Below, piece by piece: positions 1 to 51,278 of a stretch of DNA of 51,278 nt (positions within the stretch are counted from its first letter, which is position 1; every line of letters begins with the position of its first letter). The position numbers and the translations under genes were made by a program. Below the pieces are notes generated by a model, which saw only the letters and a program-made list of their open reading frames with translations, did not search any database and was not told where the DNA came from. Source of the stretch: Candidatus Peribacteria bacterium (GTDB lineage: Bacteria; Patescibacteriota; Gracilibacteria; UBA1369; UBA12463); NCBI GenBank assembly GCA_943349045.1, contig CALQZC010000003.1, forward strand, positions 1-51,278, given 5' to 3'.

Positions 1-55
1 CGGCAATAGAAGAAATATTATTCCTGAAATCTTTGATAGCGATAGTTTTAGCCAT
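1..55 (-). CDS. 5' fragment (runs off window) of a probable Phd/YefM-family antitoxin
   Basis: Manual translation from ATG 55: MAKTIAIKDFRNNISSIA, resembling the Phd/YefM N-terminus; GTAC-core repeats just upstream. Only 18 aa visible. Confidence 0.5.
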   Translation of the reverse strand, partial: MAKTIAIKDFRNNISSIA

Positions 56-58
56 ATA

Positions 59-80
59 AAGTACGTTAAAATGTACACTT
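59..80. promoter_or_regulatory. Candidate YefM-type operator
   Basis: AAGTACGT-TAAAA-TGTACACTT; GTAC cores at 61-64 and 73-76, 12 bp apart, as in the E. coli yefM-yoeB operator. Confidence 0.4.
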
Positions 81-218
81 AAATGGTAACTCAAGATCAG
101 ATAAAAGTCAATATAGATACGAAATAGGGTGGCCAACCAAAGCTAAAACTCGCTCAAAGCTTGCTATAAAACAAGAAAATGGTAAAATGCAGACATAAAT
201 TTATTAATATTCCAAGCG

Positions 219-587
219 ATGGCAAAGAGAAATACGATTGAAAAACCAATAGAAATAAAGGATGAAGATGCACAAAACGCGATACAAACCTATGCAAATC
301 AAAAGTTTAATCATGGCATTGTAGTAGGAGCGACAATTACGAGCTTGATTGCAACATTCGGTATTGCAATCAAACAAGGAGTAAAACGACAATCAGGTTT
401 AAATGATGCCATCAGCTGTGTTGAATCCGAAGTGTATGTACAAAATTCAAAGGGCTGGGTAGGTCCTAAAAGAAGTGAGGAGGCTATTATTACTCAGTGC
501 GCCGAAAGCAGAACAGAAGCGCAGGCAGTTAGAGAGCACCGTATAGAAAATCCTACCATGAATGCTGTCCAAGCAGGTAGCAAATAG
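219..587 (+). CDS. Hypothetical membrane protein
   Basis: 122-aa ORF with one hydrophobic segment (GIVVGATITSLIATFGIAI). Confidence 0.6.
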   Translation: MAKRNTIEKPIEIKDEDAQNAIQTYANQKFNHGIVVGATITSLIATFGIAIKQGVKRQSGLNDAISCVESEVYVQNSKGWVGPKRSEEAIITQCAESRTEAQAVREHRIENPTMNAVQAGSK

Positions 588-637
588 GGATCGTCAGAAC
601 TTCCCTTCCGACCGACAATCCACTACACTACCCTCGC

Positions 638-2071
638 ATGAAACCCATTCGACTTTTTTTTGGCATCATCAAAGTACCGCTCGATTTTGCGCTTACCATA
701 GCGGCATTTTCGCTGGCGTTGAAGCTCAGAACCCTCCCCTACTTTGCGTCATTTCAAAACCCTTTTGATCTAACGACCCTTCCTTCACCAGAAGAGCTCA
801 CCACATTTACCCTCAAGTGTGCCTCGCTCCTCGTGGTAATTTTCGCGATGAACCAGATGTACTCATTGAAAGTTTCGCGACCACTCAGCCGTGACCTGGC
901 AAAAATGTTCTTCATCATCTTTGCGTGGATCATGATGATCATCGCCTACTTCTTTGTGATCAGAACATTTCCATTCTCGCGCCTCTTTCTCATCTACGCC
1001 ACCGTTCTCGCCGCCCTCTTTCTCACGTTCTATCGGGTCGTACTTCACCTCATCAAACAGGCACTCCTCCGACGCGGCATCGGACAGTATCGCATAGCCA
1101 TCATCGGAGAAAATGCATTCGCACAGGACTTCACGAAAAAAATTGCCAATCACATCGACTACAAACTCCTCGGATTTATTGGCGAAACATCGCGTCATGA
1201 AAATCGTCCAGACTTTCTCGGAACCATCGGAACTCTGAGAAGCACGATCGAAAAGCATAATATTGAACAGGTCATTCAGGCGGAAAATGTCAACAAATAC
1301 GGTCCGGATATTCTTGCGACCTGCCGAAGTATGCACGTGAAGTACACCTTCGTACCTGATCTCATGGAGGTACAACGCTCGAACGTTGAGATTTACACCA
1401 TGCGTGGAATTCCGCTTATTGAACTCAAACCTACGCCACTCGATGGCTGGGGAAAAGTCATGAAACGCACATTTGATATTATCGGCTCTACCCTGGGGCT
1501 CATCATCTGCACACCATTTTTTCTCCTCATCGCCATCGCGATCAAGATAGATTCACGGGGTCCCGTATTCTTCACAAAACTTGATGATGGCAAACCGGTA
1601 CTCCGAATTGGTCAGTACGGCACACGATTCAAATTTTACAAGTTCAGAACCATGCACCCAAACACCCACAATCAGCGCTACACCACACTCGCTGCGCATA
1701 ATCTTCGTAAAAACTCCCCTCTCGTAAAAATCAAGAATGACCCACGCATCACACGAGTCGGAAAACTCATGCGACGTCTCTCTATCGACGAACTTCCACA
1801 ACTCTGGAACGTCCTCATCGGCAACATGAGCCTCGTCGGTCCACGCCCTCACTTCCCCGAAGAGGTAGAAAAATATTCCCAAAGTGATCGCTTCGTCCTC
1901 GAGGCAAAACCGGGCATTACCGGCATTTCTCAAATCTCCGGCCGCTCCGATCTCGACTTCAAAGAAGAGGTCCACCTCGACACCTATTACATCCAGAACT
2001 GGTCCCTCGACCTCGACCTCAAAATCCTTTTCAAGACGGTGGGGATAGTACTACGAGGATATAAGGAGTAA
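638..2071 (+). CDS. Polyprenyl-phosphate sugar phosphotransferase (WcaJ/WbaP/CpsE family)
   Basis: N-terminal TM helices, then [50 protein letters not shown]. Confidence 0.95.
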
Positions 2072-2110
2072 ACTGACGAAGTCATACCCTATTTTTTTAC
2101 ACACGAATAT

Positions 2111-2644
2111 ATGAATACAAAGCTCAAGGCTTCAACGTACATCATCGCAACCCTCGCTGCCCTGGCAACAAATACCACAGCTTTCGCAGTCACCTCCTAC
2201 AAAGACATCAAGTCCTACAAGGATCAAAAGAGCTATATCGATTCTTTGAGTAGAAAATTGGACTCGACATACCGTGCTGAAAAAACAAAGGTAAAAACCA
2301 CGATAAATAAGCAGAAAAAAGCCTACAAGGATTACGCGAAGTCAAATCCCGACAATTCTGAAAAAGCAGAGCAAACGTATAAAGACCAAAAATCATATCT
2401 TGAGAACATTTTGGCAGAGGCGCAGACATCATATAAAGATCAGAAGTCGTATCTTCAAGAAATCCTGAGCGACTCGAAATCAAACAAAGAGGATATTGCG
2501 TATCTCCAGGAAAAAAGCCAAAAAGCCGAACAAACGTACAAGGATCAAATCACCTACAAGCAGGACGTGAAGTACAAATCAGATAAGTCCTACTCTGATA
2601 TGAAAGCATCGTTCACCAAGCCAAATACGAATAACGAAGACTAG
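2111..2644 (+). CDS. Secreted protein with YKDQKSY-type repeats
   Basis: Signal peptide ending AFA; repeated (S/T)YKDQKSY and KAEQTYKDQ units. Confidence 0.75.
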   Translation: MNTKLKASTYIIATLAALATNTTAFAVTSYKDIKSYKDQKSYIDSLSRKLDSTYRAEKTKVKTTINKQKKAYKDYAKSNPDNSEKAEQTYKDQKSYLENILAEAQTSYKDQKSYLQEILSDSKSNKEDIAYLQEKSQKAEQTYKDQITYKQDVKYKSDKSYSDMKASFTKPNTNNED

Positions 2645-3663
2645 TCCCGCTCGTATTTTTCGATAAATGCTTCGTAAGATTCTGGTTGAAAAATATAGTC
2701 GTACGCTCCAACAAAATTGAGCTGTTCTCCGCCAAATCCAGATTTAAAAGCACTCAAACCGTGCCAGTCGTGAGTCTCATCTTTGAGCGATGGCGAGACA
2801 CCCCAAAAGTCATACTCCGTGCATGACTGCCGCTTAGCATCCATCATGATACTCCAATGCAATGCATAGGGCGCCATGAGGTTGCGATGCACATTTCCGG
2901 AAGCGCCATAAAGATACGTTGCTCTTTCGGCAAACGTCACCACAAGAGCACTTGCGAGCGACACACCTTCATGCTCCGCGATATAAAGCGACACACGATC
3001 TCCCATCGTCTTGAGAAGTATTTCAAAAAACTCGAGCGATTTTTTTTCAAAACCATCACGAATTGAAGTCTCTTCATACAAAGCATAAAACACACTAAGT
3101 TCATCAAAAGTGGCCTTCCTCACGATCACGCCTCGTTTTTCTGCCAAGCGAATATTGTATCGACACTTCTGTTTCATCTCAGCCAGAAGGGTCTCGGAAG
3201 ATTTTTGTAAATCAACCACACGAGTGTGCTTTGGCATGAGATTAAGAGGCGCCTTGCTCCAACCCAAAAGAAGCCAAGAAGGAAGTTCTTGAGTTCGAAT
3301 CTCCATCCGAATATGCGTCGTACGTATCTCCGGCGTCAGAGAAACAATTCGGTGAAGAGCAGTCTCAAGAGCTCGCCACTGCCAAAAAAGCATATCATGA
3401 TCGCTAAAGTTCATAACCGGACCCTCGGGAATATAGAGAAAATTCGTATCATTCGTACAGGAAAACTCATGGACAACACATCCTCCAACCAACTCCTGGG
3501 ACTTCAAGTCAAAAATACCGATTTTATATGTTTCCCAATGATCATGCTGTTTGAAATCCGCCCACGAAAACAACTGATGAAAGCCAGAAAATGAAGACCG
3601 AGCCACAAGCTCTTCCCACCTCGACTGAAGTTCTGGAGAAATGTATGCACAAAAATAAGACAT
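2641..3663 (-). CDS. FemABX-family peptidoglycan aminoacyl transferase
   Basis: YIPEGP, MKQKCRYNIRLAEKRGV, YLYGAS, YDFWGV, FKSGFGG; start uncertain (3663 or 3672). Confidence 0.9.
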   Translation of the reverse strand: MSYFCAYISPELQSRWEELVARSSFSGFHQLFSWADFKQHDHWETYKIGIFDLKSQELVGGCVVHEFSCTNDTNFLYIPEGPVMNFSDHDMLFWQWRALETALHRIVSLTPEIRTTHIRMEIRTQELPSWLLLGWSKAPLNLMPKHTRVVDLQKSSETLLAEMKQKCRYNIRLAEKRGVIVRKATFDELSVFYALYEETSIRDGFEKKSLEFFEILLKTMGDRVSLYIAEHEGVSLASALVVTFAERATYLYGASGNVHRNLMAPYALHWSIMMDAKRQSCTEYDFWGVSPSLKDETHDWHGLSAFKSGFGGEQLNFVGAYDYIFQPESYEAFIEKYERD

Positions 3664-3781
3664 CGAAGACATGCTAACAATAAAACCCAACGGAATACAA
3701 GCCCTAAACCTTGTGTTTTGGCTTCAAGTAACCTAGAATACCTAGGCTTTTTAGCGAAACTTTGAACTTTACCAAAATCAC

Positions 3782-6358
3782 ATGCTCCGAAAAATTATTA
3801 ACGCTATTCTCGGCGATCCAAATGAGAAAGAGATTCGATCAATTCTTCCGCTCGTAGAGCGAACAAACGAGTGGTTTGAGAAGTACCAGACCGAGCTCAC
3901 GACAGACGAAGATTTTCCAAAAAAGACGGAGGAGTTCAAAGAGCGAATTGCCAACGGTGAGTCACTGGACAGTCTGCTTCCAGAGGCGTTTGGGCTGGTA
4001 AAAGCCGCCTGTGTGCGACTCTGTGGCCGAAGTTGGGATGTATCTGGCAATCCACAGGAGTGGGAGATGGTTCCGTATAACGTGCAAATTATTGGAGGAG
4101 CCGTCCTGCATCGTGGAAAAATTGCCGAGATGAAAACCGGTGAAGGTAAAACACTCGTCTGTACCTTTCCTGTCTATCTCAATGCGCTCAGTGGAAAAGG
4201 TGTCTGGGTGGTCACGGTCAACGATTACCTCGCGCGACGTGATGCTGAGTGGATGGGTGGACTGCATAAATTTCTCGGTCTCACTGTGGGAACGATTAGA
4301 CACGACCAGTCACACGAAGAAAAAAAACTCGCCTACGAGTGTGACATCGTCTACGGAACGAACAACGAATTTGGTTTCGACTACCTCCGTGACAACATGG
4401 CAACAAACAAAGAACAGATGGTACAGCGAGGTCTTAATTATGGGCTTATTGATGAGGTTGATTCGATCTTGATCGATGAAGCACGAACACCACTTATTAT
4501 TTCGGCACCGGCAGAAGAGTCTACCTCGAAGTACCAAGAATATGCTCAAATCGTAAAACAGTTAGAAAAAGATCGGGACTTTCTTCTCGATGAAAAAGTG
4601 AAAGCGGCATTTCTGACCGATGCTGGTATCTCACGACTCGAGGGCATTCTCGGTGTTGATAATATTTATACCGATGCCGGATTCTCGGAAGTTCATCACC
4701 TCGAGCAGGCGCTAAAGGCATATGCTGCCTACAAAAACGACGTCGACTATGTTGTGAAAGATGGAGAAATTCTGATCGTGGATGAGTTTACCGGACGTCT
4801 GATGTCCGGCCGCCGTTACTCAGATGGGCTTCACCAGGCGATCGAGGCAAAAGAAGGCGTCGAGATTAAACGTGAGAGCCGAACACTCGCAACCGTCACG
4901 CTGCAGAACTTTTTTCGACTCTTCAACAAACTCGCCGGTATGACCGGTACAGCGCAGACAGAAGCCGAGGAGTTCGTACAGATTTATGGACTGGAAACGA
5001 TCATCATTCCAACGTACCGACCAGTCAACCGCGATGATGTCACCGACGCGATCTTCAAAAATCAGCGTGGAAAATTTCTCGCAACCGTAGAGAAAATTAA
5101 AGAACTTCACCTGAAAGGTCAGCCAGTACTTGTCGGTACTATCTCTGTTGAGCGTTCAGAATTAATCAGTGAACTTTTGAAGCGTCAGGGAATTCCACAT
5201 AATGTTTTGAACGCGAAAAATCACGCGCATGAAGCGGAAATCGTGAAGAATGCCGGTCAACGAGGTGCTGTTACCATCGCGACCAATATGGCCGGGCGTG
5301 GCACCGATATCAAACTTGGCGAGGGCGTAGTAGAGCTCGGTGGCCTCTTCGTGCTTGGCACAGAACGTCACGAGTCGCGACGTATCGATAATCAGCTCCG
5401 CGGTCGATCTGGACGTCAGGGCGATCCAGGTACGAGTCAGTTTTTCGTCTCAATGGAAGACGACCTTATGCGACTTTTTGGATCAGATCGAGTCCAGCGA
5501 ATGATGGAGGCTCTGAAAATTCCAGAGGACATGCCAATCGAGAATCGGCTTATTTCTGGCGCTATCGAGAGTGCGCAAAAAAAAGTTGAAGGCCATCACT
5601 TCGATGTTCGTAAGCACCTCGTGCAGTATGACGATGTCATGAACATGCACCGTGAAATTATTTACAGCCGACGACGAAAAGTACTCTTCAGTGATGATAT
5701 CAAGAATGATGTTTTCCTGAGTATCAGCGAAGTTGCAGAAGGCATTGTTCGTAACTACACCGGCGTACTTCCACCAAATGAGTGGGACCTCGAGAAAATC
5801 GCCGAAGAAATTCGGGCGATCGAAGGCAGCCCTTCAAAACCGCTGACCGTTGAAGATATGAAGGGTGCGAGAACACCAGAAGAACTCGTAGAAAAAGTAA
5901 AAACCTATCTATTTGAGGAGTACGACTTTCGTGAAAAGAAACTCCCAAGCAGTGAAATCATGCGAAATGTTGAACGAAATATTTCACTTCGTATTGTCGA
6001 TGATCTCTGGATGGCACACATCGAAAACATGCAAGGCCTCCGCGAAGCAATCAGTCTCCGTGGCTATGCACAGCGCGATCCACTCATCGAATATAAACAG
6101 GAAGGATTCATGGCATTCGAAAAACTCCTCGCCAATATTCGATTCAACTGCGTGAACACGCTTTTCAAGATCGAGATTACCGTCACAAATCAAGAAGAGC
6201 TGGCCCCAAAACCGCCAAGAAAAATGATGACGAACGAGGCTCAGATCGAGTCAGTCATCTCTGGCGCCGTCCATAACGAACCAACCGTCGGCCGCAACGA
6301 CCCATGCCCATGCGGCAGCGGCAAGAAGTATAAGAAATGCCACGGCGCAGAAGCATAA
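3782..6358 (+). CDS. secA: Preprotein translocase subunit SecA
   Basis: [40 protein letters not shown]-terminal [23 protein letters not shown]. Confidence 0.99.
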
Positions 6359-6369
6359 AAAATGACTCC

Positions 6370-6966
6370 ATGAAGGAAGCTCTCATCATTCACGGGTACA
6401 ACGGCACCAAAGATGGAAACTGGTTTCCATGGCTCAAGCACGAACTTGAACAGCTCAACTTCCACGTCGACTGCCCCCAGTTTCCCCACGCCGATGAACC
6501 GCAAGAACAAGAGTGGACACACACCATAAAAGAGCTCTGGAAGCCAGAAAATAAGCCATCACCAGAAACCACATTTCGAACCATCGTCGGGCACAGCCTC
6601 GGCGGAACCGAGGTTCTTCGCGCGCTCGAACTCGACTGGGCAACACCCATCGATCTTGCCGTAATCGTCGCCGCCACCAACAATGACTCGCGCCGTCCGG
6701 CGCTCGCCAACTTTTTCACCACACCCTTCGACTTCAAAAAAATCGCCCGCAACTGCAAAAAATTCATCCTGATTTTTTCCGACAACGACCCCCACATCAA
6801 CCTCGAAACCGGTCCCTACTTCCAACACCAGCTCAACTCTGAAGACTCACCAGCGGAACTCTTCATGCTGCACGAAGCCGGCCACCTCATGAAAAGCGAC
6901 GGCTACGAAGAGTTTCCGATGTTGCTGGAGCTGATTAAAAAGGCTTCATCCCAGCAAGCTAGTTAG
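6370..6966 (+). CDS. RBBP9/YdeN-family alpha/beta hydrolase
   Basis: IIHGY, NWFPWL, GHSLGG elbow, SDNDP, AGH; start moved to ATG 6370. Confidence 0.9.
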   Translation: MKEALIIHGYNGTKDGNWFPWLKHELEQLNFHVDCPQFPHADEPQEQEWTHTIKELWKPENKPSPETTFRTIVGHSLGGTEVLRALELDWATPIDLAVIVAATNNDSRRPALANFFTTPFDFKKIARNCKKFILIFSDNDPHINLETGPYFQHQLNSEDSPAELFMLHEAGHLMKSDGYEEFPMLLELIKKASSQQAS

Positions 6967-7035
6967 CTTCAAAAAAATCCCTGTCTGCGCGTTTCCGCAT
7001 TTTATTCTAGAATTACTACATTAACTCGAGGTTCC

Positions 7036-8592
7036 CTAACTTCCATTAAACGTACTCGTAAGGCCTTCTTCTCGCTGTGCGGCAAGTCGATTACGCTCTT
7101 CTTTTACAGCTGGATCATTATCAACATAGTAAGAATGACAGATCTGAACCGCTTTTTTACGATTACTCTGATCAATCAAGTAGCTAATTCGAATCTGATT
7201 TTTTCCGTGAGAAACAGAGTAGATATTAATACCAAAGGCACCGAGTGTTGAAGAAATAGAACCAAGAACAGAAGGACGATCTTTAAGTTCAGTGCCAATA
7301 AATGAAAGAGCGGCAAATTTCTCCTTATCCCACTCGGTCTTCTGAACATCAAAACGCTCACCCTTCACTTCAATAGTTTTGCAACTATCAATTACCTCAC
7401 GAATCCGTAATCGAGTGGCCTGACGATCAGCAGCATCCTGAGGTAAAGGAATACTAAAAGTAATACTTGTACCCTCGCAGCAGATAAGATCAAGACTAAT
7501 ATTATGCTCTGCGAACTTCGCCGTAAGAACCGCTCCAAATCCAGGCTCATCAGCCATTTCAGGAATAGTAAATGTAAGGGCATCAACATAAGGATTCGTG
7601 ACAATATCCTTGAATAAATAACGAGTATCAACGGAACCCGTCGTAATATTGGTACCAAAATCAGGATCAAGGCGTTTTAAATTTCGAATTCGCACACCCA
7701 TGCCATTTTGAAGTGCATAAGAAAGTGCACGCACATTAATAATTCCGCTTCCAGCAGCGGCATTTTCAAGCGCCTCAGCAATAGAAACATCTTCATGAAG
7801 TCGAGGCTTGTTACCTGGCCCCAGATCCTTGGGATTCGCAGTATAGATACCATCAACATCCTTCCAGAATGTTGGATCTGGAGTGGTTTCACCAAGATCA
7901 CGAAGTGCCTGATTGACATTCGTACCCATAATATCACTATAACCACGCCCCTGATGCGGAACCATGCCACGGGGAGTTCCGCGCATATGACCGCCAAAAA
8001 TACGAATAACATCACTCTGAACCCTCTGAAGTGCCTGAATAATTCCGGCTTTTTTTGCAGCACTAACTCTTGTATTGGTAACTTCTCCGTGACTCAAAAG
8101 ATCCTGATCAGCTTGAACATTTTCAACATGAACCGCCTGCTTACCTTCTTGCTCAAGGTACATCTGTAAGAACGCCGCCGCCATATCTTCACCAAAACCA
8201 ATAATCTGATCTCGAATCTGAAAAGAGCCATCAACTGGCTTAAGAACACTGGAAACAGCCTTATGTGTCATCAGTGAGTGGCGAATAATATCAAAACTTG
8301 AGTTATATTTCTGTCGAACTCTTTCAGAAAAATCGCCCTGAAAAAACTTCTCAATCATCTCATGATGTTTTTGACCAACGGACTGAAAAGCTGCATCAAT
8401 ATCACTCTCTAAATAATGAGTACCACTCAATCTATCCATCGCGGCCGTAAGCATATTCGTTACTCCTTCAAAGGCAGAAACAACATAGACAATATTCCAG
8501 TTACGCTTTTCGAGAACACCCGTAAGGTTGCCAATAACATCGAGTTGAACCATATTGGCTCCTCCAATTTTATGAACAGTAGTAAGATTCAT
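7036..8592 (-). CDS. lysC: Divergent aspartate kinase with C-terminal ACT domains
   Basis: HKIGG, VVSA..GVTNML, GFGE, GRGYSD, KDVDGIYTANP, two ACT-like domains. Confidence 0.8.
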   Translation of the reverse strand: MNLTTVHKIGGANMVQLDVIGNLTGVLEKRNWNIVYVVSAFEGVTNMLTAAMDRLSGTHYLESDIDAAFQSVGQKHHEMIEKFFQGDFSERVRQKYNSSFDIIRHSLMTHKAVSSVLKPVDGSFQIRDQIIGFGEDMAAAFLQMYLEQEGKQAVHVENVQADQDLLSHGEVTNTRVSAAKKAGIIQALQRVQSDVIRIFGGHMRGTPRGMVPHQGRGYSDIMGTNVNQALRDLGETTPDPTFWKDVDGIYTANPKDLGPGNKPRLHEDVSIAEALENAAAGSGIINVRALSYALQNGMGVRIRNLKRLDPDFGTNITTGSVDTRYLFKDIVTNPYVDALTFTIPEMADEPGFGAVLTAKFAEHNISLDLICCEGTSITFSIPLPQDAADRQATRLRIREVIDSCKTIEVKGERFDVQKTEWDKEKFAALSFIGTELKDRPSVLGSISSTLGAFGINIYSVSHGKNQIRISYLIDQSNRKKAVQICHSYYVDNDPAVKEERNRLAAQREEGLTSTFNGS

Positions 8593-8674
8593 TTTTTCCT
8601 TTTATAGGAAACCTACATTAAAGAATCGGCTCCATGCCGTCAATATTGACCTATATAAAAAATCTGGGTCAGTC

Positions 8675-9673
8675 CTATTTCTTCCTCTCCCAATTCCACG
8701 CACTCTCGATAATATCACGCAGGGCGGCGCGTTTTGGCTCCCAGCCGAGGACTTCACGGGCCTTGGTACTATCGGCGACGAGGGCAACGGGATCGCCTTC
8801 ACGGCGAGGCTCTTCGACAGAAGGCAATTTTCCACCAACAACTTCTTCAGCCACAGACACGATATCGCGAACCGTAAATCCAGCTCCATTTCCCAAATTA
8901 AATACATCACTCGCACCGCCATCAAAAAGATATTTGAGAGCAAGGACATGCGCATCAACCAGATCATTCACATGAATGTAATCACGAACACAGGTACCGT
9001 CTTTTGTTGGATAATCAGCGCCATACATTTCGATACGAGGTAACTCCCCTTTCGCAACCTGGAGCACACGTGGAATCAAATGCGTCTCGTGTGGATGCCA
9101 CTCACCAATCTCACCCGAAGCATCGGCGCCCGCCGCATTGAAGTACCGCAACGCTACATAGTGAAAATCACGTCCCTCTTTATCTGACTCAATCTTCAAA
9201 CGTTTCTCAAACTCAAGTTTCGTCGTCCCATAATAATTCACCGGGTGGAGACTCGCGTCTTCGGAGATAGGAACCGTTTCTGGCTCACCATAGACCGCCG
9301 CCGTCGAGGAGAAAATGAAATATTTCACACCAAATTCTTCACAGATACGGAGTAAGCGTTCACCGCACACCACATTATTATAATAAAAATCCTCGCGCTC
9401 TTTCCCTGAAAGACCCGCTTCGATACGACCGGCAAAATGCATCACCGCGGTAATCGGCATACCTCGCTCTTTTTGCTGCTGGAAAAGATCCCGCATCAGC
9501 GCGGTATCACCAATATCCGTTTCAAAAAAATGTGCCTCAGGTGGCACGAACTCACGGTGGCCGCCTTTCAAATTATCAACCACCGTCACATCGTATGCTT
9601 CTTGCAAAAGCGCACGGACCGCATGTGATCCGATGTAGCCAGCTCCGCCGGTAACGAGAATATGCTGTTTCAT
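8675..9673 (-). CDS. galE: UDP-glucose 4-epimerase
   Basis: LVTGGAGYIGSH, FSSTAAVYG, YGTTK, LRYFNAAGA, DGTCVRDYIHV. Confidence 0.97.
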   Translation of the reverse strand: MKQHILVTGGAGYIGSHAVRALLQEAYDVTVVDNLKGGHREFVPPEAHFFETDIGDTALMRDLFQQQKERGMPITAVMHFAGRIEAGLSGKEREDFYYNNVVCGERLLRICEEFGVKYFIFSSTAAVYGEPETVPISEDASLHPVNYYGTTKLEFEKRLKIESDKEGRDFHYVALRYFNAAGADASGEIGEWHPHETHLIPRVLQVAKGELPRIEMYGADYPTKDGTCVRDYIHVNDLVDAHVLALKYLFDGGASDVFNLGNGAGFTVRDIVSVAEEVVGGKLPSVEEPRREGDPVALVADSTKAREVLGWEPKRAALRDIIESAWNWERKK

Positions 9674-9692
9674 ACATCATGCAAATCAAAAA

Positions 9693-12050
9693 CTACACCT
9701 CTTCTGGAACATCCGCCGGCACATCATTCACATAAATCTCACGAGCCTTCGCACCCTGAGAAGGGCCGATATACCCACGTTCTTCCATGACATCGAGAAG
9801 GCGTGCCGCACGCGCATAGCCTACTTTCAAACGTCGCTGCAGGAGACTCGCGGAAGCCTTTCGGCTCTCAATCACCAGCTTGATCGCTTCCAAAACCATC
9901 TGATCATCATCCATCGCATCTTCACTCGTCGCGTATTTAGAATCAGGAACACCCATCACGGATTCATCAGCAACCTTACGTGAGGTGACGCGCTCATCAT
10001 ATTGTGGTGGCATCGTGACCTTCGCATGATTCGTCACACGCTCAATTTCCGCAGTAGACACATAAATACCCTGGACACGAAGTGGCTTCGCCATGCCGCC
10101 TGGGAGATAGAGCATGTCACCCTTTCCAAGAAGATCTTCCGCACCAATGGCATCAAGAATCGTTCGCGAATCAATCGACGAACTCACCGCAAACGAAATA
10201 CGAGAAGGAATATTTGCCTTAATCAAACCAGTAATGACATCCACACTCGGACGCTGCGTCGCAATCACGAGGTGAATACCAACGGCACGCGCCATCTGCG
10301 CCAATCGACAGATTGAGGCTTCCACTTCACTCTTCGCCGTCATCATAAGATCAGCGAGCTCATCAATCACAATCACAATTTTTGGCAGACGCTCAGCGAC
10401 ATCGTCATCGCCAAGAGCCGCCATATAGTCCGCAAGGTTTCGCTGACGTGCTCCAGAGAGTAACTTATATCGTCGTGTCATCTCGGCAACGGCCCAGCGC
10501 AGCGCAATCGCCGCCTTCTCCGGCTCCGTAATCACCGGCGTGAGCAAGTGCGGAATTCCATTATAGAGATCGAGTTCCACGCGCTTCGGATCAATCATAA
10601 TCAACTTCAGCTCATCGGGCCCATTCTGATAAATAAGCGACATGAGTAGCGCATTCATGCCCACCGACTTACCCGAACCCGTGCTACCCGCGATCAGCAA
10701 GTGCGGCATCGCCGCCAAATCACCAATCACCGGTTTTCCGGAAACATCACGTCCAAGGGGGAAGCGCAAATTAGAATCCAGTTCCGAAAACTCTTTACTC
10801 TCAAGCATTTCCCGAAGGTGAACATTCGTTCGTTTTTCGTTTGGAATTTCAATACCGACGAGCGACTTTCCTGGAATCGGCGCCTCGATACGAACCGATT
10901 TCGCCGCAAGAGCAAGCGCCACATCGTTCTTCAGGTTTGTAATCTTGGAAAGCTTCACACCTTCGTGCGGTTTCAGGGTGTACTGGATAACGGTCGGACC
11001 CACATTGACCTCATGCATCACCACTTCGATACCGAATTGCTTCAATTTACTCCGAATTTTATCGGCATTATCTCGAAGCATCGACTCATCAACGCGACTC
11101 GACTTGGCGGCCGGCGCGAGAAGATCGAGCGACGGAAATTCCCAAAAAAATTCTTCCTCCACTATAACCTCACCCGTCTCTGGATCAATTTCCTCCGTCA
11201 CGGCATTTTCCGGCCTCACCTCTTTCAGCACAATATCCTCCTCGCCCTTATGTTCATTCATATCAATACTAATCGTCTTCACGCGCTCACGCTCCTCATT
11301 ATCACGATCGGCATCATACTTTCCACTCTGAACTTTTTTCGCAAGCTCGGTCAAAACCTCATCAGCGAGTTCATTTTTTCGAATAAAAATTTCTGGAATT
11401 TCGTCCTCATCCTGCTGTGAATCCTCTTCCTCCTCTTCTGCCGTCTCGACGATAACTTTTTTAATCGAAAGACTGCCACTGAAGAACGCAAAAATTTGGC
11501 TGAGTGAAACCTCAAAGGTCAGCATCAGTCCAATAAAAAACATGGAGATAAACATCACACTGGCACCAATATGGCCAATCTGAAGAACTTCACGGAAAAG
11601 GAAGTTTGTGACGAAACCGGTATAGCCGCCATACTGGCCAAGACTTGCGGTCGAGTGCAGCTCGCTAATATCAACCGACAGGTGAAAAATACTGAGAATA
11701 GACACCATAAGGGTCATCATGCCTACAATTCTCGCGAGCCCAAACTGAATTGATTTTGAGAAAAAAAGCATCACAGAAACGAAGGCTAAAAGAACCGGTA
11801 TACCATACACGCCCCAGCCAAGAACTGGCTTCAGTAAACCAACCCAAGCCTCACCAACCACACCAAAATTTCCCTGCAAACTCAGAATGGTAACCGTCGC
11901 AAAGAGAAAATAGATGATTGCCGAGATATCTCGCGCGACACTCGACTTCACCTCAAACGCCAGCGATCGCAACGCGCCTCGATTTTTTCGAGATCGAGTC
12001 TTGGTACCGCGCCGCTCTACCGATTGGGATCGTTTTCGTCGTTTAGCCAC
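9693..12050 (-). CDS. ftsK: FtsK/SpoIIIE DNA translocase
   Basis: TM N-terminus, PHLLIAGSTGSGKS, IDELADLM, ATQRPSVDVITG, gamma domain SASLLQRRLKVGYARAARL; GTG 12050 start preferred because a -10 hexamer lies 6 nt upstream. Confidence 0.97.
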   Translation of the reverse strand: MAKRRKRSQSVERRGTKTRSRKNRGALRSLAFEVKSSVARDISAIIYFLFATVTILSLQGNFGVVGEAWVGLLKPVLGWGVYGIPVLLAFVSVMLFFSKSIQFGLARIVGMMTLMVSILSIFHLSVDISELHSTASLGQYGGYTGFVTNFLFREVLQIGHIGASVMFISMFFIGLMLTFEVSLSQIFAFFSGSLSIKKVIVETAEEEEEDSQQDEDEIPEIFIRKNELADEVLTELAKKVQSGKYDADRDNEERERVKTISIDMNEHKGEEDIVLKEVRPENAVTEEIDPETGEVIVEEEFFWEFPSLDLLAPAAKSSRVDESMLRDNADKIRSKLKQFGIEVVMHEVNVGPTVIQYTLKPHEGVKLSKITNLKNDVALALAAKSVRIEAPIPGKSLVGIEIPNEKRTNVHLREMLESKEFSELDSNLRFPLGRDVSGKPVIGDLAAMPHLLIAGSTGSGKSVGMNALLMSLIYQNGPDELKLIMIDPKRVELDLYNGIPHLLTPVITEPEKAAIALRWAVAEMTRRYKLLSGARQRNLADYMAALGDDDVAERLPKIVIVIDELADLMMTAKSEVEASICRLAQMARAVGIHLVIATQRPSVDVITGLIKANIPSRISFAVSSSIDSRTILDAIGAEDLLGKGDMLYLPGGMAKPLRVQGIYVSTAEIERVTNHAKVTMPPQYDERVTSRKVADESVMGVPDSKYATSEDAMDDDQMVLEAIKLVIESRKASASLLQRRLKVGYARAARLLDVMEERGYIGPSQGAKAREIYVNDVPADVPEEV

Positions 12051-12145
12051 GTGAGGAGTATAGCAGTTTCTGGCTTGAGGGGACAAGAGGGCTGTATGTG
12101 AGACTTTTGAGAGTATTTTTCGGGAAAATTACTCGCTATTTTGCA

Positions 12146-12307
12146 CAGGAATTTCTACCACAATTATTCCCGATTCGCAACTGAGAAAACTGTTATTTTT
12201 GGCTTGTTTCAGGTAGTATTCAGATACATTCTGGTCGCGGCAATCAGGTCTCAGTATCGAAGAAAGGCCCGCAAATAACACTCCTCTTATTTGCTAACCT
12301 TTTTTTT
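12146..12307 (+). repeat. Conserved upstream element, copy 1 (promoter plus structured leader)
   Basis: Colinear with 50907-51087; CTGTTA-N18-TAGTAT; hairpin GCAAATAA/TTATTTGC at 12271-12294. Confidence 0.85.
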
Positions 12308-13183
12308 ATGATTGATCTCTCCGCGCTTTCCAACACCGAACTTCTCACCTTATGTAAGGAATATGGTCAGGCGACGCTCAGTTGGCGTCGTAAGTTTCTT
12401 GGACTTCTTCCGGAAGTACACAAAAGAAAATTGTATGAACAGGCTGGGTGCAGCTCAGTCATTGAGTTCGCACAAAAACTCGCAGGGATAAGCGAAGAAC
12501 GGGTTCGCCTCACCCTGAATCTCGAGAGACGTTTCGAAAATAAACCGGCCCTCCATGAAGCGCTCGTAAATGGTGAAGTGAGTATCAATAAACTCGCGAG
12601 AGTTGTCTCGATCGCGACGAAGGAAAATGCAGAAGAATTGGCGGAAAAGGTAAAAATCTTACCGCGAGAAGCACTAGAAACATGGGTACGAGATATAAAA
12701 ACAGAAGAATCAGCCCCTTGCAAGAACCAGGAATTATTTTCCGAAGGTCTGCACGTGCATAGCGACGCATCTCTTGGAGAGACTATAACAACGTTCCAGC
12801 TCACCCCGAAAGTCCAAAAAAAACTCCAAGAGCTCCACCAGAAAGGCATCGACATCAATGAGATCATTCTCAGTGCGATTGAAAATCGAGAACAGGAAAT
12901 CGAACAAGAAAAAGAAACCATCAGTAACGAGTGTCAGCCAACCACCTCCAGATATATCCCAGCAAAAACTCGGAAGATTCTCAAAAAAGAATATGGGAAC
13001 AAATGCTCCATCAAAACCTGCACCAAGCCATCAGAAGAGCTCCATCACTCACAACGTTTCTCCGTAGCAAAAACCCACGACCCAAAGTACCTCGCTCCGC
13101 TGTGTAAACCCCATCACACGCTGGCGCATCTGAAAGATCTAAAATATTACGCTGCAAAAAATGAACGGAAAAAAGGCTCATAG
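12308..13183 (+). CDS. DUF222-like helical protein with C-terminal HNH domain
   Basis: SRYIP..CSIKTC..ELHH..LAPLCKPHHTLAH; N-terminus paralogous to ORFs at 51088 and 38977-39747. Confidence 0.85.
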   Translation: MIDLSALSNTELLTLCKEYGQATLSWRRKFLGLLPEVHKRKLYEQAGCSSVIEFAQKLAGISEERVRLTLNLERRFENKPALHEALVNGEVSINKLARVVSIATKENAEELAEKVKILPREALETWVRDIKTEESAPCKNQELFSEGLHVHSDASLGETITTFQLTPKVQKKLQELHQKGIDINEIILSAIENREQEIEQEKETISNECQPTTSRYIPAKTRKILKKEYGNKCSIKTCTKPSEELHHSQRFSVAKTHDPKYLAPLCKPHHTLAHLKDLKYYAAKNERKKGS

Positions 13184-13620
13184 CGCAAAACTATGGAGCG
13201 CAATCGTTCAATATCTACCCCTTCGCCCTGAATTTCAGCTCGAAAACGTAAACTCAATGCAATGAGATCTGGCCCTAAAGAAGTACCACCACGTGGAGCA
13301 AGTGTTCGCAAATACTCAAGCATATCGTCCAAATCAGCACCCACGAGCTGTGGAAAACGGAATCCGACAACCATAGACAGATAAGCATTATATGGAGTAA
13401 ATGCTTTTGCAGCAGTCATAAGATTTCCTTTTGACGCGAGACGTGACGACTCATCTCCATAACGAACCATCTCATCATAGGAGTAAAAACTAGTTAAAAA
13501 AACCAGAAAATTATTCCAATAATCACGAATAATTCCATTCCGACCAACTTGAATAGCCACACGAATCTCTGGAGTCAAAAGCTCTCTAGGATCAAATTTT
13601 TGAGGGGGATCAGGGTTCAT
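13147..13620 (-). CDS. Hypothetical protein
   Basis: 157-aa ORF; 3' end overlaps the HNH gene. Confidence 0.6.
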   Translation of the reverse strand: MNPDPPQKFDPRELLTPEIRVAIQVGRNGIIRDYWNNFLVFLTSFYSYDEMVRYGDESSRLASKGNLMTAAKAFTPYNAYLSMVVGFRFPQLVGADLDDMLEYLRTLAPRGGTSLGPDLIALSLRFRAEIQGEGVDIERLRSIVLRYEPFFRSFFAA

Positions 13621-13717
13621 AAAAAATACAAAAAGGTGGTTATAATAAGGTAATTCAGCTAGCAGATCAATGAATATTCATCTATAATCGGCCTCGAATA
13701 AGCCTTATAAAGCAACC

Positions 13718-15208
13718 ATGAGCACAACCGTCCGCACCCGCTTCGCCCCGTCCCCTACCGGCTATCTCCACGTTGGAGGGGCTCGAACTGCACTGTATGC
13801 GTACCTTTTCGCCAAAAAACTGGGTGGAAAATTCTTGCTCAGAATCGAAGACACCGACCAGAAGCGATTCGTCGAAGGCGCGATGGAAAATCTCATGAGT
13901 TCGCTCAAGTGGCTCGGCATCGAGTGGGACGAGGGTCCAGACCTTCCGGATAACGGCGGTCCACACGGTCCATACATCCAGTCACAACGAAACGACAAGT
14001 ATCGAGCAGCCGTCGACCAGCTCCTCACATCCGGCCACGCCTACAAGTGTTTCTGTACGCAAGAAGAGCTCGAAGAGATGCGACGAAAACAGGAAGCTCG
14101 TCACGAGGCACCGATGTACAACCGGAAGTGCTGTGCGCTCACCCCGGCAGAAGTCGAAGAAAAAATCGCCTCCGGCGTGCCCTTCGTAATCCGTCAAAAA
14201 ATTCCCGAAGGCATGGTCATCGTTGAAGATCTCATTCGTGGGAAAGTTCGATTCGATTCGAAGTCTATCGACGATCAGGTTCTCGTAAAATCTGATGGAT
14301 TTCCAACGTACCACCTCGCCAACGTCGTCGACGATCACGACATGGAAATTACCCACGTGATCCGTGGTGAAGAGTGGCTCCCTTCGACCCCGAAGCATAT
14401 TTGGCTCTACCAAGCCTTTGGATGGACACCACCCGAGTACGCACATCTTTCGCTCCTCTTGAACGCCGACCGCAGCAAACTCTCCAAACGACAGGGCGAC
14501 GTCGCCGTCGAAGAGTACATTCAAAAAGGATACATGCGCGAAGCCATCATCAACTTCATCGCCTTCCTCGGCTGGCACCCTGGAAAAGGTATTGAAAAAG
14601 AGATCTACTCCATCGAAGAACTCGTACAAGATTTTTCTCTCGAAAATGTTCACAAATCCGGCGCGATTTTTAATATAGAAAAACTCGACTGGTACAACTG
14701 GCAATGGCGTCGCCGAAAGTTTCTCGAGGCCGTCGAACATGATCCATCTGCGAGAACAGCGCTTATTATCGCCGAGTGCGATCAGTATCTCGCACCTGAA
14801 TATAAGAATAATTCCGAACTTCTCGCACGTGCGCTGAAAACCGTTGAAGAAAAAATCATCCAGAATCCAAAACCGGCGAACGACTACATCAAGTTTTTCT
14901 TTACAGCACCCGAGTTCAAACCAGAAATTGTCTACAGTGAAAAAATGAAAGTCGATGAAGCAATCGTGAAACAGGTCGTACCAGAAGTAACAAGTGCCCT
15001 CTCGGAAATTTCCGACTCCGACTGGACCGAAGAAAAAATCAAAGAAACCCTCATGGCAATCGTAGCAAAACTCGGTCTCAAAAACGGTCAGATCTTCTGG
15101 CCCATCCGCGCCATTCTCACCGGCGAACAATTTTCACCAGGCGTATTTGAGGTGGTGTGGGCACTGGGAAAGGAGGAGACAATGAAAAGGCTGAAGAACA
15201 TAGTATAA
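13718..15208 (+). CDS. gltX: Glutamate--tRNA ligase
   Basis: RTRFAPSPTGYLHVGG, LRIEDTD, HVIRGEEW, KLSKR, anticodon-binding domain. Confidence 0.98.
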   Translation: MSTTVRTRFAPSPTGYLHVGGARTALYAYLFAKKLGGKFLLRIEDTDQKRFVEGAMENLMSSLKWLGIEWDEGPDLPDNGGPHGPYIQSQRNDKYRAAVDQLLTSGHAYKCFCTQEELEEMRRKQEARHEAPMYNRKCCALTPAEVEEKIASGVPFVIRQKIPEGMVIVEDLIRGKVRFDSKSIDDQVLVKSDGFPTYHLANVVDDHDMEITHVIRGEEWLPSTPKHIWLYQAFGWTPPEYAHLSLLLNADRSKLSKRQGDVAVEEYIQKGYMREAIINFIAFLGWHPGKGIEKEIYSIEELVQDFSLENVHKSGAIFNIEKLDWYNWQWRRRKFLEAVEHDPSARTALIIAECDQYLAPEYKNNSELLARALKTVEEKIIQNPKPANDYIKFFFTAPEFKPEIVYSEKMKVDEAIVKQVVPEVTSALSEISDSDWTEEKIKETLMAIVAKLGLKNGQIFWPIRAILTGEQFSPGVFEVVWALGKEETMKRLKNIV

Positions 15209-15221
15209 ATTATATATCCCT

Positions 15222-15737
15222 ATGAAAAACCTGCTTCGCACCATCATCATAAGTGTAACATCCGTAGCACTCATCATCCCATCCGCCTCCGCTATCGAAC
15301 TTCCAAAAGACTTCGAGTTTGCCACGCCCAAGCAGGTCATAAATTTCACAAAAACATACGGGAAAAATATTCACATTCCAGGATTCGAAAAACTCACGTT
15401 CAAATATCCAGTGAACTCGATGTACCTCGAGGAAGAACTGGGAGATACGAAACGTCTCACTATTCATAAGGGTGAAATAGGGAAAATTACCATTGTTCCA
15501 AAAAAAGATGCTTTCACCATAGACACATGGGGAGCTGGGTACTGCGTTGATTTCGAAGAAAAAGCAGAGGATGTCTTTGAGTCATGCATTATCGAAGAAC
15601 TCGACAGCATCATGTATCTACCACAAGAACAATACTTCATTGGAGAGTATCAGGTTTCTGTCTATTATCACGCCAAAGATACCAAGACAAAAAACCTCAT
15701 GAAAAAAGTGGCAAAATCCATCAAGGTCAGCAACTAG
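15222..15737 (+). CDS. Hypothetical secreted protein
   Basis: 171 aa with signal peptide ending SASA. Confidence 0.7.
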   Translation: MKNLLRTIIISVTSVALIIPSASAIELPKDFEFATPKQVINFTKTYGKNIHIPGFEKLTFKYPVNSMYLEEELGDTKRLTIHKGEIGKITIVPKKDAFTIDTWGAGYCVDFEEKAEDVFESCIIEELDSIMYLPQEQYFIGEYQVSVYYHAKDTKTKNLMKKVAKSIKVSN

Positions 15738-15749
15738 CAAAGCTGAAAT

Positions 15750-15778
15750 TTGACAGTCATCTAATTTTACCGTATAAG
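15750..15778 (+). promoter_or_regulatory. Sigma70-type promoter of the structured cassette
   Basis: TTGACA-N17-TATAAG. Confidence 0.55.
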
Positions 15779-15863
15779 AGTCATCCGGTCAAAAAATGGC
15801 TTCATTCTGCTACGACCTGCTATTTTTTGCTCCTGTTCCTTTACAACAAGTAGAGTTTTGTAT

Positions 15864-16146
15864 GATGGTACCAGCCGAAAAGCTTCTCTATGGAAGTAGC
15901 ACTTGGAACTGTGCAGAAAATCGTGCAGAGCACACAGAGTATTTTCTATAGAATTCCGAGTGTTCACGCCGTAGTAGAGGGGTCTTCATGACCCTCATGC
16001 TTCACGCATGTACCATTCGAAGTGCCCATCTTAGCGAGGCACGACAATTTTTCCATCAAAGCGGTGGATAAAAAGTCAAAGACGCTTTCCTGTCACCCGC
16101 GCATCTCGCGCAACACATGGGACGTGCTTCACAGCATCTCCCGGAG
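15864..16146 (+). ncRNA. Candidate structured 5' leader or ncRNA (family unknown)
   Basis: ATGGTAC/GTACCAT closing stem; GCACTTGGAA/TTCCGAGTGT enclosing AGAAAAT/ATTTTCT; GGGTC/GACCC; CATGC/GCATG; GTGCC/GGCAC; GCGC/GCGC; GGGA/TCCC. Confidence 0.55.
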
Positions 16147-16153
16147 AATTCAC

Positions 16154-16735
16154 ATGTCTACTCTCGACTACACCACCCTCGTCGCCATGAGTTGCACCTG
16201 CCGCAACTCGTCCTCCATGTTCTCCAGCACGATCAGCGTCCTCGTGGCGCTGCTCACCAACAACCCGAACAAGATCAGCGAGGCTTACAGTGCCATCGCG
16301 GAAGACAAGAAGCGCATCGTGGAGGCGAAGGTCTCCGCTATCCAGCGCTATTTCCGCAACCCGCGGTACATCGGCCTGGAGCACCCCACCCGTATCTGGG
16401 GGGTCATCGTCAACAGCATCAAGGTCGCCGGCAATTCGCCCAACGTGACCAAGGAGCAGATCGAGCTCTTCACTTTCCCGGACAAGGAAGTGGTCCAGTA
16501 CTTCCAGGACCTCATCTGCGACCGCGGAATGTGTGAAGTGGTCAACAAGGCGTGCAACCAGCCCAGCAGCGACATCCGTATTCTGGGTGCCGTCGTGATG
16601 GCATCCGAACTCAACCTCGAACTGCTGAAGGCCATTGTCGCGTTCTTCGGCGAGGAAGGTCCCACCTCTCTCTCCGCGATCCCCGACGATGTACTCCGCG
16701 CCATCGATCCGCATCGCCTCGGCATGTCGGACTAA
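16154..16735 (+). CDS. Hypothetical protein (193 aa) with atypical GC3-rich codon usage
   Basis: GGAG 7 nt before ATG 16154; third positions mostly C/G; Lys as AAG, unlike AAA-rich neighbours. Confidence 0.8.
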   Translation: MSTLDYTTLVAMSCTCRNSSSMFSSTISVLVALLTNNPNKISEAYSAIAEDKKRIVEAKVSAIQRYFRNPRYIGLEHPTRIWGVIVNSIKVAGNSPNVTKEQIELFTFPDKEVVQYFQDLICDRGMCEVVNKACNQPSSDIRILGAVVMASELNLELLKAIVAFFGEEGPTSLSAIPDDVLRAIDPHRLGMSD

Positions 16736-16747
16736 CCAGTTCCCCAA

Positions 16748-17051
16748 TTTCCCCGTAGCGAGGACTGACGCCAACTACAAACCAGGCGCCGGAAATCATA
16801 CGGGGAAAGCTTCTTCCACAACTTCTCGTTGCGACGGAGACACCACGACTTCTCGGTGTCATGAGTTGTAACGGGAAATTTCGACACACGGGGCTTATCT
16901 AAGGAGAAAAGCCACGAAAATGTGTGTCAAGGAAGGACACTTCGACCAAAACTCTACTTCTCTACTCCCACTTTCCCAAAGAAGTAGGGTATAAGGACAA
17001 AATGTTCTGGAGGAGCACATGACAACTTCGTCACGTGCTTCTCCCCTTCCT
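16748..17051 (+). ncRNA. Candidate structured 3' region or ncRNA (family unknown)
   Basis: Stems TTTCCCCGTA/TACGGGGAAA, ACAACT/AGTTGT, GACACC/GGTGTC, GACACAC/GTGTGTC, ACTCTACTTCT/AGAAGTAGGGT, GGAGGAGCAC/GTGCTTCTCC, AGGAAGG/CCTTCCT. Confidence 0.6.
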
Positions 17052-17104
17052 AAATTCACAAAAATTTCCTTCCCGAAAAAAATCTTCGGTGGTATCATCA
17101 TGCC

Positions 17105-17344
17105 GTGAAAACACCCCTCCTCATCTTGTGTATCATGACAGCACTTTTTGCAAGTGGCTGCAGCAAGCTTGAGGCTCTGAGAACAGATGTACAAAAGACA
17201 ACAGCCAATGTCATACAAGGAGCACAAAAAGAGGCAATAAAAGTACAAACCGGCATCGTAGAAACGAAACAGAACGTCGAACGAAAAATTCAGAAAGTCG
17301 AAAATCTCATCAACGCCGTCGACGACCTCAAAAAAGAGTTATAA
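17105..17344 (+). CDS. Small lipoprotein
   Basis: Lipobox-like LFASGC after a hydrophobic leader; helical body; GTG start. Confidence 0.75.
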   Translation: MKTPLLILCIMTALFASGCSKLEALRTDVQKTTANVIQGAQKEAIKVQTGIVETKQNVERKIQKVENLINAVDDLKKEL

Positions 17345-17406
17345 AAAAGTTCTCCATGCTCATGGCATCGTAAGGGAGTTTTCACACCAACACCTTACCC
17401 ATTCCC

Positions 17407-18153
17407 ATGAAACCACTCAAAGTTCAGTTCCACGTGCACACGGCACAAGATCCGGTTGACCACCCAAAGCACACCGCCGAGCAAATGCTCGACATGGCTG
17501 CCGAAAAAAATTACGACGTCGTTTCTATCACCCATCACGACAGTTTTTTCTTCAATGACGATATAAAAGAGTACGCCGAAAAACTCGGTATTTTACTCGT
17601 ACCCGGAATTGAAAAAACAGTTTCTCGCAGACATGTACTCATTATCAACGCTACAAAAGACGCCGAAAGAATTAATAATTTTTACGATCTCTCAAAATAT
17701 AAAAAATCCCACCCAGACTGTCTCGTCATTGCCGCGCATCCGTATTACCCACGTGGATTCTGTCTCCAGGAAAAACTTCTCGAAAATATCAATCTCTTCG
17801 ATGCGATCGAGTACTCATGGTTCTTCACGGAAAAAATGAATATGTTTAATAAACAGGCAGAAGAAGTTGCAAAACTTCATAAAAAGGCCCTGATCGGCAC
17901 ATCCGACAATCACATCCTCCCCTACTTCGATCAAAATTTCTCACTCGTCTATGCCGAAAAAAACTGGCAAGCCATCCGCGAGGCCATTCTTGCAAACAAG
18001 TGCGAAATGAAACCAACTCCCCTCACCGGCAGCGAGTTCCTCAAACTCACCATGCAGATGATCTTCGAGTTCGATCTCCCCTTCCAGTTCCGCAGCCTGA
18101 AACAGAAGCTATCAAGCCTCAAAACAGATCATTTTATTGACAAAAATAAATAA
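17407..18153 (+). CDS. PHP-domain metal-dependent phosphoesterase
   Basis: FHVHT, ITHHD, PGIE, AHPY, TSDNH. Confidence 0.9.
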   Translation: MKPLKVQFHVHTAQDPVDHPKHTAEQMLDMAAEKNYDVVSITHHDSFFFNDDIKEYAEKLGILLVPGIEKTVSRRHVLIINATKDAERINNFYDLSKYKKSHPDCLVIAAHPYYPRGFCLQEKLLENINLFDAIEYSWFFTEKMNMFNKQAEEVAKLHKKALIGTSDNHILPYFDQNFSLVYAEKNWQAIREAILANKCEMKPTPLTGSEFLKLTMQMIFEFDLPFQFRSLKQKLSSLKTDHFIDKNK

Positions 18154-18192
18154 AGTAGTAAAATTAGCCCTTAGATATTTACACCACTCTCT

Positions 18193-18552
18193 ATGTTTGA
18201 TGCTGAACCAGATGACAAGGACGTAGTGCATGGATTTGAAGATTATGCCGTTGGTATGAGCGAGGTCGTTGACGATTCTGTCGATAGTTTTATTGTGACC
18301 GCACTCAAGAACCAAACAATCGGAGACCGTATTGAAAAATTCGCCCCAGGATTTAGAGATATGCCACAACATGCACAACGTAGGATTACAATGGAATATC
18401 TTAAAGAACAAAGAGCAAATGGAGAAAAACGATCCGAGGCAGAAGAGGCGGCAAAGGCTGCTGCAAGAGCTGCAAAAGATGCAGGCCCTACCATTGAATT
18501 CACGAAAGTAGCCGTCATCAATGATCTACACGCGGTATATGAACGGGTGTAA
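18193..18552 (+). CDS. Hypothetical protein
   Basis: 119-aa ORF followed by a terminator-like hairpin. Confidence 0.6.
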   Translation: MFDAEPDDKDVVHGFEDYAVGMSEVVDDSVDSFIVTALKNQTIGDRIEKFAPGFRDMPQHAQRRITMEYLKEQRANGEKRSEAEEAAKAAARAAKDAGPTIEFTKVAVINDLHAVYERV

Positions 18553-18576
18553 AATTCAATGTCATAGATACAATAG

Positions 18577-18609
18577 AAACGTGTTACAATCCCAGTAGCA
18601 CGTTTTTTT
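18577..18609 (+). terminator. Rho-independent terminator-like hairpin overlapping a TGnTACAAT element for pta
   Basis: AAACGTGTTAC-loop-GTAGCACGTTT followed by a T-run. Confidence 0.55.
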
Positions 18610-18625
18610 AATTGGTGCACAGAGA

Positions 18626-19645
18626 ATGAAAAATCTCATCGCTCGCATTATCGATCAAGCGCAAAAAAATCCACAACGGATCGTGTTTGCGGAGACCGAT
18701 GATCCACGCACTCTGCAGGCGATCGATTATCTCCACGATCACAAAATTATCACGCCAGTACTCATTGGGAGTAAGGAAAAAATCGCAGCCATAGCAGAAA
18801 AAAACAAGGTTAAGATGTCACTTGATGATCTTGATATTTTTGACAAAGATGCAGCAGGCTCAAAAGAAAAAATGGAAACCTACGCGCAAAAACTCTACGA
18901 ACGACGAAAAGAAAAAGGCATGACCATCGAAGAGGCACGAGAAAAAATGCAACTACCCGACTACATCGGATGCATGATGACTCACCTCGACGAGGTTGAT
19001 GGCATGGTCTCAGGCGCAACCTCGCACTCCTCAGATTTTCTCACACCGATTTTCCAGATCATCGGAACCAAAGAAAAATTTCACAAAGTATCCGGTGTGT
19101 TTTTCATGCTCATGCAGCAGCGATTCATGCTCTTCGCCGACTGCTCGGTAATCGTAAATCCGGACGCCCGTGACCTCGCGAATATTGCCTTGGATACGGC
19201 ACAAACTGCCCGTCGCTTCGGTATCGAACCTCGCGTGGCGATGCTCTCATTTTCGACACACGGCTCAAGCGCCGACGAATCAATTCAAAAAATTCCTGAG
19301 GCCATGAAACTGATTAAACAAGAAGATCCATCATTGATCATCGACGGAGAAATCCAACTCGATGCCGCCGTCGTTCCAGATATTGCCGCACGAAAATTTC
19401 CAGATTCACCTCTGCAGGGAAATGCAAATATCCTCATATTTCCAGACCTCAACAGTGCGAACATCGGATACAAACTCTGTGAACGGCTCGCAAAAGCTGA
19501 TGCCATCGGTCCAATACTTCAAGGCTTGCGTAAGCCAGTAAATGACCTCTCGCGCGGATGCGACTGGGAAGACATTGTCCATGTCGCCGCCATCACCGCC
19601 TGCGAAGCGATGTCCGCAGATTACGACACCAAAGAATACCAATAG
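18626..19645 (+). CDS. pta: Phosphate acetyltransferase
   Basis: DGMVSGA, FADC, VAMLSFSTHGS, DGEIQLDAA, IFPDLNSANIGYK, GPILQGLRKPVNDLSRGC. Confidence 0.96.
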   Translation: MKNLIARIIDQAQKNPQRIVFAETDDPRTLQAIDYLHDHKIITPVLIGSKEKIAAIAEKNKVKMSLDDLDIFDKDAAGSKEKMETYAQKLYERRKEKGMTIEEAREKMQLPDYIGCMMTHLDEVDGMVSGATSHSSDFLTPIFQIIGTKEKFHKVSGVFFMLMQQRFMLFADCSVIVNPDARDLANIALDTAQTARRFGIEPRVAMLSFSTHGSSADESIQKIPEAMKLIKQEDPSLIIDGEIQLDAAVVPDIAARKFPDSPLQGNANILIFPDLNSANIGYKLCERLAKADAIGPILQGLRKPVNDLSRGCDWEDIVHVAAITACEAMSADYDTKEYQ

Positions 19646-19665
19646 CCACTTCACCTCACTCACCC

Positions 19666-20838
19666 ATGCTCATTCTCGTCTTTAACGCCGGCTCATCGAG
19701 CCTCAAGTGTCAGCTCGTCGATACCAAGCGCGAAAAAATATTATTTTCCTCAATGGTCGATCGACTCGGCCATAAGAAATGTGAGTTCCGTATGGAAGTA
19801 GGCGCGAAAAAACTCACCACCAAGCCAAAAATCAAAACCATCTCGCAAGCCGTATCACTCACCTGCGAGTTTCTTTTCAGTCAGAAAATTTTCAAGAATC
19901 AGAAAATCGAAGCGATCGCTCACCGTGTCGTTCACGGTGGAGAGACCTACTATGAGCCAACGATCATCAACGCAAAAGTTCTCACAGAACTCACGAAACT
20001 CTACGCACTTGCCCCACTTCACAATCCTCCAAACGTCGAAGGTATCAAGGCAGCACAAAAGATATTCAAAAAACTTCCACAGATCGCCATATTCGATACC
20101 GGCTACTACAAAGACTTACCGATTCACGCCTATCTCTACCCCGTTCCGATCGAATGGCACGAAAAATTCGGCGTCCGACGCTACGGCTTTCACGGCATCA
20201 GTCACGAATACGTCACACAGATCGCGGTCAAAAAACTTCGCGGATTTCTCAGGCTCGGAAGCGCGAAAAACACTCGAGTCATCTCTTGCCATCTCGGAAA
20301 CGGTTGCAGTATTACCGCATCAATCAACGGAAAAGCACTCGATACCAGCATGGGTTTCACGCCACTCGAAGGCATTCCCATGGGAACACGCTCCGGAAAT
20401 ATCGATCCGGCACTCGTCCCCTACCTCGCGAAAAAACTCAAGATCACACCCGAAAAAGTCATCGACCTTCTCAACCGCGAGTCCGGTCTCAAAGGGCTCT
20501 CTGGAGTCTCAGGTGACATGCGCGACATTCGTGCCGGCAATCTAAAAAATAATCCCGCAACGCAGCTCGCCTACAATATCTACATCGACCGAATCGCCAA
20601 ATATATCGGCGGCTACACCACCGTTCTTGGTGGCCTCGACGCACTCGTCTTCACCGCTGGCGTCGGTGAAAATGCCACCTACCTTCAAAAAGACATCCTC
20701 AAAAAACTCGCGCACCTCACCAAATTCAAGACATTCATTATTCACACCCAGGAAGAGCTGCATATCGCAATGAAAGCAAAAGAGTTCATCAGCTTAAAGG
20801 AAGTCGAAATGCGTTCCCTTAAGCGGATTATCAGGTGA
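19666..20838 (+). CDS. ackA: Acetate kinase
   Basis: NAGSSSLK, HRVVHGG, APLHN, RRYGFHG, HLGNG, TSMGFTPLEG, FTAGVGEN; start ATG 19666. Confidence 0.96.
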   Translation: MLILVFNAGSSSLKCQLVDTKREKILFSSMVDRLGHKKCEFRMEVGAKKLTTKPKIKTISQAVSLTCEFLFSQKIFKNQKIEAIAHRVVHGGETYYEPTIINAKVLTELTKLYALAPLHNPPNVEGIKAAQKIFKKLPQIAIFDTGYYKDLPIHAYLYPVPIEWHEKFGVRRYGFHGISHEYVTQIAVKKLRGFLRLGSAKNTRVISCHLGNGCSITASINGKALDTSMGFTPLEGIPMGTRSGNIDPALVPYLAKKLKITPEKVIDLLNRESGLKGLSGVSGDMRDIRAGNLKNNPATQLAYNIYIDRIAKYIGGYTTVLGGLDALVFTAGVGENATYLQKDILKKLAHLTKFKTFIIHTQEELHIAMKAKEFISLKEVEMRSLKRIIR

Positions 20839-23151
20839 AAGTTCTCCGCCCTTCTGGAGAATGGTTTTCACTGGCTTTCCTTGAGCATTGATGGCCTTAA
20901 TCTTCATAAGGTCAAAGAAGGCATCGTCAAGTGAGTCGTCGATGACACCCTGTGCCTTCAGTGAGAAGCACGTAGTGCTACCAGCATACATATCAACATT
21001 GGAGCTCATAGGAAATATGGCCGTATGCTTGCTCCATCCAGCCTTTTCAAGCAGGACAGAGAGTCCACTCGAAGTATCGATCTTTACAGTCTTAAAAGGT
21101 GATTGCTCACGAACTAGATGGTCAAAAGTTATCTCAGTAATTTGAGCATTTTCATTTGGCACGAGACAGAACTGATTCATCTCGACATACTCGCCTGGCT
21201 TCATCGTATCGAGATCAACAATTTTTGTATAAGGCGGTGGAATATTATTTGAGGATGTCTCAAAGATGCCTGACTGAGTAAAGACAGTGTCATTAAATAC
21301 GAGAGGAAGGGTAATAGGCTTTGAAGTTTTAGAAGCCGGAGTGAATGTCATGAGAGGAGCTGGCATACCAGATTTAATAGGAATACTTTTGCCATCCTGA
21401 ACGACAGTGAAGTCTTTACCATAGTTCACCGAAAGTGAGTTGATGACGGGCTGGATGTAATAAGAAGATTTTAGCGACTTCGGAAGCTCTAAGAGAGAAA
21501 AATAAACATTAAGCCCATTAGTAAATGCCGGAAGTTGAAGAGTAAAGGGTGTTTGAGGCATCACGACAATATCCTGAGGCTTATCATTCTGAAGTGAATT
21601 CGAAGAAGAAAAATGAGCACGTATTTTGAATGGCCCTTGGGCATTGCTCTTGAAAACCATCGACATGGGAAGAGGATTATATTTCATGGCATACGATGTG
21701 CTCTGATAATTTTTAAGATAAAGAGCAGCCAAAGGTTCTGGATTATTCGGAAGCTTCTCGTTGAGGGCGTCAATAGACTGAGTACCGCCATAGCTGTTGA
21801 AGTTAACCTCGAGAGCATTGAGATTGACGGCCAACTGAGTGACAGTATCGGCACCTTTATAGTTTTCTTCGCTGTCTTCAATTTTGTAATCTGGTGGGAA
21901 TAGAGGCTGTGGCTTACCAGAAACATCGAGCTGAATCGTTCCAAGAATACTAGAAACAAAAGGAGTTTGTGACTGGTCAGACTTTTCAGCTATCACCGCA
22001 CCATTACCTTTGATATTAGTAATTTTGAGAGTGTATGTTGCGCTATCAAGGGGAAGGTCGAGGTTAATGTTTGCCAAAAAATCAGTCATCGTATCGAGCT
22101 TGATATTCATGGGGATAGTCGTTGGCGTATTCGGCTGGAGAATAATCTGCTTCACTGGAAGTGTGAGCATATCATCTCCATAATCAAACTGGAGATCGTT
22201 CGAAGTAATTACCGTCGAATAAAGTTTCATTTTTACGGGTTTTGAGGCATTCGTCTTGAGCTCGATATCAAAACTATCAAGCTGATATGCATGAGCATAC
22301 ATGTTGTTTCCGTAAAACGAGAGGTTAACAAAAGGAGGATTATCCTTAGGCTTAAGCTCGTATGCCTGGATGGATGGAGCCTGATATTCGATAAGAAAAG
22401 GGCCCGGTTTTGCCGTGAAAAGCGTGAGAACTCCAAGACCATAATCACTATTGGCATTCTTCCCGGTTAACTGTTGTTTTATCCAGGTGTCAGTGAGACT
22501 TGTTTGAGAGAAGTAGACAGGTGTGTTGCTTCCTACGCCAAGGATGACAGGAATAATCCACTTACCTCCAGGTTTTATGCTCGTTGCCATGAGATTGAAC
22601 TTTCGGCAGTTGCCAGGTTCGATGCTGACCGGCTTATCGAGAATAATGTCATATATTTTCTGCTGATATCCACCAGTATTATACTTACCTTGAAGCATAT
22701 CCGTAATTTCGCTCTTCCAGAGCTGCTGTGAATCGAGATACGGAATGAACGAAAAATTCGCTTTTGCAAACATCTGGAATTTAATTCCAGTAATGGTAGA
22801 TGCTTTTTTCCCCGAAGCGCAAAATGTAAACTGTGTAAGAAGTGACTTTTTATCTTTAGAAACAGCGGTAACTTGCTCTGGAGTATAAGTATAGGACTTT
22901 GGACCTTCTTTGGTAATCATAAGCGAGTCGGGGGTATCGATGAGTCCTCCATAGACATTTCGAAGTGTATCCTTATTGAGATCCTGTGCAAGCCGTTTCA
23001 TGGCAGCCTCATCATTTCTCTGAGCTCGGAGATCTTTTGACTCAATGATATCAAATTGTCCAAGCAGATTGGTACCATTGACCGTTAGCGCAGCAATGAT
23101 GACAAAAACAATTGAACCAAGAATGAGATATTTTCGAGAAAAAGTATTCAT
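20794..23151 (-). CDS. Large membrane-anchored beta-rich surface protein (paralog of next gene)
   Basis: 785 aa; N-terminal TM; blocks shared with 23153-25468. Confidence 0.8.
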   Translation of the reverse strand: MNTFSRKYLILGSIVFVIIAALTVNGTNLLGQFDIIESKDLRAQRNDEAAMKRLAQDLNKDTLRNVYGGLIDTPDSLMITKEGPKSYTYTPEQVTAVSKDKKSLLTQFTFCASGKKASTITGIKFQMFAKANFSFIPYLDSQQLWKSEITDMLQGKYNTGGYQQKIYDIILDKPVSIEPGNCRKFNLMATSIKPGGKWIIPVILGVGSNTPVYFSQTSLTDTWIKQQLTGKNANSDYGLGVLTLFTAKPGPFLIEYQAPSIQAYELKPKDNPPFVNLSFYGNNMYAHAYQLDSFDIELKTNASKPVKMKLYSTVITSNDLQFDYGDDMLTLPVKQIILQPNTPTTIPMNIKLDTMTDFLANINLDLPLDSATYTLKITNIKGNGAVIAEKSDQSQTPFVSSILGTIQLDVSGKPQPLFPPDYKIEDSEENYKGADTVTQLAVNLNALEVNFNSYGGTQSIDALNEKLPNNPEPLAALYLKNYQSTSYAMKYNPLPMSMVFKSNAQGPFKIRAHFSSSNSLQNDKPQDIVVMPQTPFTLQLPAFTNGLNVYFSLLELPKSLKSSYYIQPVINSLSVNYGKDFTVVQDGKSIPIKSGMPAPLMTFTPASKTSKPITLPLVFNDTVFTQSGIFETSSNNIPPPYTKIVDLDTMKPGEYVEMNQFCLVPNENAQITEITFDHLVREQSPFKTVKIDTSSGLSVLLEKAGWSKHTAIFPMSSNVDMYAGSTTCFSLKAQGVIDDSLDDAFFDLMKIKAINAQGKPVKTILQKGGELSPDNPLKGTHFDFL

Positions 23152-23152
23152 A

Positions 23153-25468
23153 TTATTTGAAAATGTAAACAGGGCCTTTCACGGGGTTTTGTCCAAGGGG
23201 TAGAGACTTTACAAACACGGGAACGAGAGTACCTCCAGGAGTTTTTGCATCAATTTGAATAAGGTCGAACCAAATATCCTCGACTGGCTCAGCAGGATCC
23301 AGCGCAACAAGTTCATAGGACCAAGTTTCTTCATTGCCGTGAATAAATGGAGTGCTTGGCGTGAATATTGAGTTCTCTTTTGTCCAGTCGGCAGATTTCA
23401 AATAAACATTTGCATCTGATCTTTGAAGTTTAATATCTTTGAACGGGGACGTGTCACGAGCAAGATGTTTGTAGGTAACTCCGTGAATTTTTACATCTCC
23501 CTGCGCAAGGAAGTACGCCGTATTCATCGTGAAACCAGAGGTTTTGCCCTTCGGAAGATTTGCAATAGTGACAAGCTTTGAGGCACCCGAACCTCCACTT
23601 CCCCCTATATCGATAAAATTGAGGGTGGTTGGACCAATAGATACGATACCAAAGGAAAAAGGGAAGATAGCAGACTTATTAACCCACATTTCCTTATCGA
23701 AATCCCACTCCTGAATAAATTGAGGAATGGATTGGCCTTTCTTGTAACCATCTATATCAGTATTGAAGACTTGAACAAGGTTAGTAATTTTTGGCTTAAT
23801 ATGGTGGATAAATTTGGGATCTCCAGGGATATTTTCAGCCTTAATGTAAAGGTCCAAGAGGAAGAAATCGCTCAGTGTAACCACATCTCCCTTGGAAACT
23901 AACTCTGTAGCAATAAGGACGTTATTATTAAAAAACTTGAGCTTAAGAGGTTCCTTAAATGTTCCATCAAATTTAATGGAAAGGTCTTTAACGATAATGT
24001 TGTTTGAATCAGTCCCAGATACACTTGTTTTAATATAAGCAATTTTATAGGATCCCTCTTTGTTTATGCTATTTTGAGCGTCAGTAGAATCGATCCATTG
24101 CTTGCTGCCTTTGCTGGGGTGAGGGTAAATAAACGCAGCGGCTGTCAGGTTATCAACAATTGAAATTATCGTTGTATCAAGGGTTGCAAGATTAGTATCC
24201 AATGACCCATCAGTAACAACATCAACAACTTTGAAGTAAAAATTACCCTTAGTAGCCGGAGTGGATCCAACAGAGAGAATCTTAAGCACTGTCACCTGCC
24301 CATATGAAAGATTGACATTTAGAGGGATAGTTATTTCTTCGCCAGCTTTCATGGTAATACTCTGATCTGCAGGAGCGGGAGTGCCTGAGGAAGAGGTATC
24401 GGAATCCCAGGCATAGCTGCCGAGATTATTTGTATACCAGAGATATGGTTTTGGAGTTGAGGCCTTAATTTTAAACGTCATCGACTCGTAATCCTTCGTC
24501 ACAAGAGAGAGCTTCACGGAAGAGACCGAAGCTTTTCCAGTATTCGGTGTATAGATGGCATAACTGCCATAGAGAAAGTCACTTCCCGTAGCGTTTGCTT
24601 TATATGTCTTATTTTTCGGCTTATCAACGTTGGTAATGAATATTTTTTTATCTGGCTTGAAGGCAATATGGGTACCGACAATCAATGTTTCGTTATTGTT
24701 TCCAAGCCAGTCATTTGCCTGATTATTATATTGAACCTTAACATTAGCTTTGACGCCTACTAAGGAGATTCGCTGCCACTCAGCTTTGGCATCGACACTG
24801 GTAAGGCGCATGCCAACTTCAACGCAGCTATTCGCAAGAAGGAGATAGTTGTCGATGGTCATGAAGTCTCCAGACCAGTCTTGATGAATAGCGACATTGA
24901 GAGAGTCGGGTTTGCCAGTGATTTGAAGAAGGCCAACGCTTGAGTGATCAGATCCTTGCGACATAAATTTCACATTTCCAATCGTGACATCACTTGGGCC
25001 ACTCGCACAGAGGGTGTATTGATTAGCACTCAGTGACTGTTGCGGAGTGATACTCGAAGTTGTAGCCTCAGCAGTAGAAAGCATGACTTTCGATGGAGAA
25101 ACAGAGAGGATGGTCTTCGATAAACTCTCAAGTTTTTCTGCTTCTGCTTTTTGTTTTTCTTCTTCTTTCTTCGCGTCATCCTCTGCACTCGAAGTTATGA
25201 GATCGGTAGGAGGATATGGATTATCAGAAATTTTTCGCTGCCAATCGGCATCCGTATCGCGCATCTGCGCAACGTTATCAAGTCTATCATTACGAAGGTC
25301 TTCCAACCCCAAAGGAATATCGATATCTCGCTGAAAATCGCGAGATTCAAAGTCAAACTCGCCTTTAAAAAATTTTACCGGTGCACCAGATGCGACCAGG
25401 GCAATGATAATTACAGCAATGAGCCCGATAACCCCAATGAGATATTTGTTTTTTGGATGTCCTTCCAT
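23153..25468 (-). CDS. Large membrane-anchored beta-rich surface protein (paralog of previous gene)
   Basis: 771 aa; N-terminal TM; shared CASG, HLxRxxSPFK and FDL..I.A blocks. Confidence 0.8.
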   Translation of the reverse strand: MEGHPKNKYLIGVIGLIAVIIIALVASGAPVKFFKGEFDFESRDFQRDIDIPLGLEDLRNDRLDNVAQMRDTDADWQRKISDNPYPPTDLITSSAEDDAKKEEEKQKAEAEKLESLSKTILSVSPSKVMLSTAEATTSSITPQQSLSANQYTLCASGPSDVTIGNVKFMSQGSDHSSVGLLQITGKPDSLNVAIHQDWSGDFMTIDNYLLLANSCVEVGMRLTSVDAKAEWQRISLVGVKANVKVQYNNQANDWLGNNNETLIVGTHIAFKPDKKIFITNVDKPKNKTYKANATGSDFLYGSYAIYTPNTGKASVSSVKLSLVTKDYESMTFKIKASTPKPYLWYTNNLGSYAWDSDTSSSGTPAPADQSITMKAGEEITIPLNVNLSYGQVTVLKILSVGSTPATKGNFYFKVVDVVTDGSLDTNLATLDTTIISIVDNLTAAAFIYPHPSKGSKQWIDSTDAQNSINKEGSYKIAYIKTSVSGTDSNNIIVKDLSIKFDGTFKEPLKLKFFNNNVLIATELVSKGDVVTLSDFFLLDLYIKAENIPGDPKFIHHIKPKITNLVQVFNTDIDGYKKGQSIPQFIQEWDFDKEMWVNKSAIFPFSFGIVSIGPTTLNFIDIGGSGGSGASKLVTIANLPKGKTSGFTMNTAYFLAQGDVKIHGVTYKHLARDTSPFKDIKLQRSDANVYLKSADWTKENSIFTPSTPFIHGNEETWSYELVALDPAEPVEDIWFDLIQIDAKTPGGTLVPVFVKSLPLGQNPVKGPVYIFK

Positions 25469-25559
25469 GATATATTTTTATTTGAGTAAATTATAACATA
25501 AAATTGGAAAATGCGCAACAAAGCTTTATGCCTAAAGGAAAATACCGTAAAATAGCTTC

Positions 25560-26861
25560 GTGAAACAAACAACGACTCGTATAGCCATCATCGGTGGAGG
25601 GGCAGCAGGGCTTATGGCAGCAGCCACGCTCGCGGAGTCACCAACCGCATCAAATATGGAGATCCATCTTTTCGAAAAAAACTCCTACCTCGGGGCAAAA
25701 GTTATTATTAGTGGCGGCGGACGATGCAATGTCACCACCGGATCAGCGCTGACGAACCGTCGTCACGACATCGAGCAACTACTCACCAACTACCCACGCG
25801 GTGCCAAATTTCTCATGTCGGCGTTGTTTCGATGCCCGCCGCAGTCGGTAATAGACTGGTTCGAGTCGCATGGCGTTCCACTCAAAACAGAAGAGGATCT
25901 ACGAGTTTTTCCAATATCGGATAACGGAAAAGATATCGTCGGCGCTCTCGAACGAACCCTCAAGATCAACAACGCAAAAATACATCTGAACACCAATATC
26001 ACCTCGATAGAAAAAGTAAGCAATATATTCCGTCTGCATACTCGAGCTAGCAAGCTCGCCTCTTGGGGGCAGACCGGACACGAAGATTTCGACACCCTCA
26101 TTATCACCACCGGTGGAAACGCCTATCGCCACACCGGATCAACGGGCGACGGATATGCCTTTGCCAAAGCGCTGAATCACACCATTACCGAACTCGCTCC
26201 ATCACTGAGTTCATACATCACCGTCGAAAAATTTCCCGCAAAAATTTCTGGCGTCTCATTCAAAAAAGCAGGACTCACCCTGAAGACACCAACAGCCACC
26301 TACACCAGAACCGGCGCATTTCTCTTCACCCACAAAGGCATCACGGGCCCAGCCATCTTCGCCCTTTCAGGTATGGCCGCGTACGATACACCTACCAATG
26401 GCAATCCCCTTCATCTCACCATCAACTTCTTTCCCGACGAAACACAAGAAGAACTGGCAGCACGTTTCCAGAATCTCGCCAACACGCACGGAAAAAAACA
26501 ACTCATCAATTTTCTCGATATATTTCTCCCGAAATCCATGTGCGATATTTTCATCGACCTTGCGCAAGCACCACCAGATCTTTCGACGGGACAGCTCACC
26601 AAAGAGCTCAAAACCCGCATTCTCCAGCTCCTTCACGCCCTACCACTCACGATCATCAATAGAACTCCTGGTGACGAATTTGTCACGGCAGGTGGCGTGC
26701 CAACCTCAGAAGTAAACACAAATACCATGGAGTCAAAACTCCAGCCAAACCTCTACTTCGCCGGAGAAATTCTCGACATCGACGGATTCACGGGGGGCTT
26801 CAACCTCCAGGCCTCATGGGCCACCGGACGACTCGCGGGGGAAAGTATTGCAAGCAAATAA
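25560..26861 (+). CDS. HI0933/YhiN-family flavoprotein
   Basis: IIGGGAAGL, KVIISGGGRCNVT, TGSTGDGY, LFTHKGITGP, VTAGGV, GEILDIDGFTGGFNLQ. Confidence 0.95.
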   Translation: MKQTTTRIAIIGGGAAGLMAAATLAESPTASNMEIHLFEKNSYLGAKVIISGGGRCNVTTGSALTNRRHDIEQLLTNYPRGAKFLMSALFRCPPQSVIDWFESHGVPLKTEEDLRVFPISDNGKDIVGALERTLKINNAKIHLNTNITSIEKVSNIFRLHTRASKLASWGQTGHEDFDTLIITTGGNAYRHTGSTGDGYAFAKALNHTITELAPSLSSYITVEKFPAKISGVSFKKAGLTLKTPTATYTRTGAFLFTHKGITGPAIFALSGMAAYDTPTNGNPLHLTINFFPDETQEELAARFQNLANTHGKKQLINFLDIFLPKSMCDIFIDLAQAPPDLSTGQLTKELKTRILQLLHALPLTIINRTPGDEFVTAGGVPTSEVNTNTMESKLQPNLYFAGEILDIDGFTGGFNLQASWATGRLAGESIASK

Positions 26862-26869
26862 TAAAACAA

Positions 26870-27340
26870 CTACCCGTCATCACCTGGTCGATAGTCGGCA
26901 GGAGAGGTAACAGCATCGAGCTCCACTCTTGTAGAAACCATCGTGTCCTGTACAGTAAACAGATCCATGATTTGCGAAGATAGATTGATCGCAGCATTAT
27001 GAATCCATTGAATACGCAGATTTTTCTCGGCAATTGGCATCGGATGATGTTCAATATAGGCAAGAAAAAACAGATACGCCTGCCTTGCCTGTTCAATATA
27101 AGGAGCTGGGGACAAATTTTTTGTATCAATACCGAACTCAGCAGGGTTGAAACGAGGCGCCACATGAAATGTAAATGACTTCCATCCAGGATCAAGAAAT
27201 GCCGTCCGAAGAATTCGATGAAATTGGTTTGCATCTTGAGGAAGAACGAGGCTCTCTACATCTCCCCTTATTTCAGGACCAACCATCCTACCATCTTGTA
27301 CGGCATCACTATGAGACACATGTGAAGTACCTAGATCCAT
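26870..27340 (-). CDS. Hypothetical protein
   Basis: 156-aa ORF with T-rich upstream; no motif recognised. Confidence 0.6.
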   Translation of the reverse strand: MDLGTSHVSHSDAVQDGRMVGPEIRGDVESLVLPQDANQFHRILRTAFLDPGWKSFTFHVAPRFNPAEFGIDTKNLSPAPYIEQARQAYLFFLAYIEHHPMPIAEKNLRIQWIHNAAINLSSQIMDLFTVQDTMVSTRVELDAVTSPADYRPGDDG

Positions 27341-27359
27341 AAAGAAAGGAAGTTAGAAG

Positions 27360-27746
27360 TTAAAGTGCTATCTCGGGAACCGTGTGTCGAAATTTCATAT
27401 GAGTTATCGCAGTAACCTTATATAATTCCAAAAGAGTCTGTATCGCAGATTCCACATGTTCAGTCGGCTCCGACCGGAGCTCCTGCAAAACAATATTAAC
27501 CATAACATGAACAACATCAGACAGGTTGTATATGATGCCCTCTCTATTAAGAAAACCAGTCACTTTGGTCAAATCGGGCACACCTTGAGGGCCAGCAACC
27601 TCAACGGCAGACAAAAAACGATTAGCAGCTCCTTCGATAACATCCATTACCTTAAGACGTCGAGTAGGAGGAACGCTACGAGAAAAAACAGGATCCTGTA
27701 CGCCTTCGTAAGGCGCCTGAGGACCACCTTTCGGGCCATCAAACAT
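27360..27746 (-). CDS. Hypothetical protein
   Basis: 128-aa ORF in tandem with the previous one; no motif recognised. Confidence 0.6.
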   Translation of the reverse strand: MFDGPKGGPQAPYEGVQDPVFSRSVPPTRRLKVMDVIEGAANRFLSAVEVAGPQGVPDLTKVTGFLNREGIIYNLSDVVHVMVNIVLQELRSEPTEHVESAIQTLLELYKVTAITHMKFRHTVPEIAL

Positions 27747-27876
27747 AGAAATTGAGTTAGGGAACCTCTGACTGCGATCGGAGATATCATAGTGACTCTG
27801 AGCAGTTTATCCAACAACTTTTTCTTGACGGAGCGAAGAAGTTCATGGGAAACCCTATTCAGCTTCAAGTGAAGCA

Positions 27877-27905
27877 TTGCTCAAAGCTCAAGAATCTGGT
27901 ATAAT
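27877..27905 (+). promoter_or_regulatory. Sigma70 promoter of the AMP phosphorylase operon
   Basis: TTGCTC-N17-TATAAT with TGn extension. Confidence 0.7.
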
Positions 27906-27952
27906 AAAAGGAAGTAAAAAATCCATCAAAACACATATAACACCCCTTTCTC

Positions 27953-29428
27953 ATGATTCTCAAAGCCCGCAAAATTCCAATTAAAGTAGGAAACAAGTTT
28001 ATCATGGTGATAAATCAGCGAACGGCACACATGATAGATGTGCAGCCGGGCGATCGTCTTTCGGTAAAAAATGGGAGCAAGCGAATAACGTGTATCATCG
28101 ATGTGACAGAAAATGGTGAGTTCAAAGATAATGAAGCAGGACTCTACATTGAGACATGGAACCGATTAGGTGCCAAACACGGTGACAAACTATCGGTATC
28201 GCTCGCAGAAAAGCCGGCGGCCAATATGTATATTCGAGAGAAACTCGAGGGGGTTGAGTTGAACAAAGAAAAAATTGATGCGATCGTCAAGGACATTGTA
28301 AACGACGACCTCTCTGATGTTGAAATGACCTACTTCGTCTCTGCCTGCTACATTCATGGTCTCTCAGATGAAGAAACCACCAACCTCACAAAGTCAATTG
28401 CCGAGCACGGAAACCGCATTAAGGTGAATAAAAAAATCGTCGCTGACAAGCACTGTATCGGTGGTGTTCCAGGCAATCGAACCACGATGATTGTCATTCC
28501 GATTATCGCGGCTGCGGGTATTACGATTCCAAAAACATCATCCCGTGCGATCACCTCGCCATCCGGTACGGCTGATACGATGGAGGTCCTGTGTAACGTG
28601 ACAAACGACGCAAAGAAGTTGAAAAAAATTCTCGAGAAAGTTGGCGCATTCATCACGTGGGGAGGAGGCGTCGATCTCGCCGCTGCAGACGACCGACTCA
28701 TTCGTGTTCGTCATCCAATGAGCCTCGATCCAAAAGGCATGATGCTCGCATCAATTATGGCAAAGAAATACGCCGTCGGTTCGACGCATGTATTGATCGA
28801 TATCCCATATGGTCCTCAGGTAAAGACCAAAACACTCCAGAAAGCGAACGAATTGAAAAAAGACTTCGAGCGACTTGGAAAAATGCTCGGCATGACCGTA
28901 AAGGTCATCGCGACGGAAGGAAACGCGCCAATCGGCCGTGGAATCGGCCCAGTTCTCGAGGCTATCGACGTCATGCAGGTACTGGAAAATGATAAAAATG
29001 CACCAGCTGATCTTCGAAAAAAAGCCATCTATATGGCAGGTGAACTTCTCGAGCTCTGTGGAAAATCGAAAAAAGGCCAGGGGGGAAAGCTCGCAGCTTC
29101 GCTGCTCGCCTCAGGCGCGGCCCTCAAAAAAATGAATGACATTATTGACGCTCAGGGCCGCAAAAAACTCCCACCCGTCGGAAAACTCACGTATGCGGCA
29201 ATCGCAAAAAAATCCGGAAAAATTACCGCCATCGACAACAAGCTCATCTCACACGTTGCCCGCGTCGCAGGCGCTCCAAAGAACTCAGGAGCCGGTATCG
29301 CCATCAACAAAAATCTCGGTGACCGCGTCGTCAAGGGCGACACCCTTTACACTATTTACGCCGAAAACAAAGAGCGTCTGCATAACGCCATCGAGGAGTC
29401 GGGACGAAACGTTTACACGATTAATTAA
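27953..29428 (+). CDS. deoA: AMP phosphorylase (archaeal-type NMP phosphorylase)
   Basis: Extra N-terminal domain, DKHCIGGVPGNRTT, PKTSSRAITSPSGTAD, LASIMAKK, PIGRGIGP. Confidence 0.93.
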   Translation: MILKARKIPIKVGNKFIMVINQRTAHMIDVQPGDRLSVKNGSKRITCIIDVTENGEFKDNEAGLYIETWNRLGAKHGDKLSVSLAEKPAANMYIREKLEGVELNKEKIDAIVKDIVNDDLSDVEMTYFVSACYIHGLSDEETTNLTKSIAEHGNRIKVNKKIVADKHCIGGVPGNRTTMIVIPIIAAAGITIPKTSSRAITSPSGTADTMEVLCNVTNDAKKLKKILEKVGAFITWGGGVDLAAADDRLIRVRHPMSLDPKGMMLASIMAKKYAVGSTHVLIDIPYGPQVKTKTLQKANELKKDFERLGKMLGMTVKVIATEGNAPIGRGIGPVLEAIDVMQVLENDKNAPADLRKKAIYMAGELLELCGKSKKGQGGKLAASLLASGAALKKMNDIIDAQGRKKLPPVGKLTYAAIAKKSGKITAIDNKLISHVARVAGAPKNSGAGIAINKNLGDRVVKGDTLYTIYAENKERLHNAIEESGRNVYTIN

Positions 29429-29432
29429 TACC

Positions 29433-30320
29433 ATGAAAACACCACACGCGACCCACAAAATGACCCACGCCGAGATCGTCAAAGGCATCAAGGAACTCAC
29501 CATCCAGGGCGCCGAACGAATCGCCATCGCCGCCGTCGATGCGCTTTCCCAGGTGATGGCCGCTACCAAAGATCCGAAGAAAATTCAGAAGGCCTACAAG
29601 GAACTCGTCGAGGCACGAGCCACCGAACCAGCGCTCAGAAATTCTCTGAATTACTGCATGGCGAATTTCAAAAAAGACAAGCACTGCGCAGAAACCGTCA
29701 AAAAACACTTCGAAGATTCTCAGAAAAAAATGGCTGAGTACGGCGCCAAGAAAATTCTCGATGGCATGATCGTTTTCACCCACTGCCACTCATCAACCGT
29801 TGAAAGTATTCTCATCGAGGCACATCGACAGGGTAAGAAATTCACCGTCTACAACACCGAAACCCGCCCACGATATCAGGGACGAAAAACCGCTACCGCC
29901 CTGGCAAAAGCAGGTATAAAAGTCGTCCACATGGTCGACAGCGCCGGCCGCACCGCCATGAAAAAAGCAGACATTTTTCTCTACGGCTGCGACTCACTTT
30001 CCAGTGAAGGAAAAACGATCAATAAAATCGGAACGGAGGCCCTCGCCGAGTTTTGCAACAAGGCACGCATCCCCGTCTACTGCTGCACGAACAGCTGGAA
30101 GTTCAATCCAGAAACGGTCTATGGCTTCGACGAAACTATCGAAGAGCGCGATCCAAAAGAAGTCTGGGAAGACGCGCCAAAGGGCGTCAAAATCTTCAAC
30201 CCAGCCTTCGAGGTCATCTCCCCCGACATCATCACCGGCGTCATCACCGAAATCGGCATCTTCAAACCCGAAAACATGGTGAATCGGATTGCTGTGGTAT
30301 ATCCTTGGTTGGTGAAGTAA
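29433..30320 (+). CDS. Ribose-1,5-bisphosphate isomerase (eIF-2B-like family)
   Basis: IQGA..IA, RATEPALRN, THCHSS (catalytic Cys), ETRP, GCD, NKIGT, NPAFE; follows AMP phosphorylase. Confidence 0.9.
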   Translation: MKTPHATHKMTHAEIVKGIKELTIQGAERIAIAAVDALSQVMAATKDPKKIQKAYKELVEARATEPALRNSLNYCMANFKKDKHCAETVKKHFEDSQKKMAEYGAKKILDGMIVFTHCHSSTVESILIEAHRQGKKFTVYNTETRPRYQGRKTATALAKAGIKVVHMVDSAGRTAMKKADIFLYGCDSLSSEGKTINKIGTEALAEFCNKARIPVYCCTNSWKFNPETVYGFDETIEERDPKEVWEDAPKGVKIFNPAFEVISPDIITGVITEIGIFKPENMVNRIAVVYPWLVK

Positions 30321-30331
30321 AAAGCCTTGAT

Positions 30332-30359
30332 TTGATAGCACGGTTAGACGTGCTACAAT
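30332..30359 (+). promoter_or_regulatory. Promoter overlapped by a 7-bp inverted repeat
   Basis: TTGATA-N16-TACAAT with TGn; TAGCACG-N6-CGTGCTA at 30336-30355; ATG 7 nt after the -10. Confidence 0.55.
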
Positions 30360-30366
30360 ACAGCCG

Positions 30367-30852
30367 ATGATCACCCCTGAAGACAGAAAATTTCTCGAGC
30401 TCCTGGACAAAGAAGAACCGAAGGCTAAGTGTCTGCGTGCCAAAATTAGCGCGCTTTTTGCCCGAAACGGAAAAGTCCTCGTGCAGCACAACAACGACTG
30501 GCACCAAGAGTACAACTGCAGCAAGATTGGCTGCATCCGTAATATCATGAATATTCCATCGGGCCACCAGCGAGAAATCTGCTATGGTGTCTGCGCCGAA
30601 CAGTGGTGTCTCGCCCTGGCAGCCGCCGACGGCATTTCCCTGAAAGGCTCCACCCTCTACGTCACCAAACACCCGTGCCGCATCTGCGCAAGCATGGTCG
30701 CCATCGCCGGCGTCACGCGTGTCGTCTACCAGGAAGGATATCCAATCGTTATGGAACAGTTCGATATTTTCAAATCGAAAGGCATTGAAGTTGAACAGGC
30801 AGAAGTCACCCCATTCAAGGATCCTGAAGCAAGCAAGACCCACAGCATCTAA
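30367..30852 (+). CDS. dCMP deaminase-family protein
   Basis: CIR..IPSG...EIC..VCAEQ, TLYVT.HPCRIC, GVTRVVY. Confidence 0.88.
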   Translation: MITPEDRKFLELLDKEEPKAKCLRAKISALFARNGKVLVQHNNDWHQEYNCSKIGCIRNIMNIPSGHQREICYGVCAEQWCLALAAADGISLKGSTLYVTKHPCRICASMVAIAGVTRVVYQEGYPIVMEQFDIFKSKGIEVEQAEVTPFKDPEASKTHSI

Positions 30853-30858
30853 TCACCG

Positions 30859-31863
30859 ATGAAGCTTACCATCAACATTATTTCGGAGACGCCTTTTACG
30901 GTACAGGGACATGGAGTCCATACGGCGTTTGTTGAGGCGGTTGAGGCGTTCAAAAAAATTGGGCTCAATGTGCTCACCAACTCCAACGAACCATGCGATA
31001 TCATGCACGTGCACACAATCGGTCCGTACGCGCTCACTAAAATTCTCAGAAACAGAAAAAAATACAAAAAGCTCGTGATCACCGCACACGTGATTCCGGA
31101 CTCATTCGTCGGAAGCATCGTCGGAAGCAGATACTGGCTCCCGCTGGCACGACGGTATCTGAAGTTCTTTTATGGACTGGCAAATGCCATTATTGCAGTT
31201 TCACCAGATGTAAAAAAAGAGCTGGAAAAGATGCATATCGACAAAAAAATCTTCTTCATCCCGAATAGCGTCAACCCAGAAAAATTCAAACACAGCGATG
31301 AAGACCGTAAAAAAATCCGAACCAAACTCCACCTCAAACCAAAAGAGTTCGTCGTCATGAATACTGGCCAGATCCAGCCAAGAAAAGGGATTGAGAGTTT
31401 CGTTAACACCGCTCACGATTTGCCTGATGTTACCTTCATCTGGATCGGCGGTATGCCGTTCAAAAAACTCGCGGCCGACCACGTCGCCATGGAAAATCTC
31501 ATGAAGAACGCACCGAAAAATGTGATCTTTCCTGGCATCGTCCCGTACGAAGAAATGCCGGCCTACTACAGCGCCGGCGACGTGCTTTTCTTTCCATCGT
31601 ATCAGGAAAATTTTCCATTCAGCATTCTGGAAGCGGCAGCCGCTGGACTTCCCATTATTCTCCGTGACATCGATCTCTACCGTCCGATTTTTGGCGACAA
31701 CTACATAAAAGCAACCGATAGTACATTCACCGACGAAATTATACGACTCAAAAAAGACACACAACATTACAACGAATATAGGACGAAGTCCGGAGGAATC
31801 GCCAAACGCTACGACAGCACCACGACCGCACGAGAACTTCTAGAAATCTACAAAACCCTGTAA
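30859..31863 (+). CDS. GT4 glycosyltransferase (CpoA/diglycosyl-diacylglycerol synthase-like)
   Basis: GHGVHTAF, HVHTIGP, GQIQPRKG, PSYQENF..ILEA. Confidence 0.85.
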   Translation: MKLTINIISETPFTVQGHGVHTAFVEAVEAFKKIGLNVLTNSNEPCDIMHVHTIGPYALTKILRNRKKYKKLVITAHVIPDSFVGSIVGSRYWLPLARRYLKFFYGLANAIIAVSPDVKKELEKMHIDKKIFFIPNSVNPEKFKHSDEDRKKIRTKLHLKPKEFVVMNTGQIQPRKGIESFVNTAHDLPDVTFIWIGGMPFKKLAADHVAMENLMKNAPKNVIFPGIVPYEEMPAYYSAGDVLFFPSYQENFPFSILEAAAAGLPIILRDIDLYRPIFGDNYIKATDSTFTDEIIRLKKDTQHYNEYRTKSGGIAKRYDSTTTARELLEIYKTL

Positions 31864-31872
31864 GATACCCGC

Positions 31873-33033
31873 ATGCGCATCGCCATGTTCACCGACGTCT
31901 TTCCCCCTTCTATTAATGGAGTTGCCTCATCGATTCTGCTCCTCAGTAAAGAACTCGTAAAGCGGGGCCACTACGTTAAAATATTCACCCCATCAATAAA
32001 AAAAGGTCGCCTCACCAAGAAAAAACTAGAAGGCATTGAGGTCTCATACTGCAACTCTATCCCAAGTCTCCTCTACCCGGATATTAAGCTCGGACTCCCC
32101 TTTTATCCGAACACGGTCTATCAGCTCATGAAAGACAAGATTGATATCGTGCACTTTCACACGCCACTTTTCATGGGTGCCGCCGGAATTCTCGCCGCAA
32201 AAATGCTCAAAAAACCAATCGTCGGAACCTTCCATACCTACTTTATGGAACCAGAGTATCTCAAAGTTATTGGCCTGAATATGATGGGAAACACCGTTGA
32301 GAAAATGCTCGTCAAGCTCGGCTGGAAGTACGCAAACATGTATTACAACAGTGCCGATCTCGTCACAACCCCAACCGAAGAGACGAGAAAAATGCTCATA
32401 CATTACAAAATCAAACGACCAACACAAACAATCTCCAATGGCATTCGTCCGCCAACGCTTCCTCGCTCAGCGCTAACGCAACACCACACCAGTAAAACAC
32501 TTCTCTATGTCGGACGTCTCAGTAAGGAAAAAAATCTGGATATTCTCGTGAAGGCCTTCGGTCTCGTCCACAAAAAAAAACCGGCCTTTAAACTGATGAT
32601 TGTGGGCGACGGACCGTATGAAAAAAAGTTACGAGCGGTCGTCACCGAGCAGAAACTTGAAAAACAGGTGATCTTCAAAGGAAAAATTCCATTCGAAAAA
32701 CTCCTCAACTCAAATATCTACACGAACGCGGGCATCTTTATCACCGCATCCACCTCAGAAACTCAGGGACTCTCGATCGTGGAGGGCATGTCATACGGAC
32801 TGCCTGTCGTCGGTGTCGCAAAACGCGGTATCGCAGAACTGATCAAGGGAAACGGTCTTCCGTGTAAGACCGCCAACGCCAAAGAGATCGCCCGAAATAT
32901 TCTCACGATTATCAACTCACCCGAGCTCGCCAAAAAAATGTCACTCGAGTCTCTCCACCTCGCCAAAAAATACGCCATCAGCACCGTAACCGCCGAATTT
33001 GAAAAGGCCTACGAGAATCTAATTTTCAGATAG
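31873..33033 (+). CDS. GT4 glycosyltransferase (monoglycosyl-diacylglycerol synthase-like)
   Basis: MRIAMFTDVFPPSINGVA, HFHTP, TFHT, YVGRLSKEKN, STSETQGL..VEG. Confidence 0.88.
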   Translation: MRIAMFTDVFPPSINGVASSILLLSKELVKRGHYVKIFTPSIKKGRLTKKKLEGIEVSYCNSIPSLLYPDIKLGLPFYPNTVYQLMKDKIDIVHFHTPLFMGAAGILAAKMLKKPIVGTFHTYFMEPEYLKVIGLNMMGNTVEKMLVKLGWKYANMYYNSADLVTTPTEETRKMLIHYKIKRPTQTISNGIRPPTLPRSALTQHHTSKTLLYVGRLSKEKNLDILVKAFGLVHKKKPAFKLMIVGDGPYEKKLRAVVTEQKLEKQVIFKGKIPFEKLLNSNIYTNAGIFITASTSETQGLSIVEGMSYGLPVVGVAKRGIAELIKGNGLPCKTANAKEIARNILTIINSPELAKKMSLESLHLAKKYAISTVTAEFEKAYENLIFR

Positions 33034-33035
33034 CA

Positions 33036-35072
33036 TTACATCTGTACCTCGTAAATCTTATTCGCGCCAAGAATATGCAACCGGCTCGTACTCTTGTCGA
33101 ATGAAACGTCTCGGATATCTTTCAGGCCATCGATCACAATCTGCTGCATATAGACCAGATGCTCGGTCTTCGGATCCTTATAGTACACAAACACCTTTCC
33201 GCCAGCACTATCGACCACAAACAGTGAGGTCATCTCAGCATCAGTGTAGACACGCGTCGGACCAACCATAGGGGTAAACGGCGCACGATCAATCTGAAGC
33301 GGCTGCTTCACTCCACCATAAAATCGGCTCAAAGAACCGTCACTATTCACCACAAAGACGCTCGAGTCGATCGTCAAGGCGACGCCATTTTTCACATCAC
33401 CTGCCGTTTTGTAACCCTCGGCCGTACCGAACGAGCCACGGCTCTTCACGTAAGGATATCTCCAAATTTGGTCAGATCCAGGATCAAGAATATAAATACG
33501 GCTTCCCCAATCGGTCATCTGGACACCCTTTCGGAATGAGCCTTCCTGCGCAGCCATTGGACGAATTGAACCATTCACAAGTTCATACACCTTACCACTC
33601 TTTGAGAAGAATACGGGGACCTCTTTTTCATCAAAATAGACAGAAGAGATCACGGGATCATTCGCCTCAAACTCGAGAGGTTTTTGAACCTTATCGAGCA
33701 CCACTTCAACCATCTTCTGGGCCTCGTACACGAAGAATCGATCTTTACCAGCAACCATACCAAGCGCATTACTGACGCCACCACTAGAAAGATCCACAAC
33801 CACCTTCGCATCCGAAACACGTCGAATATTATCGAGAAGTTCACGGGTTTTTTGAATTTGAGAAAGAATTTCGAGTGCTTTCGCGCGGTGATGAGATGTA
33901 TTCAGAACCTCTTTCGCCTTCGTTTCAGCAGCATCAAGAATGACGCCCGCTGCCGTCTTATCAGTTAATCCCCTACTCTCGGCGTCACTTACCATCTGTC
34001 GGGACTCCTGAAGTTTCGTATCAAGAGAGAGGAGCTCAGCATTTCGAACCTGACTTCCTCGAACAAACCAGATACCAAGAAGAAGGAGGAGAATAATTCC
34101 CACGAACGCAACAAGAATCTTATCCTTAGTCAAACCCTTATCCTGACTCAGACGATACTGAAATTCAGCACCAAAACGTCGAAGTGGTCCCGTCTTGGAA
34201 AAAAGATCGGCACCTTGAACCTTCTGGACAAGGAGGCCACCATACTTTCGAGCCTGCTGAAAAACTGGGCCAAATATCGCACCCCGCGGCAAGTAGGTCC
34301 GAGACGTATACTTTTTTTCAGCCAATCGACCCACGGGTTCATCATCTAGGGGATCTAATTCATCCTCTGCCAAGGTACTACTCGAGGCCAGCTCAGCAAT
34401 CAGTGCCTCCTCAGTGACGAGGGTTGTCCCAATACCGATGAGGCCAATTCGTCCAAGAATTTCACTCGACAACGCGTCACGAAGATCTGACAACGTACGA
34501 GCCACATTACTCGAGATGACCATACGGGAGAGATCAATTTTGGTAATATACCGAAGCAGACGAGTCGTTGAAAACAGGACAAAGTCCCCGGGCTCGAGCT
34601 CACCATTGGCAATACTCGTAAAAAGATCGCCCTCTTTATTATGGGGATCAGAGAGTCCCTCACTGACGATGCTCACGAAACGCTTCCGTATAAGGTACGC
34701 CTCACTGTCGCCGCACTGGCTCACATAGAGGGCTCCGTGCTCAACCGCTCCGACCACCGCGTGCATCACACCAATGTGCTTATTCAGCTTTCCCTTACGG
34801 AAGTCATGAAGTCGTCGATTGATACCCTTCAAGGCATTTTCAAAGCGCAAATAGCCCTCAAGGGCCATCTCCTCAAAAAAAATCGTTTTAAGCTCCTGAA
34901 AAATCGCCTCTCCGATAACCTCAGCCTCAGAAGCGTTATTTTGAATCTCTAAACAGAGGAAAACCTGACCGGCTGCCCCCCTATTTTCCTGAACTTCGTA
35001 CGTGTAATTCTCGAGAAAGCTTCCTTCATCTCGTCCTACAAAGAGAAATTCATAATTTGCCTTGAGAATCAT
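33036..35072 (-). CDS. Membrane protein: PP2C-like domain, TM, helical linker, beta-propeller-like domain
   Basis: GDSEAYLIR and GELEPGDFVLFST (PP2C fold); TM ILVAFVGIILLLLLGIWFV; YILDP, IDSSVFV, LFVVD repeats. Confidence 0.75.
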   Translation of the reverse strand: MILKANYEFLFVGRDEGSFLENYTYEVQENRGAAGQVFLCLEIQNNASEAEVIGEAIFQELKTIFFEEMALEGYLRFENALKGINRRLHDFRKGKLNKHIGVMHAVVGAVEHGALYVSQCGDSEAYLIRKRFVSIVSEGLSDPHNKEGDLFTSIANGELEPGDFVLFSTTRLLRYITKIDLSRMVISSNVARTLSDLRDALSSEILGRIGLIGIGTTLVTEEALIAELASSSTLAEDELDPLDDEPVGRLAEKKYTSRTYLPRGAIFGPVFQQARKYGGLLVQKVQGADLFSKTGPLRRFGAEFQYRLSQDKGLTKDKILVAFVGIILLLLLGIWFVRGSQVRNAELLSLDTKLQESRQMVSDAESRGLTDKTAAGVILDAAETKAKEVLNTSHHRAKALEILSQIQKTRELLDNIRRVSDAKVVVDLSSGGVSNALGMVAGKDRFFVYEAQKMVEVVLDKVQKPLEFEANDPVISSVYFDEKEVPVFFSKSGKVYELVNGSIRPMAAQEGSFRKGVQMTDWGSRIYILDPGSDQIWRYPYVKSRGSFGTAEGYKTAGDVKNGVALTIDSSVFVVNSDGSLSRFYGGVKQPLQIDRAPFTPMVGPTRVYTDAEMTSLFVVDSAGGKVFVYYKDPKTEHLVYMQQIVIDGLKDIRDVSFDKSTSRLHILGANKIYEVQM

Positions 35073-35118
35073 ACGGAGAAACTATACACAGCCATCCGCA
35101 GTAATTCAACATAATTCG

Positions 35119-35147
35119 TTGACACTGCCAGAAATCCAAGATAAGCT
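35119..35147 (+). promoter_or_regulatory. Sigma70 promoter of the rpmH operon
   Basis: TTGACA-N17-TAAGCT. Confidence 0.6.
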
Positions 35148-35183
35148 TACGCCGCATATTCGCAAGCCATAAACTCTTTTATC

Positions 35184-35312
35184 ATGCTGTCTAAACTTAA
35201 AAAGCGAAAACGAGCTCGAACACACGGCTTCTTGAAGCGTTCACGATCAGTAGGTGGCCGAAAGGTCCTCTCTGCTCGACGCGCAAAAGGAAGAAAGCGA
35301 CTTACTGTCTAA
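35184..35312 (+). CDS. rpmH: 50S ribosomal protein L34 (not in ORF track)
   Basis: Manual translation [42 protein letters not shown]; upstream of rnpA. Confidence 0.96.
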
Positions 35313-35313
35313 C

Positions 35314-35655
35314 ATGCTCGCAAAAGACCACCGCCTCAGCAAAAAAGACATTGAGTTACTTTTTAAGCAAGGTGAGGGTTTTCGTACTCCATTTGTCTTC
35401 TTCCGGACCCGACCGACAAATATACCAAGAGCACGCTTCTGTATTATTTTTACGAAAACGGTGAAAATGACGAGCATCGAGCGAAACCGAATACGAAGAC
35501 TGACGTATGGAGTCCTTCAGAAATATCTGGAAAAGTTCAGAACTCATCGGGACTACGCCGTAACGATCACGCCGAAACTCATCGAACAACCTCAAAAGAA
35601 ACGTCGAGAAATTCTCGAACAATCCCTCACTCCATTATTGTCACTCCATGGCTAA
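35314..35655 (+). CDS. rnpA: Ribonuclease P protein component
   Basis: MLAKDHRL, ERNRIRR motif, rpmH-rnpA-yidC synteny. Confidence 0.92.
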   Translation: MLAKDHRLSKKDIELLFKQGEGFRTPFVFFRTRPTNIPRARFCIIFTKTVKMTSIERNRIRRLTYGVLQKYLEKFRTHRDYAVTITPKLIEQPQKKRREILEQSLTPLLSLHG

Positions 35656-36892
35656 AAAAATCCTCCGCAACGTTCTCACCTTTCTCGCCATCTTTTTGGT
35701 GGTAAACGCCGCCTTCAGCTACTTCGCCGGACCATCTAAGGATACGAGTGGAACAGAGGCGCCGGTAAAAATCGTCATGAGCGATGACGAGTATGGTCGC
35801 GGAGCAAACGTCACCGCATCTCTGGAAAACAACACCGATAAGGACTTCACCATTCCAAACGACTGCCCAAGCGAGCCACTTGAGGTCATGAAGTATACCA
35901 ATAATCAGTGGGGAAAGGTCGAAGCACGACCAGAGGTAACCTGCGACGCAACCGAGAAAACACTCACTGTAAAAGCCAAAAGCAAGCTCGTGATCGACTA
36001 TGCAAACTGGAATCACGCCCTCTTCGGCGAAAACGGACGATATAAAGTAAGTATAAAACTTCCTGCAGCGGCAGGCGTCGAAGACGCCACCGAAAAAACA
36101 GTTGAGTCCCCTGAGTTCACCATCGTCAATCCAAGCATCTGGAGAACACTGTGGACCAGCGTCTTCTACCAGCCTATCTATAACGTACTCGTGTTCCTCA
36201 CCGCGAAAATTCCAGGTCACGACCTCGGGTTTGCCATTATTGCGCTGACGATTCTCATCCGACTTCTTCTCCTCGCACCGTCTCAAAAAGCGCTCAAGTC
36301 ACAGAAAAAAATGCAGGAGCTTCAGCCGAAACTCGAGGCCATCAAGGAAAAGCACAAAGGAAATCAACAGATGATCTCCGTGGAAACCATGGCGCTCTGG
36401 AAAGACAATAAAGTGAATCCATTCGGAAGCTGTCTGCCAATCTTGATTCAGTTCCCGGTATTAATTGCCCTCTTTTATGTGGTGCAGACCGGCCTAAACC
36501 CAGACAACGCCTACCTTCTCTATCCAGGATTCATCAGCGTATCGCTCAGTGATATTCACACGAATTTCTTCGGAATTCTCGAGCTCACGACGAGAAACAC
36601 CATCGTCCTTCCACTTATCGTCGGCCTTTTGCAATTCGTCCAGATGAAGATGACCCTGAAAAAAGCAGCTCCAGGAGCCAAAAAATCAGAAATGGAAATC
36701 GCAAACAGTATGATGATTTACGTCATGCCGGTGATGATCGCGCTCTTCACCGCCTCCGTTCCTGCGGGTGTTGGTCTCTATTGGGCGACCTCGACACTCT
36801 TCGGTATCGGACAACAGGCCTATGTAAACAAACAGACTGGCGGATCTTCAGGTCAAGATAACAACTCCGCAAAGCGCATTATCACGGTCTAA
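35648..36892 (+). CDS. yidC: Membrane protein insertase YidC
   Basis: GFAIIALTILIRLLL, MQELQPKL, VNPFGSCLPILIQFP, PAGVGLYW. Confidence 0.96.
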   Translation: MAKKILRNVLTFLAIFLVVNAAFSYFAGPSKDTSGTEAPVKIVMSDDEYGRGANVTASLENNTDKDFTIPNDCPSEPLEVMKYTNNQWGKVEARPEVTCDATEKTLTVKAKSKLVIDYANWNHALFGENGRYKVSIKLPAAAGVEDATEKTVESPEFTIVNPSIWRTLWTSVFYQPIYNVLVFLTAKIPGHDLGFAIIALTILIRLLLLAPSQKALKSQKKMQELQPKLEAIKEKHKGNQQMISVETMALWKDNKVNPFGSCLPILIQFPVLIALFYVVQTGLNPDNAYLLYPGFISVSLSDIHTNFFGILELTTRNTIVLPLIVGLLQFVQMKMTLKKAAPGAKKSEMEIANSMMIYVMPVMIALFTASVPAGVGLYWATSTLFGIGQQAYVNKQTGGSSGQDNNSAKRIITV

Positions 36893-36933
36893 AAAACCTG
36901 CTATACTTACACCTACATCTTTATTTACTTCCC

Positions 36934-37443
36934 ATGGAACTCGAACGAATGATTCTGCAGACGCTAGAAGAATTCATGAAGCATCTCGGCATCGAGATGA
37001 CGAATGTCGAACTGACCAAAGAAGAAAACGGAACCTTCCGAGTGAACATCGAGGCAGAAAATGCCAATCAGATTATCGGCCACCACGGTGAAAACCTCAT
37101 CGCCCTTCAGCACGCCGTCAAACTCATCCTGTGGAGACAGATCGACAAAAACGCCGAGACGAAAAAGCTCGCACCAAACGAAGAAAATTTTTCTTTTGTG
37201 CTCGATATAGAAAATTACCGACGACGTCAGGAAGAAAATGTCATCATGATCGCCGAACAAAAAGCCGAGATCGTCCGAAAAACCCGAAAAAATCAGTCAC
37301 TTCCGCCGATGTCACCATACTTCCGACGTCTCATCCACATGCATTTTACCAAGCCTGAGTACCAGGATCTCGAGACCATCAGCCAGGGCGAGGGCGATGT
37401 TCGACAAGTCACCATCCGTTCCAAAGTTCTCATCGAAGAGTAG
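36934..37443 (+). CDS. jag: Jag/KhpB RNA-binding protein (KH plus R3H)
   Basis: IIGHHGENLIALQ, LDIENYR, LPPMSPYFRRLIH, SQGEG. Confidence 0.92.
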   Translation: MELERMILQTLEEFMKHLGIEMTNVELTKEENGTFRVNIEAENANQIIGHHGENLIALQHAVKLILWRQIDKNAETKKLAPNEENFSFVLDIENYRRRQEENVIMIAEQKAEIVRKTRKNQSLPPMSPYFRRLIHMHFTKPEYQDLETISQGEGDVRQVTIRSKVLIEE

Positions 37444-37452
37444 TATTTCTCT

Positions 37453-38415
37453 ATGACCACAAACATGGCCCCGAAACCCTGGATGCTCCTCGGCGTTCTC
37501 TTGCTGTCCACCACCATTTCTGCGATCGTTTCTGCAGGAACTCTTCCGGTGGAAGAGGAAAAGAAAGTATTCTTCTCCGATATTACCATCGGCTCTCCGT
37601 ATCTCGTACAACTCAAATATCTTCATACACAAGGCCTGATCGATGGCTACGAAAACGGCATGTTTCAACCAAAAAAACTGATCACTCGCGCCGAAGCCGC
37701 AACGATGCTCGAACGCGCACTCTTGGATGAAGAAACAAAATCTGACACGACCACGAGATTTTCTGATGTTCCACAAGATCACTGGGCACATGAAACCATC
37801 AGTCACATGGCAGAGAAGAAAATTATCAAGGGCTACAAAAATGAGGAATTTAAACCAAACCAAACAATCAACCGAGCCGAGGCGATCAAGATGGTGATTG
37901 TCGCCGAGCAGATAAAAAGTCCAAAACTCACCCTTCCTACCAACAGCAAAAGCTCATTCAAGGATATGAAAGGAACCGAGTGGTTCGCGCCGTACATCGA
38001 GGCAGCAAACAGCCGAACGATGCTCACCTACAGCACCAAAATGCTCATCTATCCTGCAGACCAGGTGACCCGCGGTGAGTTTGCCGATCTGGTCTACCGT
38101 GCGATCCGCACCCGCGAACCCGGCCACTTCTTCGGACGGGGAACCTACTACAGCGATTTCTTCGAAGGACGCGGAACCTCCGCCGGCGAAAAGTATCGCA
38201 AAGACGGCTACACCGCCGCGCACAAGACACTCCCCTTTAACACAAAAATAAAAGTCACCTACCTCCGCAACGAACAATCCGTCACGGTGCGCGTCAACGA
38301 CCGCGGCCCATTCACGCCAAGCATGGACGTCGATCTCACCCGTCGCGCCTTCAGTGACCTCGCCAATCCATCCGAAGGCATTATACCAATTGAATACGAA
38401 ATCGTGACCGAGTAA
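37453..38415 (+). CDS. rlpA: SLH-domain RlpA-family lytic transglycosylase
   Basis: Three SLH repeats (ITRAEA, INRAEA, VTRGEF); TAAHKTLPF..VRVNDRGPF..DL. Confidence 0.9.
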   Translation: MTTNMAPKPWMLLGVLLLSTTISAIVSAGTLPVEEEKKVFFSDITIGSPYLVQLKYLHTQGLIDGYENGMFQPKKLITRAEAATMLERALLDEETKSDTTTRFSDVPQDHWAHETISHMAEKKIIKGYKNEEFKPNQTINRAEAIKMVIVAEQIKSPKLTLPTNSKSSFKDMKGTEWFAPYIEAANSRTMLTYSTKMLIYPADQVTRGEFADLVYRAIRTREPGHFFGRGTYYSDFFEGRGTSAGEKYRKDGYTAAHKTLPFNTKIKVTYLRNEQSVTVRVNDRGPFTPSMDVDLTRRAFSDLANPSEGIIPIEYEIVTE

Positions 38416-38436
38416 ACTTGCCGCATAACCCTCACT

Positions 38437-38784
38437 ATGAACGAAGTTATCCTCCCAAAACGCAACGTCAAGATTCTCAACCGTGAGACTTTTTCGCGAG
38501 CAACCAACAAAACCATCACGATGTTGGTGCTCACCCTCGGTGCGATGATTATTATTCTGAGCGCCGTCTTTATCACGATGACAAGTGCCACTTCCCAAAA
38601 AGGCTACGAACTCAAACAGCTCCAGCTCGCAAACGAACAGCTCCAGCTCACCAGCGAAAAACTCCGCGGCGACGTCACCGAGTCCCGCTCCTTCACGAGC
38701 GTCGAAGAGACCGAAAAGGTCCAGGAAATGTCCCCTCCCGAGTTCAAAAAATATGTCACCAGCAAGAAAAGTGCCAAGAAATAG
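38437..38784 (+). CDS. FtsL-like single-TM coiled-coil protein
   Basis: TM then GYELKQL..EQLQL..EKLR heptads. Confidence 0.55.
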   Translation: MNEVILPKRNVKILNRETFSRATNKTITMLVLTLGAMIIILSAVFITMTSATSQKGYELKQLQLANEQLQLTSEKLRGDVTESRSFTSVEETEKVQEMSPPEFKKYVTSKKSAKK

Positions 38785-38803
38785 GCGAGAAATGAAGCTA
38801 GAA

Positions 38804-38832
38804 TTGACTTTCAACAACCTTCTGCCTATACT
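38804..38832 (+). promoter_or_regulatory. Sigma70 promoter of tRNA-Glu
   Basis: TTGACT-N17-TATACT. Confidence 0.7.
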
Positions 38833-38857
38833 TCCCCAGCCTCAATACGCTCATCGT

Positions 38858-38932
38858 GGCGCCATCGTCTAATGGTTAGGACGCTACCCTTTCAAGGTGG
38901 AGATAGGAGTTCAATCCTCCTTGGTGCTACCA
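38858..38932 (+). tRNA. tRNA-Glu (TTC)
   Basis: Acceptor GGCGCCA/TGGTGCT, anticodon arm CTACC-CTTTCAA-GGTGG, T-loop TTCAATC, encoded CCA. Confidence 0.97.
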
Positions 38933-38976
38933 AACACATGAGCGAAAGCGAATGTGCTTGTTCCCGTATTAAAAAT

Positions 38977-39747
38977 TTAAACCACATCTTTCAAAAGTTC
39001 ACGCAAGGCATCCTCCCACGTGACCATTCGCCTGAGCCGCTTTTCAAGTTCGCGCCGAAACAACCGGAATCGCGCAGCAAGCGCGCTATTCACAGGAAAT
39101 GAAAGGGTCTCACGCTGAGTGGAGAGTTGCTCAAGTTTTGAGGGTGCACTTGGTTGACTCATTATATTTTCATCTTCTAGACGAGTAATTTCGCCGGCGA
39201 AATTGTCAGCTTTATTTTCATCATTTTTTTGGAGTAAAGATGATTGAGAAATATTTTTAACAGGCTCGCAACTCACCTCAATCACCCCACTCAGTAAATT
39301 TTTCTGCTCTTCTCTATTCTGCCTACGCAAATCACGAACGTACACAATGAGTGCCGATCTCGACAGATCCCTCAGTAACCCCAGCCACTGTTCCTCATTA
39401 TTCGAGGTGACCAACGACAAAACGGCACGAATCTTTGACCAGCCAATCTCGCCCGAGTACAGGGCACGACGCATCAAGCGTAAATCGACGAGCTGTGCAT
39501 CAAGCCGTAAAACCTCTTCCACAAGAGGATATCCAATCCCACCAACCACCGAAGCAAAGTGGAAAATCGAAGAAAATTTCTTCACATCATACGCGCCTCG
39601 ACGCTCCACGAGAGGCAAGAGCCCAATAAACATCCGCCGAGATGTCACCGCAACACTCGCGAGCTGCCGACACCGCTCGAGGAGTTCGCGATCGCTCAGG
39701 TGTTCTGGATCTGTAGTAAGGAAACCAAGTTCGTTCATGGCGTACAT
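38977..39747 (-). CDS. HNH-less paralog of the 12308 protein
   Basis: LSDRELL..C, RRMFIGLLP.V, FSSIFHFA..GGI, LYSGEIGWSKI align with 12308; ends in an RHH-like segment instead of HNH. Confidence 0.8.
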   Translation of the reverse strand: MYAMNELGFLTTDPEHLSDRELLERCRQLASVAVTSRRMFIGLLPLVERRGAYDVKKFSSIFHFASVVGGIGYPLVEEVLRLDAQLVDLRLMRRALYSGEIGWSKIRAVLSLVTSNNEEQWLGLLRDLSRSALIVYVRDLRRQNREEQKNLLSGVIEVSCEPVKNISQSSLLQKNDENKADNFAGEITRLEDENIMSQPSAPSKLEQLSTQRETLSFPVNSALAARFRLFRRELEKRLRRMVTWEDALRELLKDVV

Positions 39748-39915
39748 ATAAAAACAGATGATGATTGCAAAAGTATCTCATGGATTTTTATGGCTTCCTA
39801 ATAACATTTTCCTAACAAAAAGCTTACACGGCGAAAAGATATACCATGAGACTCAAAAACATTATTATGGAGCTCTGTCCAGGGGTACATTCAGAAACAC
39901 TAATAACCAGTATAT

Positions 39916-40377
39916 TTATATAGCAGACAAAGATGGATGATTGATGAGGAGGACACGATCAATGGTGGCAATAGCTCCATCAGGGCCGTCAAGACTTGGG
40001 AAAATCCTATTATGAAGGAGGGGCCACGATGCAAACGAATGAGAAGAACATGAAATTTTAAATTGGGTTCGCTGTCCATCATACGGACGATGAATGGCGA
40101 TCTGAATACCAGGTTCACGAGTCGTCACAATATCACCATGAGGTTTATGACGATAAGCATCATTAAACTTCAATCGATCAGGTTTATTGGCTCGAGCATG
40201 AGCTACGCCAGTTTTTTCAAGGTCAAGAGCGCGAGTAAGGGCAGCCTTTATCATACGAAGCCCGGCCGCAACACCAGCCGAAGGCTTTTCTAGTTTTTTC
40301 GCCTCCAGTCGAGCCTGTCTACCAGTCAACTCAGCAACTCCCAAACCTACCAATCTATCAAGTTTCTTTCCATCCAT
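39916..40377 (-). CDS. Hypothetical protein
   Basis: 153-aa ORF; no motif recognised. Confidence 0.55.
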   Translation of the reverse strand: MDGKKLDRLVGLGVAELTGRQARLEAKKLEKPSAGVAAGLRMIKAALTRALDLEKTGVAHARANKPDRLKFNDAYRHKPHGDIVTTREPGIQIAIHRPYDGQRTQFKISCSSHSFASWPLLHNRIFPSLDGPDGAIATIDRVLLINHPSLSAI

Positions 40378-40393
40378 AGTGGAATATAAAAGA

Positions 40394-41245
40394 CTAAGAA
40401 CTTTGCAATTTCAATATAAACCTTGCGCCCTTTCCACCAGATCCATTAAGCAAACCTCCATGTGGTTCGCACTCAATTGATCCACCCATCGCAGCCATTC
40501 GTTCGCGTGCATGAGCAAGACCCATGCCAGTCCCTTTCTCGCAACCACTCTTTCCCCACTCAAAAAGCTCGTTAACAATCTCATCACGAATACCAGACCC
40601 ATCATCAGAAACTTCCAAGATAACAACATCTCCTTCTTCTCGAGCACTCAAAATAAACGTATTAGCACAACCATGACGCCTACTATTTTTTGCCATATTG
40701 ATAAGTAAAAGCTCAAGAGAGGCGCTATGCATAAAAACAGTAGCATCTTGAGGATAATCTATAGTTAATCCATTATAATCTCCATCCTCAGACACGAAAC
40801 AATACTCCAGAGAAGGCACAATATGATTCACCAAATCCTTCAAAGAGCCTGGCTGCACATCAAGCACGACATCTTCCATCCAAAACTCCATCGCGTGCAA
40901 AACACAAAGCATACCTTGAAGAGCAGATCGAATACGTTCATACCATTTCGTGACCTGCTCAGGTTCATTATCTTGAATATCAAGATAAATTATATCCAGA
41001 GAACCCATCAGAGTATGGAACTGACCGAGCGCATCATGATCAAAAATTGCCTGAACGGAAAGACACTCTCGTCGAACATGTTTGATAACCGAAGCAATAG
41101 CACCAAATGTTTGACGCCAGACCTCGATATCCTGCACAGTCAACTGCTGAGTATCCGTCTGGATGATTTCTTGCTGAAGCTGTTCAAGGGCAGCCGTTTG
41201 AGCGAGAAGCGGTTCAACATATTCTTTGGGAATATTTGGGATCAT
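40394..41245 (-). CDS. Soluble orphan histidine-kinase-like ATPase (HATPase_c)
   Basis: N box NMAKNS, G1 DDGSGI, F box LFEWG, G2 GTGMGL, GKGARF. Confidence 0.85.
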   Translation of the reverse strand: MIPNIPKEYVEPLLAQTAALEQLQQEIIQTDTQQLTVQDIEVWRQTFGAIASVIKHVRRECLSVQAIFDHDALGQFHTLMGSLDIIYLDIQDNEPEQVTKWYERIRSALQGMLCVLHAMEFWMEDVVLDVQPGSLKDLVNHIVPSLEYCFVSEDGDYNGLTIDYPQDATVFMHSASLELLLINMAKNSRRHGCANTFILSAREEGDVVILEVSDDGSGIRDEIVNELFEWGKSGCEKGTGMGLAHARERMAAMGGSIECEPHGGLLNGSGGKGARFILKLQSS

Positions 41246-41305
41246 GGAACAATGAGAAGAAGATGTGACTATAAGTGATTATGAAGATTTTTACAACAAA
41301 AGATC

Positions 41306-41369
41306 TTGACTCCCCAGTCTCGCTCTGGCAAAGTGTGCTCGCTAATTCATACCATTTTAGTATGAATTA
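41306..41369 (+). promoter_or_regulatory. suf promoter and palindromic candidate Rrf2 operator
   Basis: TTGACT-N17-CAAAGT with TGn; perfect TAATTCATAC-N7-GTATGAATTA at 41343-41369. Confidence 0.75.
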
Positions 41370-41410
41370 AAGAAAACAGCTTCAGAAAGCGACAATTTAC
41401 CTGGAAAAAT

Positions 41411-41854
41411 ATGTTCCATCTCTCTCGAAAAGTCGACTACGGACTCCTGCTGCTCATCGAACTGGCCCAGAGCCAGCAGGCAGGCAACGAGCCAATTTCC
41501 CTCAAGGAGTTCGCAAAAAGCCGATTTATGTCATTTTTCTTCCTCCAGCGGGTAGCCTACGAGCTCCGCAAAAAAGGGCTCATTGAAGCCACGAGAGGAA
41601 AGAGTGGCGGCTACTTTCTCTCCAGAAATCCGAAAGAGATTAGCCTGAAAGAAATTTTTGAACTTCTCGAAGGTTCGGTCGCGATCATGCAAGGACTCGA
41701 AGTGAAAGAAAAACTCCCCTGCCTGAATGAAAAACTTTTCACCGCGCATCACGGACTTTCTCTTCTCAACAACGATCTAAAACAATCCCTCTCGCGAATT
41801 ACGCTCCAAGACTTTATATCTCCTAATACACGCCATGTCACAACTCGTCATTAA
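41411..41854 (+). CDS. Rrf2-family transcriptional regulator
   Basis: LSRKVDYGL, GLIEATRGKSGGYFL, ISLKEI..LEG, ITLQD. Confidence 0.93.
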   Translation: MFHLSRKVDYGLLLLIELAQSQQAGNEPISLKEFAKSRFMSFFFLQRVAYELRKKGLIEATRGKSGGYFLSRNPKEISLKEIFELLEGSVAIMQGLEVKEKLPCLNEKLFTAHHGLSLLNNDLKQSLSRITLQDFISPNTRHVTTRH

Positions 41855-42596
41855 GAATCTTCACGCCTCGGTCGATAATAAAGAAATTCTCAAAGGAATT
41901 TCTCTCACCGTAAACTCCGGCGAAATTCACGCCATTATGGGTCCAAACGGATCAGGAAAATCCACGCTCTGCCATATTCTCATGGGTCACCCAAAGTATA
42001 CCATCACGAGCGGAACCATCGAGCTCGACGGCGTAAGTATTACCGAAATGGCACCCGATCAGCGCGCACAACTTGGCTTGTTCCTGAGCTTTCAGTACCC
42101 ACAGGAAATTCCTGGCGTGAAGTATACGAACTTTTTGCGACAGGCGAAGAATGCGTTATTGGCAGCTGCCGGTCAGCCAGCCGTAAAGATTCCAGACTTT
42201 CTCAAAACACTCAAAGAGAAAATCAAGATGCTGAAATTTCCAGAAGATTTCTTGAATCGCGCGGTGAACGAAGGATTTTCGGGTGGAGAAAAAAAACGTG
42301 CAGAGATTTTACAGATGGCCATATTTGAGCCAAAATTCGCGATTCTCGATGAAACCGACTCAGGTCTCGATGTCGACGCACTCAAGATCGTCGCAAAAGG
42401 CGCAGCATCCATCGCAAAAGAAACCCAGTGTGGCGTGCTTCTCATTACGCACTATCAAAGAATTCTCAACTACATCGAACCATCATTCGTACACATCATG
42501 TCAGAAGGACGCATCGTCAGAAGCGGCTCGATGGATCTCGTGCACGAAGTCGAGGCGAAAGGATATGAACCGTTTCTCGTAACCACCACCGTATAA
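41835..42596 (+). CDS. sufC: Fe-S assembly ATPase SufC
   Basis: [37 protein letters not shown]. Confidence 0.97.
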
Positions 42597-44011
42597 TGGC
42601 CACTCAACAACAGCAGGACATCACCAGCGAACTTACGGATTATCGTTATGGATTTCATGACGAAGAAAAATATGAGTTCAAGTCGGGGAAAGGGCTTACC
42701 GAAGAGACGGTACGTATGATCTCAGCATACAAAAAGGAGCCGCAGTGGATGCTCGATTTCCGTTTGAAGGCGTACAAAATTTACCGAGAAAAACCAATGC
42801 CAACCTGGGGAAGTCCATTCCTCCAGGATATCGATTTCGAAAATATTCACTACTACATCAAACCAACGGATCGTAAGTCACGCAACTGGGAAGACGTTCC
42901 GGCAGAGATCAAGTCGACGTTTGATAAACTCGGAATTCCCGAGGCCGAGCGAAAATTTCTCGCAGGTGTTGGCGCACAGTACGAATCAGAAACCGTCTAT
43001 CACTCACTTCAAGCGCATCTCGAAGAAAAAGGAGTGATCTTTGTCGATACCGATACTGCCGTACAAAAATATCCAGAACTTGTTCAGAAGTATTTTGCCA
43101 CGATCGTTCCACCGCGAGATAACAAACTCGCCGCGCTGAATTCCGCAGTATGGAGCGGTGGATCGTTCGTCTACATTCCAAAAGGCGTACATGTTGAACT
43201 GCCGTTGCAGGCCTACTTCCGTATCAACGCCGAGAACGCCGGACAGTTCGAGCGAACACTGATTATCGCGGAAGAAGGCTCATCAGTCCACTACACGGAG
43301 GGCTGCACCGCGCCAATTTATGCAACAGATTCTCTCCACTCAGCGGTCGTTGAAATCATCGTTCACAAAGATGCACGTGTCCAATACACCACCGTTCAAA
43401 ACTGGTCACGCAACGTCTTCAACCTCGTCACCAAGCGAGCCGTCGCTCACGAAAATGCCACGATGATGTGGCTCGACTGTAACATCGGATCGAAACTTAC
43501 GATGAAGTACCCAAGTATTTATCTCATGGGTAAAGGTGCACGCGGAGAAATTATGTCACTTGCCATGGCGAATAAGGATCAACATCAGGACGCCGGTGGA
43601 AAAATTTTCCATATGGCACCCGATACGTCATCAGTCATCAACGCAAAATCAGTGTCGCTGCGAGGTGGACGATCTTCATATCGAGGTATGTTGCAGGTCG
43701 CTCCAGGCGCAGAAAGAAGCCGTTCTCGAGTAACCTGTGACGCATTACTCCTCGACACGCAGTCCGCTACCGACACCTACCCAACCATGCAGATCGACGA
43801 AAATAATGTCGCCATCGCGCACGAGGCAACCGTCACAAAAATTTCCGAAGAGCAGCTATTCTATCTCATGTCACGAGGCCTCTCCGAACAGGAAGCAAGC
43901 AATATGATCGTCAACGGATTCCTCGCACCACTGATCAAAGAGTTCCCAATGGAATACGCACTGGAATTAAATCGATTGATCGCATTGGAAATGGAAGGCT
44001 CTGTAGGGTAA
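42596..44011 (+). CDS. sufB: Fe-S assembly protein SufB
   Basis: [45 protein letters not shown]. Confidence 0.98.
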
Positions 44012-44026
44012 TTTTTCACCACCACT

Positions 44027-44668
44027 ATGACTCACACCACAATCACCATCCCCGCAAACACCAAGCAGCTTATCCTCCAGGACAAGCCAGAATCTCGAAA
44101 CATTATTCTCGAGGAAAATGCGGAGGTCCAGTACATTGTTTCATTCAAAAATGAAAAGCCAGAGGACAAAAGCATCATTACCTTTGAACTCAATGGCGAC
44201 CGCTCTCACGCTGAAATTTTCGGACTCTTCGCAGGAAAAAATAACGACCGGATGAGTTTCGAAACTCGAACCGTTCACAAAGGAAATAACACCTATGGCC
44301 ACGCAACCGTCAAAACACTTCTGAAAGACGAGGCGCAGTCAGACTACTTCGGACTCATCCGAATTGAAAAAGATACCACTCAGAGCGATGGGCATCTTTC
44401 GCACGACACGATGCTCCTCTCAAAGAAAGCAAAATCGAGATCAGTTCCTTCACTCGAGATCGAGGCAAACGATGTAAAAGCCGGACACAGCGCTTCAGTT
44501 GGCCAAGTTGACGAGGAAGCCATTTTTTATCTCCGCTCACGAGGACTCACCGAAGAGCAGGCACGCGAGCTGATGATCGACGGATTTTTTGAATCACTCC
44601 TCCTGCAAATTCCAGACGAATCCATGGCGTCACAACTTCGAGAATCACTCCAGCAATCACTTTCATAA
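44027..44668 (+). CDS. sufD: SufD-like protein (short form)
   Basis: PSLEIEANDVKAGHSASVGQVDEEAIFYLRSRG; 213 aa. Confidence 0.88.
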   Translation: MTHTTITIPANTKQLILQDKPESRNIILEENAEVQYIVSFKNEKPEDKSIITFELNGDRSHAEIFGLFAGKNNDRMSFETRTVHKGNNTYGHATVKTLLKDEAQSDYFGLIRIEKDTTQSDGHLSHDTMLLSKKAKSRSVPSLEIEANDVKAGHSASVGQVDEEAIFYLRSRGLTEEQARELMIDGFFESLLLQIPDESMASQLRESLQQSLS

Positions 44669-44687
44669 TTTCTTTACTCGTTCACTC

Positions 44688-45026
44688 ATGTTCACTCCTA
44701 CATTTCCCATCGAAGATCTCCCGTCTGGTAACAAAAAATGCACCACGATCAACGGGATCGAGCTCATGATCGTCAACGTCAATGGGAACGTCTACGCAAC
44801 ACAAAAAAGCTGCAGCCATGCACAGACCGATCTCAGCGAGGGAAATCTGGAAGGATGTATTATCGAGTGTCCGCTTCACGGAGCCATGTTTGACGTCACC
44901 GACGGACGAGTTCTCAGTCTTCCAGCCATCACTCCGCTCAAAACCTATCCAGCAAAAATTGAAAACGGCGTAATAATGGTCGATGTACCAGAACCAGAAT
45001 CTGCAACAGAACCAACCAATGCTTAA
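44688..45026 (+). CDS. Rieske [2Fe-2S] ferredoxin
   Basis: CSH and CPLHGAMFD; start ATG 44688. Confidence 0.92.
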   Translation: MFTPTFPIEDLPSGNKKCTTINGIELMIVNVNGNVYATQKSCSHAQTDLSEGNLEGCIIECPLHGAMFDVTDGRVLSLPAITPLKTYPAKIENGVIMVDVPEPESATEPTNA

Positions 45027-46263
45027 CTCACAGCAACTCAAAAAAGACTTCCCCATTCTCTCCCGCGTTATCAACGGAAAAAAACTGACATACCTGGATA
45101 ACGCATCCACCAGCCAGAAACCACAATCCGTCATCAGCGCCATCACCGACTATTACACGAACCACAACGCGAATATTCACCGTGCTGTCTACACCATTGC
45201 ACAAGAAGCAACGCTCGCCTATGAGAGCACTCGCGAAGCGGTAAAAGATTTTATCAACGCGCGCTCGGCAGAAGAAATTATTTTCACCCGCAACACGACG
45301 GAGTCGATCAATCTCGTTGCCTACGCCTACGCCGCAACAACACTTAAGCCAGGCGACAGCGTGATGGTTTCAGCACTCGAGCATCACAGCAACCTCGTTC
45401 CGTGGCAGGAGGTATGCCGAAAAACCGGTGCAACATTAAAAGTCATTCCCCTTTCAGGCGATCCGGAACTTCGGTACACCCTCGACTTCGAGTGGTTCCA
45501 AAAAAACATCGACGCCTCAGTAAAAATTCTCGCGATCACTCAGGCAAGTAATACAACGGGAACCATCGTACCAGTAGAAAAATTCATAGAAGTCGCGCGC
45601 GCGCATGGCGCAAAAGTGCTCATCGACGGCGCACAATCAGTCCCCCACATGCCAGTTGATGTTCAGCAACTTGACTGCGACTTTCTCGCATTTTCAAGCC
45701 ATAAAATGCTTGGACCAACAGGCGTAGGAGCTCTCTATGCGAAGAAAGAGCTTCTCGAGACGATGCCTCCGTTTCTCTTCGGTGGCGATATGATTCGCGA
45801 GGTTCATCAGCAAGAAGCGACCTGGAATGATCTCCCTTGGAAGTTTGAAGCAGGCACTCCAAACATCGCGGATGTGATCGCATTTCAAGAAGCGATCAAA
45901 TATCTACGAGCGATCGGAATGCAGGAAATTGCCGAACATGATCAAGAACTCGCACACTACGCAAAACAGCAACTCGAAGCCATTCCGCAGATCATCATTC
46001 ACGCGCCAAAAAACGCAAAACAGATGACTGGCATTATTTCATTTGAAATTCCAGGCGTTCATCCACACGACATTGCTGAGATTTTCAACAGCGACAATAT
46101 CGCGATTCGCGGTGGTCATCACTGCGCACAGCCGCTTATGGAAACGCTGAATATTCCCGCAACCGCACGCATGAGTTTCTACATCTACAATACCCAGGAG
46201 GACATCGACACGGCCATCGAGGCAATCAAAAAAGTCATAAAAATTTTTTCACCAAAGAAATAA
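45019..46263 (+). CDS. sufS: Cysteine desulfurase SufS
   Basis: YLDNASTSQKP, EHHSN, DGAQ, SSHKMLGPTG, FEAGTP, RGGHHCAQP. Confidence 0.97.
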   Translation: MLNSQQLKKDFPILSRVINGKKLTYLDNASTSQKPQSVISAITDYYTNHNANIHRAVYTIAQEATLAYESTREAVKDFINARSAEEIIFTRNTTESINLVAYAYAATTLKPGDSVMVSALEHHSNLVPWQEVCRKTGATLKVIPLSGDPELRYTLDFEWFQKNIDASVKILAITQASNTTGTIVPVEKFIEVARAHGAKVLIDGAQSVPHMPVDVQQLDCDFLAFSSHKMLGPTGVGALYAKKELLETMPPFLFGGDMIREVHQQEATWNDLPWKFEAGTPNIADVIAFQEAIKYLRAIGMQEIAEHDQELAHYAKQQLEAIPQIIIHAPKNAKQMTGIISFEIPGVHPHDIAEIFNSDNIAIRGGHHCAQPLMETLNIPATARMSFYIYNTQEDIDTAIEAIKKVIKIFSPKK

Positions 46264-46280
46264 TCTCACGACACTCAACC

Positions 46281-46655
46281 ATGGACATGTACGCAGAAAA
46301 CATCCTCGATCACTTCCAAAACCCACGGCATAAGGGAACGCTCAGTGCCGCGACTATTTCTGTTGAAGAAGTCAATCCTCTGTGTGGCGACAAGCTCTCG
46401 CTCGATCTCATCATAGAAAACGGTAGCATTAAAGACATGGCATTTTCCGGCTCCGGCTGCGCGATTTCGCAAGCATCTATGTCTATGGTTGCCGAAGAGC
46501 TTAATGGAAAATCTCTTGAAGAAGCTGAAAAGCTCAGTAAAGATACCATCTACGAACTCCTTGGTGTTCCGATTAGCCCCGCGCGCGTAAAGTGTGCCAT
46601 CCTCTCATATGCCCTCCTAAAAAAATCGCTCATACTTCTCAAACACCAATCATAA
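46281..46655 (+). CDS. sufU: SufU/IscU-family protein
   Basis: NPLCGD, GCAISQAS, RVKCA. Confidence 0.93.
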   Translation: MDMYAENILDHFQNPRHKGTLSAATISVEEVNPLCGDKLSLDLIIENGSIKDMAFSGSGCAISQASMSMVAEELNGKSLEEAEKLSKDTIYELLGVPISPARVKCAILSYALLKKSLILLKHQS

Positions 46656-46656
46656 T

Positions 46657-47043
46657 ATGGCCACTAAAAAAACTTCACCAAAAAAAGTTACCGCTACACC
46701 ACCAGCCTACAAAACCGTTGACGAACAGTGCGCCGCCAACCCAGTCATTAAAAAAATCTACGAGGCTATCAACGAAATTATCGACCCAGAAATCGGCATC
46801 GGAATCGTCGATCTCGGCCTCATCTACGACGTCAAACTCAGCAAGCGTCACGCCGCCATCACCATGACGCTCACCTCAATGGGCTGCCCCGTCGGCCCCA
46901 TGATCGTCGAACAAATCGAGACCCTCGTCCCTCAAATGGTCTCCACCGACATCGACCACGCCGACACCCACATCGTCTGGGAACCCGCCTGGAACCCCGA
47001 AAAAATGAAACCAGAAATGAGAGATATGGTGTTTAATTTTTAG
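46657..47043 (+). CDS. sufT: DUF59/SufT Fe-S maturation protein
   Basis: DPEIGIGIVDLGLIY, MTLTSMGCP, VWEPAW. Confidence 0.9.
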   Translation: MATKKTSPKKVTATPPAYKTVDEQCAANPVIKKIYEAINEIIDPEIGIGIVDLGLIYDVKLSKRHAAITMTLTSMGCPVGPMIVEQIETLVPQMVSTDIDHADTHIVWEPAWNPEKMKPEMRDMVFNF

Positions 47044-47963
47044 ATTCGAGAAACAATCAAAGGAACTATCTCTTTACGGAGCAAAACTCCTGATTTTTCT
47101 GCTACATTTTCATTAAATGTAACATCAAATACACGAGAAATAAGTGACTGCGTATGAGTATCATGAGACACAAATAAATTAAAATTTTTCTCCAGATCGA
47201 CAGATGTCAAAAAAACAAAATAGAGACCATGCTGCTGCTGGAAATCTCGAAGTACGCATAATACCGTATCTAAACACTGCTTCATTAAGGCCTTCAAACG
47301 AACAACCTCAAGTTGAGTTATGCCAAATTTTTTTGAGCCAAAGGTAAACTCTTTATAATCCGCAAGTAAAACTTTCCGAATATCCTTTTTAGCAGCTTCG
47401 GTCTTAGCAGTAAACATATCATAAATAAATCCATCTGGAATTTGAACCTGTTTTTCAAGCCAATCGGCTGCCTTCTTATCCCTTTCACTCGTTATGGAAG
47501 CCTTAAAATTCAGAGTATTAGAGTAAATAGCACCGTAGAGAAGAATTGCAGACCAAGAATCAATAGCAACACAAGCATCCTGATATTTTTCCACAATTTG
47601 TGTGGCAGCAGAGCCAACTTTCTCAATTTGTATTACCGCATGAGGAAAAAGTTCATTCGCCCTATGCAACTCACGATGATCAATCACTTCAGCAACATCT
47701 TCGGATCTAATAATACTAGGCATACCAAAAACATCGCTCGCATCTACAAGAACAAAAGAATCAAAATCCCCAGAAGGACTAAAAGAAATATCATAAATAT
47801 GAAAACGATCAATAAGGTACTGCGCTTCAGGATGAGGTTGACCAAAAATACCCTCAGTTGCATCCTTACCCTGTTTCGTGAGCAATCGGCTATAGGCATA
47901 TGCACAAGCTAATCCGTCGAGATCGGGATTTATTTTAGGGATAATAAGTATTTTATTGGGCAT
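47040..47963 (-). CDS. ppaC: Mn-dependent (DHH family) inorganic pyrophosphatase
   Basis: NPDLDG, LVD, IDHR, VGSAAT, DYKEF, LRKEIVP. Confidence 0.88.
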   Translation of the reverse strand: MPNKILIIPKINPDLDGLACAYAYSRLLTKQGKDATEGIFGQPHPEAQYLIDRFHIYDISFSPSGDFDSFVLVDASDVFGMPSIIRSEDVAEVIDHRELHRANELFPHAVIQIEKVGSAATQIVEKYQDACVAIDSWSAILLYGAIYSNTLNFKASITSERDKKAADWLEKQVQIPDGFIYDMFTAKTEAAKKDIRKVLLADYKEFTFGSKKFGITQLEVVRLKALMKQCLDTVLCVLRDFQQQHGLYFVFLTSVDLEKNFNLFVSHDTHTQSLISRVFDVTFNENVAEKSGVLLRKEIVPLIVSRI

Positions 47964-48010
47964 ATATGACCAAGTATAAACTGAGAAAGTATCAAAGTCA
48001 TCCTAAGATA

Positions 48011-49288
48011 TCATTTGTCTGCATTTTTCGACAAAATATACCGCAATAAAACAGCAGCCGTACGGTCCTCCTGAACAGCGCCATTAAGGCAAAGAGCTTT
48101 GACTGCTTCATCCGTAAACCATTCTGGATGAGTATGCTCTCCTTCTTCAGTTTGAACACTTATTGGCCGTGAATCAATATCAGCCTGTATAGCATGAGCT
48201 AAATAATAATGAAGATCCCAGATAACCGTTGCACCGCATATAGAAAGGTGTAAAGGATGGAAAGCTTCAGGCGGAAGATTCAAAAGAGTTTCTTCTACTA
48301 ATTCTTTTCTTGCAGCCTCAGCTGCTTTTACATTTATGTCAAAATCCGGTCGATCTTTCATGGCAAGATACTCACCAAGAGAATCAAACACCTTACCGCC
48401 AGGAAGTCTATAATCCCAACTTGCCGTCTCTGATCGCCATTCTTTTGTAAGTAAAATTTTCTTACCATCCGTAACAAGAGTACGAACACCAGGAGATCGC
48501 TCTGCAAATTCAAACGTACTTTCTTTTCCATTAGAAAATCTAACCCGCTGCGTAGCAACTCGAATCAATCTACCACGATATTGCTCTCGAGAAGGCTCCA
48601 AAATTTCAACAGAAGCTCTTCGAGTTTGAGCAATCAGTTCTATAAGCCGAATAACTTCAGTGGGAACATTTGGCTCTAATTCGCCATGATTATTAACGAC
48701 AACATGAATATAGGGCAACATATTATCTGAAGAATCTTGAAGTCGATAAGCCACCTCATCAGGATGATCTGTAAATAAATCTGGAGATCTGTATTGCAAG
48801 CGAGCTGCCCTCACATCATCAGGCGCATAGATCCCAAGCATTAATGTGTTTTGCAATGCTCTTCGTGGCTCTATACTATCGAGATTATCATAAAGGGCAT
48901 TGTTACCGGAATAAACAGCAAGCCTATTAGAAGGAGTACAATGAAATCCATATCTTTCTTCGCGATCACCTTCCATTTTCCGAACCCAATGTAACGCTAT
49001 TTCTCCACTATCAACTTTTGCTTGAAACTCAGCCTACTCAAGGTGTGTATTTTCAATAGTATTATCCTGTTTACGCTTTGGTCTCGTAATGTATCGCATA
49101 GGAACATGTACAAGACCCTTAAGAGCGACAGCCTGTCGAATAGCATCAGCAATGGTACTTTTACCAGAACAAGTAGAACCAACAACAGCTACGCTATCAA
49201 TCCTACCTAAATCACTGAGACGTTGTTCATCCTGAACACGAATGGATTGGGTAGCGGCAATAAAATTTCTAAGTGAATTCACTGACAT
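48011..49288 (-). pseudogene. PhnN/guanylate-kinase-like kinase fused to a Nudix hydrolase, interrupted by one in-frame TAG (49034-49036)
   Basis: GSTCSGKST, RYITRPKR, ENTHLE*AEFQ..ALHW..RYG, VNNHG, then Nudix PGG..AARKELVEET; the two track ORFs are in one frame. Confidence 0.75.
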
Positions 49289-49433
49289 AATAAAGAAATG
49301 TATTAATCTTTCGAAATTTAATCTCTAGAGTGGCTAAATCTAGACAAAATCAGCTCAAAGGTCAACAGGAAAAAATATATTAGCTTCACGTAAGACAAAT
49401 AGTCTAAAATAGACAAAATTACAGATCACAATC

Positions 49434-50168
49434 ATGATTGAGAGTTTCGCAACAAACGTATACATTTTTTACACCGTTGCATTCCTCAGTTCCATTGCAT
49501 CAACGGCACTCGGCATTGGAAGTGGGATTTTGATACCACTTGCCGCACTCTTTTATGGCCCGAAAGAAAGCATCGGAATTATGACTCTTTATTTCTGCGT
49601 ACAAAATATAAACAAAATCATTCTCTTCAAAAAATACATACACTGGAAGATCGTAAAAAAAGTGGTAATCTGGGCTATTCCAGGCGCAATTGCAGGAAGT
49701 CTTCTTCTTACTTATATCCCGGAGGATTTTTTCAAAAAATTCCTGGCCATCGCTATGATTATGTATATCGCTAACGACATCATTCGAAAAAAATACAAAA
49801 AAACTGAAATTGAAGACGAAAAGAATATTCCAATTTTAGGAGTAGCGTACGGATTTTTCTCAGGACTCCTCGGAAGTGGAAACATCATTAAAGGTCCGTT
49901 ATTCACCTCTCTGGGACTCATAAAAGAAACCTACCTTGGAACCTACTCAATAACATCATTTCTCTTAAACATCCCAAAAGTTACCGTTTACACATTTTCA
50001 AATATCATAAACACATCAGTTCTTATTCAGGCACTTCCCTTCATCAGTATATCCATTATAGGAACTCAGATAGGGAAAAATTTCCTGAAGAGAATAAACA
50101 ACAACTTCTTTTATATTGCGATTAATATCTCATGTATCGTATCGGCACTACTTTTATTAGCGGAGTAA
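49434..50168 (+). CDS. TauE/SafE-family transporter
   Basis: Multi-TM; LGIGSGIL, PGAIAGS, GFFSGLLGSG, GTQIG. Confidence 0.85.
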   Translation: MIESFATNVYIFYTVAFLSSIASTALGIGSGILIPLAALFYGPKESIGIMTLYFCVQNINKIILFKKYIHWKIVKKVVIWAIPGAIAGSLLLTYIPEDFFKKFLAIAMIMYIANDIIRKKYKKTEIEDEKNIPILGVAYGFFSGLLGSGNIIKGPLFTSLGLIKETYLGTYSITSFLLNIPKVTVYTFSNIINTSVLIQALPFISISIIGTQIGKNFLKRINNNFFYIAINISCIVSALLLLAE

Positions 50169-50171
50169 CAT

Positions 50172-50858
50172 CTAGGCCACCAAAGGGTCGTACCAAAGAA
50201 TTACATTTCCATTACTGACCATCTTGCTAAATTCCGGTTCCCCAATATCATGCTGCAATTCTTTTGCCAAGGGATGATCTGAGCCCAAGAGTATCTCTTG
50301 CGTTGCAGGAAAATACTTTCTCATATGCCCAATAATTGCAGGATTTTTTGTCACGGTCATAATGGGACAATCTGGATGATTTTCCAGCAAACACTGGACA
50401 GCAGCATTTTTAATTTTCGTATAATATCCCTTACCACGATACTCATCTAAAACTGTTCCCTTTGTCGTTCCATAAACCTCTCGCCCTTCCCATTCCATGC
50501 TTCTATAGAAACCAATAATACCGACCACTCGCCCATTGGATTTACCAATCATGAGCTCTCCATTTGCCAGTAATTTTCTGATTCTATTTTGATATCCTTG
50601 AATAAAATCGCGACGCGTATATCCGGGATAGACAAAATCTGCGATCTTGGAAATTATTTTCGCCTTACTCCTTACGGCCTGAATCGCGTCCTTAATTCCC
50701 ATTCGCGTTTTTTCCCATTTCACATCAAGTGAATCGAAGGTATTCGTCACAAGACTTTCAGCAAGTGCTGAGATATCCTGTTCTGTTAAATCTCCAGGCT
50801 GAGCGATACCAACTTCCAGTTCAGAAGTTTGGGATTCGGGATTGTTATGACTTTCCAT
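50172..50858 (-). CDS. GNAT-family N-acetyltransferase
   Basis: GRVVGII and motif A VLDEYRGKGY. Confidence 0.7.
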   Translation of the reverse strand: MESHNNPESQTSELEVGIAQPGDLTEQDISALAESLVTNTFDSLDVKWEKTRMGIKDAIQAVRSKAKIISKIADFVYPGYTRRDFIQGYQNRIRKLLANGELMIGKSNGRVVGIIGFYRSMEWEGREVYGTTKGTVLDEYRGKGYYTKIKNAAVQCLLENHPDCPIMTVTKNPAIIGHMRKYFPATQEILLGSDHPLAKELQHDIGEPEFSKMVSNGNVILWYDPLVA

Positions 50859-50906
50859 GGATTGTAAATTAATCTATAAATTATAGCACATATGAGCAAA
50901 TTATTC

Positions 50907-51087
50907 CAGGAATTCTCCACCACAATTATCCCCGATCCGCAACTCAGAAAGTTGTCATTTTTGGCTTACTTAAGGTAAGATTCAAGCACATTTCAGATAG
51001 CGGCAATCAGCACAGTATCTCACCGGAAAGGCCCGCAAAACGCATACCAGACATCTGGTATCCCTATTTTGCTAACCTCTCCTCCTT
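50907..51087 (+). repeat. Conserved upstream element, copy 2
   Basis: Colinear with 12146-12307; TTGTCA-N18-TAAGAT; GCAAAA/TTTTGC stem enclosing ATACCAG/CTGGTAT. Confidence 0.85.
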
Positions 51088-51278
51088 ATGATTGATACTG
51101 CGAACCTTTCTGACCTCGAACTCCTTACCCTCTGTCAGCAGTACGGCGAGGCCACGCTTATGTGGCGTCGCAAGTTTCTTGGACTTCTTCCAGAAGTGCA
51201 CAAAAGAAAACTGTATGAACAAAAAGGATTCACCTCCGTGTTTCATTTTGCAAAAGTTATGGCAGGCGTGAGTGAAGA
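51088..51278 (+). CDS. 5' part (runs off window) of a close paralog of the 12308 protein
   Basis: Manual translation MIDTANLSDLELLTLCQQYGEATLMWRRKFLGLLPEVHKRKLYEQKGFTSVFHFAKVMAGVSE; 45 of 63 aa identical to 12308. Confidence 0.9.
   Translation, partial: MIDTANLSDLELLTLCQQYGEATLMWRRKFLGLLPEVHKRKLYEQKGFTSVFHFAKVMAGVSE

Follow-up and report, generated by a model that had tools for sequence, protein, structure and literature searches.

Why should intergenic sequence stay conserved ahead of scattered copies of one nuclease gene in a small bacterial genome? It might specify a partner RNA of the nuclease, carry a signal that controls its expression, serve as a site on the DNA or merely be left over from duplication. 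The window, the whole stretch of 51,278 nucleotides analyzed here (contig CALQZC010000003.1 of a Candidatus Peribacteria genome), contains two such loci, which an earlier note, made from the sequence alone, took for an undescribed dispersed module of an HNH gene and an RNA, either mobile, RNA-guided or autoregulated. CPR bacteria have genomes of about 1 Mb that are thought to be poor in mobile elements. The reading that we favor, with a little better than even confidence, is that the upstream sequence is a cis-regulatory mRNA element, whose hairpin would mask the translation start of a selfish nuclease gene.

Two copies of a single-gene cassette

Positions 12146-13183 and 50907-51278 are two copies, one full (copy A) and one just starting (copy B), of a single-gene cassette of about 1.05-1.2 kb, with all the named elements in the places listed here. 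The order of elements is a conserved upstream block, a sigma-70-like promoter, a leader of 80-125 nt and a gene for a 291-aa protein.

9693..12086, minus strand: ftsK, the left flank of the insertion, with a promoter-like site at 12086-12057
12094..12145, plus strand: left part of the inserted segment, G/T-rich and unalignable between paralogues (left boundary approximate)
12146..12190, plus strand: conserved upstream block, CAGGAATTTCTACCACAATTATTCCCGATTCGCAACTGAGAAA, aligned with 50907-50951
12190..12219, plus strand: promoter-like site of copy A, with -35 CTGTTA, an 18-nt spacer containing TTTTTGGCTT and -10 TAGTAT (12214-12219)
12308..13183, plus strand: gene of copy A, encoding a 291-aa nuclease with a ParB-like HTH and an HNH domain (open reading frame, fold model)
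13147..13620, minus strand: orfX, 157 aa, without a Pfam family, the right flank
38980..39738, minus strand: a third, distant paralogue with the N-terminal domain only, lacking the HNH part and the leader (tblastn, 33% identity over 134 aa)
50907..51087, plus strand: upstream region of copy B, with block, promoter and leader (covariance model match at 50978-51090)
50952..50981, plus strand: promoter-like site of copy B, TTGTCA-18 nt-TAAGAT, 9/12, called by the promoter scanner
51088..51278, plus strand: first 63 codons of the gene of copy B, from the ATG at 51088 to the contig end that truncates it

The upstream regions are colinear (50907-51039 and 12146-12275, 79% over 135 nt, E 2.6e-24), and the proteins share 45 of 63 residues (71.4% identity by tblastn). 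Common to both copies are GCGGCAATCAG, CAGTATC, GAAAGGCCCGCAAA and TTTGCTAACCT; indeed, the colinear upstream regions, the protein identity, the block of about 45 nt, the listed motifs and the stem-loops described in the earlier note could all be located in both copies, as could the 18-nt promoter spacer. The consensus promoter scan calls only the promoter of copy B; the weak -35 CTGTTA of copy A escapes it. The spacer motif TTTTTGGCTT-N8-10-TADDAT is found twice in the window, at copies A and B only, with 0 occurrences expected (100 shuffles), and 12190..12219 probably acts as a promoter from which transcription would start about 7 nt past the -10 box. The core of the upstream block, CCACCAyAATTAT..TGCAA, is common to six of the eight leader-bearing copies in this genome, the exceptions being C1b and C11, and is possibly a factor-binding site or a degenerate upstream promoter.

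Similarity to the empty sites in the related genomes G003 and G001 stops at about 12093, after the ftsK promoter, and homology to paralogues begins only about 135-180 nt upstream of the ATG. At the other end, the last 12 codons of orfX overlap the tail of the HNH open reading frame on the opposite strand. The distant third paralogue adjoins a tRNA at 38858-38929. Contigs from three DNA runs of one study confirm both junctions of the window copy and show a break inside the leader repeat at 12249-12278; none of these contigs spans an empty site. One and the same 39-aa stretch (MWRRKF..AGVSE) ends contig C16 and begins contig C1, indicating that assembly breaks fall inside the repeat; the cassette repeats account for assembly breaks in these genomes.

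The nuclease family and its scattered copies

In the confident AF2 model of the 291-aa protein (pLDDT 91.9), the only domains are a ParB-like helical one at the N terminus and, joined to it by a linker, an HNH domain.

12374..12727, plus strand: N-terminal helical domain, residues 23-140, resembling the DNA-binding domain of ParB/Noc/KorB
12935..13153, plus strand: C-terminal HNH nuclease domain, residues 210-282

The N-terminal domain shows a weak to moderate Foldseek match to 6y93_A (E 0.049, prob 1.00, TM 0.64 normalised to the target) and VIA scores of Z 6.0 with 6s6h_B, 5.0 with KorB and 4.9 with Spo0J, which for helical domains lie below the level that would exclude a merely common arrangement. 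For the HNH domain, VIA gives moderate values with ScoMcrA (Z 6.7), the GVE2 HNH domain (6.4), the HNH domains of IscB (5.8 and 5.0) and EcoKMcrA (5.3). Residues C233, C238, H246 and H247 are invariant in 60 sequences, and H257, C266, H269, H270 and H274 are at least 90% conserved in the same set. The fold model together with these Cys and His residues supports assignment of the protein to the HNH (beta-beta-alpha-metal) superfamily, and the PHROG family phrog_22514, annotated as HNH endonuclease, matches at E 5e-6. Pfam HNH models (PF01844 and relatives) match neither the protein at E<=1, nor 12 paralogues at E<=0.1, nor 25 representatives at E<=0.01; two of these 25 give a sub-threshold match to DUF968. 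Neither the protein nor its paralogues or their profile could be assigned to a family by sequence searches of Pfam, NCBIfam and PDB, and literature searches on the topic turned up no description of the nuclease family.

The earlier note called the gene HNH/DUF222-like, and of this label only the HNH half stands. In Actinobacteria, DUF222-HNH proteins make up the REP13E12 repeat family; as in the cassettes, the gene is present in several genomic copies, and a helical N-terminal domain is followed by HNH at the C terminus. However, the Pfam DUF222 model (PF02720) matches neither the protein, nor 11 paralogues in A2, nor the six-frame translation of the genome at E<=1. A language-model search provides a weak lead, a Bdellovibrionota cluster (score 0.95) in which 70% of the members contain HNH and 14% contain DUF222.

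The family is greatly expanded in this order of Peribacteria-like bacteria with small genomes. It is represented in 114 of 151 genomes of the order, often by 10-15 or more copies each, which amounts to about 1-2% of the genome, and reaches at least 15 matches in a genome of about 1.2 Mb. The 1.01-Mb genome from which the window comes contains 16 tblastn matches to the protein, eight of them with the leader. The dispersed module of gene, promoter and structured leader envisaged in the earlier note is borne out; with matches in none of Rfam, Pfam and NCBIfam, the cassette is a candidate undescribed module, and its leader a candidate new RNA motif for Rfam-type curation.

Congeneric genomes have empty sites for all four copies tested. 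At the site of the window copy, ftsK and gltX have no HNH gene between them in any of the six informative congeners. In G008, 13 nt stand in place of copy C1b, whose site is likewise empty in G005 and G002. G003 and G004 lack C24, and C2b is missing from G008, G004, G003 and G002. Such absences from the same site in congeners imply that the cassette is mobile or rapidly gained and lost. Of the features of an insertion sequence or transposon, presence/absence variation at orthologous sites is seen, whereas conserved termini and a consistent target-site duplication are not. No transposase, terminal repeat or shared 3' non-coding end was found, homology between paralogues stopping at points that range from about 50 nt ahead of the stop codon to 17 nt past it. 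Of three insertions examined, that of C1b lies between direct repeats of 13 nt; those of C3a and C24 have no flanking repeat of at least 7 nt. With neither a transposase, nor a conserved 3' end, nor a consistent target duplication, the case for mobility comes from presence and absence, and the word mobile in the earlier note holds to that extent. The cassettes may be selfish or mobile genes, or nuclease genes that are rapidly exchanged.

Free-standing HNH homing endonuclease genes, such as the mob genes of phage T4 and those for I-HmuI-like enzymes, resemble the cassettes in that one gene, lying between conserved genes and found in some close relatives but not in others, encodes both a DNA-binding module and an HNH nuclease. 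In contrast to these, the cassettes are chromosomal, with 13-16 copies at unrelated loci of a bacterium with a genome of about 1 Mb, and their DNA-binding domain appears ParB-like; no relative turned up in the plasmid and phage collections searched by tblastn or in the viral contigs scanned.

Conservation and predicted fold of the leader

The elements of the leader are as follows.

12226..12307, plus strand: predicted 5' leader of the mRNA of copy A (match to covariance model R1 at 12216-12310, 71.9 bits)
12237..12242, plus strand: invariant box GCGGCA (24/24 leaders)
12259..12267, plus strand: purine tract GAAGAAAGG, 5' strand of the outer helix, paired with 12298-12307 in the minimum free energy (MFE) fold
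12267..12272, plus strand: invariant box GCCCGC, complementary to GCGGC (24/24 leaders)
12271..12294, plus strand: inner hairpin GCAAATAA-loop-TTATTTGC
12295..12307, plus strand: start-region motif TAACC with the pyrimidine tract, forming the 3' strand of the outer helix and abutting the ATG
Leader of copy B, plus strand: GCGGCA (51000), GCCCGC (51031), a terminator-like hairpin (51044-51061) and TAACC (51073)

The leader signature GCGGCA..AAAGGCCCGC occurs 24 times, each time 35-90 nt upstream of a gene of this kind. The pattern GCGGCA-N8-32-AAADGCCCGC has 25 matches in 8 of the 16 genomes of the family, compared to one control match, and 24 of the 25 lie in the sense orientation 35-90 nt upstream of an ATG that opens an open reading frame for the nuclease. 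A covariance model run on the 151 genomes of the order retrieves the same 24 leaders and nothing else; the leader is confined to one genus (7 of the 151 genomes) and is found in none of the 142 genomes outside it. Rfam cmscan of seven loci at E<=1 yields no matches, HEARO included, and Rfam at gathering thresholds finds in the window one tRNA only.

Recent duplication, which the earlier note had itself named among the findings that could undo its proposal, or gene conversion might leave upstream similarity without any function. There is recombination among the paralogues: the identity of C24 and C38 rises from about 68% to 94.7% over a stretch of 152 nt, C1a and C3a share 81% of positions in the 3' part of the sequence and 67% in the 5' part, and identical stretches break the assembly. 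The comparison of 136 pairs of leader-bearing genes from seven genomes nevertheless argues strongly against such a neutral leftover. In the 107 pairs with protein identity of at most 55%, four-fold-degenerate sites are 27-32% identical, compared to 26% expected from composition, whereas the leader core is 64-66% identical, some 20 points above a shuffle null of 44 +/- 4%; the DNA 75-275 nt farther upstream in the same pairs is at the null (47-48% compared to 46%). Since the leader is conserved even though synonymous sites are saturated, recent duplication does not explain the similarity. Moreover, both boxes are invariant in all 24 copies, from seven genomes. The neutral explanation is largely refuted, and we regard it as extremely improbable.

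Structure prediction, which the earlier note had suggested, folds the leader into a long hairpin in which the purine tract pairs with the start region, that is, with the pyrimidine tract and TAACC. The MFE fold includes 5 bp or more of this helix in 19 of the 24 leaders and lacks the outer helix in the other five; the mean fold z-score is -2.54, with 19 of 24 leaders below -2, and two computations for copy A gave -1.99 and -3.99. Support from covariation is moderate, the 24 sequences representing one genus and few lineages. Changes on both sides of a pair are observed in 20 cells, compared to 9.1 +/- 2.8 in shuffles (0 of 500 shuffles), and affect 7 of 18 pairs; at pair 50:147, for instance, there are 12 AU, 6 GC and 6 GU combinations and none unpaired. 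Overall, 81.7% of the cells are paired, compared to 53-66% in slid controls, yet shuffles still pair 78.5% because the helices are A/U-rich, and the covariation score is no lower when the 3' strand is shifted by +1 (0.189 compared to 0.183). Other copies have a longer, variable apical insert at the position of the inner hairpin, with compensatory variants GAAAATA/TATTTTC, AAGAAA/TTTCTT and CCCGCTTAC/GTGAGGTGGG.

The start region that is paired in this fold has its own signature in the genome. GGAGG is found upstream of the starts of 4 of 506 long open reading frames, compared to 36 of 506 for TAACC, which accordingly looks like a lineage-wide motif upstream of start codons, here buried in the predicted leader helix. 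The Shine-Dalgarno signal is not used by these bacteria, which is relevant to the annotation of CPR genomes. Under the start-occlusion reading, the purine tract GAAGAAAGG would pair with the pyrimidine tract and TAACC just ahead of the AUG and so close a long hairpin with a variable tip; the hairpin would hold translation down, and its U-rich 3' side might also lower transcription. The mRNA leaders of the IS10 and IS200 transposases, in which the ribosome-binding site is hidden in a hairpin, are comparable as leaders of selfish genes that base-pair the region of translation start, and the likeness suggests low expression of the nuclease. They differ in that no transposase or terminal repeats were found at the cassette, that the occluded signal would be TAACC plus a pyrimidine tract rather than a Shine-Dalgarno sequence, and that the cassette leader adds two invariant GC boxes.

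For these two boxes, GCGGCA and GCCCGC, the hairpin model offers no explanation. From a MAFFT alignment, RNAalifold returns only the GCGGC/GCCCGC pairing, with zero covariation; the pairing cannot covary because both boxes are invariant, and it is present in none of the 24 MFE folds, so we do not propose it as an established part of the structure. The boxes would likely form the switch of the hairpin, through an alternative pairing or as a protein-binding site, possibly for the nuclease itself.

Alternatively, the upstream sequence might act as DNA, providing operator sites, possibly for the ParB-like domain of the nuclease, or a recombination or homing site, with the RNA hairpin being incidental. 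We consider this rather unlikely, but it is the alternative with most in its favor: the boxes form an invariant imperfect inverted repeat, which fits sequence-specific recognition by a protein; the protein is predicted to contain a DNA-binding domain of the ParB/Noc/KorB kind; other paralogues, and 21 of 76 loci in relatives, have a DNA palindrome (the putative LexA box described below) in the equivalent region; and homology between paralogues runs from the upstream region to the stop codon. However, the spacing from box to box is variable (pattern matches are 33-37 nt long), which is awkward for a dimeric DNA binder and natural for an RNA loop. Furthermore, the helix depends on many G-U pairs (24/24 at 59:139, for example), so it would work on the mRNA strand only, which favors RNA over a palindrome in double-stranded DNA. 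Differing apical hairpins at a fixed position are a hallmark of RNA, and the boxes lie downstream of the -10 element and thus are probably transcribed.

A riboswitch or attenuator, in which GCGGCA..GCCCGC would close a small aptamer that senses a metabolite or a stress signal and competes with the downstream terminator-like or start-occluding hairpin, appears quite improbable. It would account for the hairpins of two subgroups, CCCGCTTAC..GTGAGGTGGG-TATTTTTTT and CCGCCA..TGGTGG-TTTTTTT, where the invariant CCCGC begins a hairpin stem on its 5' side and a U run comes after the hairpin; with GCGG taken as strand 1, the layout is the classical one of 1:2 versus 2:3 pairing, and a terminator-like site is called in copy B. 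But the terminator scan calls no hairpin in the leaders of copy A and C24, the putative aptamer loop measures only some 25 nt and is poorly conserved, the motif lacks an Rfam match and is limited to one genus, and it is hard to see why a metabolite should control a selfish nuclease gene.

The earlier note had drawn an analogy to the OMEGA (IscB) systems and HEARO RNAs, according to which the upstream RNA would be a trans-acting partner of the HNH protein, a guide or a scaffold. In both cases, a conserved structured sequence directly precedes a multi-copy, mobility-linked gene for an HNH protein, and the HNH domain of the cassette protein resembles that of IscB (Z 5.8 with OrufIscB). A further point in favor is a variable stretch of 10-14 nt ahead of the invariant GCGGCA. 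The analogy does not extend further. In fold searches, the 291-aa protein has no match to RuvC, PLMP or the bridge helix, and only the IscB HNH domain aligns, over 58-59 residues; no ends of the IS200/IS605 type and no guide-like feature are seen at the cassette; and the RNA is not a scaffold of 200-300 nt plus a guide but a predicted 5' UTR of 80-125 nt, behind the gene's own promoter and ending at the start codon in a hairpin that would occlude it. Besides, most members of the widespread protein family elsewhere retain the protein without the leader, which means that the protein does not need it. Genomic 11-mer matches to the variable leader segments are at chance-level counts, an uninformative look. 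We consider a trans-acting role to be very improbable.

Putative LexA boxes as a possible alternative head

A palindrome, GTGAG-N6-CTCAC, is located between the -35 and -10 elements of both lexA and recA in this genome and is the putative LexA box of the lineage. Sanchez-Osuna et al. are said to have described in 2017 an SOS network of Patescibacteria and its motif. Perfect boxes are present at the paralogues C2b, C42 and C45. With up to 2 mismatches allowed, C3a, C3b and the rest of the leader-bearing copies have no putative box within 500 nt, except for C1b, and there the box is native to the promoter of the neighboring rsmH. Targeting of LexA boxes by the cassettes was also considered: the insertion of C1b abuts this native box, but C3a and C24 are without one, and the idea was dropped. 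At C2b, the empty site in G008 has no box, which implies that the box belongs to the left end of the cassette. The leader appears to be a regulatory module alternative to the putative LexA box. The HNH nucleases of colicins and pyocins are controlled by LexA as part of the SOS regulon, and the paralogues and relatives' loci resemble them in carrying the putative box; the differences are that both leader-bearing copies in the window are without a box and that no immunity gene lies beside the nuclease gene.

A more ambitious scenario, which we consider unlikely as a whole, is a new kind of CPR single-gene mobile cassette, in which a ParB-like-HTH plus HNH nuclease would spread between genes without a transposase, under interchangeable heads (the LexA box of the host or a structured leader RNA, the latter in this genus). 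By binding the leader at the invariant GCGGCA/GCCCGC boxes, the nuclease would regulate itself or link its activity to its own mRNA. The clean definition of the cassette, the empty sites and the two regulatory modules make the spread and restraint of selfish nucleases in minimal genomes testable. The candidate LexA operator of the lineage is a by-product of this analysis that is useful in the annotation of CPR genomes.

The HNH-family genes of the window and their relatives

The genome to which the window (contig C3) belongs, denoted G000, comprises 1.01 Mb in 54 contigs, and the window encodes two leader-bearing HNH-family genes, denoted copies A and B, along with a more distant family member:

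12308-13183, forward strand: HNH-family ORF of copy A, 291 aa
51088 to the contig end, forward strand: HNH-family ORF of copy B, incomplete, with 45 of 63 residues identical to copy A
13147-13620, reverse strand: 157-aa ORF that belongs to no Pfam family, present at this site within the genus only in G000 and the congener G003
38980-39738, reverse strand: distant paralogue that contains the N-terminal domain without the HNH part, convergent to a tRNA gene (38858-38929)

The upstream regions of copies A and B are colinear over 160-180 nt (79% identity over 135 nt), and all motifs that an earlier note had described there are found in front of both genes; the observation of two copies with colinear upstream regions is confirmed as a whole. 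The signature TTTTTGGCTT-N8-10-TADDAT, which covers the spacer and the -10 element, occurs in the window only at these two sites, with none expected by chance. For copy B, a promoter (TTGTCA-18-TAAGAT) and a terminator-like hairpin were both called by the scanner; the promoter of copy A was not called, its -35 element being too weak.

The protein yields 16 tblastn matches on 12 contigs of G000, several of which are contig-end fragments with identical stretches, indicating that the assembly breaks within the repeat and that there are at least about 13 genes. Six contig ends lie inside family genes with common identical stretches (window 51088-51278, C16:21021-21220, C1:1-759, and the ends of C47, C11 and C38), and this repeat family is a main cause of assembly breaks. 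Logan contigs likewise break at 12249-12278, within the leader (the predicted 5' mRNA stretch from promoter to ATG) of copy A.

The protein, 12 paralogues and 25 distant representatives were all without a match to any Pfam or NCBIfam family; this includes the DUF222 model, the label under which the gene had been placed in the earlier note, and the Pfam HNH models. The sole profile match is to the PHROG family 'HNH endonuclease' (5e-6). A profile search retrieved 11,897 cluster representatives with E<=1e-3, 684 of them with E<=1e-30, and the named homologues come from metagenome-assembled genomes of Candidatus Peribacteria, Peregrinibacteria and Gracilibacteria. The family is present in 114 of the 151 genomes of the order and 70 of its 92 genera, with at least 10-15 matches in many of these genomes of ~1.2 Mb each, up to 15 candidates being scored per genome; no relative was found in plasmid, phage and viral-contig collections. 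Among the papers listed on HNH proteins of Peregrinibacteria/CPR and on DUF222, part of them represented by titles and the first lines of abstracts, none was seen to describe the family, and a passage search of the Peribacteria genome paper (PMC4736985) did not return the word 'endonuclease'. In three loci of relatives (L029, L030 and L052), a tRNA-like sequence, as read by eye, is located on the opposite strand directly upstream of the HNH-family gene.

The AlphaFold model, built from an alignment of 60 sequences, is a confident one (pLDDT 91.9), and residues 210-282 are predicted to adopt an HNH fold (Z 6.7 to ScoMcrA and 6.4 to the GVE2 HNH). Residues C233, C238, H246 and H247 are invariant, and conservation is at least 90% at C266, H269, H270 and H274. 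Residues 23-140 of the model resemble the DNA-binding domain of ParB/Noc/KorB proteins (Foldseek E 0.049, prob 1.0, target TM 0.64; VIA Z 6.0), which is a lead to, rather than proof of, a ParB/Noc/KorB-like N-terminal domain. The predicted HNH fold is also similar to the IscB HNH (Z 5.8). The analogy to OMEGA/IscB/HEARO systems drawn in the earlier note fails the tests applied to it: the protein lacks RuvC and the other IscB domains, Rfam yields no match, and the predicted RNA is a short 5' UTR. The proposed module stands as dispersed, undescribed and mobile-like, and falls as an OMEGA-like system or, by the Pfam model, as a DUF222 member. The closest analogies to work from are two known systems, namely free-standing HNH homing-endonuclease genes for the cassette (upstream block, promoter, leader and HNH gene) and transposase mRNAs with start-site-occluding leaders for the leader.

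Presence and absence of cassettes among congeners

Paralogues are homologous from 135-180 nt upstream of the ATG to a point that ranges from ~50 nt before the stop codon to 17 nt after it, and no 3' end common to them was found. Copy A lies between the ftsK promoter on one side and the stop codon of the 157-aa ORF, followed by gltX, on the other, and its ORF overlaps the native end of the 157-aa ORF in antisense by its last 12 codons. Six congeners are informative for this site (G002 and G008 are not), and the HNH gene is missing from it in all 6: a distance of 40-100 nt separates the starts of ftsK and gltX in G001, G004, G005, G006 and G007, and G003 has the 157-aa ORF without the HNH gene. 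Another G000 paralogue, C1b, is a 1,181-nt insertion where G008 has 13 nt; this site is empty also in G005 and G002 and harbors a paralogue in G001, and G003, G006 and G007 have 0.55-1.2 kb of DNA there. The paralogue C24 is absent from G003 and G004 (80-nt intergenic region), with the site occupied in G001, and C2b is absent from G008, G004, G003 and G002. These patterns imply that gain and loss affect whole cassettes, as units of 1.05-1.2 kb. Neither a transposase nor terminal repeats nor a consistent target duplication turned up at the cassettes.

A direct repeat, of 13 nt, flanks only C1b. Directly beside this cassette, the promoter region of rsmH, the first gene of the division cluster, holds a palindrome that resembles an SOS box, AGTGAG-N6-CTCACC (C1:37150-37190; about 1755-1790 of locus L138), and the repeat includes the right arm of the box. 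The rsmH palindrome is found in three species, with orthologous sites in G008 and G001. Five of the eight G000 copies for which both flanks are known are antisense to both neighbours, and in 9 of 12 cases the 3' end of the family gene abuts that of a convergent gene (gaps of -33 to 196 nt).

Conservation and predicted structure of the leader

The upstream region is common to eight G000 copies. Among the 16 genomes of the taxonomic family, 8 contain the signature GCGGCA-N8-32-AAADGCCCGC, with 25 matches in total (reversed control, 1), 24 of them 35-90 nt upstream of an ATG that opens a family ORF; the remaining one precedes an unrelated ORF and was discarded as a chance match. A search of the 151 genomes of the order with a covariance model of the 24 leaders recovered exactly these and nothing more. 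All hits are in 7 genomes of one genus, with none in the 142 genomes of other genera, and the leader is missing from two congeners that have 10 and 13 family genes. Accordingly, the leader belongs to one subfamily within this genus, and the protein is far more widespread.

Recent duplication, the alternative put forward in the earlier note, would be accompanied by matching synonymous divergence. The comparison of leader-bearing genes favours function instead, with the leader core above its null and four-fold-degenerate sites near chance.

Sequence identity between complete leader-bearing genes (136 pairs, of which the 107 with at most 55% protein identity were used)
Region; identity; null
Four-fold-degenerate sites; 27-32%; 26% (composition)
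Leader core; 64-66%; 44 +/- 4% (shuffles)
Promoter stretch; 57-58%; 48%
DNA 75-275 nt further upstream; 47-48%; 46%

Gene conversion among paralogues does happen: C24:4715-5557 and C38:9984-10751 share 94.7% identity over a 152-nt stretch of the HNH region and ~68% elsewhere, and C1:1-759 matches window 12308-13183 with 81% identity towards the 3' end and 67% towards the 5' end, a mosaic that points to conversion among copies. However, conversion leaves unexplained that the GCGGCA and GCCCGC boxes are unchanged in 24 of 24 copies.

Every leader contains a long predicted hairpin that extends from the purine tract and GCCCGC to a few bases short of the AUG (mean z-score -2.54 versus dinucleotide shuffles; below -2 in 19 of 24). 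In the MFE folds of 19 of the 24 leaders, at least 5 bp form between the purine tract (GAAGAAAGG) and a pyrimidine tract 3' of TAACC. The inner stem shows compensatory differences between subgroups (AAAAATA/TATTTTT, GAAAATA/TATTTTC, AAGAAA/TTTCTT, CCCGCTTAC/GTGAGGTGGG and CCGCCA/TGGTGG), and its tip carries unrelated hairpins that differ in length between copies. Formal covariation support is moderate: 81.7% of cells are paired (78.5 +/- 0.8% in shuffles, 53-66% in slid controls), 20 cells show changes in both partners versus 9.1 +/- 2.8 in shuffles (0/500), and one pair covaries cleanly (AU 12, GC 6, GU 6, unpaired 0). Sliding by +1 leaves the overall covariation score equal, because the tracts are A/U-rich.

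TAACC (window 12295-12299 and 51073-51077) is not peculiar to the HNH gene; it is enriched before starts genome-wide (36 of 506 long ORFs), as are ACCCC-type motifs, and GGAGG precedes just 4 of the 506, so that there is scarcely any Shine-Dalgarno usage in G000. Such usage points to a non-SD start signal in the lineage, which the leader hairpin would bury. On balance, the most likely function of the leader is a cis-regulatory one, in which the predicted hairpin would occlude the start. The main rival, a DNA-level operator or recombination signal, seems rather unlikely; given the many G-U pairs, the helix would form on the sense strand only, which favours RNA over a DNA palindrome. Under the cis-regulatory reading, the complementary GCGGCA and GCCCGC boxes could offer an alternative pairing that opens the hairpin base, or a protein-binding site. 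RNAalifold pairs the two; this pairing appears in no MFE fold, and covariation is impossible.

A candidate LexA operator and other upstream modules

The palindrome GTGAG-N6-CTCAC occurs 12 times in G000, with spacing 6 only (two control arrangements, 0). Eight of these, of the form GGTGAG-N6-CTCACC, occupy precisely the stretch between a -35 TTGACG and a -10 TATACT, outside the window:

C23:11253, C31:8765, C1:14028, C1:52311, C15:8484, C16:14640, C41:5505, C48:5662: promoter-embedded palindromes

These eight precede lexA, recA, four Bro-N (DinD-like) genes, a KilA-N gene and a small ORF, and by this company the palindrome is very probably the LexA (SOS) operator of the lineage. A perfect box marks the left edge of the conserved unit in the leaderless paralogues C2b (C2:25834), C42 (C42:4987) and C45 (C45:1808), and such a box lies no more than 260 nt upstream in 21 of 76 relatives' loci (control, 0 of 76), suggesting that many family members are probably SOS-induced. 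No box was found in the leader-bearing subfamily, in which the leader seems to be an alternative control module.

Subfamilies of other genera (L024-L100, e.g. L083, L079 and L100) have their own conserved upstream order, namely palindrome, TTTTGTCACGTnGAARTGG, TTTAACCTGTTAAA, TGCTAGAAT, TTAACC and ATG. A second layout in other genera consists of a GGCTT-N4-AAGCC hairpin followed by ATTGACA..TTTTTCAAG, and both look like further family-specific regulatory modules.
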